Part shown: positions 1-36,769 of the stretch, one piece after another | How the letters are laid out: each line of letters begins with the position of its first letter | Numbering within the stretch: position 1 is the stretch's first letter | Assembly: GCA_043769625.1 (NCBI GenBank) | Contig: JAYVJD010000306.1 | Coordinates: 1-36,769, forward strand | Direction of reading: 5' to 3' | Length of the DNA stretch: 36,769 nt | From: Pseudomonadota bacterium | Lineage (GTDB): Bacteria > Pseudomonadota > Gammaproteobacteria > Burkholderiales > JBEEJL01 | The notes under the pieces: model-generated | The model's input: only the letters and a program-made list of their open reading frames with translations | What the model was told of the DNA's origin: nothing | Databases searched by the model: none | Program-made: the position numbers and the translations under genes

Positions 1-3000
1 CCAGCAACCTACGAAACCGTGACTGAACAAGTAATGGTCAAGGCTGGATCGAAGCGTCTGGAAAGCTCACCAGTTGCATACGAAGCCGGTTCAGAACAAG
101 TTCAGACTCGCGCGCCATCCAAGCGTCTGGAAGTCATTCCTGCAACTTATGAAACCGTGACCGAACAAGTATTGGTTAAGCCAGCAACGAAACAGTTGCA
201 AGTTATTCCGGCAACCTACGAAACGGTCACCGAACAAGTTCAAGTTCGCGCGCCGTCCAAGCGTCTGGATGCAACGCCAGCCGTTTACGAAACCGTCACC
301 GAACAAGTATTGGTGAAGCCTGCTTCCAAGCGTATTGAAATCATTCCAGCAACGTACGAAACGCAAGCTGAACAAGTTCAAGTAAGATCTGCGTCGAAGC
401 GCATGGAAGTTATTCCTGGCACATTCGAGACCGTGACCGAACAAGTATTGGTTAAGCCGGCATCGAAGCGTATGGAATTGATTCCTGCGACTTACGAAAC
501 GCAAACCGAACAAGTTCAAGTGCGCGCGCCGTCGAAGCGTTTGGAAGTGATTCCAGCAACCTTCGAAACCGTGACCGAACAAGTATTGGTCAAGCCCGCC
601 ACCAAGCGTCTGGAATTGATCCCGGCAACGTTTGAAACCGTCACCGAACAAGTGCAAGTTAAGTCCGCATCGAAGCGTCTGGAAGTCATCCCAGCCACGT
701 TCGAAACCGTGACTGAACAAGTGTTGACCAAGCCTGCTTCCAAGCGCGTGGAATTGATTCCTGCGACTTACGAAACAGCCGCTACACAAATTCAAACCCG
801 CTCACCGTCGAAGCGTCTAGAAGTGATTCCTGGCACATTCGAGACCGTGACCGAACAAGTATTGGTCAAGCCAGCCTCCAAGCGTTTGGAGATGGTTCCG
901 GCTGTTTATGAAACCGTCACCGAACAAGTACAAGTTAAAGCACCATCGAAGCGCGTTGAAGTGATTCCGGCAACGTACGAAACCGTGACCGAACAAGTCA
1001 TGGTCAAGCCTGCTTCAAAATCAGTCGAAGTCATGGCCGCTACTATGGTTCCAGGCTCCGAACAAATTCAAGTTCGCGCACCGGGTAAGCGCCTGGAAGT
1101 AATTCCAGCCACGTACGAAACCGTGACCGAACAAGTATTGGTCAAGCCTGCTTCGAAGCGCGTTGAAGTGATTCCTGCAACTTATGAAACCACCACCGAA
1201 CAAGTGATGGTCAAGCCAGCCGGCAAGCGTCTGGAAGTCATTCCAGCAACATACGAAACCGTAGCTGAGCAAGTACAAGTGCGTGATCCATCCAAGCGTC
1301 TTGAGTCAATTCCTGGTTCGTACGAAACCGTAACTGAACAAGTTCAAGTTCGCGCACCTTCGAAGCGTATCGAAGTCATTCCAGCAACCTTTGAAACCGT
1401 GACCGAACAAGTCATGGTCAAGCCAGCCTCGAAGCGTCTCGAAGTGATTCCAGCAACATTTGAGACAGTGTCCGAGCGCATCGAAGTTCGTGCACCGACG
1501 ACCCGTTTGCAAACCGGTACCGTTGCTTACGAAACCATCACCGAGCGCGTCGAAGTCAAAGCTGCATCGAAGCGTCTGGAAGTAATTCCTGGTAGCTACG
1601 AAACAGTTACTGAGCAAATTCAAGTTCGCCCAGCTTCCAAGCGTCTGGAAATGGTCCCGGCTGTTTATGAGACTGTGTCCGAGCAAGTATTGGAAACCGC
1701 AGGCTATACAACCTGGAAACGCGGTACCAGCAGCGCCGGTGCAACCATCGGTAGCGGCTCAAGCGTACGTCCGGGTGCAACGGGCGGCAACACCAGCATC
1801 AGCACCACAGTTGGCGGCAAAAGCACCATCGGTGGCGTAGTCGGACAGACCATCGACACCCGGGTTGATGAAACCTCTGGCGATTTGCTGTGCTTGGTTG
1901 AAGTTCCACCAGTCTATAAAACCATCACCAAACAAATCGTTAAGACCCCAGCTTCGACACGCGAAATCGACGTGCCAGCTGAGTTCAGCACGATTTCTAA
2001 ACAAGCCGTAAAAACAACGCCGACCACACGTGAAATCGACGTGCCGGCTGAATACCGTACCATCACCAAGCAAGTGCCGCGCGGTTATAGCGCAACTGGC
2101 GTAGCGGGTGCAGGTTCGGCTGCTGGTGCAGGTGGCGCAAGCGCTGCCGGTGCTGCCGGTGCTGCCGGTGCGGGTACCAGCGGTGCAGGCGGTGCAAAAA
2201 CTGCTGGCGGCGCAGGTTCAGCCGGTTCAGCTTCTAACTACGCTGACAGCGGAACACGCGAAATTCAAGTTCCAGGTGAATACTCCACGATCACCAAGCA
2301 AGTGGTGAAATCACCTGCTACGACACGTGAAGTAGAAATTCCTGCTGAATTCCGCACGATTACCAAACAAGTAGTGAAGACGCCAGCAACGACACGCGAA
2401 GTTGAAGTAGCGGGCGAATTCCGCACCGTTTCACGTCAAGTGCCGAAAAACGCTGCTAGCACTCGCGAAGTTCAAGTCGCCGGTGAAAGCCGTACGGTTT
2501 CCAAGCAGATCGTTAAGTCTCCTGCCGCAACACGTGAAGTTGAAGTGCCAGCAGAATTCAGAACGGTTTCCAAGCAGATCGTGAAAACGCCTGCTTCGAC
2601 ACGTGAAGTTGAAGTCCCAGCTGAATACGCAACAGTGACCAAGCAAGTGGTTAAGACCCCGGCTTCGACACGTGAAGTTGAAGTCGCTGGCGAATTCCGC
2701 AGCGTGGCCACACAGCAAGTCAAAGCACCGGCTTCTTCGCGTGAAGTTGAATCTCCAGCGCAGTTCACCACCATCACCAAGCAAGTAGTCAAGACACCGG
2801 CTACCACCCGCGAAGTTGAAGTGCCAGGCGAGTTCCGCACCGTGAGCCGTCAAGTCGTTAAGACCCCTGCCGGTACACGTGAAGTTGAAGTGGCTGCTGA
2901 ATACGCAACCGTGACCAAGCAAGTAGTCAAGACTGCTGCTGCTGCTCGCGAAGTTGAAGTGCCAGGCGAATCCCGCTCGGTGGCTCAACAAGTTGTGAAG

Positions 3001-4473
3001 ACACCAGCCAGCGCACGCGAAGTTGAAGTGGCTGCTGAATACAGCACCATCACCAAGCAAGTAGTCAAGACACCGGCTACCACGCGTGAAGTTGAAGTGC
3101 CGGGCGAGTTCCGCACCGTGTCACGTCAAGTGGTCAAAACACCGGCAACTACGCGCGAAGTTGAAGTGCCAGCTGAATACTCCACCATCAGCAAGCAGAT
3201 CGTTAAGACACCTGCAAGCGTGCGTGAAGTTGAAGTGCCAGGTGAGTTCCGCACTGTCGCTCGTCAAGTGGTGAAAACCCCAGCCAGCGCGCGTGAAGTG
3301 GAAATTCCAGCTGAGTACGCAACGGTCACCAAGCAAGTGGTCAAAACAGCGGCTGCTACGCGTGACGTTGAAGTGCCAGGTGAATTCCGCACCGTGGCTC
3401 GCCAAGTAGTCAAGACACCGGCTGCTACGCGTGAAATTGACGTGCCAGCTGAATACGCAACTGTCACCAAGCAAGTGGTAAAAACACCGGCTGGTGCACG
3501 TGAGTCCGAAGTGGCTGGTGAATTCCGCACCATCACCAAACAAGTCGTGAAGACGCCAGCAACGACCAAAGAAATCGAAGTGCCAGCGCAGTACGCAACG
3601 GTCACCAAGCAAGTAGTCAAGACGCCAGCAGCGACACGTGAAGTTGAAGTGGCGGGTGAATTCCGTTCCGTAGCGACGAAAGTTGCCAAGGGTACGGGCG
3701 CTACGCGTGAAGTGGACATTCCGGCTGAGTTCTCCGCCATCACCAAACAAGTGCTGAAAACACCAGCCTCGACGCGTGAAGTCGAAGTGCCTGCGCAGTT
3801 CACCACGATTACTAAACAAATCGTGAAGACACCAGCTAGCACCCGTGAAGTGGACATTCCTGCTGAGTTCTCCACCGTTGCCAAGCAAGTGGTCAAGTCA
3901 CCGACCACCACGCGCGAAGTTGAAGTGCCTGCACAGTTCACCACCATCACCAAGCAAGTGGTCAAAACACCGGCCTCTACCCGCGAAGTGGCTATCCCGG
4001 CTGAGTTCCGCACTGTAACGAGACAGGTTCCGATTGCAATGGCGATGGCTGAAGAAGAAATTCCAGCGCAATACACCACCATCACCCGTCAAGTGGTCAA
4101 AACACCGGCCACCACCCGTGAAGTTGAAGTGCCGGCTGAATACCGCACGGTCACCGTCAATAAGTTGGTGCAGCCTGCTTCGCAGAACCGTGTTGCCGTC
4201 GCGCCTGAGTATCAGACTGTAACGCGCACGATCAAAGTTTCTGACGGTACGCAAGAATGGCGTCAAGTGCTGTGCGAAACCAATGCTACTTCCACCAAGA
4301 TCAGCGAAATTCAAAATGCGCTGAGCAAAGCGGGATATCAGACACCGGTTTCGGGACGTATCGACAACACCTTCCTGAGCGCACTGAATAGCTACCAGCG
4401 TGCAAAGGGCCTGCCAGTTGATCAATACATCAACATGGCAACCGTGAAGTCATTGAATGTTTCGCCTAAGTAA
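1..4473 (+). CDS. Giant tandem-repeat envelope protein (about 55 copies of a 23-aa unit) with C-terminal peptidoglycan-binding domain; 5' end lies outside the window
   Basis: Frame 1 is open from nt 1 (PATYETVTEQV continues the repeat) to TAA at 4471-4473. Block 1 (nt 1 to ~1690) has ~24 copies of PATYETVTEQV[LQ]V[KR][PA][AP]SKRLEVI, alternating in a 46-aa super-period. Gly/Ala/Ser-rich linkers lie at ~1700-1860 and ~2085-2255. Block 2 (~1900-4200) has ~30 copies of VKTPA[ST]TREVEVP[AG]E[YF]xTV[TS][KR]QV. The C-terminus (ISEIQNALSKAGY...LNSYQRAKGLPVD) resembles PG_binding_1. A strong terminator follows. Confidence 0.8.
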   Translation, partial: PATYETVTEQVMVKAGSKRLESSPVAYEAGSEQVQTRAPSKRLEVIPATYETVTEQVLVKPATKQLQVIPATYETVTEQVQVRAPSKRLDATPAVYETVTEQVLVKPASKRIEIIPATYETQAEQVQVRSASKRMEVIPGTFETVTEQVLVKPASKRMELIPATYETQTEQVQVRAPSKRLEVIPATFETVTEQVLVKPATKRLELIPATFETVTEQVQVKSASKRLEVIPATFETVTEQVLTKPASKRVELIPATYETAATQIQTRSPSKRLEVIPGTFETVTEQVLVKPASKRLEMVPAVYETVTEQVQVKAPSKRVEVIPATYETVTEQVMVKPASKSVEVMAATMVPGSEQIQVRAPGKRLEVIPATYETVTEQVLVKPASKRVEVIPATYETTTEQVMVKPAGKRLEVIPATYETVAEQVQVRDPSKRLESIPGSYETVTEQVQVRAPSKRIEVIPATFETVTEQVMVKPASKRLEVIPATFETVSERIEVRAPTTRLQTGTVAYETITERVEVKAASKRLEVIPGSYETVTEQIQVRPASKRLEMVPAVYETVSEQVLETAGYTTWKRGTSSAGATIGSGSSVRPGATGGNTSISTTVGGKSTIGGVVGQTIDTRVDETSGDLLCLVEVPPVYKTITKQIVKTPASTREIDVPAEFSTISKQAVKTTPTTREIDVPAEYRTITKQVPRGYSATGVAGAGSAAGAGGASAAGAAGAAGAGTSGAGGAKTAGGAGSAGSASNYADSGTREIQVPGEYSTITKQVVKSPATTREVEIPAEFRTITKQVVKTPATTREVEVAGEFRTVSRQVPKNAASTREVQVAGESRTVSKQIVKSPAATREVEVPAEFRTVSKQIVKTPASTREVEVPAEYATVTKQVVKTPASTREVEVAGEFRSVATQQVKAPASSREVESPAQFTTITKQVVKTPATTREVEVPGEFRTVSRQVVKTPAGTREVEVAAEYATVTKQVVKTAAAAREVEVPGESRSVAQQVVKTPASAREVEVAAEYSTITKQVVKTPATTREVEVPGEFRTVSRQVVKTPATTREVEVPAEYSTISKQIVKTPASVREVEVPGEFRTVARQVVKTPASAREVEIPAEYATVTKQVVKTAAATRDVEVPGEFRTVARQVVKTPAATREIDVPAEYATVTKQVVKTPAGARESEVAGEFRTITKQVVKTPATTKEIEVPAQYATVTKQVVKTPAATREVEVAGEFRSVATKVAKGTGATREVDIPAEFSAITKQVLKTPASTREVEVPAQFTTITKQIVKTPASTREVDIPAEFSTVAKQVVKSPTTTREVEVPAQFTTITKQVVKTPASTREVAIPAEFRTVTRQVPIAMAMAEEEIPAQYTTITRQVVKTPATTREVEVPAEYRTVTVNKLVQPASQNRVAVAPEYQTVTRTIKVSDGTQEWRQVLCETNATSTKISEIQNALSKAGYQTPVSGRIDNTFLSALNSYQRAKGLPVDQYINMATVKSLNVSPK

Positions 4474-4490
4474 TTAAGCAGTCGCTACAC

Positions 4491-4523
4491 AAAAAACCGC
4501 AGGCTAGTCCTGCGGTTTTTTTT
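4491..4523 (+). terminator. Rho-independent terminator after the repeat-protein gene
   Basis: AAAAAA-CCGCAGG-CTAGT-CCTGCGG-TTTTTTTT: 7-bp GC stem, 5-nt loop, T8 tail, 18 nt after the stop codon. Confidence 0.85.
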
Positions 4524-4643
4524 CGCCTGTTATTTATTGCGTAAAGTGCGCCATAGCATTGCACTAGCGTTATCTTGTCTATTCAATGCGTGTTAACGTC
4601 GTTGATATTTTTCTTATTCAGTTAAGCAAGGCAGGCAAAACGC

Positions 4644-5309
4644 ATGGCTATTTGGCAAAAAAATAAATTAAGTTATCTATTTGTTTTTATTCAACTAATT
4701 TGTGTAGCGTCAGCATTGGCTGTGGACGTAAACGTGGTCGGGTTGTTCCAAGGCAAAGCCCTGGTCGAAATCGATCGCGGCAATCCGCGCATGATGACTG
4801 AGGGCCAGAAAATCGACGACATCATACTCATCAGCGCCAATTCTGCTGGCGCGGTAATCGAGATAACAGGCAAGCGGCACGCTATAGGATTGGGTCAATC
4901 TGCCTCAGGCGGCGGCGCAAAACAAACTGCAGGCGGTGCAGGCAGCATTGTATTGACGGCAGATAGTCGAGGTCACTATTACTCCACCGGCGCCATCAAT
5001 GGCGCGACGACCCGTTTCCTGTTGGATACCGGCGCCACCAGCGTGGCCATGAGTGGTGCCGAGGCAGCAAGGCTGGGTTTGGACTATAAAAAAGGCCAGC
5101 CGGGCATGGCCAGCACCGCCAACGGCGTGGCACCGATGTATATCATTGTGGCCGACAAAGTCAGCGTCGGCGACATCACCTTGCATCAAGTCGAAGTCTC
5201 CGTGGTCGAAGGCGCAGGCTTGCCCATCACGCTACTCGGTATGAGTTTTCTCAATCGTGTGGAAATGAAACAGAACGGCGGGAAGATGACGCTGACCAAG
5301 CGCTATTAA
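4644..5309 (+). CDS. Retropepsin-like (clan AA, TIGR02281-type) aspartic protease, membrane anchored
   Basis: N-terminal hydrophobic anchor. GHYYSTGAINGATTRFLLDTGATSVAMS carries the DTGA catalytic motif. LLGMSFLNRVEMKQNGGKMTL is the family-typical C-terminus. Confidence 0.85.
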   Translation: MAIWQKNKLSYLFVFIQLICVASALAVDVNVVGLFQGKALVEIDRGNPRMMTEGQKIDDIILISANSAGAVIEITGKRHAIGLGQSASGGGAKQTAGGAGSIVLTADSRGHYYSTGAINGATTRFLLDTGATSVAMSGAEAARLGLDYKKGQPGMASTANGVAPMYIIVADKVSVGDITLHQVEVSVVEGAGLPITLLGMSFLNRVEMKQNGGKMTLTKRY

Positions 5310-5314
5310 ATCCA

Positions 5315-5707
5315 CTAAAGCGAATTAACAAAAATCATCGATGCAACAAAAGTGAGTAAGGCAGAGATAGAAATCGCTAGCCATAAGCGTTCGGTTCGTT
5401 CTTGATCGCGAGGGATCGCAGTATCCCAGAGATATCCAAGATTTTCTATGACGCGAAAGCTGCCCAGATAGGCGCCCAAAAGCGCCGCCAGCAAAGAAAT
5501 GGCGCAAACAGATAGCAAAGGCGAGATGAACAGCGCTGAAATGGAATCTGCAGGCAGCCGTATCATTCGTTTTCTAACTAGTAAGATGGCCGCGATGAAA
5601 ATTACGCAAAGAAAAAATAGGGTGAAAAAGACGGAAATAAACGCTATCACTGCGCCAGCGATTCGGTCTAGCAAGGTGATTGGCGTAGTCGATTCTGAAT
5701 TATGCAT
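5315..5707 (-). CDS. Small multi-pass membrane protein, function unknown
   Basis: 130-aa ORF with 3-4 hydrophobic helices. Convergent with the aspartic protease gene. No recognisable motif. Confidence 0.5.
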   Translation of the reverse strand: MHNSESTTPITLLDRIAGAVIAFISVFFTLFFLCVIFIAAILLVRKRMIRLPADSISALFISPLLSVCAISLLAALLGAYLGSFRVIENLGYLWDTAIPRDQERTERLWLAISISALLTFVASMIFVNSL

Positions 5708-5733
5708 GCTGATCTAGCAGCGCTAAGCTAGCT

Positions 5734-6543
5734 TTATTTTTTTGTTTTGTCTTTTTCTATTAGCGCATAAGCCGAGTGATTGTGGATAGATTCAAAGTTC
5801 TCCGACTCCACCACATAAGCATCAATACGCGGATCTTTATTCAACTGCGCGGCGACATCGCGGACTAAATCTTCGACGAATTTCGGGTTGTCGTAAGCGC
5901 GTTCGGTGACGAATTTTTCATCGGGGCGTTTGAGCAGGCCGTAGAGTTCGCTCGACGCTTGCGACTCGGCGATCTGGAGTAAATCTTCTATCCACACAAA
6001 AGTATTGGTGCGTGCGCTGATGGTGACGTGCGAGCGTTGGTTGTGCGCGCCGCGCTCGGAGATTTTTTTCGAGCAGGGGCATAAGCTGGTGACCGGTACG
6101 ACGACTTTGGTGTTGAGATGATACTCGCCGCCGCGTTTGATTTCGCCAGTTAATGTCACTTCGTAATCGAGCAGCGATTTTACGCCGGAGACGGGCGCGG
6201 TTTTGTTGACGAAAAAGGGGAAGGTCATTTCGATGTGACCAGCTTCCGCGTCGAGGCGCTTCACCATGTCGCGCAAAATACTTTCAAATGACTCGACCGA
6301 AATTTCGTGCTCGTGTTGATTCAAAATTTCGACAAAGCGCGACATGTGCGTGCCCTTGAAATGATGCGGCAAGTGCACGTACATATTAAACATCGCGACG
6401 GTGTGTTGCACGCCGCTGGTTTTATCTTTCACCATCACCGGATGACGCAGCGATTTAATGCCAACGCGATCGATGTCGAGTTGGCGGGTGTCGGCCGAGC
6501 CTTGGACGTCGGCGATGGGAAGGTGTTTGTCGCGTTGATTCAT
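5734..6543 (-). CDS. folE2: GTP cyclohydrolase FolE2 (GCYH-IB)
   Basis: [28 protein letters not shown]...[14 protein letters not shown]...[20 protein letters not shown] are FolE2 hallmarks. I chose the ATG at 6543 ([14 protein letters not shown]) because it matches family N-termini. The longest ORF starts at 6573. Confidence 0.9.
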
Positions 6544-6632
6544 GATGAGCCTGGATGAAATACTGAATGACATTATAGCCCGAGCAGAATAGTTGTATAA
6601 ACTACTCGCGTATAGACTATAAAAATATTAAT

Positions 6633-6651
6633 TTAATCAAATACTTATCAT
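6633..6651 (+). repeat. Copy of the AATCAAATA[GC]TTAT motif (fits IHF consensus WATCAANNNNTTR)
   Basis: TTAATCAAATACTTATCAT in the dxs-folE2 spacer. These 19 nt are identical to 20314-20332. Confidence 0.6.
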
Positions 6652-6670
6652 TATTATTGCGTTGATACTT

Positions 6671-8557
6671 TTAAGCACTTGACGAGCTGGCAAGCGGAAT
6701 TGGCGCACCGATTTTTTTCGCGATGGCGGTAACGATGCCAACTTTATCCAGCCCGCATTCGGCATACATCGCCGCCGGATCGCCGTGATCAACGAAGCGA
6801 TCGGGCAAGCCGAGCAACAACACATCGGTTTTCACGGCGTGCGCCTCAAGGCATTCCAACACCGCGCTGCCCGCGCCGCCGACGATCGTGTTGTCTTCGA
6901 TGGTGACGATCAAGTCGTGCGATTTAGCCAGGCGCAATACCAATGCCTCATCCAGCGGTTTCACAAAACGCATATTCGCGACCGTGGCGTTGAGCCCTTC
7001 TGCCGCATCCAGCGCCGGCTTGAGCAGCGTGCCGAAAGCGAGAATGGCGATTTTTTTGCCTTCGCGCACGACGTCGCCTTTGCCGATGGGTAGCGCGCGC
7101 ATCGTCGCTTCCAGCGTAGCGCCGGGCCCGCTGCCGCGCGGATAACGTACCGCGCTTGGCCCATCGATTTGCACTGCGGTGTAGAGCATCTGGCGCGTTT
7201 CGTTTTCGTCTGACGGCGTCATCACCACCGTGTTGGGCAAACAACGCAAAAATGAAATATCAAAACTGCCGGCGTGCGTCGGGCCGTCAGCGCCGACCAT
7301 GCCGGCGCGATCAATGGCGAACACGACAGGTAAGTTTTGCAGCACGACATCGTGGATGAGTTGGTCGTAGGCGCGTTGCAAAAATGTCGAGTAAATCGCG
7401 ACGACGGGTTTTAACCCTTCGCACGCGAGACCGGCGGCGAAGGTGACGGAATGTTGTTCGGCGATGCCGACGTCGAAATAGCGATCGGGAAATTCCTCCG
7501 AGAAGCGCACCATGCCCGAGCCTTCGCGCATGGCAGGCGTGATGCCGACGATGCGCGGGTCGGCCTTGGCCATATCGCACAACCAATCACCGAAAATCTG
7601 CGAGTAGGTCGGCTTGCCTGCAGCCTTGGCGACGATGCCGACTTTGGGATCAAACTTGCCCGGGCCGTGATACAAAATCGGATCGGCTTCAGCCGGCGCG
7701 TAACCTTTGCCTTTGCGTGTGATGACGTGGAGGAATTGCGGACCTTTTAATTTTTTAATATTGTTGAGCGTGGTGACGAGCAAATCGACATCGTGTCCGT
7801 CGATCGGCCCAATGTAATTAAAACCGAATTCTTCGAACAGCGTGCCCGGCGTGACCATGCCCTTGACGTGCTCTTCCGCACGCTTGGCGAATTCGTGAAT
7901 TTGCGGCGTGGCGCGTAACAAGCGTTCGCTGCCAACGCGGATGGAATTGTAAAACTGGCCCGACATTAATTTGGCCAAATAATTATTCAGCGCGCCGACC
8001 GGCGGCGAAATCGACATATCGTTGTCATTGAGAATCACCAGCAAATTCGTATCCATCGCGCCCGCGTTGTTCAACGCTTCAAATGCCATGCCTGCGCTCA
8101 TCGCGCCGTCACCAATGATGGCGACCGCTTTACGATCTTTGCCTTCGCGTTGCGCCGCGACGGCCATGCCGAGCGCAGCAGAAATCGACGTCGAAGAATG
8201 CGCAACGCCGAAGGTATCGTATTCACTTTCTTCGCGGCGCGGAAAACCAGCGACGCCGCCGCGTTGACGCAGCTTCGCCATACCGGCCCGACGGCCCGTC
8301 AGAATTTTATGCGCGTAAGTTTGATGGCCGACATCCCACACCAGGCGATCTTGCGGCGTGTTGAACACATAATGCAGCGCGACGGTCAGCTCGACGGTGC
8401 CGAGATTGGAGGAGAAATGTCCGCCGGTCGAGGCGACTGATTCGATAATGAATTCGCGCAGCTCGTGCGACAGTTGCGGCAGCAGTTTGCGTTCAAGCGA
8501 GCGCACATCATGCGGAATGGAAATCGTATCGAGTAGCGGATAAGCGGTCATGCTCAA
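6671..8557 (-). CDS. dxs: 1-deoxy-D-xylulose-5-phosphate synthase
   Basis: 628 aa. [34 protein letters not shown] and [17 protein letters not shown] (ThDP motif) are typical Dxs. Lies in the ispA-dxs operon context. Confidence 0.97.
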
Positions 8558-9450
8558 TGTTGCCTTTTTACAATATAGTCTGCAAGAAAGCGCAATCTGT
8601 CTGCTTCTGCCCCAAAAATTTCAAGTGCGTGTAATGCATCGCCGTGGAGTTCGTCCGCCAAGGCCTTAGCCTGAGTCGCGCCCATGATGCTGACGTAGGT
8701 CGGCTTGCCGTCTTTGGCGTCTTTACCGGCGGTTTTCCCCAGTGTAGCGGTACTGGCTTCGGCGTCAAGCACATCGTCCACCACTTGAAACGCCAGGCCG
8801 ACGCATTTGGCATAGCGGTCGAGCGCAGCGGTTTGTTTTCCTTCCAGCGTTTTGCCGCAATGCGCACCCATTAAAATCGCCGCACGGATCAGCGCGCCGG
8901 TTTTGTGAATGTGCATAAACTCCAGCTCAGGCAAACTCAAATTTTTGCCCACGCTGGCCAGATCAATTGCCTGCCCGCCTGCCATGCCGCGCGAACCGCA
9001 AGCTTGGCCGAGCAAAGTAATCAGGCTTAGTTGCTGCGCGTCGCTATCGCACAAACGATTTTCCGCGACGATTTGAAACGCGAATGCTTGCAACGCATCG
9101 CCGACCAACAACGCTGTCGCGTCGTCATATTGCACATGCACCGTTGGCTTGCCGCGACGTAGTACATCGTCGTCCATGCAGGGCATATCATCGTGCACCA
9201 ACGAATAGGCGTGAATCATTTCCACCGAGGCCGCGACAAATTCCACGCGTGAAATATCGGCGTGGGTGAGCTCGCCAGCGGCGTGCGCGAGTAAAGGTCG
9301 TACGCGCTTGCCGCCGCCGAGGACGGCGTAACGCATCGCGTGATGCAATCGCTCCGGCACCATATTCGACTGCGGCAGCCATTCGCCCATGCGCGTTTCC
9401 ATGCGCGACTGCACATCGCGCGCCCAAGCGGCGTGATCGGTATTATTCAT
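8554..9450 (-). CDS. ispA: Farnesyl diphosphate synthase (geranyltranstransferase)
   Basis: Two DDxxD motifs ([21 protein letters not shown]). 4-nt overlap with dxs. xseB lies upstream. Confidence 0.95.
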
Positions 9451-9709
9451 TGGTGGCAGTGAAAGGCTTCAACACATCGGCGTCGAGGATGCGAATTTTT
9501 TGTTGTGCGTCGGCGAGGCGCGACTGGCAGAATTTGAGCAATTCCGCGCCGCGCTGATAGGCGGCAAGCGAGTCTTCCAGCGGCAATTGGCCGTCTTCCA
9601 TGCGCGCCACAATGGCTTCCAGTTCGGTCAACGCCGCTTCGTAGCTCATCGCGTCGATCATCCCGCCTGCTTTTGTTGTGCTTGCCTTGGCCATAAGTGC
9701 TTCATCCAA
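9443..9709 (-). CDS. xseB: Exodeoxyribonuclease VII small subunit
   Basis: SYEAALTELEAIVARMEDGQLPLEDSLAAYQRGAELLKFCQSRL is canonical XseB. An alternative start at 9694 (MAKAST) is possible. Overlaps the ispA start by 8 nt. Confidence 0.9.
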   Translation of the reverse strand: MDEALMAKASTTKAGGMIDAMSYEAALTELEAIVARMEDGQLPLEDSLAAYQRGAELLKFCQSRLADAQQKIRILDADVLKPFTATNE

Positions 9710-9870
9710 AAAAGAAAAATATACCTTAATCGCCCTATGTAGGTCAATGTAAAATGAGGGGGATTCTCGGCGTAAAAGTTGTCAAAAAATCAGATTGCAC
9801 GGATAAAGTTTTTAGTCCATCATGGCCCGCTCGCTTTACAACCAACTGAACAGGGAGGAACCACGGCATC

Positions 9871-10965
9871 ATGACCAACTTGGCAACTGCACGTGCTTTA
9901 CTCAACACCACGCCCCAACTTCCCGTCAGTTGGTATTTCGACCCCGCAGTCCTCGCGCTGGAACAGCAGCGTTTGTTTGAAAAAAGTCCGACCTACGTCG
10001 GTCATCAATTGATGGTGCCCAACCCCGGCGATTACTATTCGCTCGACTGGATGGATAACGCCAAAGCCCTGGTACATAACCAAAAGGGTATCGAATTACT
10101 TTCCAATGTCTGTCGTCATCGCCAAGCGATTATGCTCAAGGGTAGCGGCAATACGCCGAATATCGTGTGTCCCTTACATCGCTGGACCTATAACCTCGAC
10201 GGCAAATTACTCGGCGCGCCGCATTTTCCCGGCAACCCCTGTCTCGATCTCGGCAGCACGCCGCTGCAAAACTGGCATGGCCTGTTGTTCGGCGGCAAAC
10301 GTGATGTAGCAAAAGATTTCGCCCAGCTCGGTGTCGCCGAAGATCTGGATTTCTCCGGTTACAAGCTCGATAGCGTGGTCACCCACGAACACACGTTCAA
10401 CTGGAAAACTTTTATTGAGGTTTACCTCGAGGATTATCACGTCGAAGCGTTTCATCCGGGCTTGCGCGGTTTTGTTGATTGCGAAGAACTCAAGTGGGAA
10501 TACGGCGATTGGTATAGCGTGCAAACCGTCGGCGTGAAACGCGCGTTGCAAAAACCCGGCAGCGCCGCGTATAAAATGTGGCACGACGTCGTGCTCGCGC
10601 GCAACGGCGGCAAAGTGCCGAAGCAAGGCGCGATCTGGCTCGTCTATTACCCCAACATCATGATCGAGTGGTATCCCGAAGTGTTGATCGTCAGCACGCT
10701 GCTGCCGAAAGGCCCGGACGCCTGCACCAATGTGATTGAATTTTATTATCCCGAAGACATCGTATTGTTCGAGCGTGAATTCGTCGAAGCGCAACAACAG
10801 GCGTATCACGAGACGGCCGCCGAAGACGAAGAAATTTGTGTGCGCATGAGCGAAGGGCGACGCGCATTATGGAAGCGCGGTGAAAACGATGCGGGCCCGT
10901 ATCAATCGCCGATGGAAGACGGCATGGTGCATTTTCATGAATTTCTGCGCCGCGAACTATTATAA
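9871..10965 (+). CDS. Rieske [2Fe-2S] oxygenase, ring-hydroxylating dioxygenase alpha-subunit-like
   Basis: Rieske motif CRHRQAIM...CPLHRWTY. The C-terminal catalytic domain has EDYHVEAFHP (mononuclear iron ligands). SD AGGGAGG lies at ~9853. Confidence 0.85.
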   Translation: MTNLATARALLNTTPQLPVSWYFDPAVLALEQQRLFEKSPTYVGHQLMVPNPGDYYSLDWMDNAKALVHNQKGIELLSNVCRHRQAIMLKGSGNTPNIVCPLHRWTYNLDGKLLGAPHFPGNPCLDLGSTPLQNWHGLLFGGKRDVAKDFAQLGVAEDLDFSGYKLDSVVTHEHTFNWKTFIEVYLEDYHVEAFHPGLRGFVDCEELKWEYGDWYSVQTVGVKRALQKPGSAAYKMWHDVVLARNGGKVPKQGAIWLVYYPNIMIEWYPEVLIVSTLLPKGPDACTNVIEFYYPEDIVLFEREFVEAQQQAYHETAAEDEEICVRMSEGRRALWKRGENDAGPYQSPMEDGMVHFHEFLRRELL

Positions 10966-10976
10966 ATAGTTCAATT

Positions 10977-10994
10977 AAATCAAATAGTTATTAA
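10977..10994 (+). repeat. Copy of the AATCAAATAGTTAT motif (IHF-consensus-like)
   Basis: AAATCAAATAGTTATTAA directly after the Rieske gene stop. These 18 nt are identical to the reverse complement of 26645-26662. Confidence 0.6.
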
Positions 10995-11002
10995 TGTATG
11001 CT

Positions 11003-11030
11003 ACGCTCACTTATGTGAGCGTATTTTTTT
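11003..11030 (+). terminator. Rho-independent terminator after the Rieske oxygenase gene
   Basis: ACGCTCAC-TTAT-GTGAGCGT followed by ATTTTTTT. Confidence 0.8.
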
Positions 11031-11045
11031 GCCAATCGATCAAAA

Positions 11046-11942
11046 ATGAATCCCAGCGAAACCGAAAAAAATAAAACCACTTGGCATCCGGCAACTTGGC
11101 CGCTGCGTTCGTCGTGGATGTTGATCGCCGGATTTTTTTTCGCTGCGATGGGTGCGTTTGTCAAAGCCGGCAGCGTGTATTTTTCCAGCGCCGAATTAGT
11201 GTTTTATCGCTCGGCCGTCGGCTTGGTCGTCATCGCCGCCATCATGCTGGCGCGACGACAGCCATTTTCCACGCCGCACTTTAAATTGCATATGTATCGT
11301 AGCTTGAGCGGCGGCGTGGCGTTGGCGTTGTATTTTTATGCCATTACCCATTTGCCGCTGGCGACGGCGGTCACCTTAAATTACACCTCGCCGATGTTTC
11401 TCGGTCTGCTCATGACCTTCGTGTTCAAAGAAAAACCGCACCTGCCGCTGGTGGCATCGTTACTATTGGGCTTCGTCGGCGTAGTGATTTTATTGCACCC
11501 AACGATTAATGAATCGCAATGGTTCGCTGGCGTGCTGGGTTTATCTTCCGGGTTTCTCGCCGGTGTCGCGTTCGTCAATGTGAAAGCGATGGGCAAATTA
11601 AACGAGCCCGATTGGCGCGTGGTGTTTTATTTTTCTTTGCTCACGACCATCGGCGCTGCCGTGTGGATGCTGTTCAGCGATATTCATCCGGTCAATTTGC
11701 GTAGCGGCGGTATCCTGCTCGGCATCGGCGTCGCCGCGACCATCGCGCAACTCGCGCTCACGCGCGCGCATCGAACCGGCAAGACGATGGTCGTCGGTAG
11801 TTTTGCTTACAGCACGATTGTTTTTTCCAGCGTCATCGCGTTAGTGTTGTTCGACGAAGCTTTGCCCTGGATGAGCTGGATCGCCATCGGCATTATTATT
11901 CTCGCCGGGATTATCGCCACGCGTGCTGCGCCTGCAAATTAA
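11046..11942 (+). CDS. DMT superfamily (EamA-like) transporter
   Basis: 298 aa with ~10 hydrophobic helices in two homologous halves, the typical EamA duplication pattern. Confidence 0.8.
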   Translation: MNPSETEKNKTTWHPATWPLRSSWMLIAGFFFAAMGAFVKAGSVYFSSAELVFYRSAVGLVVIAAIMLARRQPFSTPHFKLHMYRSLSGGVALALYFYAITHLPLATAVTLNYTSPMFLGLLMTFVFKEKPHLPLVASLLLGFVGVVILLHPTINESQWFAGVLGLSSGFLAGVAFVNVKAMGKLNEPDWRVVFYFSLLTTIGAAVWMLFSDIHPVNLRSGGILLGIGVAATIAQLALTRAHRTGKTMVVGSFAYSTIVFSSVIALVLFDEALPWMSWIAIGIIILAGIIATRAAPAN

Positions 11943-11997
11943 CAATTTTGCTCAATCAACATTTGTCGCCTATGATGAAACTATGCAGAGGTGAAAA

Positions 11998-12342
11998 ATG
12001 ATTAACGTAACCAATACCGATAAATTAGTGACCGTCAATGTACTGGGTGAATTTACCCTGACCGACTTCAAGCAATTTGAAGAGGCAGTGGAATACGCGA
12101 TCAAGTTTCAGGGCAAGGTCAATTTGCTGCTCGATCTGGGCCAAATGACCGGCTACACCATCGACGTGGCGTGGGAAGAAATCAAATTCAGCCGCACGCA
12201 TAAAACCGATTTTGGAAAAGTCGCCGTGATTACGGCGGATCAATGGACCATCTGGAGCGCGTGGATTACTAAATTAATCGTCGATGCCGAAATTTTGGTG
12301 TTCGACGAGCACGAACCGGCGAGCGATTGGGTGATGGCCTGA
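11998..12342 (+). CDS. STAS/SpoIIAA-like (DUF3478-type) small protein
   Basis: 114 aa. Size and pattern (VNVLGEFTLTDFKQFEEAVE...KVAVITADQW) resemble SpoIIAA-like STAS proteins. Its stop abuts the next ATG (TGAATG). Confidence 0.55.
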   Translation: MINVTNTDKLVTVNVLGEFTLTDFKQFEEAVEYAIKFQGKVNLLLDLGQMTGYTIDVAWEEIKFSRTHKTDFGKVAVITADQWTIWSAWITKLIVDAEILVFDEHEPASDWVMA

Positions 12343-13179
12343 ATGACTTCGTTGTTGGTTTCCACCGCGCATCTCGCGCAACAATTAGCTGATCCACATT
12401 GGGTCGTCATTGATTGCCGGCATAGTCTGGCCGATGTCGATGCTGGACGTCGCGCTTATCAAGGCGCGCATATCCCCGGCGCATTTTTTTTGCATTTGGA
12501 TGAAGATTTAGCAGGCAAAAAAACCGGTAGCAATGGGCGGCATCCTTTGCCCGATACAAAAACCTTTGCTGCCAAGCTGGCCAGCATCGGCGTTGATCAA
12601 AGCAAAACGGTCGTCGCCTATGATGACGCAGGCGGCATGTTCGCCGTGCGGCTGTGGTGGATGTTGCGTTCGCTCGGCCACGAAAATATTTTGTTGCTCG
12701 ATGGCGGCATCACCAAGTGGTTAGCGGAAGATCGCTCGGTCGATGCGCATCATCCGCATGCTACCCCAACTATATTCACACCGAGCCAGTCTTGGCAGCC
12801 ACTTGATGCAGGCTATGTACTGCAACATTTGCAGCAGCCCGATATGGTGTTGATTGATGCGCGTGCAGCCGATCGTTTTGCCGGACAAAATGAAACCCTT
12901 GATCCTGTCGCCGGCCATATCCCCGGCGCACTAAATCGTTTTTTCAAACACAATCTCCATGCCAACGGTTGCTTTAAGTCAGCAGAAGCATTAAAAAATG
13001 AATTCAATGTTTTGCTCAAAAATAATCACGCAAAAAATGTTGTGCATCAATGCGGTTCCGGGGTCACGGCATGTCATAATTTATTTGCGATGGAGCTCGC
13101 AGGCTTAAGCGGCTCACAGTTATATGCGGGGTCGTGGAGTGAATGGTGCGCCGATATTACGCGCCCAGTCGAAACATAA
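12343..13179 (+). CDS. Tandem-rhodanese sulfurtransferase (3-mercaptopyruvate/thiosulfate sulfurtransferase-like)
   Basis: Two rhodanese halves. The active-site loop is HQCGSGVTACHN, and the C-terminus YAGSWSEW is typical of SseA/TST. Confidence 0.85.
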   Translation: MTSLLVSTAHLAQQLADPHWVVIDCRHSLADVDAGRRAYQGAHIPGAFFLHLDEDLAGKKTGSNGRHPLPDTKTFAAKLASIGVDQSKTVVAYDDAGGMFAVRLWWMLRSLGHENILLLDGGITKWLAEDRSVDAHHPHATPTIFTPSQSWQPLDAGYVLQHLQQPDMVLIDARAADRFAGQNETLDPVAGHIPGALNRFFKHNLHANGCFKSAEALKNEFNVLLKNNHAKNVVHQCGSGVTACHNLFAMELAGLSGSQLYAGSWSEWCADITRPVET

Positions 13180-13192
13180 TTACGGAAAAAAG

Positions 13193-15172
13193 ATGAATCT
13201 AATCAAATATTTATATGTAATACCGCTAGCTGCTTTACTTTCCTGCGCCCAGGTTGCGCCACAAAATCCGGCGCAGGCCTTGATCAAGCCCGGTGATAAT
13301 TTAGTCGCAGAAAATATTCCCGCCATCCCCGCCGCGCTCGCCGCCAAAGTGAATCCCTATACCGAATATCGGCCGAAATCTTTCAACAGTTGGCATCCGA
13401 CCAAACGTGAAATGCTTATTGCGTTGCGCGCCGGCAATAGTAACCAAACGCATAGTCTCGATGCGCCGATGGCCAAGCCAAAACAATTAACCAATTATCC
13501 CGAGCCGGTTGCAGGTGCAGGCTATCAACCGACAGTCGGCAATTATTTTATTTTCGCCAAAGATATCGGTGGCAATGAAGTGACACAGTTTTATCGCAGC
13601 GAAGTGGCGGGTGGTAAAACTACTTTGCTTACCGACGAAAAATTACGCAACGGCGCTGCAGCTTGGTCACATAAAGGCGATCGATTAGTGCATAGCGCCA
13701 TCGAAACGGATAAAAATCGTCAGCAAGCGAGTGTGGTGACGCAAGTGCGTATGGTCAATCCCGATGATGTCGCGCAAACGAAAACTATCGCGTCATTGCC
13801 CGGCGGCGGCTGGGGCAATTTCACCTGGTCGCCCGACGATAAACAATTGGCCATGATCGAATACGTATCGATTAACGAAAGCCATATCTGGTTGCTCGAT
13901 GTCGCCACAGGCGAAAAAACCCGCGTCACACAAAAAATCGGCAACGACACCGTCTCGTATCAAGACGCAGAATTCAGCGCCGACGGCAAAGGCATTTATA
14001 CTGCCAGCGATGCGGGCAGCGAATTTTTGCGTCTGACTTATATCAACCTCGCCGACAAAACGCGTGAAGTGTTAACGCCAGATACCAATTGGGATGTAGA
14101 GAGTTTCGCCTTATCACACGACGGAAAATATCTCGCCTATGCGGTGAACGACAACGGCGTGAGCAAGTTAACTGTGCTCTACACGCCCAACCGCAAAATC
14201 ATCGCGCGGCCCACCTTGCCGCAAGGGACGCTTGGTGGATTACAGTGGCATCGCAACTTGCCTGAGCTCGCGTTCAGCTTGTCTTCTGCGCGCTCGCCAG
14301 CCGATGTGTATTCGCTCGACATCGTCGCCGACAAACTCACGCGTTGGACCAGCAGCGCGGGCGAAGGGCGCGACACCAGTGATTTCGTCGAGCCGGAATT
14401 AGTGAAGTGGAAAAGTTTTGATGGACGCGAAATCAGCGGCTTCTTGTATCGCGCGCCAAAAACATTCGGTGGCAAGCGCCCGCTGGTGGTGAATATTCAT
14501 GGAGGCCCCGAAGGCCAATACCGTCCGGGTTTTTTGGCGCGCAATAATTATTACTTGAATGAAATGGGCATCAGCCTGTTGTTCCCCAACGTGCGCGGTT
14601 CGTCGGGCTACGGCAAAACATTTCTCAAACTCGACAACGGAAAATTGCGCGAAGATTCAGTCAAAGACATCGGTTCGCTGTTCGATTGGGTCGGCAGCCA
14701 AGCCGACATCGATGCAAATCGCGTGCTCGTCACCGGCGGTAGTTACGGTGGCTATATGAGTCTCGCGGTGGCAACGTTGTATCCAGAAAAAATCGCTGCG
14801 TCGATCGATGTGGTCGGCATTTCCAACTTCGTCACCTTTCTTGAACGCACGGAAAGCTACCGTCGCGATTTACGTCGTGTCGAATACGGCGACGAACGCG
14901 ACCCGGACATGCGCGCGCATTTACAAAAAATTTCGCCGCTCAATCGCGCGGATAAAATCAGCAAGCCATTATTTGTTGTGCAAGGAAAAAATGATCCGCG
15001 TGTGCCAGTGACGGAGGCCGAGCAAATCGTCGCGACGCTAAAAAAATCCAACACGCCGGTGTGGTATTTATTGGCGAATGATGAAGGCCACGGCTTTGCG
15101 AAAAAATCCAACGTGGATTTCCAGTTCTATTCCACCATCGAATTCATGCAAAAATACTTGTTAAAAAAGTGA
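13193..15172 (+). CDS. S9 family serine peptidase (prolyl oligopeptidase/dipeptidyl aminopeptidase type) with N-terminal beta-propeller
   Basis: Signal peptide from the ATG at 13193 (MNLIKYLYVIPLAALLSCAQ). Nucleophile elbow GGSYGGYM, Asp in QGKNDPRVP, His in DEGHGF. The longer ORF start at 13124 would overlap the sulfurtransferase gene. Confidence 0.88.
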   Translation: MNLIKYLYVIPLAALLSCAQVAPQNPAQALIKPGDNLVAENIPAIPAALAAKVNPYTEYRPKSFNSWHPTKREMLIALRAGNSNQTHSLDAPMAKPKQLTNYPEPVAGAGYQPTVGNYFIFAKDIGGNEVTQFYRSEVAGGKTTLLTDEKLRNGAAAWSHKGDRLVHSAIETDKNRQQASVVTQVRMVNPDDVAQTKTIASLPGGGWGNFTWSPDDKQLAMIEYVSINESHIWLLDVATGEKTRVTQKIGNDTVSYQDAEFSADGKGIYTASDAGSEFLRLTYINLADKTREVLTPDTNWDVESFALSHDGKYLAYAVNDNGVSKLTVLYTPNRKIIARPTLPQGTLGGLQWHRNLPELAFSLSSARSPADVYSLDIVADKLTRWTSSAGEGRDTSDFVEPELVKWKSFDGREISGFLYRAPKTFGGKRPLVVNIHGGPEGQYRPGFLARNNYYLNEMGISLLFPNVRGSSGYGKTFLKLDNGKLREDSVKDIGSLFDWVGSQADIDANRVLVTGGSYGGYMSLAVATLYPEKIAASIDVVGISNFVTFLERTESYRRDLRRVEYGDERDPDMRAHLQKISPLNRADKISKPLFVVQGKNDPRVPVTEAEQIVATLKKSNTPVWYLLANDEGHGFAKKSNVDFQFYSTIEFMQKYLLKK

Positions 15173-15176
15173 TTAT

Positions 15177-15190
15177 AATCAAATAGTTAT
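15177..15190 (+). repeat. Copy of the AATCAAATAGTTAT motif (IHF-consensus-like)
   Basis: AATCAAATAGTTAT fills the 16-nt gap between the S9 stop and the M28 ATG. Confidence 0.55.
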
Positions 15191-16559
15191 GAAACATTTC
15201 CTTTGCCTGGCTTTATGTCTATTTGGCGTCATGCAACAGGTTTCCGCCGCTGATACGTTGCCGTCACAACGCATTCAACCGCGCATCCAACAAATCGTGC
15301 GCGATATTTCCGCAACCAATATCGAGCGCACCATCCGCAAGCTGGTGAGTTTTGAAACGCGCCACACGGCATCGGAAACCGAGAGCGACACACGCGGCAT
15401 CGGCGCAGCGCGGCGCTGGATCAAACAACAACTCGACGCGTGCAGTAGCGCGAGCGGCGGACGTTTGCAAGTTGAGTGGGATGAGTTTATCCAGCAACCG
15501 ATGAAGCGCATCAAAGAGCCATTGAAAATCGTCAATGTCGTCGCGACCTTGCCCGGCAAGCAGGCCGAAGCGAAAGAGCGCATTTACGTCGTCAGCGGCC
15601 ATTACGATTCCATGTGCGGCGATGTGATGGATGCGACATGCACCGCCCCCGGCGCCAATGACGATGCATCGGGTACCGCCGCCGTGATGGAAATGGCCTG
15701 CGTCATGGCGAAGCACGACTTCGATGCCACGCTGGTATTCATGGCGGTGGCCGGCGAAGAGCAAGGCTTGCTCGGCTCCACCCATTGGGCAGAGCAAGCG
15801 AAACAAAATAAACGCAACATCGCCGGCATGTTTACCAACGACATCATCGGCAGCTCACGCGCGGATGATGGTCGTGTCGATACGTCGCAAGTGCGCGTAT
15901 TTGCCGAGGGCGTCCCCGCCATGGAAAATTTGCCGGAAGACGTGCGCAAGCGCATCGCCACTGGGGGCGAAAACGATTCGCCCACACGCCAACTGGCAAG
16001 GTTTATCAAACAAGCAGCGGATAACTACGTGCCGGAAATGAAAGTGGCGCTGATGTATCGGCGCGACCGCTATTTACGCGGGGGAGACCACATGCCGTTT
16101 CTTGAGCGCGGATTTCCGGCGGTGCGCTTTAGCGAAATCAACGAAGATTATCGCCATCAACATCAAAACACCCGCGTGGAAAACGCGGTGCAGTACGGCG
16201 ACTTGCCCGAGTTTGTGGATTTTGCTTACACCGCCAATGTCGCGCGCATCAACGCGGCCGCATTAGCGGCGCTGGCTCTCGCGCCCGCCGCGCCTGCGCA
16301 AGCCGAAATCGAAACCATCAAACTGGAAAATGACACAGCGATACGCTGGCAAGCGAATGCCGAAGCAGATTTGGCGGGCTATGAAATTGTCTGGCGCGAC
16401 ACCACGGCGCCATTTTGGCAAGGGCAAGAATATGTCGGCAATGTCACGCGGCACGTGGTGAAAAACCGCTCGAAGGATAATTTTATTTTCGGCGTGCGCG
16501 CAATTGATAAAGAAGGTAATGCCAGTACCGTCAGCTATCCCTTACCGTACCGGCCTTAA
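15189..16559 (+). CDS. M28 family zinc aminopeptidase with C-terminal Fn3-like domain
   Basis: Signal peptide. M28 ligand motifs SGHYDS, GANDDASGTA, AGEEQGLLGS and GGDHMPF. The tail IRWQANAEADLAGYEIVWRD is Fn3-like. Confidence 0.88.
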   Translation: MKHFLCLALCLFGVMQQVSAADTLPSQRIQPRIQQIVRDISATNIERTIRKLVSFETRHTASETESDTRGIGAARRWIKQQLDACSSASGGRLQVEWDEFIQQPMKRIKEPLKIVNVVATLPGKQAEAKERIYVVSGHYDSMCGDVMDATCTAPGANDDASGTAAVMEMACVMAKHDFDATLVFMAVAGEEQGLLGSTHWAEQAKQNKRNIAGMFTNDIIGSSRADDGRVDTSQVRVFAEGVPAMENLPEDVRKRIATGGENDSPTRQLARFIKQAADNYVPEMKVALMYRRDRYLRGGDHMPFLERGFPAVRFSEINEDYRHQHQNTRVENAVQYGDLPEFVDFAYTANVARINAAALAALALAPAAPAQAEIETIKLENDTAIRWQANAEADLAGYEIVWRDTTAPFWQGQEYVGNVTRHVVKNRSKDNFIFGVRAIDKEGNASTVSYPLPYRP

Positions 16560-17164
16560 GAGTTTTTCGTTTTGCCGAAGCGTGCTTCTTCACCACGCAT
16601 CAGTTTGCCGATATTTTCACGATGGCGATAAACAATCAGCAAGGCCATGACGAGCAAGGCTAACGCCACCCAGCCATAGCCAAAATAATTGACGCCGAGC
16701 AAAGGCGCGACGATGGCGCCGCAGATCGACGCCAACGACACCATGCGGCTGAAATAAAATACCAATAACCAAATAATCAGTACACCGACCGCAAGGCCGA
16801 CGTTGACCGCGAACAAAATGCCAATAGCTGTCGCGACGCCTTTGCCGCCTTTGAAAGCATGAAACACCGGCAGCATGTGACCGACCAGGGCGGCAAGTGC
16901 CACGGCTGCAATCACCCACTCACCCACACCAAATTGCGGCGCGAAATGTTTCGCCAGCATCACGGCGACAAAACCTTTTAGTGCATCACCGAGCAAAGTC
17001 AGTAGCGCGGCCGTTTTATTCCCGCTGCGCAAGACATTGGTCGCGCCCGGATTATGCGAGCCGTAAGTGCGCGGGTCCGGCAGGCGCAAGAGCTTGGTCA
17101 CCACCACGGCAAACGACACTGAGCCTATCAAATACGCCGCCAACACAAACAAAGCACTATTCAT
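16556..17164 (-). CDS. plsY: Glycerol-3-phosphate acyltransferase PlsY
   Basis: YLIGSVSFAVVV...GSHNPGATNVLR...FKGGKGVAT are PlsY signature blocks. Confidence 0.95.
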   Translation of the reverse strand: MNSALFVLAAYLIGSVSFAVVVTKLLRLPDPRTYGSHNPGATNVLRSGNKTAALLTLLGDALKGFVAVMLAKHFAPQFGVGEWVIAAVALAALVGHMLPVFHAFKGGKGVATAIGILFAVNVGLAVGVLIIWLLVFYFSRMVSLASICGAIVAPLLGVNYFGYGWVALALLVMALLIVYRHRENIGKLMRGEEARFGKTKNS

Positions 17165-17233
17165 TCTTTCCCCTTAAAGCATGCTGTTAGAATCATTATT
17201 ATTATTTTAGACCAATCTCTCGCGGAATACATT

Positions 17234-17590
17234 ATGGATCATATTTTTATCAGTGAACTAAAAGCCGACGCACGCGTGGGCGTGTATGCGTGGGAACTGG
17301 CCGCCCCGCAGACCATCCAGCTCGACATCGAGTTTGATCTGCCCGGCGCAAAAGCCTACACCAGCGACAAAATCCGCGACACGGTGGATTATAGCGTCGT
17401 CGTCGCGCGTATCCGCGAGATGCTAGCTGCGAAGCATTATAATTTGATCGAAAGCCTGGCTGAAGCAGTCGTACATTTATTGTTAGAAGAATTTAAAGTG
17501 CCAAAGGTAAAAGTGCGCGCTGCGAAACTGGCGGTGATAAAAGGGGTGAAACAAGTGGGCGTAGAAATTGATCGAGCTGCGGGTCAATAG
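17234..17590 (+). CDS. folB: Dihydroneopterin aldolase
   Basis: 118 aa. GVYAWELAAPQTIQLDIEF...DTVDYSVV...NLIESLAE is the FolB pattern. Divergent from plsY, as in many proteobacteria. Confidence 0.9.
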   Translation: MDHIFISELKADARVGVYAWELAAPQTIQLDIEFDLPGAKAYTSDKIRDTVDYSVVVARIREMLAAKHYNLIESLAEAVVHLLLEEFKVPKVKVRAAKLAVIKGVKQVGVEIDRAAGQ

Positions 17591-17653
17591 TGTGGTTATT
17601 TTTTATATATTCAGGCGGTAGAATTATTTTTCGTCAATCTTAAGGATCATCCA

Positions 17654-18823
17654 ATGATTTATTTCTACAAAACATCCAGCCTGCTAGCAGCCGTCATCAC
17701 TTTACTGCTGCACTCCCATCATGCAGCAGCGGACGTAGGTATCGCAGCACAAAAAATATCAAATGAAGCTATTCATAACGCACTGACCGAGAAAAAAATT
17801 AACGATCTCGAAAATGTGATGCAAGGCCATGTCGCAACGTATAAAAAAGGGCAAATCACCGCTGATGAATTGAGCGCCAGATTCAGTTCATTCGCTACAA
17901 ATAATTCTGCGCAGGAATCTGTTTTAGACCAGTGGGTGGCCCAGCATCCTAAGTCCTATTCGGCGCTTGCGGCAAGGGGCAGTTATCTTGTCGGCATGGC
18001 ATGGTCACAAAGAGGTACTGCTGCTGCGAAGGATACGGGGCCGAAGCAGGTTGAAAATTTACTCGCCTATATGGGTCGCGCCGATGCGGACTTGAAGGCT
18101 TCAATTAAGCTAGACGACAAGCCCATTCACAGTTATACCCAGTTGATTCAAGTCGCAAAAGGCCAGAACAAAAAGCAAGAAATGTATGAATATTTTTTAG
18201 CAGCCATAAAAACGGACGCAAAAGTATTTGGCGCCAGACGTGCTTACCTCAATGCGGCCACTCCTAAGTGGGGCGGCTCAGTCCAGATGATGGATGAAAT
18301 TATCGCCGAGGCAAAAGCCTCTCCTATGGCAGAGGAGGATAAGCGGCGGCTTGAGGCAGATTATTTTGTGCTTAAAGCGGATCAGGCAAAGCTCGATAAA
18401 GACTACAATGCCGCGCTTGAATTATATAAAAAATCCTACGCGCTAAATCCGAAGGAAGTAACAGTATTGAATAGTACGGCGTTTGTAGCCATGATGAGTA
18501 ATCGGAACGACGAAGCGCTAAAGGCACTAAACGAAACATTACAGTTGGAGCCGCAAAATAAATGGGCCTTGTTTAATCGCGCTGAAGTTTATGAGTTTCG
18601 TATTAAAGACACCAACAAAGCATTCAAAGATTATCTATCTGCAGCAGATGCGGGCGATGCTTTGGCGCAGAATCGTGTTGGTTTGGCGTATTCAGCCGGT
18701 GTGCTAGTTAGTAAAGATGAGGCTAAGGCAGAAATCTATTTTGGAAAGGCGATTGCGCAAGGTAATGAAAGCGCAAAAACGAATTTGAAAAATTTACAGG
18801 CAAGCAAGAAGAGCGGCTCTTAA
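17654..18823 (+). CDS. Secreted TPR/Sel1-like repeat protein
   Basis: Signal peptide (LLAAVITLLLHSHHAAA). TPR-like helices (YNAALELYKKSYALNP, ALKALNETLQLEP). C-terminal Sel1-like repeat (AGDALAQNRVGLAYSAG...AEIYFGKAIAQGN). Confidence 0.65.
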   Translation: MIYFYKTSSLLAAVITLLLHSHHAAADVGIAAQKISNEAIHNALTEKKINDLENVMQGHVATYKKGQITADELSARFSSFATNNSAQESVLDQWVAQHPKSYSALAARGSYLVGMAWSQRGTAAAKDTGPKQVENLLAYMGRADADLKASIKLDDKPIHSYTQLIQVAKGQNKKQEMYEYFLAAIKTDAKVFGARRAYLNAATPKWGGSVQMMDEIIAEAKASPMAEEDKRRLEADYFVLKADQAKLDKDYNAALELYKKSYALNPKEVTVLNSTAFVAMMSNRNDEALKALNETLQLEPQNKWALFNRAEVYEFRIKDTNKAFKDYLSAADAGDALAQNRVGLAYSAGVLVSKDEAKAEIYFGKAIAQGNESAKTNLKNLQASKKSGS

Positions 18824-18909
18824 CCTCTAACAATGCCCGGCTAAATTCTCCCTTAGCCACTTGGGAGTAAATCCGCATCGTGGTTGACTATGTACGCAGA
18901 ACGCTTCGC

Positions 18910-18999
18910 GTAGCGTGCGCATCGCGCAGGGCGGAAGTTTCCGGCGTGGATCGCGCGGGGTGCTCAAACAAACCAATGCGCGCGCACTGCGCACGCTAC
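18910..18999. repeat. GC-rich REP-like inverted repeat between convergent genes
   Basis: GTAGCGTGCGCA (18910-18921) pairs perfectly with TGCGCACGCTAC (18988-18999). The intervening 66 nt is GC-rich with smaller palindromes (CGGAAGTTTCCG). Confidence 0.45.
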
Positions 19000-19000
19000 T

Positions 19001-19924
19001 TCACTTCCGTGGATGATGATCGAAGTGAATTTTTTTCAAGCGCTCGCGCGCCACATGGGTATAAATCTGTGTCGTTGTAATGTCCGCGTGACCCAATAAC
19101 ATTTGCACCACGCGCAAATCCGCGCCGTGATTGACCAAATGCGTGGCGAAGGCGTGACGCAAGGTGTGCGGCGATAGAGATTGTTTGATCTCGGCCGTTT
19201 CTGCATGACGTTTGATGATGTGCCAAAACGATTCGCGCGTCATCGCGCCACCGCGTGAGGTGACGAATAATGCGTCGGAAATTTGCCCGTTGAGTATTTC
19301 ACTTCGCGCGGTATCCAGATATTTTTTTATCCAGCTCAGCGCTTCTTCGCCTATCGGTACCAAGCGTTCTTTCGATCCTTTACCCATCACGCGCGCGACG
19401 CCGACGTTGCGATCGACTTGCATCGATTTCAGCGTGACCAACTCCGTCACGCGTAATCCGCTGGCGTAAAGTAATTCCAGCATGGCACGGTCGCGCAGGC
19501 CGAGTGGCGTGGTTACGTCAGGCGCGTTGAGCAGACTCTCGACATCTTTTTCCGTCAAACTTTTCGGCAGCGAGCGCGGCAGTTTGGGGGTGTCGATGTT
19601 CAGCGTCGGGTCGGTTTTGACCAAATTTTCACGCAGAGCGAATTGGTAAAAGCGTTTGAACGACGAGAGTTGGCGGCTAGCCGTAGTGGGTTTGGTTTTC
19701 TTGACGCTGAATTGGTACGCGAGATAGGCCTGCAGGTTTTCTTCCGTCGCGCTTTCCAGATTCGCGTTGCGATTTTTGTTCAACCAGTCAGCAAGTTGAT
19801 TGAGATCGCGGCGATAACTCGTCAGCGTATTTTTCGCCAAGCCGTCTTCCAGCCAGAGCACGTCGTTGAAACGGTCGAGTACCAGATCGGAGGTGCTGGC
19901 TTCAGGCGAAGAGGCTGGCATCAT
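19001..19924 (-). CDS. xerD: Tyrosine site-specific recombinase XerD
   Basis: FNDVLWLEDGLAKNTLTSYRRDL...LLYASGLRVTELV...PHTLRHAFATHLVNHGADLRVVQMLLGHADITTTQIYTHV contains the R..HxxR..Y catalytic set. The start at 19924 (MMPASS) gives a typical ~308 aa. The longest ORF reaches 20014, inside ogt. Confidence 0.9.
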   Translation of the reverse strand: MMPASSPEASTSDLVLDRFNDVLWLEDGLAKNTLTSYRRDLNQLADWLNKNRNANLESATEENLQAYLAYQFSVKKTKPTTASRQLSSFKRFYQFALRENLVKTDPTLNIDTPKLPRSLPKSLTEKDVESLLNAPDVTTPLGLRDRAMLELLYASGLRVTELVTLKSMQVDRNVGVARVMGKGSKERLVPIGEEALSWIKKYLDTARSEILNGQISDALFVTSRGGAMTRESFWHIIKRHAETAEIKQSLSPHTLRHAFATHLVNHGADLRVVQMLLGHADITTTQIYTHVARERLKKIHFDHHPRK

Positions 19925-20408
19925 GCGCTTCGTGATGTAACAACCATTTTTTAATTGATAGTGGGTCGTCTTGCTTGCCGCCCATGAATCCGCCGAGTTG
20001 TCCGTTCGCGGCAATGATGCGATGACAGGGGATCACAATGACGATGGGATTTTTTCCGCAGGCAGTACCAACTGCGCGTGGAGATGAATCAATCCGCGTA
20101 GATAATTCGCCGTAACTCCAAGGCTTGCCCGATGGGATTTTTTGTAGTGCTTCCCACACTTTGATTTGATGCGCGGTGCCAGAAAGTTTGATCGGCAAAT
20201 CGAAATGATATTTCGGGTTGTCGAAATACTGTTGCAGTTGTACGCAAACCAAGTGCGCAACGGAATTTTTTTTCGGTGCAATGATGGCGTCTTTGCTGCT
20301 TAAAAAATTGATATTAATCAAATACTTATCATCTATCGTGCGTATGCCTAACACGCCGAAGGGTGCGCAGATTTTGGCTTGATAGATATTTTCTGATTCG
20401 CTTGTCAT
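19902..20408 (-). CDS. ogt: Methylated-DNA-protein-cysteine methyltransferase
   Basis: Active site IVIPCHRII. VWEALQKIPSGKPWSYGEL and the WLLHHE tail are also typical. Confidence 0.92.
   Translation of the reverse strand: MTSESENIYQAKICAPFGVLGIRTIDDKYLININFLSSKDAIIAPKKNSVAHLVCVQLQQYFDNPKYHFDLPIKLSGTAHQIKVWEALQKIPSGKPWSYGELSTRIDSSPRAVGTACGKNPIVIVIPCHRIIAANGQLGGFMGGKQDDPLSIKKWLLHHEAHDASLFA
20314..20332 (+). repeat. Copy of the AATCAAATACTTAT motif inside the ogt coding region
   Basis: TTAATCAAATACTTATCAT, identical to 6633-6651, with ~40 nt of flanking similarity. On the minus strand it encodes DDKYLINI in the Ogt N-terminal domain. Confidence 0.5.
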
Positions 20409-20436
20409 CGGTTGCAGACACCCATCCCCACTCTAT

Positions 20437-20484
20437 CCCTCACCCTTGTCCTCGGGTGAAGTGGCCGAGGGTTGAAGGTGAGGG
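20437..20484. repeat. REP-like imperfect palindrome
   Basis: CCCTCACCCTTGTCCTCGG ... CCGAGGGTTGAAGGTGAGGG in the ogt/VOC spacer. No T-tract follows. Confidence 0.55.
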
Positions 20485-20523
20485 AGCGAAATAATAATTC
20501 GCTTACGCGTAAATTAGACAAAA

Positions 20524-20955
20524 TTATTTCGCAAACACACGACTCATATCTGCAAACGCTTTGAACTCCAACGCATTGCCGCAAGGGTCGAGAAAAAACA
20601 TCGTGGCCTGTTCACCGACTTCGCCTTTGAAGCGAATGTGAGGCTCGATGATGAAGTTAGTTTTGGCTGCACATAATTTCGCCGCAAGTTTTTCCCATTC
20701 CGCCAAGGACAAAATCACGCCGAAGTGGCGCACCGGTACGTTGTCGCCATCGACGGCGTTAGTATCGGCGCTACCGGTTTCGCCTGGCGCAAGGTGGGCG
20801 ACAATTTGATGACCGTAAAAATCGAAGTCCACCCACTCCGGCGACGAACGGCCTTCGGGACAGCCAAGCAAGCCGCCGTAAAATCCGCGCGCTTTGTTGA
20901 GGTCGCTGACAGGGAAGGCCAGGTGAAATAACGGTGTCGCAGACATAGTAGTCAT
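20524..20955 (-). CDS. VOC (glyoxalase/bleomycin-resistance/dioxygenase) family protein
   Basis: [22 protein letters not shown]...HFGVIL...[13 protein letters not shown] is the VOC fold pattern. The upstream part of the longest ORF overlaps a REP palindrome, so I took an internal ATG (20955, or 20946). Confidence 0.8.
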
Positions 20956-21007
20956 TTTCCAAATGAAGTAAGTAAAAGAAGCGCTGAACAAGTTGAAGAT
21001 GTTCATG

Positions 21008-21068
21008 CTTCGACAAGCTCAGCACGAACGTCATCAATAATGCTCCGTTCGTCCTGAGCCTGTCGAAG
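21008..21068. repeat. REP-like palindrome of the widespread 'SLSKHE' type
   Basis: CTTCGACAAGCTCAGCACGAACG - 15 nt - CGTTCGTCCTGAGCCTGTCGAAG; 23-nt arms with 2 mismatches. Confidence 0.65.
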
Positions 21069-21159
21069 GACTTAATCGAAGCACCGCTAGTAATATTCTA
21101 CTGCGAACCCTGTGTTTTTGGCAGGTATAATTCATCGTTGTTTTAATAGAAAAAATGAC

Positions 21160-22077
21160 ATGCCCATCGCGTTAATTATCTTGCCGAATTTTTTGCTCAT
21201 TGCACTCGGCTTCGCGTTGCATCGCTGGGGCGGATTTCCGCGCGCGTTCTGGGCGCAAGTCGAACGGCTGATTTATTTTTTGTTATTCCCTGCGCTGTTG
21301 TTTCGTGCACTGGCGAAAACACCGATAGACCTCACCACCGCCACACCCTTAATTCTCGGTGGATTATTGGTGATGAGTTGCGGCATGGCGCTAAGTTATC
21401 TGGCGAAATATATATTCGCGCCAGCGCCGATGTTATTCGCCTCCGGCTTTCAATGCGCTTTTCGGTTTAATAGTTATGTCGGCTTGGCGATAGCGGCAGG
21501 GTGGGGTGGCCAACCAGGCATCGCCGCACTCGCCTTGCTCGTTGGCACCATGATTCCACCCGCGAACATCGCGTCAGTATGGGCGCTGGCGAAACACGGC
21601 GAAGGTAACGCGTGGCGCGAGTTGCTACGCAATCCGCTCATCATCGCCACGCTCAGTGGCATGGCGTATTCGCTCACCGGTTGGCCCTTGCCTGCGTGGA
21701 TTGCTGGCACACTGGCGCCAATAGGTGATGCAGCCTTGCCGATGGGATTGTTGTCAGTCGGCGCCGGGCTGAAAATGGAAGCGGCCATCAATGCAGATGC
21801 GGAAAATAATACGCAACCCAAAACAGTGATGTTGTATTGGCTCGCCGTAAAGTTGTTAGCTTTGCCGGTTATCGCCTGGTTCATCGGCCGCGCGTTAGCT
21901 TTACCTAGTTTGTACGCGCAAATGTTAATCCTCTTCGCCGCATTACCACCTGCGTCGTCCGCCTACATACTCGCCGCGCGCATGGGTGGAGACCCGGCTC
22001 CTGTGGCGAAGTTAATTACTTGGGGCACGTTGTTGTCGATGCTGACGATACCACTTTGGATACTTTTATGTGGGTGA
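21160..22077 (+). CDS. AEC (auxin efflux carrier) family permease
   Basis: About 10 helices. The N-terminus MPIALIILPNFLLIALGF and the overall pattern are typical of AEC/MdcF-like permeases. I chose the ATG at 21160 over the GTG at 21112. Confidence 0.8.
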   Translation: MPIALIILPNFLLIALGFALHRWGGFPRAFWAQVERLIYFLLFPALLFRALAKTPIDLTTATPLILGGLLVMSCGMALSYLAKYIFAPAPMLFASGFQCAFRFNSYVGLAIAAGWGGQPGIAALALLVGTMIPPANIASVWALAKHGEGNAWRELLRNPLIIATLSGMAYSLTGWPLPAWIAGTLAPIGDAALPMGLLSVGAGLKMEAAINADAENNTQPKTVMLYWLAVKLLALPVIAWFIGRALALPSLYAQMLILFAALPPASSAYILAARMGGDPAPVAKLITWGTLLSMLTIPLWILLCG

Positions 22078-22139
22078 GGTTCTATATTCTGCGTAATTCA
22101 GAGAGTCTATTTTATGTCCCAAATAATCAGATATATGGC

Positions 22140-22703
22140 TCAGTAGGCCTTCCGTAATCGTTCATTTTTTAGCATTTCTAAAACATGTGATGGGCATTTT
22201 TTGTTTTGTACAGTATGAAATATGACAGGACGATAATCTTTCTTGATTGTAATCGCTTTAAATGGGAATTTCGTGTCAGCAGTGTATGTAACGTCTTGAG
22301 CAGTACATTCACTTTCCACAACTTCGACGCGTAGCTTATTGCCAATTTTCGATACTGATAATATGTTAATTTCCCAATTTGCAGGCTTAGGACCCGAGGC
22401 AACTAACAGCATTGTTTCTTTTTCAAAGTTAATATTTTCAGGCAATTTGACAAAATTCAGATCGCCCACCCAAGCGTCGTAGAAATTTTTAGCGTCCTGA
22501 ATTACTAGGGTTTGTTTTTTGGGAGGGCCGGTGATGTCGTTTAGTGTTAATATTTGCCTAAATTTAATATGCTGATTTTTTTGGATTCTAATGTTATTAC
22601 TGGCGAAGCATTTCGATTGGAATCCATACACAAAAATCAATACTGCCAGCATTGCTGCGGGCAGTATTTTTTTCAGTCGCAAATTAATTTTGCAGAACAA
22701 CAT
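22140..22703 (-). CDS. Secreted PrcB_C-like protein (putative subtilase partner or stabiliser)
   Basis: The ATG at 22703 overlaps the S8 stop (TGATG). Signal peptide KKILPAAMLAVLIFVYGFQSKCFA. The mature part (LVIQDAKNFYDAWVG..INFEKETMLLVASGPKPANWEINILSV..LRVEVVE..FPFKAITIKK) follows the pattern I remember for PrcB_C, the partner of Treponema dentilisin. About 33% GC by eye. Confidence 0.5.
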   Translation of the reverse strand: MLFCKINLRLKKILPAAMLAVLIFVYGFQSKCFASNNIRIQKNQHIKFRQILTLNDITGPPKKQTLVIQDAKNFYDAWVGDLNFVKLPENINFEKETMLLVASGPKPANWEINILSVSKIGNKLRVEVVESECTAQDVTYTADTKFPFKAITIKKDYRPVIFHTVQNKKCPSHVLEMLKNERLRKAY

Positions 22704-24070
22704 CAAAAGGACCCGGCCTGTGGAATAAAAATAGAGCTACCATCAGGTTGTATTGAGCCAAGCAAACCCGCCGCTTTATTTTTTATTGCTCCTTCAATAC
22801 TAATAGCAGTTTGATTAATTTGAGTTTGACTAATTAGCGCGGCAAGACCCGCTACAAATGGCGTTGCGAATGACGTGCCATAAACGTACTCATAGTTATT
22901 ACGTGCAGGAATGGTTGTAGTCCGAATTGCAACTCCAGGAGCAAATATTTCCACACACGGGCCGTAGGGGCTTTGAAAATCAAGCCGCCCGAAATTATCA
23001 ATTGAGCCAACTGTCATGACTCCTAATGTAGATGCTCCAATGTTTGCTGGGGATGTATTACATGCGGTAGTCCCTGCAGCGTTTCCTGCGGCTACCGCCG
23101 AGAAAATTCCCTTGGTAGTAACGGGAACGTAGACTGTTCCAATAAAAGAACCTATTTTTATTGTCTTGGTGTATTGCGTCTTGGTTGCAGCGTTAATAAA
23201 GGCGCTACCTACTGTAACTTCAAAGCCAAATGAGGGATTTAAAGCGCCAGCGCTATAATTAATTATTCCAGGAGACTGAGAAGAGTTTGCGTAAAACACA
23301 TCGACTTCATTTCGTACCGCTATGTCTACGGCTCTTTTAACGCTTGTAGTTGCGATATTCTCAGTACAGGCTTCGGTTATTTTAATGCTAATTATTGGCA
23401 CTCCCGGTGCAACGCCCGCTACACCAAATCCATTATTTCGAGCCCCAGCAATTCCAGCGATGGATGTGCCATGGCCTATACAATCATTAATAGTGCCATC
23501 AATGTTGGCTGATAGTCGGCTAGCCACGTTTAGGTCGGGATGAAGGTCTACACCACTATCTAAAACATATAGCCTTGTTTTACTAAAATTAATTACTCCT
23601 GTATTGAGACCGGATTTTGCTGAACTTAAATGAGCGTTAATTGATTTTATACCCCACGAAATAAATTGCCCACCTACAGAAGAATCAAACCATTGTTGAG
23701 AAAATATAGTAAGAGCGTTGGGGCTAGGTTTCGGAGCAGCTTGAAGTTGAAATAAAACATTTTCTTCTATATGTGCGCCTGGAATGGCTTTGATTTCAAC
23801 GATTTGTTTTTGATTCAAATTTGCAGCAAATCCATTGGCTGCCCAGCTATAAATGTGCGTCGCTTTGAATGCATGTTTTTTTTCTAACCTTTGAAGTAAT
23901 ATTTTCATCTTCGGCTGTTGTTCGTGCCACATTTCGGGATGTTTTTGGTGACGCTCATCTTCTTCAACTTCGCCATCGTCTTCTCTCTCTACGACGGAAT
24001 CGTCAAAGGTGACGATGTGGGTGGGGTGTTTAGGATCTAATTTATTTGCAAACGCGGGGGGGGGGGGCAA
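22703..24070 (-). CDS. S8 family (subtilisin-like) serine peptidase with I9 propeptide; as sequenced, out of frame with its own start and signal peptide
   Basis: Triad motifs VLDSGVD (Asp), GHGTSIAGIAG (His), AAGN (oxyanion Asn) and GTSFATPFVAGLAAL (Ser). I9-like propeptide THIYSWAANGFAANLNQKQIVEIKAIPG. The ORF as it stands begins at a TTG next to a C12 run. Confidence 0.85.
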   Translation of the reverse strand: MPPPPAFANKLDPKHPTHIVTFDDSVVEREDDGEVEEDERHQKHPEMWHEQQPKMKILLQRLEKKHAFKATHIYSWAANGFAANLNQKQIVEIKAIPGAHIEENVLFQLQAAPKPSPNALTIFSQQWFDSSVGGQFISWGIKSINAHLSSAKSGLNTGVINFSKTRLYVLDSGVDLHPDLNVASRLSANIDGTINDCIGHGTSIAGIAGARNNGFGVAGVAPGVPIISIKITEACTENIATTSVKRAVDIAVRNEVDVFYANSSQSPGIINYSAGALNPSFGFEVTVGSAFINAATKTQYTKTIKIGSFIGTVYVPVTTKGIFSAVAAGNAAGTTACNTSPANIGASTLGVMTVGSIDNFGRLDFQSPYGPCVEIFAPGVAIRTTTIPARNNYEYVYGTSFATPFVAGLAALISQTQINQTAISIEGAIKNKAAGLLGSIQPDGSSIFIPQAGSF

Positions 24071-24116
24071 ACATTACGAAACTGAATAACACGGCAAGCA
24101 GGTGGCGATTAAGCAT
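24042..24116 (-). other. Detached start codon and signal-peptide segment of the S8 peptidase gene
   Basis: SD AGGAGA (24122-24127) lies 5 nt upstream of the ATG at 24116. This frame reads MLNRHLLAVLFSFVMFAPPPRVCK*, a good signal peptide that runs into the C12 tract and stops 12 nt after it. Removing one C fuses it to the S8 ORF. Confidence 0.7.
24056..24067. repeat. Homopolymer G12 (C12 on the coding strand) at the signal-peptide/propeptide junction of the S8 gene
   Basis: Twelve consecutive G on the + strand. They encode PPPP in the main ORF frame. Confidence 0.95.
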
Positions 24117-24314
24117 GACTTTCTCCTGTTGGTATTCGTTTTTGGGGAACTTCAAATCTTAGGCTGCGCTTCCAGCGATTGGCTCGTCAAGTTAAATTTT
24201 GTTTCGTAAGGTAATGTGTAATCTAATGAGTAGAAGTAAATTTCCAATAAAATAAATACGTTATAGAAAAATATTTTTATTTGTCCAACCACTTTTTTTG
24301 TTAAAAAGAAGACG

Positions 24315-24344
24315 AAAAAAAGAGCGCCTCGGCGCTCTTTTTTT
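24315..24344 (-). terminator. Bidirectional rho-independent terminator downstream of rplS
   Basis: AAAAAAA-GAGCGCC-TC-GGCGCTC-TTTTTTT, 16 nt after the rplS stop, at the border of the AT-rich islet. Confidence 0.85.
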
Positions 24345-24359
24345 GTGCTGCGAAAAAAC

Positions 24360-24752
24360 TTATTTCGCTGCGGGGATTTCCGGTAATACTTCGCGGGCGA
24401 CATCCAGCTTTTCGCGGATACGTGCGGATTTGCCAGAGCGATCGCGCTGGTAGTAGAGCTTGGCGCGGCGGACGCTACCTTTGCGTTTCACCTCGATGCT
24501 GGCGATCATGGGTGAATAGAGTTGGAAGGTACGCTCGACGCCTTCGCCGCTGGATATTTTGCGTACGATGAAGGAGCTGTTGAGGCTCTTGTTGCGCTTG
24601 GCGATGACGACGCCTTCGAAAGCCTGCACGCGTTTGCGTTCGCCTTCGACGACTTTGACGCTGACGACGACGGTGTCGCCTGGGGCGAACACGGGGATTT
24701 TTTTGTCGAGGCGGGCGATTTCTTCCTTCTCGAGGATTTGAATCAGATTCAT
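24360..24752 (-). CDS. rplS: 50S ribosomal protein L19
   Basis: [11 protein letters not shown]...[33 protein letters not shown]...[21 protein letters not shown] lies 7 nt upstream of the ATG at 24752. Confidence 0.97.
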
Positions 24753-24981
24753 TTGTAACTCCTTATCTAATGGCCATTGGCCTAACGTGTAGAGCAAAAA
24801 TGCTTAAGCGCAATTTCGTCGCGATACTGCGTTGCTCACAAAAAATAACTCGTTAAATAGATAACTATTCCGCCTCGTTATTTTTTATTCGCGCCTTGTC
24901 TCGCTTAGAACTTGCGCTTAATCAAATGTCTTTTTGATGCACGCGTTTATTGGTTAAAAATACTTCAATTAAAACAAATAT

Positions 24982-25743
24982 TTATTGCGATTTCATTTCC
25001 TGCTTAAACGCTTCCAGCAACTTACTATCTTCTTTACTCAACAACATTTTTTCTAACAACTCTGGTCGGCGTTGCCAGGTTTTCCCCAGGGCTTGTTTGC
25101 GTCGCCATTTTTCGATATCGGCATGATGACCGGACATCAACACGGCGGGCACGGCATCTTCTTTATATACTTCCGGTCGCGTGTAGTGCGGGCAATCGAG
25201 CAGGCCGTTCACGAAGGAATCTTGCACCGCCGATTGCGCGTCGCCCAATACGCCGGGCAGTTGTCGCACTATTGCATCGACTAACACCATGGCGGGTAAC
25301 TCACCGCCGGATAAAACATAATCGCCGATGGAAATTTCTTCGTCCACCTCGCGCTTGATTAATCGTTCGTCTATCGCTTCATAACGACCGGCTATCAATA
25401 TCAATCCTGCTTCGCTCGCCAATTCACATACCAAGTTATGTGTGAGCGGTTTGCCTTGCGGCGAGAGGCAAATCACTTTGGATTTACCCACGCCGCTTTG
25501 CTGCTGTCTTTGCTTCGCGGCGTGGATGGCTTTCTCCAACGGCTCGGCCAACATCACCATTCCCGGTCCGCCGCCATACGGCCTATCGTCCACAGTACGG
25601 TAATTGTCGGTGGTGAAATCACGCGGATTCCACACCTGCAACTCGTAATGCTTTTCCTTCCACGCCCGGTGCGTAATCCCGTAATGGGTCACAGCCTCGA
25701 ACATCGGCGGAAATAAACTGATGACATCAAATTGCAACGCCAT
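24982..25743 (-). CDS. trmD: tRNA (guanine37-N1)-methyltransferase
   Basis: [18 protein letters not shown]...[13 protein letters not shown]...GRYEAIDER...[14 protein letters not shown]. The ATG overlaps the rimM stop (TGATG). Confidence 0.97.
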
Positions 25744-26264
25744 CAATAATCCTGCTGCCAATCGACGGTCATTTTCTTTGCCGCCAAATCAATGTCGATA
25801 ATAAAAGCGTCGACATAAGGTATCAGCCGTTCGACTTCACCGCCTTTGACTACCAGCACATCGTGCGCGCCGGTCTCGAGCAATGATTCAACTTTTCCCA
25901 GCGTAATGTTTTGCTGGTTCACCACTTCTAGGCCGACCAAGTCAGCCCAGTAAAATTTTTTCTCGCCAGTGTCGGGCAATTCACTGCGCGGCACGGCGAC
26001 GTCGAATCCTTTGACCAATTCAGCTGCGGTGCGGTCGGCAATTTTTTCTAAGCGCGCCACCAAGCCTTTGCTGTGCAACTCGTGCTCGGCCAGCTCGAAT
26101 TTCTGCCAGCCTGTTGCAGTATTCAGCCACCAATCGGGAAAGTCAGTGAGGGTGTCGGCTTCTTCGGTGAAGGTTTTAATTTTCAGCCAGCCGCGCACGC
26201 CAAAGGGGCCGATGATGCGCCCCATGACCACCAAATGATCAGGCGGCGATTTTTGCCTGTCCAC
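25743..26264 (-). CDS. rimM: 16S rRNA processing protein RimM
   Basis: [23 protein letters not shown] plus a C-terminal PRC barrel. The GTG start overlaps the rpsP 3' end by 26 nt. Confidence 0.92.
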
Positions 26265-26493
26265 GCTTGATCAACTTCTCCACCGCATCCGACGCGATCG
26301 CGCCTTGCTTTTGCCAGAACGCAACGCGCTCCAGGTTCATGCGCAAAGAATCAGCGGCTTCTTGCTTCACGGGATTATAAAAACCCACGCGCTCAATAAA
26401 GCGACCATCGCGACGATTGCGTGAATCGGCAACGACTACGTTGTAAAACGGACGGTTCTTGGAACCACCGCGAGAAAGACGAATAACGACCAT
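26239..26493 (-). CDS. rpsP: 30S ribosomal protein S16
   Basis: [41 protein letters not shown]. The ATG is at 26493. Confidence 0.97.
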
Positions 26494-26644
26494 GTTGTGT
26501 GTCCTGAAAAATACTGCGCTAAAAATGACGGTTAGTGATAAAGCTGAACCCCACATTTTACGCTATTAGCCCATATCGGGGCAAGTTAGCTGTGTGAGTC
26601 GTATGAACAGCCGTCGGCGAACGGCCGCGCACCTGAAAGGAATT

Positions 26645-26662
26645 TTAATAACTATTTGATTT
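26645..26662 (-). repeat. Copy of the AATCAAATAGTTAT motif (IHF-consensus-like)
   Basis: The minus strand reads AAATCAAATAGTTATTAA, identical to 10977-10994. It lies just after the yhhQ stop and upstream of rpsP. Confidence 0.6.
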
Positions 26663-26671
26663 TATTGATAT

Positions 26672-27382
26672 TTATTCTTTAAGCGTAAACGGATTAAAGT
26701 CCGTGTCGCGGTCGTAATAGTCTTCTTGCTCCGCGCGTTTAAGCCAATTGACGATTTTATACGTCATTGGCGTGAAGGCGATTTCGACACCGACTTTGGT
26801 AATAAATTGCGCCAACATCACCGTTGGTAATTTGTCGTCGGGAATAATTCCGGTACCGTAAAACGCCAGCGGATAAAATAAAAGTGAATCGACCGCTTCG
26901 CCAAAAATCGTCGAGCCGATGGTGCGGCTCCACAAGTGTTTGCCCGCCGTGAGGATTTTCATTTTCGCCAACACAAACGAATTCACAAACTCGCCGCAAG
27001 CAAAAGCGATGAGCGAAGCGAGAGCAACCCGCCACGCACCACCGAACGCGATTTCGTAAGCTTGCTGATTTTTCCACCACGGCGCGGGCGGCAAACTCAC
27101 CACCACCCAGGCCATAAACGACGCAAACAACAGCGCGGCAAAGCCGGCCCAAATCACCCGACGCGAGCGCGCGTAGCCGTACACCTCGGTGAGAATGTCG
27201 CCGAATACGTACGAAATTGGAAAAAATAACACGCCGGCGCCAAAAGTGATCACGCCGATAATCGGCAAATCCAGCTGCGCACCTTTGGCCGGCCCGATGA
27301 GGTTCGAGCACAGCAACACGACGACAAACGCCGTCATCACTAGATCGAAATATTTATAATTAGCGCGAGGAGGTGAAGTCAT
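26672..27382 (-). CDS. yhhQ: Queuosine-precursor transporter (YhhQ/VUT family)
   Basis: 236 aa, 6 TM. FPISYVFGDILTEVYGY...GEFVNSFVLAKMK...STIFGEAVDSLLFYPLAF is the COG1738/YhhQ pattern. Confidence 0.88.
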   Translation of the reverse strand: MTSPPRANYKYFDLVMTAFVVVLLCSNLIGPAKGAQLDLPIIGVITFGAGVLFFPISYVFGDILTEVYGYARSRRVIWAGFAALLFASFMAWVVVSLPPAPWWKNQQAYEIAFGGAWRVALASLIAFACGEFVNSFVLAKMKILTAGKHLWSRTIGSTIFGEAVDSLLFYPLAFYGTGIIPDDKLPTVMLAQFITKVGVEIAFTPMTYKIVNWLKRAEQEDYYDRDTDFNPFTLKE

Positions 27383-27480
27383 ATTTTTGTGTTGTTGAAA
27401 TGACGTTGAGGTGATGAGTCAGACTGTAACTAGCTCGGAAAATTCGCGGCGGGAAAACCGGTAGGGTGCGCTCGCGGACC

Positions 27481-27512
27481 AAAAAAAAATCCCCTCCCTT
27501 TCAAGGGGAAGG
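27481..27512 (-). terminator. Rho-independent terminator downstream of the methyltransferase gene
   Basis: The minus strand reads CCUUCCCCUU-GAAA-GGGAGGGGA followed by U9. Confidence 0.7.
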
Positions 27513-27595
27513 TTAGGGGTGAGGCAGGGAATTCGGACAGCATGCTGCCCGCCTGTCGAACGGCGTTTCGATGCAGCGAAACGTGCGTCCTGCAA

Positions 27596-27606
27596 GGGGG
27601 GGGGGG
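27596..27606. repeat. Intergenic homopolymer G11
   Basis: Eleven G followed by TGGGTGG, 38 nt downstream of the methyltransferase stop and within a GC-rich palindromic block. Confidence 0.9.
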
Positions 27607-27643
27607 TGGGTGGTCTCTAGTCAGCCGCAAACTAACCCAAAAC

Positions 27644-28192
27644 TTAATTCAAATTCACCGCGCGCAATTCCCATACACCCGCAGGCGGCGCGTTGCGCCA
27701 AATAAAATTCGTTCGCGTCCAGACGAAACCGACGGGGGCAGTAAACGGCTCGCGCGGCTGGTAGGTAAACTGGATCAATTTTCGGATCGGCGATACGCGC
27801 AAAAAAGCGCAAATGCTGGCCACGGTTTCTTGCGTAATGTGGGGCGGCAGCGAACGAAACGGCAGACTCGACACCAGTGCCGTGTTCAGCGGTGCATCGG
27901 TCAAATTATCGATCACTTGCTTCGCCGTATCATTGCGCACATCAATATCGGGAAATTTTTGTTGCAGCTTGCGCGCCAGGCCCGACTCCAGCTCGACCGC
28001 AATCAACGGCACATCAGGATGCGAACCGATTAACGCTTTGGTTACCGAGCCCGTGCCGGCACCTAACTCCACCACCAAGTCAGCCCTATTCGTCGCGCGC
28101 GCCATCGCGTTGGCGAGATACTTCGACGAAGGCGCCAAGCAGCCCATCGTCGCCGGGTTTCTGATCAAAGAAATAAAAAATTGTGCAGACAT
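27644..28192 (-). CDS. Small class I SAM-dependent methyltransferase (COG3963 / phospholipid N-methyltransferase-like)
   Basis: FISLIRNPATMGCLAPSSKYLA (family N-terminal motif). SAM motif I is VVELGAGTGSVTKAL. 182 aa. Confidence 0.75.
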   Translation of the reverse strand: MSAQFFISLIRNPATMGCLAPSSKYLANAMARATNRADLVVELGAGTGSVTKALIGSHPDVPLIAVELESGLARKLQQKFPDIDVRNDTAKQVIDNLTDAPLNTALVSSLPFRSLPPHITQETVASICAFLRVSPIRKLIQFTYQPREPFTAPVGFVWTRTNFIWRNAPPAGVWELRAVNLN

Positions 28193-28359
28193 ATGTCTTT
28201 TCTCTTTCGAGTTTTACGGCAGGAGTAAAAAACATAAAGTCTGGCGGAGTAATCAGACCAGACAAACTAATTATGACGCAATTAATTAGCGTGAGCGATA
28301 GCTAAAGTCAAATTACCATTAAAAAATATGATAATTATAAATAAAAACAAATAGTTATA
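27912..28359. repeat. Direct repeat, copy A: 5' 281 nt of the methyltransferase gene plus its divergent promoter region
   Basis: Aligns with 29672-30109 at a constant offset of 1760 nt through the coding part. See findings for hand-counted identity. Confidence 0.85.
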
Positions 28360-28610
28360 TGTATTATTTATTCGCGACGAAGTGTGCATGTAGCAAGGTA
28401 AAGACGCGACAAAACGAATGGTAGCCACGGCGGCTTCAGGCTGCGCGGCGCAAAACTTGTATTTCCTCATTTGTGAACTATATTTTGATTAAGTACAAAT
28501 ATTATGTTCTCTTGGGAGGCGTTTTTCGGCGACAACCCGAATTTGTATAGCAAGAAATTCCATCAGAGAATTTGTTCGGAAATAATAACGGGGCCAAAGC
28601 GCAGAGATTG

Positions 28611-29258
28611 ATGAATAAAAAATTGCAAAAGCTGTTCGTGTTTTTATTGTGTGTCATTTCCTTTTTACTCCTGATGCATTTTTTCCCCGCCAGCGTTTCC
28701 CACACCATCGCCAATCGTTTTGATCTCAATGGTGAAGCAAACGCCCCCTCATGGTTCTCCACCATCGTGCTGTTTTCCGTCGCGCTGACGGCAATCGCTA
28801 TCTACACAGTAGAGGAATTAGGGGCGGCGCCTGAGCGCCTATGGCCCCGATTTTGGCTCACTTTCGCCGCCGTTTATGTATTCCTCTCGCTTGATGAAGC
28901 CGCACGTATCCACGAAATATTGGACGTCGTCCTGATTAAGTGGGTCCTCATTTATGCGCCGTTTGCCGGGGTATTTTTCATGGCCTGCGTTTACAATTTC
29001 ACCGCCATCAGAAAACAAGACCCGCATCTGCGTTTTTGGATCTTGGGCGGCTTAATCGCCTACGCGGCAGGCGGTCTCGGCGCAGAATCCGTCAGCCACA
29101 TCCTCCGCCCGTTGCCCAATTTTTGGCAGCAAGTCGAATACGTCATCGAAGAAGGCCTGGAAATGATTGGCATGTCGATGGTGCTGATGGGATGTCTGCA
29201 GGAACTACTGCGCGTGTATAAGCTCGCGAATCCACCGAAAGCCGCGCGAGTTAAATAA
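28611..29258 (+). CDS. Multi-pass membrane protein, function unknown
   Basis: About 215 aa from the ATG at 28611 (the ORF track TTG is at 28572). Six predicted helices. No recognisable motif and a weak RBS. Confidence 0.55.
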   Translation: MNKKLQKLFVFLLCVISFLLLMHFFPASVSHTIANRFDLNGEANAPSWFSTIVLFSVALTAIAIYTVEELGAAPERLWPRFWLTFAAVYVFLSLDEAARIHEILDVVLIKWVLIYAPFAGVFFMACVYNFTAIRKQDPHLRFWILGGLIAYAAGGLGAESVSHILRPLPNFWQQVEYVIEEGLEMIGMSMVLMGCLQELLRVYKLANPPKAARVK

Positions 29259-29335
29259 GCGCTTTATTTTGTTTTGAATTTATCTTCATGGGCTGCGCGC
29301 TGTTTTCCTGTATCACAAGAGAATAGGAGATAACC

Positions 29336-29626
29336 ATGAAAAAATTACGCAACATCCATCCCGGCGAAATATTGCTCGAAGAATTTTTAACGCCGATGAG
29401 CCTCAGCCAAAACGCGCTCGCTTGTTCCATCAGTGTTCCGCCTCGTCGTATAAATGAAATTGTGCTCGGCAAACGTAGTGTCAGCGCAGATACGGCCTTG
29501 CGCCTTGCGCGCGTATTCGGTACGAGCGAAGCATTCTGGATGGGATTGCAGGCCGACTACGATCTTGAGTTGGCGCGCGAACAAATAGCGCCGATGTTGC
29601 GTGGGATTGAAAAGATTGCAGCCTGA
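29336..29626 (+). CDS. higA: HigA-family antitoxin (XRE-type HTH)
   Basis: MKKLRNIHPGEILLEEFLTPMSLSQNALACSISVPPRRINEIVLGKRSVSADTALRLARVFGTSEAFWMGLQADYDLE is the canonical HigA/VapI sequence. SD AGGAGA lies 5 nt upstream. Confidence 0.9.
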   Translation: MKKLRNIHPGEILLEEFLTPMSLSQNALACSISVPPRRINEIVLGKRSVSADTALRLARVFGTSEAFWMGLQADYDLELAREQIAPMLRGIEKIAA

Positions 29627-29656
29627 TAAAAAATATTCGAACCTGACCCCTTAATC

Positions 29657-29952
29657 CCCGTGAAGCCATCAATCACTTGCTTCGCCGTGTCATGACGCAC
29701 ATCTATCTCAGGGAATTTTTGTTGTAACTTCTTCGCCAGGCCCGACTCTAACTCCACCGCAATCAAGGGCACATCAGGATGTGAGCCGATCAAAGCCTTA
29801 GTCACCGAACCCGTGCCCGCGCCCAACTCAACCACCAGCTCAGCCCGATCCGTCGCCCGCGCCATAGCATTCGCGAGATACTTGGAAGAAGGCGCCAGAC
29901 AACCCATCGTCGCCGGGTTTCTGATCAAGGAAATAAAAAACTGTGCGGACAT
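29657..29952 (-). pseudogene. Truncated paralogue (5' ~98 codons) of the SAM methyltransferase gene
   Basis: The first 94 aa differ from the 27644-28192 product at only 5 positions. Homology is lost after DTAKQVID(G/N)(F/L)T, and the frame then runs through the region downstream of higA and into the antisense of its 3' end to a stop at 29557. Confidence 0.8.
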
Positions 29953-30109
29953 TAGGTCTTTCAGTTTTGTTGGCGGAGTGAAAATGATGAAGTCTGGTGT
30001 AAGCCAGACTAGGTAACGAATTATGACGTAATTAAATTGATGGCGCGATAGTTAATTGTGAAACAATTTTTTAAAAATGATAATATATTGTATAAAATCA
30101 AATAATTAC
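29672..30109. repeat. Direct repeat, copy B (methyltransferase 5' fragment plus divergent promoter region)
   Basis: Pairs with 27912-28359. Confidence 0.85.
30056..30084 (+). promoter_or_regulatory. Candidate sigma70 promoter for the deaminase gene
   Basis: TTGTGA - 17 nt - GATAAT, about 150 nt upstream of the ATG at 30233, inside repeat copy B. Confidence 0.4.
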
Positions 30110-30232
30110 GAGTTATTGAGTAGATGTTCAGCACGGCATCTACAACACAATAATTAAACTAATTTAACTAAAAACCTAAAATTAATCTAAGGTGTTGTGA
30201 CACAAACAACTCAATAAAATCAGGAGGCAATA

Positions 30233-31798
30233 ATGGCAAAAACTATCCGAAAAAATATCAGTCCAAAAAAATCGATCCAAAAAAACAAAACACCTCTGCT
30301 TGAGCATAATAAAACCCCTGAGCTTTTTTTCGGCTTAATAGCGCCATCCGGGACAGATCTAACACAACCAATAGCCAGTTTAAAAAGTGAACTTCAAAAG
30401 CTCAGATATAAGGTTAAAGAGGTAAATTTAAGTGGCCTTATAACAAGTTTTTTAACAAAAAATACGTCCACTCAAAATGAAAAAGATAGGTTAACAAATT
30501 TAATGAGATATGGCACAGAAATTAGAGAGAAAACTTCAAGAGGAGATGCGATTGCTCTATTAGGAATTTCAGAAATACAACGTTTACGAAATCTTGAAAG
30601 TGAAGATGATATTGGAGTTGCATATATTATTAAGTCGCTAAAACATTCTGAAGAAATAAATACTTTGCGAAAAGTTTATGGCCAAGGATTTTATTCGGTA
30701 TCAGTTTATTCTCCTAGGGGTTCAAGAATTAATGAGCTAGCTAGCCGAATCGAAAAGTCCAAATCCAGCAAGCATGGTTCTCGTTCAGAAGCAGAGGCCC
30801 TAGTAGAAAGAGATGAGTCTGAAAAAGGACATCCATTAGGTCAAAACGTAAAGGATGCTTTTCCGCTAGCTGATTTTTTCCTAGACGTAAGAATAAAGAA
30901 AAAAATTAATGATGAGATAAAGAGATTTATTGAATTAATTTTTTCACATCCCTATCACACGCCTACGAAAGATGAGTATGCAATGTACCATGCAAAATCT
31001 GCGGCTTTACGGTCCGCAGATTTAGGTAGGCAAGTGGGAGCATCAATTACAACAAAAAACTGTGATTTGATTTCAATTGGTTGTAATGATGTTCCTCGCT
31101 CAGGTGGTGGTTTGTACTGGCCTGATGATGAAGAGGACGGTCGAGATTTTCGTAAAGGCAATGATCCTATACATGAACAGAAGGAACAAATTCTTGGCGA
31201 GCTAATAGAGCGTTTACGTGATAATAAATGGTTGTCGAAGCCTTTAAAAGACCAAGCTCCCCAAAATTTATTAAACGAATCATTGGTCGGTAAATATAAA
31301 CATGTATTTAAAGATACTTTGGTAATGAATTTGTTAGAGTTTGGTAGAAGTGTGCATGCAGAAATGGCGGCGTTGATGGATTCAGCAAGAAGAGGTGTTT
31401 CAGTAAAGGGAGCAACGCTATATACAACTACATTCCCATGCCACCTCTGCGCAAAGCATATCATCGCATCAGGTATAGACCGGGTTGTATATATTGAGCC
31501 CTATCCAAAAAGTAGGGCGCTTAATTTATTTGATGATTCAATAAGTGTTGATGGGGCGAAAGACGCATCAAATAAAATTTCTTTTGAACCATTTGTTGGA
31601 GTTGCGCCAAGGCAATATTTGAATCTTTTTGAAGCACCTATTGATAGAAAAGATAATCGAGGAAAAATAATTGATTGGCCTGCGAACGGATTCATTCCCC
31701 GAGTGAAAAGATTAACAGATACTTATATTTTTCTCGAAACTCGAATAATCGCTGAAATTATCCCCAAAATGAAGCTGGTTGCAAAATCTATTGTTTGA
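30233..31798 (+). CDS. Kinase-like / dCMP-deaminase fusion protein: AvcD (DcdV) / anti-phage dCTP-deaminase-type defence protein
   Basis: C-terminal zinc deaminase motifs VHAEMAAL and FPCHLCAKHII, preceded by DEYAMYHAKSAALRSADLGRQVGASI. The N-terminal domain begins with a degenerate P-loop-like ELFFGLIAPSGTDLTQ. 521 aa, strong SD (CAGGAGG), ~35% GC by eye. Confidence 0.8.
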   Translation: MAKTIRKNISPKKSIQKNKTPLLEHNKTPELFFGLIAPSGTDLTQPIASLKSELQKLRYKVKEVNLSGLITSFLTKNTSTQNEKDRLTNLMRYGTEIREKTSRGDAIALLGISEIQRLRNLESEDDIGVAYIIKSLKHSEEINTLRKVYGQGFYSVSVYSPRGSRINELASRIEKSKSSKHGSRSEAEALVERDESEKGHPLGQNVKDAFPLADFFLDVRIKKKINDEIKRFIELIFSHPYHTPTKDEYAMYHAKSAALRSADLGRQVGASITTKNCDLISIGCNDVPRSGGGLYWPDDEEDGRDFRKGNDPIHEQKEQILGELIERLRDNKWLSKPLKDQAPQNLLNESLVGKYKHVFKDTLVMNLLEFGRSVHAEMAALMDSARRGVSVKGATLYTTTFPCHLCAKHIIASGIDRVVYIEPYPKSRALNLFDDSISVDGAKDASNKISFEPFVGVAPRQYLNLFEAPIDRKDNRGKIIDWPANGFIPRVKRLTDTYIFLETRIIAEIIPKMKLVAKSIV

Positions 31799-31879
31799 GT
31801 TAATATAGATGGTGTAATTTGCAATGTATGATTTACTAATAAAATAATTAAATTAACTCTAAATAGTTTGGAGGCAATT

Positions 31880-32062
31880 ATGGCAAAACCAGCGGAGATT
31901 AACTGGGATGACCAGATAAAACAGGCTCAAGATGAAATTAAATCTTGGTCTAAGTCGGTACAATTAAATACCCGGCTTGATAAAGGCTTTAGTGCCGTAG
32001 CTGAGCCGATTCAAACAAGTTCAAAGTTAGTAGCCAAAAAGACATCGAATCAACGTGATTAA
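31880..32062 (+). CDS. Small hypothetical protein (60 aa) downstream of the deaminase
   Basis: MAKPAEINWDDQIKQAQDEIKSWSKSV... Its SD and start context, GGAGGCAATTATGGCAAAA, matches that of the deaminase gene at 18 of 19 nt. Same strand and same AT-rich islet. Confidence 0.5.
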   Translation: MAKPAEINWDDQIKQAQDEIKSWSKSVQLNTRLDKGFSAVAEPIQTSSKLVAKKTSNQRD

Positions 32063-32105
32063 TTTCAAGATAATTTGAGTCTATGGGATGGCTCATTTAT
32101 TTGTG

Positions 32106-33455
32106 CTATCCCACCCCCGGAAATCTCCCCTTCATCCCGCGCATCATTTTTGCCATGCCGCCTTTTTGCATGCTCTTCATCATTTTCTGCATTTGTTCGA
32201 ATTGATTTAACAGGCGATTCACTTCCTGTACTTGCACGCCTGCGCCGGCGGCGATGCGGCGTTTGCGTGTGGCTTTTATTAGTGCGGGGAATTGGCGTTC
32301 TTGTTTGGTCATGGAGTTGATGATGCCTTCGGTGCGGCCTAGCGCTTTGTCATCGACTTGCGGATTGCCTTGGGCGATTTTGCCCATTTGCGCGGGGAGT
32401 TTGTCCATGAGAGAACTTAAGCCGCCCATTTTTTTCATTTGTTGTAATTGGCTTTTGAAATCTTCGAGGTCGAAGTCTTTGCCTTTTTTCATTTTCAGCG
32501 CGAGCTTTTCGGCTTCGGCTTTGTCGATGCCTTGATGCGCTTGTTCGATCAGCGATAACACGTCGCCCATGCCGAGGATGCGCGAGGCCATGCGCTCGGG
32601 GTGGAAGGCTTCGAGGCCGGTGAGTTTTTCGCCGACGCCGATAAATTTGATCGGCTTTTGCGTGACGTGTCGCACTGATAGCGCCGCGCCGCCACGCGAA
32701 TCGCCATCGAGTTTGGTGAGGATGATGCCGGTCAGCGGCAACGCGTCACCGAAAGCTTTGGCGACATTCACTGCGTCCTGGCCTTGCATCGCATCGACGA
32801 CGAACAGGGTTTCGATGGGTTGGAGCGATGAATGTAACTGTTTGATTTCATTCATCATTTCTTCATCTATCGCGAGGCGTCCGGCGGTATCGACGATGAG
32901 CACATCATGAAAATGTTTTTTCGCGTAGTCCTGCGCGGCGAGCGCGATGTCGTTCGGTTTTTGTGCTTTGTCCGACGCGAAAAAATCCACGTCGAGTTGT
33001 TTGGCTAGCAGTTTTAATTGTTCGATGGCGGCGGGGCGATACACGTCGCAACTCACTAACAATACTTTTTTCTTTTGCTCTTTTAATAATTTCGCCAGCT
33101 TGCCGCTGCTGGTGGTTTTGCCCGATCCTTGCAAGCCGGCCATGAGAATAATCGCGGGCGGCACGGTGGCGAGGTTGATGCCTTCGCTCGTGCCGCCCAT
33201 GAGTTCGATCAACTCGCGATGCACCACGCCGACCAACTCTTGTCCGGGTGACAGGCTTTGCAACACGTCGATGCCGAGGGCTTTTTCTTTCACGCGCGCG
33301 ATGAAATCTTTGACCACCGGCAGGGCGACGTCGGCTTCGAGCAGCGCCATGCGCACTTCGCGCATCGCGTCTGAGATATTGTCTTCGGTCAGGCGCGATT
33401 GTCCGCGCAAGGTTTTGATTACGCCGCCGAGGCGCTGGGTTAAATTCTCAAACAT
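32106..33455 (-). CDS. ffh: Signal recognition particle protein Ffh
   Basis: MFENLTQRLGGVIKTLRG...GLQGSGKTTSSGKLA...DTAGRL... plus a Met-rich M domain (MQKMMKSMQKGGMAKMMRGM). Confidence 0.98.
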   Translation of the reverse strand: MFENLTQRLGGVIKTLRGQSRLTEDNISDAMREVRMALLEADVALPVVKDFIARVKEKALGIDVLQSLSPGQELVGVVHRELIELMGGTSEGINLATVPPAIILMAGLQGSGKTTSSGKLAKLLKEQKKKVLLVSCDVYRPAAIEQLKLLAKQLDVDFFASDKAQKPNDIALAAQDYAKKHFHDVLIVDTAGRLAIDEEMMNEIKQLHSSLQPIETLFVVDAMQGQDAVNVAKAFGDALPLTGIILTKLDGDSRGGAALSVRHVTQKPIKFIGVGEKLTGLEAFHPERMASRILGMGDVLSLIEQAHQGIDKAEAEKLALKMKKGKDFDLEDFKSQLQQMKKMGGLSSLMDKLPAQMGKIAQGNPQVDDKALGRTEGIINSMTKQERQFPALIKATRKRRIAAGAGVQVQEVNRLLNQFEQMQKMMKSMQKGGMAKMMRGMKGRFPGVG

Positions 33456-33522
33456 GCTTGGGCTCTATATATTAAGTAGGTGAAATTTCAGGTGATGGCG
33501 CAGATGCGGTAAACTAATCGAC

Positions 33523-34350
33523 ATGATGCATAACCCAATAATCTATTTTATCACTGCATTGCTCTACGCTGCGCTGGCAACGTTTGGCTGGCGCGCGAGT
33601 TGGCGTTTGGCGGATGCGCCGCTGGCCGTGAAAACCTCGCCAGCGCCGCTGCAAATGCTGGTGCCGCTGGTCTGGGCGCTACATGGCGTGTTGCTGTTCA
33701 TGTCCGTGTTTTCCAGCGAGGGTATTAATCTCGGCTTCGGCAACGCGCTGTCGTTGGTGCTGTGGTTGATGGTCGGCATTTATTGGCTGGCGAATTTTTA
33801 TTACCGCTTGGCGGCAGCGAATAGTTTGGTGCTAGCAGCGGCGGCGGCGTTTGTCTTGCTACCTTTAGTTTTCCCGGCGGGGAAATTGCTCAACTACGCC
33901 GCGCCTGCGTTCAAATGGCATTTGGTCATTTCTATGCTGGCGTATAGCTTGCTCACCATCGCGGCGCTGCATGCCGTGTTGATATTGCTGCAGGAAAAAC
34001 GCTTGCATCGTCGCCAAGCTTTAGCCGCGCAATCCGGTTTGCCGCCGTTGATGGCGATGGAAAATTTATTGTTCAGAATATTATGGGCTGGCTTTATTTT
34101 GCTCACTGCGACAGTCGCCAGTGGCATCTTTTTTTCCGAAGAATTATTTGGCAAAGCATTTGATTTGAGCAAACACAAAACCGTGTTTGCATTGATCTCG
34201 TGGTTGATTTTTGCCGCGCTGTTAGTCGGCAGAAAAATGTACGGCTGGCGCGGACGCACCGCCGCACGTTTTGTCATTGCCGGATTTATTGCATTATTTC
34301 TGGCTTACTTCGGCTCGAAATTCGTCATCGAAGTGATTTTGCATCGTTAA
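33523..34350 (+). CDS. ypjD: CcsA-like inner membrane protein YpjD
   Basis: 275 aa, 8 TM, divergent from ffh and followed by a corB-like gene, as in E. coli (ffh-ypjD-yfjD). Confidence 0.75.
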   Translation: MMHNPIIYFITALLYAALATFGWRASWRLADAPLAVKTSPAPLQMLVPLVWALHGVLLFMSVFSSEGINLGFGNALSLVLWLMVGIYWLANFYYRLAAANSLVLAAAAAFVLLPLVFPAGKLLNYAAPAFKWHLVISMLAYSLLTIAALHAVLILLQEKRLHRRQALAAQSGLPPLMAMENLLFRILWAGFILLTATVASGIFFSEELFGKAFDLSKHKTVFALISWLIFAALLVGRKMYGWRGRTAARFVIAGFIALFLAYFGSKFVIEVILHR

Positions 34351-34471
34351 TTGTAACTAATTGATTTAATTGAATTTTTTATTATATCCAAAATGCCACA
34401 TTATGCGCTTCCGCTTGACACAAACGCCCGCGCTGCCAATACTTTGCTTCATACCCCGTTAAGGTTTTGCC

Positions 34472-35758
34472 TTGGATAATATTCCCTTAAGCGCGTTACT
34501 CATCGCGCTGGCCGTGTTGCTAGTGTCGTCCGCATATTTCTCGATCAGCGAAACCAGCATGATGGCGATGAACCGCTATCGCTTGCGCTATTTGGTCAAA
34601 GAAGGTCATCGCAGCGCGCGCTGGGCGACTGATTTGCTCGAACACACGGACCGTTTGCTCGGCGTGTTATTGCTCGGCAATAATTTACTTAACGCAGCGT
34701 CGGCATTGATCGTCGGCGAAATTACCAAGCGCGCGTTCGGCGACAGCCAATTCGCCCTTGCCATCGCGACCGGCGCAGCGACATTTTTTATTCTGGTATT
34801 TTCAGAAATTACGCCCAAAGTATTAGGCGCAGCCTATCCAGAAAAAATCGCGCTGCCGTCGAGCTATGTGCTGAAGCCGCTGCTGAAACTTTTTTATCCC
34901 ATCGTATGGTTTGTCAATTTGTTCGTCAAAGCCTTGCTGTGGCTGTTGCGCCTGAAGCCGAACACCGCAGAAGAGCATGTGCTAAGCATGGAAGAATTGC
35001 GCACGCTGGTGATGGAAGGCAGTCATTATATTCCGGCCAAACACCAGACGATTCTGCTCAATCTTTTCGAGCTGGAAAATATCACCGTCGATGACATCAT
35101 GACGCCGCGTCATCGTATCGATGCGATTAATATTGATGTTTCCATAGAGGAAATCCGCGAGCAACTCGCTACCAGCCATCACACCCGCGTGCCAGTGTAT
35201 GCGGGACAACTCGACAATATCATTGGCGTGTTACATGTCCGCCGCGTATTGCATCAAAGCCGCGTGGCGGAGTTGAGCGCCGAGACGCTGAAAGAAATTA
35301 TGACCGAACCGTATTTCATTCCGGCCGGCACGCCGCTATTTACACAGCTCCAAAATTTCCAGGAAACCGCGCGCCGCGTCGCATTAGTGGTCGATGAATA
35401 CGGTGAACTACGCGGCATGGTCACGCTGGAAGACGTGCTGGAAGAAGTTGTCGGCGAATTCACCAGCAATGCGCCATCGCGCAGCGTGCTCTACCAAAAA
35501 CAGCCCGATGGCAGCGTGTTGGTCGAGGGAACGTGTTTGGTGCGCTTGCTCAATCGCAAACTCGGGATGAAGTTTGGCGTCGATGGCCCGAAAACCGTGA
35601 ATGGCCTCATACTCGAACACTTTGAAGACATCCCGGACGCCGGCACCACGCTCAAAATCGACAATTACCCGATTGAAATCGTGCAGACCCAGGACCGCAT
35701 GGTAAAGACCGTGCGCATCTTCCCCGCTATCGCGCCGGCCGTGACGCAGGCGGCCTGA
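34472..35758 (+). CDS. corB: CNNM/HlyC-CorC family transporter (DUF21-CBS pair-CorC_HlyC), CorB/YfjD-like
   Basis: SAYFSISETSMMAMNRYRLRYL (DUF21), a CBS pair (DIMTPR...VPVY...IIGVLHVRRVL...VVDEYGELRGMVTLEDVLEEVVGEF), then a transporter-associated domain. TTG start. Confidence 0.88.
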   Translation: MDNIPLSALLIALAVLLVSSAYFSISETSMMAMNRYRLRYLVKEGHRSARWATDLLEHTDRLLGVLLLGNNLLNAASALIVGEITKRAFGDSQFALAIATGAATFFILVFSEITPKVLGAAYPEKIALPSSYVLKPLLKLFYPIVWFVNLFVKALLWLLRLKPNTAEEHVLSMEELRTLVMEGSHYIPAKHQTILLNLFELENITVDDIMTPRHRIDAINIDVSIEEIREQLATSHHTRVPVYAGQLDNIIGVLHVRRVLHQSRVAELSAETLKEIMTEPYFIPAGTPLFTQLQNFQETARRVALVVDEYGELRGMVTLEDVLEEVVGEFTSNAPSRSVLYQKQPDGSVLVEGTCLVRLLNRKLGMKFGVDGPKTVNGLILEHFEDIPDAGTTLKIDNYPIEIVQTQDRMVKTVRIFPAIAPAVTQAA

Positions 35759-36027
35759 ATATCGCGGGTAAATTTTCATTTAAGCCAATCGATCGCCCGC
35801 CTTTTTGCTTTACAAGCCGCACAGCTTTAGGCATGATTCTTCATAAATAACGCCAATAAATCAGCTAACTACCTCGATTTATTGATGTTTTGCAATAAAT
35901 CTGACATGACCACCGATTTTCCTGTGTGGCGTATCACTGCGCAATCCCGCTTTACGGGGTATGCTGAAATGTAAATCTGCCGGCGACTCGTGGTCCCGGC
36001 GACGGAAGAATTTTCCAGGAGAAGCAC

Positions 36028-36769
36028 ATGGCAACCGCCGTAGCGAATAGACCCAAGGCCGTGAAGCTGAATAATTATCAATGGGAAGGCCGCGATAAAA
36101 GCGGCAAACTCATCCGTGGTGATATGCGTGCGGCGAGCGATTCGATTGTCACCTCAACGCTGCGCCGCCAAGGCATCAACGTCGCCAAGGTTAAAAAAGC
36201 GCGTACTTCCGGCGGTAAAAGAATTACCGACAAAGACGTGACTATTTTCACGCGCCAATTGGCGGTGATGATGAAAGCCGGCGTGCCCTTGTTACAAGCG
36301 TTTGATATTGTCGCCAAAGGTCACTCGAATCCGTCGATGGGGCGCATGCTGACCGACATCAAAACCGAAGTCGAAACCGGTAGCAGCTTGGCCAATGCAT
36401 TCAAAAAACATCCGCTGTATTTCGACGCGCTGTTTTGCAACTTGGTTGGCGCCGGTGAACAAGCCGGTATTTTGGATGGCCTGCTCGATCGTTTGGCGAT
36501 TTACAAAGAAAAATCGCTGGCGTTAAAAGGTAAAATTAAATCGGCCATGGTCTATCCGATTTCGGTGTTGGTCGCAGCGTTTTTGATTACTGCTGTGATT
36601 ATGATTTTCGTGATTCCCGCATTTAAAGATTTGTTCAGCGGCTTCGGCGCAGACTTGCCCGCACCGACGCAGTATGTCATTGCCCTGTCCGATATTTTTA
36701 CCACTTATTGGTACCTCATTCTCGCGTTTGTGGTCGGCGTGCCGTACACATTTTTCTGGTTCTGGAAGC
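36028..36769 (+). CDS. pilC: Type IV pilus assembly platform protein PilC (T2SS-F family), 3' end outside the window
   Basis: My own translation from the ATG at 36028 (SD AGGAGA upstream): MATAVANRPKAVKLNNYQWEGRDKSGKLIRGDM...TIFTRQLAVMMKAGVPLLQAFDIV...LVGAGEQAGILDGLLDRLAIYKEK...VYPISVLVAAFLITAVIMIFVIPAF. The frame is open to the window end. It is absent from the ORF track because no stop is reached. Confidence 0.9.
   Translation, partial: MATAVANRPKAVKLNNYQWEGRDKSGKLIRGDMRAASDSIVTSTLRRQGINVAKVKKARTSGGKRITDKDVTIFTRQLAVMMKAGVPLLQAFDIVAKGHSNPSMGRMLTDIKTEVETGSSLANAFKKHPLYFDALFCNLVGAGEQAGILDGLLDRLAIYKEKSLALKGKIKSAMVYPISVLVAAFLITAVIMIFVIPAFKDLFSGFGADLPAPTQYVIALSDIFTTYWYLILAFVVGVPYTFFWFWK

Follow-up and report, generated by a model that had tools for sequence, protein, structure and literature searches.

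A conserved poly-C tract at the signal-peptide junction of an accessory subtilase gene is a candidate phase-variation switch in an uncultured betaproteobacterium

We describe a gene for a subtilase (S8 family protease), in chromosomal DNA of an uncultured betaproteobacterium, that is separated from its own start codon and signal peptide by a run of twelve C residues which, as assembled, leaves the protease out of frame. We consider it probable, at roughly 0.7, that this run is the hypermutable element of a slipped-strand ON/OFF translational contingency switch. Phase variation had been raised in the original prediction, made from this stretch of DNA without database searches, and the reading is now supported by conservation of the tract at the same junction in relatives, by its varying lengths and by intact coding segments amid saturated synonymous sites; length heterogeneity within a population is at the level of a hint. 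The type of switch is already known; its interest here lies in the environmental host, the portability of the cassette and the depth to which the repeat is conserved.

Results

The start region of the protease gene

The features on which the argument rests lie on the minus strand of the window, by which we mean the whole 36,769-nt stretch that was analysed (Table 1). The frame opened by the ATG at 24116-24114, 5 nt downstream of the Shine-Dalgarno sequence, reads MLNRHLLAVLFSFVMFA: sixteen codons of MLNRHLLAVLFSFVMF n- and h-region are followed by a G and the twelve C, and the frame leaves the tract as ...PPPRVCK to end at TAA 24044-24042. The ribosome binding site, its spacing, the start codon, the signal peptide, the tract at 24067-24056 and a stop 12 nt beyond it had all been predicted, and each was found in place. 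The tract lies 49 nt after the ATG, within the 5' coding region, and is read in the ON frame as the run of Pro in the c-region of the signal peptide. A predicted Sec signal peptide, with n-, h- and c-regions, an AFA motif and high hydropathy (mean Kyte-Doolittle value of the segment, 2.6-3.1), is complete only once the frame is restored. Read in the protease frame, the AATAAATTAG adjoining the run gives N-K-L; each of the two other frames meets a stop there, TAA (24044-24042) in one and TAG (24039-24037) in the other, and stops in both OFF frames occur 3-9 codons past the tract in all three loci compared (the window, L001 and L002; Table 2).

Table 1. Features of the protease cassette and its upstream boundary (positions in the window)
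Feature	Position	Strand	Basis or remark
Intrinsic terminator of the upstream rplS	24315..24344	-	13-bp stem, 4-nt loop, T-run
Conserved untranslated leader/promoter region	24117..24207	-	91 nt; travels with the cassette
Shine-Dalgarno sequence AGGAGA	24122..24127	-	read directly; invariant in all three lineages
ATG and signal-peptide n-/h-regions MLNRHLLAVLFSFVMF, then G of an Ala codon	24068..24116	-	
C12 homopolymer, proposed slippage tract	24056..24067	-	sequence; shuffles; homologous tracts
AATAAATTAG	24037..24046	-	invariant in all lineages; directly 3' of the run
Pro-subtilase frame past the tract: AFA, I9 propeptide, S8 domain, stop	22703..24055	-	Pfam, motifs, pN/pS
PrcB-like partner gene, 187 aa, N-terminal signal sequence	22140..22703	-	TGATG overlap; profile comparison

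Editing the run in silico to C8, C11 or C14 joined the two parts into a single pre-pro-enzyme of 469-471 aa with the junction ...FAPPPAFA/NKLDPKHPTHIVTF..., exactly the lengths that had been proposed to do so, and C9, C10, C12 or C13 gave a stop within 23-26 codons. In the window, L001 and L002 alike, a length change of one unit toggled between the full-length and the truncated product. Every in-frame length would be expected to be functional, since two to four prolines should be tolerated before the AxA cleavage site.

The run is not a chance feature: the window contains two G/C runs of 11 or more (11-12 nt), 100 dinucleotide-preserving shuffles of it produced none, and runs of 6-10 G/C were found nowhere in the window. 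Runs of C and of G are in general under-represented in the genes of prokaryotes (PMC2831843), and among the Pro codons of the housekeeping ORFs of the window CCC is in the minority (37 of 219; 17%).

Ahead of the start codon, the leader is 88% identical between the window and L002 and 68% identical between the window and L001, with identity of 57% further upstream. A sigma-70 scan of the leader returned no convincing promoter. Its consensus fold contains one predicted hairpin in which UUCC pairs with the Shine-Dalgarno sequence; since this hairpin is weak (-3.5 kcal/mol) and consensus folding gave no informative covariation for it, we dropped it as a feature. The Rfam scan returned nothing at gathering thresholds, indicating that no known riboswitch or leader accounts for the conserved 5' region, and a tRNA scan found no tRNA genes.

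The protease frame past the tract

The original prediction also held that a 455-aa subtilase ORF leaves the tract in another frame, and Pfam assigns this ORF to the S8 family (PF00082, 3e-30), preceded by an I9 propeptide domain (2.7e-5, above the cutoff). The ORF, at 22703-24070 on the minus strand, opens with a TTG abutting the tract, and the frame past the tract is intact over 450 codons. The catalytic motifs VLDSGV, GHGT, AAGN and GTSFATP, which carry the Asp/His/Ser triad and the oxyanion Asn, are intact, and the best PDB matches are the classical subtilisins savinase and BPN' (1e-22). Some 20 residues separate the S8 domain from the C-terminus, and Pfam reports the I9 and S8 domains only. 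The NCBIfam denti_PrtP model scores weakly and far below threshold (27 bits; cutoff, 300).

Two other starts were evaluated and rejected. The TTG at 24070 and an internal ATG (M47 of the ORF) both lack a Shine-Dalgarno sequence and a signal peptide, and the M47 start additionally loses the conserved propeptide segment HPTHIVTFD. It is at this internal ATG that the public gene call (P0001; 409 aa) begins, thereby omitting the most conserved segment of the family, HPTHIVTFD...EEDERH.

The tract in related loci

The family is very rare, with four clusters among 5.8 billion clustered proteins. No member was found in 185,579 GTDB species representatives, and searches of JGI metagenome contigs (by protein pattern and by DNA pattern) and of IMG/VR yielded no further members. 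DNA was available for three loci besides the window, which gives a tract-length sample of three lineages (Table 2).

Table 2. Poly-C tracts at the signal-peptide junction
Locus	Source	Tract	In-frame lengths	State as assembled
Window	this contig	G-C12-GCG	8, 11, 14	out of frame
L002	Logan SRR32618771, 49% protein identity	A-C10-GCG	8, 11	out of frame
L001	JGI 3300081627, 49% protein identity	A-C11-GGCG	7, 10, 13	out of frame
L003	Logan SRR22198278, identical protein	C12	8, 11, 14	out of frame

A comparison of tract length among relatives and a search for homologues lacking the homopolymer had both been suggested alongside the original prediction. When these were carried out, poly-C was present at the identical junction in all retrievable loci (L001, L002 and L003), and its length was C12, C10 or C11 in the three lineages, each one base off an in-frame length. 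The presence of the tract in every retrievable relative argues against a one-off sequencing or assembly error, the alternative offered together with phase variation. The frame would be corrected by losing one nucleotide in the window and L001 and by gaining one in L002. A further family protein, P0004 (55% identity), starts MPPPASAEK, as gene callers yield from an out-of-frame tract, and this start by itself would suggest an OFF allele there too. All assembled alleles are OFF, with no ON allele among them, an outcome with a chance of about 0.2-0.3 under random phase for three or four independent lineages. In the more distant subtilases P0005-P0008 (31-33% identity) the signal peptide is an ordinary one, in frame and free of any Pro run, and the reconstructed N-terminus of the window protease is colinear with their signal peptide and I9 propeptide.

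One locus gave a hint of length heterogeneity. L003 matches the window at 100% identity across 2,715 bases and hence represents the same population. Logan contigs come from a k=31 de Bruijn pipeline (PMC12424806), and the L003 contig begins with 19 nt plus C12, that is, with exactly one 31-mer. A start at this position is predicted if the reads continue the 30-mer made of these 19 nt and C11 in two ways, with C in the C12 allele and with G in the C11, ON allele, which hints that C11 and C12 alleles coexist in the source population. The break could equally come from recurrent read errors or from a SNP at a particular base upstream.

Selection on the tract and on the coding segments

Between lineages, synonymous sites are saturated (pS 0.73-0.80), and pN is 0.31-0.32 overall, with 0.15 over codons 1-100 and 0.37 beyond them. 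Protease ORFs of 447-450 codons are intact in three lineages. The signal peptide is kept as a peptide, as MLHRHLLAVLFSFIMF in L002 and MNIRHLIAMLFVFVLL in L001, through synonymous and conservative changes, and distant relatives have their signal peptides in alignment with this segment. The intact ORFs, the saturated pS, the lower pN and the retained signal peptide together indicate that translation of these genes has started at the upstream ATG for a long evolutionary time. Since 10-12 C were kept amid neutral turnover and CCC is a minority codon, selection appears to have acted on the DNA repeat itself and not on a Pro-Pro-Pro peptide.

Slippage at the tract and competing explanations

We propose that slipped-strand mispairing during replication would add or remove one C, reversibly. 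At C8, C11 or C14, a ribosome starting at ATG 24116 would read MLNRHLLAVLFSFVMFA-PPP-AFA into the I9 and S8 domains, and the protease would be exported, presumably with cleavage at AFA (ON); at other lengths it would meet a stop within 3-9 codons past the tract, and no exportable protease would be made (OFF). The assembled C12 consensus would then be an OFF state one slip away from ON, in which expression of the overlapping partner gene described below would probably fall too.

An alternative that we regard as unlikely is that the tract is real and its assembled length is wrong by one, the gene being truly in frame (C11) and ON. Every assembled length is exactly one base from in-frame and may be off by that base, since Illumina sequencing is unreliable at long G/C tracts, and in one published case a reference genome misstated the dominant length (PMC9187656). 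The L003 contig breaks at the tract; tracts of the meningococcal gene nalP, too, sometimes split contigs (PMC3723659). Against such an error, C12 was reached by two different assemblers, although the window and L003 share one population, so that the second assembler may have worked from the same reads and is the only confirmation, and the errors would have to run in opposite directions across data sets (+1, +1 and -1). A length error would alter the called state and not the nature of the element, because a conserved homopolymer of 10-12 nt would still be hypermutable.

It is similarly improbable, in our judgment, that the run is decoded mainly at the level of the RNA or the ribosome and is not a binary DNA switch. 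The gene would then be permanently out of frame, and the full-length enzyme would arise by +1 ribosomal frameshifting on CCC-C or by slippage of RNA polymerase, giving constitutive low-level, or translation-state-sensitive, expression. Indeed, none of the four assembled alleles is in frame, and a shift of exactly +1 would correct both the window and L001; C runs read by tRNA-Pro are classic +1-prone sites, restrained by m1G37 (TrmD) and EF-P (PMC6335274). Transcriptional slippage is promoted by long homopolymers (PMC1088944), but the documented bacterial cases concern A/T runs (PMC1088944). The direction of the shift, moreover, is not conserved, as L002 needs -1 or +2, and bidirectional slippage fits this difference between loci better than recoding in a fixed direction. 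Lengths of 10, 11 and 12 vary by lineage, a variation not normally seen at programmed sites; past the tract, a search for a conserved stimulatory structure found none, and the stops follow within 3-9 codons. The adjacency of the cassette to trmD in the window is coincidental, since the cassette of L002 sits beside FBPase/PRK. C12 alleles may nevertheless be leaky, because the +1 shift they need is the one to which CCC-C codons are prone. Under such decoding, an 'ON+1' allele (C12, for example) would be expressed in a graded manner, depending on translation state and sensitive to m1G37/TrmD and EF-P, and a mobile protease-PrcB cassette in free-living bacteria would carry a three-level ON/leaky/OFF system.

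The least plausible account, for which we see very little chance, is that of a decaying pseudogene in which a frameshift in a mutation-prone run killed an acquired, unused protease: the gene is out of frame as assembled and its cassette is accessory, low in GC and absent from close relatives, but no other disabling mutation occurs in 447-450 codons of three lineages despite saturated synonymous sites, pN is well below pS with the catalytic residues intact, and the separated signal peptide, Shine-Dalgarno sequence and leader are all conserved.

The partner gene

Translational coupling of the protease to a downstream gene had been predicted, and this holds, as the ATG of that gene overlaps the protease stop codon (TGATG in the window; TAATG in L001). 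A homologue of this partner follows the protease in L001, L002 and L003, with three tandem copies in L002. Direct searches with the partner against Pfam (even at E<=10), NCBIfam and PDB sequences all gave no match, and a word-indexed homology search returned just the protein itself. Exhaustive phmmer retrieved 10 remote relatives, 7 of which contain Pfam PrcB_C (PF14343), and hhalign profile-profile comparison of the partner with PrcB_C gave a probability of 99.1% (E 2e-18). From these two analyses, the sole basis of the PrcB link, the partner is classed by sequence as a distant PrcB-like protein.

In Treponema denticola, PrcB is a lipoprotein that is required for the S8 protease PrtP and helps to anchor the complex (PMC8167434). 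Given this requirement for PrcB in the dentilisin complex, the switched unit would comprise a subtilase together with a PrcB-like accessory protein. It is plausible that an OFF tract lowers expression of the partner as well, through loss of coupling and through polarity of the kind described for Bifidobacterium breve (see Discussion).

The cassette and its host

An upstream operon, rpsP-rimM-trmD-rplS, is separated from the protease cassette by the terminator at 24344-24315. The cassette has a GC content of 0.39-0.42, compared with 0.50 for the window, and is absent from close relatives; in one relative (L004), an esterase gene and a TPR gene occupy the slot between rplS and the Mem_trans transporter. 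In L002 the cassette adjoins FBPase/PRK, an unrelated genomic context, and the 88% leader identity with the window despite this different context indicates that an accessory unit made up of leader, switch, protease and partner moves as a whole.

As for the host, TrmD is 85-87% identical to that of two MAGs and about 71% identical to that of Sulfuricella and Gallionellaceae MAGs, and Ffh is 94% identical to that of the Burkholderiales MAG MFD01576 and at most 76% identical to all others. Neither Neisseriaceae DUS variants nor the Pasteurellaceae USS occur in the window, which thus offers no evidence of a Neisseria-like host despite its long G/C runs.

Discussion

Homopolymer contingency loci have been documented mostly in host-adapted pathogens and commensals. 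The same design appears to recur here in an uncultured environmental lineage of Burkholderiales, for which Sulfuricella, Gallionella and Nitrosospira are the closest relatives with a name. Should the switch be borne out, the locus would offer a clean example of a costly secreted enzyme placed under stochastic ON/OFF control away from any interplay of host and pathogen.

In cargo class, the locus is matched by NalP (AspA) of Neisseria meningitidis, in which a coding poly-C tract of 6-15 is ON at 7, 10 or 13 (PMC3723659). Both are S8 proteases, exported or predicted to be so, with a coding poly-C that is ON at every third length, and both hosts are betaproteobacteria. NalP, however, is a lipoprotein autotransporter with a C-terminal beta-barrel and belongs to a human commensal and pathogen, whereas the window protease, with its I9 propeptide and PrcB-like partner, terminates after the S8 domain and comes from an environmental bacterium. 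There is no specific sequence relationship between them beyond the S8 fold and, since Pfam finds no autotransporter domain in the window protease, we regard it as an analogue of NalP and not a homologue.

The layout itself is matched by the pilin genes bbr_0113 and bbr_1889 of B. breve, in which a G11-12 tract lies between a Sec-signal ORF and the ORF for the mature protein, with a mixed G11/G12 population (PMC9187656). As in the window, signal and mature ORFs are split by a G/C homopolymer of 11-12 nt, the reference length is OFF, the second ORF has no Shine-Dalgarno sequence or signal of its own, and the tract is kept across species. Polarity on downstream genes was reported for B. breve (PMC9187656), and in the window we infer it. 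The cargo there is a pilin of a Gram-positive gut commensal and heterogeneity was measured directly, whereas in the window the cargo is a protease and the tract lengths come from assemblies.

The gene content recalls the dentilisin locus of T. denticola (prcB-prcA-prtP), where the gene for an S8 subtilase is accompanied by one for a PrcB-family protein of about 20 kDa, to which the PrcB-like partner would correspond. Unlike that locus, the two-gene cassette of the window has no PrcA gene, its partner lies downstream, so that the order is reversed, and the partner reaches PrcB_C only through intermediates or profile-profile comparison; nor is dentilisin known to be switched by a tract. Since PrcA is missing and the PrtP equivalog model failed, the cassette is not a dentilisin locus. 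The PrcB family would extend, as a partner of subtilases, well beyond the oral treponemes.

The arrangement also bears on annotation: pipelines call the protease from the internal ATG, and the 409-aa product loses its signal peptide along with the most conserved propeptide segment.

Annotation of the protease gene and length of its tract

The deposited call for the subtilase (P0001, window 22703-23932) starts at an internal ATG and gives a product of 409 aa, omitting the signal peptide together with the first 46 codons of the open reading frame that runs out of the C tract. At locus L002, too, the call for the homologue begins at an internal Met. Switches of this class are thus hidden by automatic annotation. 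As for the length of the tract, the Logan contig that is identical to the window (L003; k = 31) begins with 19 nt followed by C12 (L003 1-31, equal to window 24086-24056), which is exactly one k-mer. The contig start is the point at which the de Bruijn graph would be interrupted if the reads varied between C11 and C12, and C11 would be the in-frame allele of such a polymorphism at the protease tract.

The leader and the slot that holds the cassette

The leader of the protease gene is listed with the other features below. It shares 88% identity with the L002 leader amid unrelated genomic contexts, and despite saturated synonymous sites in the gene body; this suggests that the 5' module is either under strong constraint for regulation or was recently exchanged. 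Its predicted structure is limited to a weak hairpin in which UUCC pairs with GGAG in the SD. A sigma-70 promoter could not be recognised in the leader.

Features of the window
Feature	Position	Remark
1,484-aa ORF: BspA-type leucine-rich repeats, peptidoglycan-binding domain at the C-terminus	19-4473	
Untranslated leader of the protease gene	24117-24207	88% identical to L002 leader
Second long G/C run (G11 on + strand, C11 on - strand)	27596-27606	Intergenic
521-aa protein containing a cytidine/deoxycytidylate deaminase domain	30233-31798	Segment markedly low-GC (0.33-0.38)

Comparison with a relative's contig (L004; TrmD 87% identical) revealed a variable slot between rplS and the gene for a Mem_trans transporter, which holds the protease/PrcB-like cassette in the window (22078-24314) and an esterase with a TPR protein in L004 (6615-8596). 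A XerC/D-like tyrosine recombinase lies a few kb from the slot in both.

The PrcB-like partner

The partner protein (window 22140-22703) probably belongs to a divergent branch of the PrcB family (PF14343), with no direct Pfam detection of this branch. PrcB has been described as lacking homologs outside oral Treponema (review PMC8167434). Three paralogues of the partner stand in tandem in L002 (4413-6299), and most copies carry a lipobox.

Other features of the window

A methyltransferase-like gene (27644-28192, minus strand) has its stop codon 38 nt before the second G/C run, which in turn lies ~214 nt upstream of a gene for a Vut_1/YhhQ-type transporter (26672-27382, minus strand); a terminator-like hairpin comes after the run. 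The equivalent spacer in another relative's contig (L005) lacks both the run and the ~75 nt surrounding it.

The gene for the 521-aa deaminase-domain protein could have been acquired as a toxin or defence gene. We also observed that its deaminase domain matches MafB19-like toxin deaminases. The commonest 12-mers of the window stem from internal repeats of the BspA-type ORF.

Follow-up and report, generated by a model that had tools for sequence, protein, structure and literature searches.

A truncated second methyltransferase allele beside ffh as a probable recombination scar in an uncultured Burkholderiales genus

Genes of the locus and a methyltransferase present twice

The window, by which we mean the whole 36,769-nt stretch of DNA analysed, carries beside ffh (32106-33455, minus strand; dS to the related locus L032 0.35), the conserved left border of a variable slot, an AT-rich defence cassette (30233-32062, plus strand) in which a dCTP deaminase gene (30233-31798, plus strand) is followed by a conserved open reading frame of 60 aa (31880-32062, plus strand). 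The GC content of the cassette is 29-41%, compared with about 53% in the flanks. The deaminase scores 466.5 bits against NF041025 (cut-off 400) and matches the PADLOC dCTPase model at 2.7e-167, and we class it as an anti-phage dCTP deaminase, an activity predicted from these matches. Farther from ffh, the plus strand encodes a HigA-type antitoxin or XRE regulator of 96 aa (29336-29626; TIGR02607, 106 bits, cut-off 47.7), for which the window contains no higB partner, and a membrane protein of unassigned family (28572-29258), 228 aa long if translation begins at a TTG codon, or 194 aa with the called start at 28674.

An intact gene for a small class I SAM methyltransferase of 182 aa (27644-28192, minus strand) faces away from this pair. 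Its product belongs to the PmtA/OlsG-like group: it reaches 71 bits with the NCBIfam PmtA model (cut-off 250) and 58 bits with that of OlsG (cut-off 350), its match to Pfam Methyltransf_25 is weak, and relatives 84-95% identical to it are named phospholipid N-methyltransferase in their sources. The protein is related to the PmtA and OlsG families, at scores far below their equivalog cut-offs. The gene is followed by a spacer (27383-27643) that aligns with no relative, and then by a yhhQ-type gene for a queuosine-precursor transporter (26672-27382, minus strand; Vut_1 at 2e-51, with a match to TIGR00697).

Part of the methyltransferase gene is found a second time, between higA and the deaminase. 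A direct-repeat search of the window returned one family, pairing 27908-28207 with 29668-29967 at 83% identity and a spacing of 1760 nt, with a second piece pairing 28265-28305 with 30015-30055 at a spacing of 1750 nt, and in a MAFFT alignment the similarity reaches ~165 nt upstream of the methyltransferase ATG. The unit repeated, at 83-84% identity, is the leader and codons 1-98. Copy A (27899-28357, minus strand) comprises codons 1-98 of the intact gene (27899-28192) with ~165 nt of leader and promoter, while copy B' (29660-30108, minus strand) comprises a leader (29953-30108) and codons 1-98 of a second methyltransferase allele (29660-29952). Past codon 98 the B' frame departs from the family, runs antisense to higA and meets a stop at 29557; its 98 codons cannot yield a working methyltransferase.

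Over codons 1-95 the copies differ at 45 of 285 nt (84.2% identity), with 8, 1 and 36 of these mismatches at first, second and third codon positions (P = 2e-10 for at least 36 of 45 at third positions under an even spread). Five amino acids are changed (N35D, D38E, R74K, D82E and N87H), and the NG86 estimates are 0.031 for dN and 1.0 for dS, a dN/dS of about 0.03. A sequence-only reading of this DNA, aligned by hand, had described an offset of 1760 nt through the coding part, ~44 mismatches in 281 nt (~84%), exactly these five substitutions and a strong synonymous bias; the computed comparison reproduces each of them. The longest exact run common to A and B' is 26 nt, and excision by recombination between the copies is therefore unlikely.

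Separate ancestry of the two alleles

In a tree of 458 alignment columns, A pairs with the related locus L040 (support 92/90) and B' with L032 (85/89). L032 holds the nearest allele to B', at 87.1% nucleotide identity, and the two share an 8-nt deletion in the leader. The synonymous distance is 0.47 between B' and L032, 0.90 between A and L032, and 1.04 between A and B'. An AU test over the 458 columns rejects a clade uniting the two copies (p=0.013), a rejection for which the leader columns are needed, as over the 294 coding nucleotides alone the same clade is not rejected (p=0.108). A and B' are alleles of separate ancestry, not sisters.

The changes private to B' number 15 and are distributed 2/1/12 over the three codon positions (p=3e-4 against an even spread). 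B' was therefore a working gene until recently, maintained under purifying selection. The earlier suggestion that both copies had evolved as functional genes in different lineages agrees with the tree placements, the AU test and this codon-position spread, and its argument against an in-situ duplication followed by decay gains from the finding that the two are not sisters.

The variable slot and its homology-free join

All sequences compared are metagenome assemblies. Among ten related loci, each has one methyltransferase gene or none beside ffh, and the two-copy layout occurs in none of them. The slot between ffh and the methyltransferase leader is variable, showing seven cargo states and one near-empty site across the ten; the cargo includes AbiEi/AbiEii, an AAA_21 ATPase with a mad4-like protein, lipoproteins, HigBA with an Ank/SUKH protein, and higA with the deaminase. 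The sequence-only reading had seen in this locus the scar of an island gain or exchange, with cargo bracketed by the two methyltransferase copies. The reading as a scar is supported, but the stretch that differs from relative to relative runs from ffh to the leader and is not the interval between the copies.

A frequent resident neighbour at this slot is higA, which is divergent from the methyltransferase also in G002, G003, G004, L039 and L043. G003 retains HigB (PF05015), and it is the position of the G003 higB that the membrane-protein gene occupies in the window; in L042 a homologue of the membrane protein, 81% identical, adjoins the methyltransferase leader without higA. The deaminase and the 60-aa open reading frame likewise follow higA at the ffh slot in L043-L046. 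The near-empty slot is that of G004, where a diverged, in-frame 3' remnant of higA stands directly after ffh; this is a second scar of the same kind as B'. The large genes adjoining the methyltransferase in L039 and L040 were considered as candidate deaminases and rejected, since they encode lipoproteins, and no sampled locus is therefore parental to the B arrangement. In no sampled relative does the deaminase face away from an adjacent full-length methyltransferase of the B type, nor does any of them have the block of higA, membrane-protein gene and methyltransferase A; a related-locus search of metagenome contigs yielded no relative.

B' ends at an illegitimate join (29659-29660), where its codon 98 abuts the 3' flank of higA. 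Methyltransferase homology in relatives stops at 29660 and, coming from the other side, the homology of the higA flank in L043 and L039 stops at 29646-29659. The two sides of the join are unrelated sequences, meeting 33 nt past the higA stop with 0-2 nt of possible microhomology and without filler; a stretch of 13 nt at the join was considered as filler and rejected, as L043 assigns these nucleotides to the higA flank. The abruptness of this boundary had been recognized from the sequence alone, with an estimate of ~29657, ~30 nt past the higA stop, that the comparison with relatives refines slightly. Open reading frames, domain searches and sequence comparison revealed no integrase, transposase or att core in the slot. 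The earlier statement that none is visible holds for the slot but not for the window as a whole, which encodes an Xer-type tyrosine recombinase at 19001-20014, ~8 kb off, syntenic in relatives and unlinked to the repeat.

Origin of the two-copy arrangement

The flanks of the locus associate this genome with L032: the rpsP-rplS block groups with it (100/99), and flank dS to L032 is 0.29-0.38. That L032 is nearest in the flanks and nearest to B' fits B' as the orthologous allele. Between the flanks the picture is different for several parts. The spacer between methyltransferase A and yhhQ has about 52% identity to every relative, whereas relatives are 59-81% identical to one another, and an SMR gene present in five of five comparable relatives is missing only in this genome. 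Loss of the SMR gene is also explicable as an independent deletion. Identity with the closest relative is regained near 26587, at the rpsP promoter; there the first 25 nt resemble another lineage, and the parents are unsampled. A stretch of ~85 nt peculiar to this genome, occupying the position of the SMR gene of those five relatives, marks 26565-26671 as the probable other end of an imported block. Sliding identity along ffh detected no mosaic.

For yhhQ itself, dS to L032 is 0.87, compared with about 0.3 for trmD and rplS. A foreign origin based on this distance was rejected: in the undisturbed pair L018-L043 yhhQ is likewise ~2.4 times faster than the rps block, and an AU test on yhhQ does not reject a clade of the window with L032 (p=0.41). 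As dS and the AU test are uninformative for this gene, the case for its foreign origin is left to two observations, a spacer that cannot be aligned and the absence of the SMR gene, by which yhhQ and the spacer are probably part of the imported block. As no relative matches A, its spacer to yhhQ or the lack of an SMR gene, the resident gene most likely survives as the remnant B'. We hold the direction of the exchange, with B' resident and A imported, with moderate confidence, given a B'-L032 node supported at 85/89.

We propose, with a probability of roughly two in three, that B' is a recombination scar left when one-ended homologous and illegitimate recombination together imported the block containing A. 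The lineage of this genome would be sister to that of L032/G001, and its original order would have been ffh, the 60-aa open reading frame, the dCTP deaminase, the leader, methyltransferase B, yhhQ, the SMR gene and rpsP. A linear fragment of ~3.1 kb, most likely donated by an unsampled congener species and brought in by transformation or transduction as candidate routes, would have carried methyltransferase A with a leader of its own, flanked by higA and the membrane-protein gene on one side and by yhhQ on the other. One of its ends would have been anchored by homology on the side of the rpsP promoter, and the other would have joined illegitimately at codon 98 of the resident gene. The import would have taken the place of the rest of methyltransferase B (codons 99-182) together with the resident yhhQ and the SMR gene. 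The part of the resident gene up to codon 98, leader included, would thereby have been cut off, with the deaminase on one side and the newly arrived higA on the other. As judged from the sequence, the process is most likely homology-facilitated illegitimate recombination, of which we infer the homologous anchor, the direction and the entry route.

The same join might also have formed in the opposite direction, which we regard as unlikely, if the most serious alternative. A resident arrangement running from ffh to higA, the membrane-protein gene, methyltransferase A and yhhQ would have received a fragment anchored at ffh and carrying the 60-aa open reading frame, the deaminase, leader B and 98 codons, with its free end joined 33 nt past the higA stop. 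Such an event would break no resident gene, as the join is intergenic on the higA side, and it would give an obvious selective benefit in the form of a defence gene; the cassette is compositionally foreign (29-41% GC), and ffh, about 92% conserved in nucleotide sequence, would be an adequate anchor. Against this, L032 has the allele nearest to B' and is nearest in both flanks too, and it is in A, its spacer to yhhQ and the absence of the SMR gene that this genome departs from every relative. The deaminase cassette, moreover, occurs at the same slot in another lineage (L043) and need not be new here.

A tandem duplication in situ, of a 1760-nt unit comprising the methyltransferase 5' end, leader, membrane-protein gene and higA, followed by deletion and divergence, would account for a join having exactly the form of a duplication junction with a period of 1760 nt. 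It is nevertheless very unlikely. A and B' do not form a clade (AU p=0.013), their dS of 1.0 resembles between-species distances in the genus, and a dead copy should accumulate changes evenly over codon positions, which the private changes of B' (2/1/12) do not. A later allelic replacement would be needed as well, which amounts to the proposed import with an extra step.

Less probable still is an integrative element inserted at methyltransferase codon 98 with a replacement 5' end, B' being the displaced original. The layout does recall that of icd, e14 and icdC in Escherichia coli K-12, where, as described in PMC13626634, a prophage with an integrase and an att core duplicates the 3' end of icd (Hill et al. 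1989, as cited there): in both, inserted DNA is bracketed by a direct repeat made of a complete gene and a homologous piece of one gene end, and the two differ chiefly by synonymous or conservative changes. By comparison with that account, the present locus has neither integrase nor att core, it is the 5' end that is duplicated, and there are only two small genes between the copies. The 1.76 kb between them encode the membrane protein and higA, with no integrase, excisionase or transposase, and the candidate att positions, 27899 and 29660, have no identical core in common. Codons 96-98 are not the same in the two copies, whose final run in common, 17 nt long, stops 12 nt short of the join, and the family codons of B' continue past that run. 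Nor does the identity of A to L040 change at codon 98 (86.1% upstream of it and 85.7% downstream), and no such element was seen in the relatives examined. An assembly chimera of two co-occurring metagenome strains might be suspected in a contig of a 408-contig, 80% complete metagenome-assembled genome, with the contigs of two relatives ending directly after ffh, but is scarcely credible, as a chimeric join is expected at shared sequence and this one lies between unrelated sequences, the longest exact run of A and B' is only 26 nt, and a Logan contig from SRR22198278 (L041), an independent assembly that possibly uses the same reads and is not independent data, is 100% identical over 3461 nt (28121-31581), spanning both ends of B'.

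[quoted passage not shown] 2017, PMC5361080, where de Vries & Wackernagel 2002 and Prudhomme et al. 2002 are cited). As in the V. cholerae scars, a conserved flank would serve as the anchor while the other end joins non-homologous sequence, part of the old locus is displaced and leaves remnants of another lineage beside the new module, and no mobile-element genes are present. In contrast to those scars, what remains here is a methyltransferase gene of housekeeping type reduced to its promoter and 5' end, not an immunity gene or the 3' end of a toxin gene; a single event is involved rather than an array, and its mechanism is read from the sequence of an uncultured genus. The slot itself resembles cDHS1 and cDHS2 of Pseudomonas aeruginosa, core-gene-flanked defence hotspots for which exchange via flanking homology is the proposed route (Johnson et al. 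2023, PMC10250203), in that fixed core flanks, here ffh and the methyltransferase leader, surround differing defence systems and most states lack a mobility gene. It differs from them in being much smaller (0.3-2.6 kb of cargo), in belonging to a Burkholderiales genus known only from metagenome-assembled genomes, in having several states with non-defence cargo (a lipoprotein, an unassigned 194-aa protein), and in preserving the physical scar of one exchange.

The leaders may have a part of their own in this history. A 20-nt IHF-like motif forms the upstream end of both copies (28338-28357 in A, 30089-30108 in B') and recurs at 26649-26668, inside the unique ~85-nt stretch. The motif is genus-wide and genus-specific, with hundreds of copies per genome, and could be a DNA-uptake sequence or a site that guides recombination; ComEC and DprA are present in this genome and also in most control genomes. 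An Rfam search of 27400-32200 (E up to 1) returned nothing, and hence no known riboswitch or AvcI-like family for either leader. The deaminase may still rely on the divergent promoter region of the resident locus, and transcription from the predicted B' promoter, if it occurs, would enter higA antisense; one possibility is that selection has retained this promoter for expression of the deaminase or of an RNA antisense to higA. Taken as a whole, the notion that motif-biased uptake from congeners drives cassette exchange at slots of the genus, with the leader as the fixed right border of this one, is a speculative one that we rather doubt. If true, B' would be a direct fossil of motif-biased DNA traffic among congeners.

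The exchange of defence genes in slots between core genes usually leaves no trace, and its mechanism is mostly guessed; here a datable scar has been kept, in a gene 5' end that is separable by descent from the intact copy and meets probably foreign DNA at one base position. The mechanism is not new, and the locus would be a clear example of an already known kind of recombination scar, namely a natural case of one-ended homologous and illegitimate recombination between species in an uncultured soil and freshwater Burkholderiales genus. The small slot from ffh to the methyltransferase leader could, in addition, be mined for new defence or toxin-antitoxin cargo.

Two methyltransferase copies of separate ancestry

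Contig C306, one of 408 in a MAG (G000, 80% complete), makes up the window, and metagenome assemblies are the source of all sequences compared. Read in minus-strand gene order, the locus begins with ffh (33455-32106, minus strand). Next, encoded on the other strand, are a 60-aa ORF and then an anti-phage dCTP deaminase (30233-32062). They are followed by B', a methyltransferase copy that is truncated (29952 downwards, minus strand), by higA and a membrane-protein gene on the opposite strand to ffh (28572-29626), by the intact methyltransferase A (28192-27644, minus strand), and then by a yhhQ-type transporter and rpsP-rimM-trmD-rplS. A sequence-only reading had described a diverged repeat at an offset of 1760 nt, with mostly synonymous differences and five conservative amino-acid changes, and each of these points is confirmed. 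A repeat search of the window pairs 27908-28207 with 29668-29967 (83% identical, 1760 nt apart), with a further upstream repeat piece at 1750 nt, and in MAFFT alignment the similarity of A and B' spans ~165 nt of leader. Across codons 1-95 there are 45 differences (8/1/36 by codon position; third-position excess p=2e-10; NG86 dN 0.031, dS 1.0), and the alignment returns exactly the same five replacements.

It could be that B' arose by duplication in situ and then decayed, but this is rejected, as the sequence-only reading had argued on the grounds that both copies evolved as functional genes in different lineages. Over the first 294 nt, the best match of A is the related locus L040 (86.1%) and that of B' is L032, from the related genome G001 (87.1%), with 83.0% between A and B'. 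In a tree of leader plus coding sequence (458 columns), L040 is likewise the partner of A (92/90) and L032 that of B' (85/89), and an AU test on these columns rejects an A+B' clade (p=0.013); for coding columns alone that clade is not rejected (p=0.108). Values of dS are 0.47 for B'-L032, 0.68 for A-L040, 0.90 for A-L032 and 1.04 for A-B', and an 8-nt leader deletion is common to B' and L032. Private changes of B' are distributed 2/1/12 over the three codon positions (p=3e-4), as are those of intact genes; B' was therefore selected at the protein level for almost its whole separate history, and its truncation is recent.

The methyltransferase residues of B' end at 98, about half of the 182 aa, and are followed by 33 unrelated codons antisense to higA, so that B' cannot function as a methyltransferase. 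The leader of the fragment is undamaged and retains a hairpin with T-run that every lineage shares, and promoter-like hexamers are predicted at 30056-30084, oriented toward the deaminase. This leader (28193-28300 and 29953-30055) has no Rfam match and is conserved in L018, L019, L032, L039, L040, L042, L043 and L047 (3145-3295); it contains a block CTATCGCGCC..TTAATTGCGTCATAATT and then, 45-75 nt ahead of the ATG, the hairpin (AGTCTGG..CCAGACT) with its T-run. In A and L042 both sides of the stem carry changes.

Both repeat copies terminate distally in a 20-nt motif, TAACTATTTGATTWTATTRA (28338-28357 and 30089-30108), which in most related loci occupies positions around -157 to -176 relative to the methyltransferase. 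There are 11 copies in the window (the others at 26649-26668 and eight more sites) versus 0.01 expected, and 434 copies at <=3 mismatches in the 2.5-Mb genome, with 3 for a reversed control. At <=2 mismatches, each of six genus genomes holds 254-329 copies, on both strands, and 25 other families of the order hold 0-2. The reverse complement matches the IHF consensus WATCAANNNNTTR; candidate readings of the motif are a DNA-uptake sequence and an IHF-site or REP-like element.

A probable imported block and its two ends

The methyltransferase genes of relatives align with B' as far as 29660 (codon 98), and from the other side the higA 3' flank aligns over 20 nt with L039 and up to ~29659 with L043; two unrelated sequences thus abut at 29659/29660 without filler, the exact point being ambiguous by 1-2 bases at most. 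The longest exact run common to A and B' is 26 nt, and the join cannot have been produced by an assembler from shared k-mers. A Logan contig of 3461 nt (L041, run SRR22198278) matches window 28121-31581 at 100% identity, covering both ends of B'.

In a tree of rpsP-rimM-trmD-rplS the window genome is sister to L032 (100/99), with dS to L032 of 0.35 for ffh and 0.29-0.38 across the block; B', at 0.47, behaves like the orthologous allele, whereas methyltransferase A stands at 0.86. The spacer between methyltransferase A and yhhQ (~264 nt, 27383-27643) has ~52% identity to relatives and aligns with none of them, while their own spacers are 59-81% identical among themselves; it contains a G11 tract and palindromes. 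An SMR (Multi_Drug_Res) gene lies between yhhQ and rpsP in L018, L032, L039, L043 and L047 and is absent in the window genome only, where its place (26565-26671) is taken by ~85 unique nt with the 20-nt motif and a GC-rich hairpin; identity to L032 picks up again at the rpsP promoter, ~26587. The yhhQ gene is uninformative on origin, since its rate exceeds that of the rps block ~2.4-fold in an undisturbed pair as well. Flank sisterhood to L032, the dS of B', the divergence of A, the unalignable spacer and the missing SMR gene together argue, with moderate confidence, that ~26588-29659 (yhhQ, methyltransferase A and its leader, the membrane gene and higA) was imported from an unsampled congener and that B' is the resident remnant. 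Neither parental arrangement is present among the sampled related loci.

An element of the e14/icd/icdC type (PMC13626634) has a similar layout, but its defining features are absent here. The slot between ffh and the leader holds no integrase, transposase or att core. The earlier statement that none is visible holds for the slot and fails for the window, whose only recombinase gene (19001-20014) encodes a Xer-type tyrosine recombinase and adjoins an MGMT-like gene, an order that L032 and L039 share; this is a core gene in its usual syntenic place, outside any island. Given the separate lineages, the homology-free join and the varying cargo in relatives, the locus is, with high confidence, an inter-lineage recombination scar, in line with the proposed exchange within the methyltransferase gene. 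One end of the imported block would lie within sequence common to all lineages, at the rpsP promoter, and the other is a homology-free join. Two such ends would mark homology-facilitated illegitimate recombination, a process put forward to account for orphan remnants and displaced modules in T6SS and Rhs loci (PMC5361080).

A variable slot beside ffh

The comparison covered ten related loci, drawn from JGI and Logan contigs and from five species of the genus. All ten have ffh on one side and the conserved ~165-nt leader on the other, followed by a single methyltransferase or, in G003, none; cargo between them differs. The two-copy arrangement, which the sequence-only reading had taken as counting against it if all relatives carried it, was found in 0/10. 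The stretch is a small variable slot of the same kind as core defence hotspots, which it resembles (PMC10250203). Its content is AbiEi/AbiEii in L032; an AAA_21/HEC-01-like ATPase, a mad4-like protein and higA in G002 (L018); a 529-aa lipoprotein with higA in L039, and the same lipoprotein without higA in L040 and G005; a 194-aa protein of no assigned function and the membrane protein in L042; and higA, a 79% identical dCTP deaminase and the 60-aa ORF in L043-L046. G003 (L047) has a complete higB-higA pair beside a 581-aa Ank/SUKH-1 (SMI1/KNR4) protein (G003:C67, 649-2394), its methyltransferase coding sequence gone and the leader kept. SUKH domains are typical of immunity proteins.

The 60-aa ORF (31880-32062) is also retained behind the deaminase of the other lineage (L043, 7694-7876), and in the window both genes have a common ribosome-binding and start context (repeat D3, 30208-30241 / 31855-31888). 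The membrane-protein gene occupies exactly the position of higB in G003 (L047, 2460-3058; HigB PF05015, 93 aa, overlapping higA) and is present without higA in L042 (555-1208); no Pfam family matches it, and its own family numbers ~50 relatives.

Three of the five genus MAGs have contigs that break off inside ffh or directly behind it (L021, G001:C40; L022, G005:C33; L025/L026, G003), which fits a strain-variable site that is hard to assemble. The G004 slot (L019) holds a broken higA, its 3' end rearranged, and a second higA 3' remnant, and nothing else. The remnant lies right after the ffh stop (G004:C296, 1246-1364), retains 41 residues in frame with a stop, and has ~71% nucleotide identity to the other higA copy. 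It is a second recombination scar at the slot, in another species, and shows that such scars recur here.

What the first reader, a model, noticed from the sequence alone, without database searches (positions are those of the whole stretch)
30233..31798. AvcD / dCTP-deaminase-type anti-phage gene in an AT-rich islet that splits the ffh-rpsP junction
This is a 521-aa ORF. The C-terminal half has the zinc signature of the CMP/dCMP deaminase fold (VHAEMAAL ... FPCHLCAKHII), preceded by the usual DEYAMYHAKSAALRSADLGRQVGASI helix-strand. A ~70-aa insertion sits before the HAE helix. The N-terminal ~230 aa open with a degenerate P-loop-like element (ELFFGLIAPSGTDLTQ), as in nucleotide-kinase-like domains. 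This architecture and size match two published systems that deplete deoxycytidine nucleotides during infection: the single-gene dCTP deaminase defence (Tal et al. 2022) and V. cholerae AvcD/DcdV (Hsueh, Severin et al. 2022). The gene is ~35% GC by eye against more than 50% for the adjacent ffh. It sits where ffh and rpsP are normally neighbours, so it is most likely horizontally acquired. The family is known, but this locus (flanking repeat, small downstream ORF, no obvious regulator) is uncharacterised.
Basis: partly seen in the sequence, partly recalled or inferred. Interest (0 to 1): 0.8.

Follow-up and report, generated by a model that had tools for sequence, protein, structure and literature searches.

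The report
Anti-phage dCTP deaminase with small partner
The gene is a clear member of the known anti-phage dCTP deaminase (AvcD) family sitting in a swappable defence slot next to ffh, and the small ORF behind it belongs to a conserved partner-protein family that I could not find described, and that is fused to the enzyme in some relatives.

Summary
The 521-aa ORF (30233-31798, +) is real. It passes the curated models for the anti-phage dCTP deaminase family: NCBIfam NF041025 at 466 bits (cutoff 400) and PADLOC dCTPase at 556 bits. It has an intact HAE...PCxxC zinc site, and its N-terminal domain folds like a P-loop kinase but lacks the Walker lysine. Its GC is 36.7% against 53.8% for ffh.

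The cassette-specific DNA is 30109-32106. It fills a slot between ffh and a resident HigA-like HTH/methyltransferase. Close relatives carry AbiE, an ATPase system or an unknown 529-aa gene in the same slot, so this is a defence hotspot.

The new result concerns the 60-aa downstream ORF (31880-32062).
- Homologues lie immediately downstream, on the same strand, in 82 of 105 assessable deaminase loci.
- They show a protein-coding codon pattern.
- The ORF start overlaps the deaminase stop in 15 of 61 loci.
- They are fused in frame to the deaminase C-terminus in a 12-cluster subclade.
- They match no Pfam, NCBIfam or PADLOC family.

The tested E. coli ETEC AvcID homologue (30% identical) has an upstream AvcI locus instead and lacks this ORF.

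Verdict: a known enzyme family in a likely new two-protein variant. The partner's role, regulator or antitoxin-like, is inferred and not shown.

The parts
30233..31798 (+). Anti-phage dCTP deaminase gene (521 aa). N-terminal P-loop-kinase-like domain at about res 30-236 (nt 30320-30940). CDA-fold deaminase domain at about res 245-436 (nt 30965-31540), with a roughly 77-aa helical insertion (res about 287-372). C-terminal helix at res 497-518.
   Evidence: ORF. NF041025 466.5 bits against cutoff 400. PADLOC dCTPase 556 bits. PF00383. AF2 model plus Foldseek hits. Family alignment.
31355..31363 (+). Codons for H375-A376-E377, the zinc ligand and catalytic glutamate of the deaminase.
   Evidence: Invariant in alignments of 29 and 52 homologues.
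31436..31450 (+). Codons for P402-C403-H404-L405-C406 (PCxxC zinc ligands).
   Evidence: P402, C403 and C406 are invariant.
30332..30358 (+). Degenerate P-loop G34-LIAPS-G40-T41-D42, with no Walker lysine.
   Evidence: G34, P38 and G40 are invariant or nearly so. The clade consensus is GLVGPxGxDL. ETEC AvcD has GFAGCGMKT at the same place.
31880..32062 (+). Small partner gene (60 aa, MAKPAEINWDDQIKQAQDEIKSWSKSV...). It has a conserved N-terminal helix/W motif followed by a polar tail. GGAGG lies at 31870-31874.
   Evidence: Homologues sit immediately downstream, on the same strand, in 82 of 105 assessable loci, and 2 more loci carry fusions. Codon-position entropy shows protein-level selection. 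The fusion clade is P0136-P0147. No Pfam, NCBIfam or PADLOC match.
32076..32105 (+). Terminator-like hairpin plus T-run after the small ORF, facing the convergent ffh stop.
   Evidence: This is a consensus match only.
30109..30232 (+). Cassette-specific upstream DNA (25% GC over 30056-30232), with promoter-like hexamers just upstream at 30056-30106.
   Evidence: Homology to relatives without the deaminase ends at 30056/30108. Promoter scan. RNA fold z = -1.58 and no Rfam match.
29663..30108 (-). Partial second copy of the methyltransferase 5' end (pseudogene ORF 29557-29952) with its upstream region. This is the left junction of the deaminase cassette.
   Evidence: 83% identical to 27908-28305. 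83.5% identical to the methyltransferase upstream region of L007, where cargo abuts it directly.
29336..29626 (+). Resident HigA-family HTH gene (96 aa). It lies upstream of the variable cargo in this lineage and has no HigB partner.
   Evidence: TIGR02607 at 106 bits. 85-90% identical in relatives that carry different cargo. It lies 72 nt upstream of the deaminase in L003.
32106..33455 (-). ffh (SRP54), the conserved right border of the slot.
   Evidence: Homology to relatives resumes at 32107-32112.

Best explanation
The 30109-32106 segment is a horizontally acquired two-gene defence cassette.

Gene 1 is an anti-phage dCTP deaminase of the AvcD/dCTP-deaminase family. By analogy with tested members, it deaminates dCTP and dCMP to dUTP and dUMP on infection, which starves phage DNA replication of dC nucleotides. 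Its zinc site is intact. Its N-terminal kinase-like domain has a lysine-less P-loop, so it probably binds nucleotide rather than transferring phosphate.

Gene 2 encodes a 60-aa protein with a conserved amphipathic helix, a W-motif and a non-conserved polar tail. It is co-transcribed with the enzyme and most likely binds it near its C-terminal helix. I infer that it is the regulatory subunit that keeps the enzyme silent until infection, a labile protein counterpart of the AvcI RNA. A sensor or assembly role is not excluded.

Shown: family membership, fold, conserved catalytic residues, cassette borders, hotspot behaviour, and the conservation, coding status and fusion of the small ORF. Inferred: enzymatic activity, defence, physical binding, and the direction of regulation.
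For: Family membership. Fold.

Hotspot. The same slot holds AbiEi/AbiEii (L007-9), a HEC-01A/AriA-like ATPase plus a mad4-like gene (L098-100), or an unknown 529-aa gene (L101). The borders are at 30108 and 32107. The GC drop is 36.7% against 53.8%, and the deaminase is below its flanks in 42 of 45 loci.

Partner gene.
- An iterated HMM over 1633 flanking ORFs gave 61 hits, all directly downstream and on the same strand. Ten more overlap the deaminase stop.
- Overall 82 loci have a separate small ORF and 2 have it fused, out of 105 assessable loci.
- Isolate genomes of Ferrigenium kumadai and Pseudomonas chlororaphis carry it as a two-gene islet.
- Third-codon-position entropy is about 1.95, against 0.2-0.65 at positions 1-2 in the conserved columns.
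- The start overlaps the deaminase stop in 15 of 61 loci, and the gap is 40 nt or less in 51 of 61.
- In-frame C-terminal fusions occur in 12 cluster representatives that are 59-100% identical to one another. These come from several data sources, on contigs up to 971 kb. The fused module is modelled at pLDDT 83-93 in a pTM 0.90 model.

Link to AvcI. V. cholerae AvcD mutants that escape AvcI include K511E and Q514R near the C-terminus (bioRxiv 10.1101/2021.03.31.437871). This is consistent with a regulatory surface close to where the partner is attached in the fusions.
Against: - No experiment exists for this clade. All tested members (E. coli U09 and AW1.7, ETEC, V. cholerae, V. parahaemolyticus, P. 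mirabilis) are from other clades. ETEC AvcD is only 30% identical and lacks the small ORF.
- A covalently fused inhibitor cannot be removed by turnover, so the fusion clade fits an autoinhibitory, sensor or structural role better than a simple labile antitoxin.
- 21 of the 105 assessable loci show no detectable partner.
- I could not obtain model coordinates, so the docking site is not known.
- In the window and its closest relative the second W of the motif is lost (WSKSV, WPQSV), and the gap to the deaminase is 81 nt rather than overlapping.
Confidence: 0.6

Rival explanations
1. This is a single-gene dCTP deaminase defence, as in Tal et al. The small ORF is a conserved passenger or a minor stabilising peptide that does not control activity.
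For: E. coli dCTP deaminases defend when cloned with only their promoter regions. 21 of the 105 assessable loci lack a detectable small ORF. Only about 27 residues of the partner are conserved.
Against: The small ORF is the only recurrent neighbour across unrelated contexts. It shows strict position and strand, overlapping stop/start codons, protein-level selection and maintained in-frame fusions. The E. coli constructs carried the AvcI region, so they were not truly single-component systems.
Confidence: 0.2
2. This is an AvcID-type type III toxin-antitoxin locus. An unrecognised sRNA encoded just 5' of the deaminase (within 29953-30232) is the inhibitor, as AvcI is in Vibrio.
For: AvcI homologues share no sequence similarity, so failing to detect one is weak evidence. 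The upstream region is AT-rich with promoter-like hexamers at 30056-30106 and a 9-bp hairpin at about 30120-30143.
Against: Functional AvcI is 152-174 nt and the full transcript is about 300 nt. The cassette brings only 124 nt of its own upstream DNA, and in the closest relative the HTH stop lies 72 nt before the deaminase. The two upstream regions are not alignable. Fold z-score is -1.58 and there is no Rfam hit.
Confidence: 0.1
3. This is a housekeeping dCMP deaminase (ComEB/Dcd-like) for pyrimidine metabolism, or an inactive remnant, and not a defence gene.
For: The C-terminal domain matches dCMP deaminases by sequence and by fold.
Against: ComEB scores 57 bits against a cutoff of 219, whereas the anti-phage equivalog passes its cutoff. 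The gene has the two-domain 521-aa architecture, a low-GC cassette, presence/absence polymorphism among close relatives in a defence slot, and intact catalytic residues.
Confidence: 0.05

Closest known systems
Anti-phage dCTP deaminase (Tal et al. 2022; E. coli AW1.7/U09; NCBIfam NF041025, PADLOC dCTPase)
   Same: Same two-domain architecture: an N-terminal kinase-like domain plus a C-terminal zinc deaminase with HAE/PCxxC. It passes the curated family models and lies in a defence-associated, horizontally moving context.
   Different: About 30-35% identical to the E. coli members. The P-loop lacks the Lys/Thr that E. coli proteins retain (GFAGCGMKT against GLIAPSGTD). It is followed by a conserved small protein gene that the E. 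coli loci lack.
AvcID (AvcD deaminase + AvcI sRNA; V. cholerae VSP-I, V. parahaemolyticus, P. mirabilis, ETEC p58)
   Same: Same enzyme family, and plausibly the same logic of an inhibited enzyme that is released on infection. It is a two-component operon with a very small second component.
   Different: AvcI is an untranslated RNA encoded 5' of avcD. Here the conserved small component is 3' of the enzyme, is under protein-level selection and is fused to the enzyme in some lineages. No room or signal for an upstream AvcI was found.
dCMP/dCTP deaminases of known structure (human DCTD 2w4l, PBCV-1 bi-DCD 7fh4, S. mutans 2hvw, T4 Cd 1vq2)
   Same: CDA fold and zinc site. These are the best Foldseek and phmmer hits to residues about 245-436.
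   Different: Those are single-domain enzymes of about 140-190 aa. They have no kinase-like domain, no 77-aa insertion and no partner peptide.
Fused toxin-antitoxin defence proteins such as CapRel(SJ46) (from my own knowledge, not tested here)
   Same: A regulatory antitoxin-like element can be separate in some lineages and a C-terminal fusion in others, where it acts as an autoinhibitory or sensing module.
   Different: Unrelated fold and chemistry. This is an analogy only.

Membership tests
Anti-phage dCTP deaminase / AvcD family | C-terminal zinc-dependent CDA-fold deaminase domain with HAE...PCxxC | tested here: met
   PF00383 at 66.5 bits. H375, E377, C403 and C406 are invariant in the family alignments. 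Foldseek hits to dCMP deaminases.
Anti-phage dCTP deaminase / AvcD family | N-terminal P-loop kinase-like domain required for activity | tested here: met
   The fold matches adenylate-kinase-related proteins and dephospho-CoA kinase (3h0k, 3lw7, 2if2; TM-score normalised to the target 0.53-0.70). The P-loop is degenerate: GxxxxxGTD with no Walker Lys. The requirement for activity was not testable.
Anti-phage dCTP deaminase / AvcD family | Score above the curated family model cut-off | tested here: met
   NF041025 equivalog at 466.5 bits against a cutoff of 400, covering profile positions 1-437 of 437. PADLOC PDLC02373 at 556.4 bits.
Anti-phage dCTP deaminase / AvcD family | Location in defence islands or variable, horizontally exchanged loci | tested here: met
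   The same slot carries AbiE, an ATPase system or an unknown gene in close relatives. GC is 36.7% against 50-54%.
Anti-phage dCTP deaminase / AvcD family | Deaminates dCTP/dCMP on infection and protects against phage | not testable with these tools
   Needs expression, LC-MS and plaque assays.
AvcID type III toxin-antitoxin system | Untranslated AvcI sRNA (152-300 nt) immediately 5' of the deaminase, on the same strand and in the same operon | tested here: inconclusive
   No Rfam hit. Fold z-score is -1.58. Only 124 nt of cassette-own upstream DNA (72 nt in L003), and it is not conserved with the closest relative. AvcI has no conserved sequence, so absence cannot be proven.
Type II toxin-antitoxin (protein antitoxin) logic | Small co-operonic protein that binds and neutralises the toxin and is labile | not tested
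   Only indirect support: a conserved adjacent small ORF, stop/start overlap, fusions and a polar tail that looks disordered. Binding, inhibition and turnover are untested.

The most novel reading that the evidence does not exclude
A large part of the anti-phage dCTP deaminase family (82 loci with a separate ORF plus 2 with a fusion, of 105 sampled) is a two-protein system. A roughly 60-aa protein (helix, WPxW-type motif, disordered tail) that I did not find in Pfam, NCBIfam, PADLOC or the papers I searched is the cognate regulator of the enzyme. It would take the place that the AvcI RNA holds in enterobacterial and Vibrio AvcID, and in one subclade it has become a C-terminal autoregulatory module by gene fusion.
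Probability: 0.4. Interest if true: 0.7.

Novelty: new variant of a known kind. Interest (0 to 1): 0.5.

Why it matters
The enzyme itself is a routine new member of a family that annotation pipelines already name.

What could matter is the partner. Current descriptions treat dCTP deaminase defence either as a single gene or as AvcD plus the AvcI RNA, and how the enzyme is kept silent outside the few tested enterobacterial and Vibrio systems is unknown. A small protein that is conserved, left unannotated in the one RefSeq plasmid record I checked and sometimes fused gives a concrete, testable candidate for that control in most environmental homologues. It would also be an example of an RNA regulator and a protein regulator serving the same toxin family.

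The locus also documents a compact defence hotspot, ffh / HigA-like HTH, with at least four alternative cargos. One of them is an uncharacterised 529-aa gene.

Tried and rejected
- Exact look-up of the deaminase in the contig index found nothing, although the protein is in the cluster table as a singleton.
- The genome-contig scan returned only two distant loci. The source genome is not a species representative there.
- A word-indexed search and an exhaustive phmmer search with the single 60-aa sequence found only itself and the L003 orthologue. Single-sequence searches are too weak for this family, and the iterated local HMM was what worked.
- Pfam, NCBIfam and PADLOC gave nothing for the small ORF.
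- Rfam found nothing in the whole window, and there are no tRNA or tmRNA genes that could serve as an integration site.
- The upstream HTH as a cassette-borne regulator was rejected. It is 85-90% identical in relatives with unrelated cargo and occurs upstream of the deaminase only in this lineage, so it is a resident gene.
- The 'flanking repeat' as att-like ends of the deaminase islet was rejected. It is a partial duplication of the methyltransferase 5' region that brackets other genes.
- Model coordinates are not exposed, so I could not read the contacts of the fused module.
- Literature searches for a protein partner of AvcD or dCTP deaminase found none. The library is incomplete.
Full report
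OBSERVATION. The ORF at 30233-31798 (+) is present as described: 521 aa, ATG start, preceded by AGGAGG. All quoted motifs are there. Pfam PF00383 aligns residues 245-421 to profile positions 2-101, which implies about 77 extra residues before the HAE helix. GC is 36.7% for the ORF and 35.3% for 30056-32105, against 53.8% for ffh and 50.2% for the whole window. ffh is at 32106-33455 (-), and rpsP-rimM-trmD-rplS run from about 26490 to 24360 (-).

WHAT THE GENE IS. The protein scores 466.5 bits on NCBIfam NF041025 'anti-phage dCTP deaminase', an equivalog model with a cutoff of 400, with full profile coverage. It scores 556 bits (E 2.7e-167) on the PADLOC dCTPase model. The housekeeping models ComEB, TadA and RibD are far below their cutoffs. 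More than 7000 homologues were scored at E<=1e-10. Several are named 'anti-phage dCTP deaminase' by NCBI, in Sulfuritalea, Paraburkholderia, Pseudomonas, Herbaspirillum and Duganella. In alignments of 29 and 52 homologues, H375, A376, E377, P402, C403 and C406 are invariant.

An AlphaFold2 model (pLDDT 82, pTM 0.78) was searched against the PDB. The C-terminal half matches dCMP deaminases, including human 2w4l, the PBCV-1 bifunctional dCMP/dCTP deaminase 7fh4, 2hvw and T4 1vq2. The N-terminal half matches P-loop kinases: the adenylate-kinase-related proteins 3h0k and 3lw7, and dephospho-CoA kinase 2if2. No full-length relative has a solved structure. The P-loop is degenerate. The clade consensus is GLVGPxGxDL, and here it is G34-LIAPS-G40-T-D, with no Walker Lys/Thr. 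ETEC AvcD has GFAGCGMKT at the same place. In E. coli AW1.7 and V. cholerae, mutations in both domains abolish function.

THE LOCUS. The source is a Burkholderiales-type MAG contig, judged from the names on Ffh cluster members. The closest deaminase (79% identical, contigs L003-L006) sits in the same place: rplS-trmD-rimM-rpsP-SMR-Vut_1-methyltransferase-HTH-deaminase-60-aa ORF-ffh.

Relatives whose Ffh is at least 90% identical carry other cargo in the slot next to ffh:
- AbiEi/AbiEii (PADLOC 321 and 284 bits) in L007-L009.
- A HEC-01A/AriA-like ATPase plus a mad4-like gene in L098-L100.
- An unknown 529-aa gene in L101.

The HigA-family HTH gene (29336-29626; TIGR02607 at 106 bits) is 85-90% identical across these contigs, so it is a resident gene and not cargo. 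Homology between the window and the deaminase-free relatives stops at 30056/30108 and resumes at 32107-32112, the ffh stop. The cassette-specific DNA is therefore 30109-32106.

In the window, a partial second copy of the methyltransferase 5' end plus its upstream region (29663-30108) lies between the HTH gene and the deaminase. It is 83% identical to 27908-28305 and 83.5% identical to the L007 arrangement, in which cargo abuts that region directly. I read this as the scar of an allelic cargo replacement from a donor with an L007-like layout. That is an inference. Across the family the deaminase is lower in GC than its flanks in 42 of 45 loci, with a median of -8 points. The slot, however, is ffh/HTH-methyltransferase rather than ffh/rpsP.

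THE SMALL ORF. The ORF at 31880-32062 (60 aa, GGAGG 5 nt upstream of the ATG) is 50% identical to the 60-aa ORF in L003. I fetched 80 metagenomic deaminase loci that are 40-57% identical to the window protein. From these and the Logan contigs I extracted all ORFs of at least 35 aa on both strands within 1.5 kb of the deaminase, 1633 ORFs in total, and iterated phmmer, hmmbuild and hmmsearch starting from the window and L003 peptides.

- The search converged on 61 hits. Every one is immediately downstream of the deaminase on the same strand, and none lies elsewhere.
- Ten more overlap the deaminase stop and had been excluded by my position filter.
- It is the only neighbour family that recurs across unrelated contexts.
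- The isolate genomes of Ferrigenium kumadai and Pseudomonas chlororaphis show the same pair as a two-gene islet between housekeeping genes.
- A Vibrio nigripulchritudo plasmid has the ORF, but it is not in the record's gene table as held here (PLSDB, which is incomplete).
- Over all 105 loci with enough downstream sequence, 82 have a separate small ORF, 2 have it fused and 21 show none.

The family consensus is MKKKGWLKEQIEEAQKEVESWPDWMKSAARLEG, followed by a non-conserved tail. The conserved core is about 27 aa. The tail is about 32 aa, 83% polar or small residues, 15% hydrophobic, with a net charge from -6 to +6. In the conserved columns, codon positions 1-2 have entropy 0.2-0.65 while position 3 is near 2.0. 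That is a protein-coding signature, not an RNA one. In 15 of 61 loci the ORF start overlaps the deaminase stop, and in 51 of 61 the gap is 40 nt or less. No Pfam, NCBIfam or PADLOC model matches.

FUSION. In L076 and L077 the motif (LAWLAAEVAAARAEAETWSDWKRRSLEGQV) is in frame at the C-terminus of the deaminase. A search with that protein found 12 cluster representatives of 546-556 aa, 59-100% identical to one another. They come from JGI, Logan, NCBI and ENA, on contigs up to 971 kb, and all carry the module. This is a maintained gene fusion and not an assembly error. In a neighbour-joining tree the fused proteins nest inside the clade with separate small ORFs, so the fusion is derived. The AF2 model of the fusion is confident (pLDDT 90.6, pTM 0.90). 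The module forms two helices (512-530 and 534-544) at pLDDT 83-93, which suggests that it packs on the enzyme.

COMPARISON WITH THE TESTED SYSTEMS. AvcI (DifV) is an untranslated 152-174-nt RNA, with a full transcript of about 300 nt. It is encoded immediately 5' of avcD in the same operon, and it is lost on transcription shut-off, which releases AvcD. The tested E. coli genes were cloned with their promoter regions. ETEC H10407 p58 has a 61-aa 'hypothetical' ORF, which is the AvcI locus, 12 nt upstream of the deaminase, and a convergent rep gene 10 nt downstream. Other E. coli plasmid and chromosomal copies look similar, and none has the small-protein motif in any frame. ETEC AvcD is 30% identical to the window protein.

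In the window clade there is little room for an AvcI-like RNA: 124 nt of cassette-own upstream DNA here, and 72 nt between the HTH stop and the deaminase in L003. The two upstream regions do not align, the fold z-score is -1.58 and Rfam finds nothing. V. cholerae AvcD mutants insensitive to AvcI include K511E and Q514R near the C-terminus, close to where the small protein is tethered in the fusions.

MECHANISM. Most likely, the cassette is transcribed from the AT-rich region at 30056-30232 through both genes to the hairpin at 32076-32105 (consensus matches only). The deaminase depletes dCTP and dCMP during infection. The small protein binds the enzyme and regulates it. I favour an inhibitory role as a labile antitoxin or sensor because of the family's known toxin-antitoxin logic, the disordered tail and the tight coupling. 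The fusion clade shows that simple turnover cannot be the whole story, and an assembly or activating role remains possible.

My estimates are: membership in the family about 0.93, the small protein as a functional partner about 0.8, and an inhibitory or regulatory role about 0.4-0.5.

VERDICT. The added value is the conserved and sometimes fused small partner, which I could not find described, and the definition of a compact defence hotspot. I rate it a new variant of a known kind, with interest 0.5.

Noticed in passing
window 27908-28305 vs 29668-30055 (extending to 30108); ORF 29557-29952 (-): There is a partial duplicate (83% identical) of the 5' 285 bp of the PmtA-like methyltransferase gene plus its upstream region. 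It leaves a truncated 131-aa pseudo-ORF whose 3' end overlaps the HTH gene. It looks like a recombination scar from a cargo swap rather than an att site.
   Followed up: partly
window 29336-29626 (+); L098:11317-11625, L101:11176-11466, L003:5768-5998: An orphan HigA-family HTH gene (no HigB) is 85-90% identical in relatives. There it sits directly upstream of, and co-oriented with, quite different defence cargos. It may be a resident regulator or anchor of the hotspot.
   Followed up: partly
L101:9421-11010 (-): A 529-aa protein with no Pfam or PADLOC match occupies the same ffh/HTH slot that holds the deaminase, AbiE or an ATPase system in relatives. It is a candidate uncharacterised defence gene.
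   Followed up: no
window 28572-29258 (+): A 228-aa multi-pass membrane ORF (TTG start, host-like 51% GC) has no family match. It lies between the methyltransferase upstream region and the HTH gene only in this window. Relatives L003, L098 and L101 lack it.
   Followed up: no
window 26588-26669: The 109-aa SMR (Multi_Drug_Res) gene that lies between Vut_1 and rpsP in L003, L007, L098 and L101 is absent here. The gap is 83 nt, against about 511 nt in L007.
   Followed up: partly
window 26648-26675 / 28331-28358 (and 30092-30108): A 28-nt AT-rich inverted repeat (89% complementary) brackets the Vut_1-methyltransferase pair. A third partial copy lies in the duplicated upstream region. Its meaning is unknown and it may be chance in AT-rich DNA.
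   Followed up: no
window 30223-30244 vs 31870-31891: The deaminase and the small ORF share nearly the same ribosome-binding and start context: GGAGGCAAT[A/T]ATGGCAAAA[A/C]C. Both proteins start MAK. A promoter-like site (31818-31848) lies in the unusually long 81-nt gap between them, so the small ORF may also be transcribed on its own.
   Followed up: partly
L094:1209-1394, L095:1249-1431, L102:2618-2803, L103:1349-1537: E. coli homologues all carry an annotated 'hypothetical protein' ORF of 60-62 aa just 5' of the deaminase. This is the AvcI position. The peptides are unrelated to each other and to the downstream small-protein family.
   Followed up: partly
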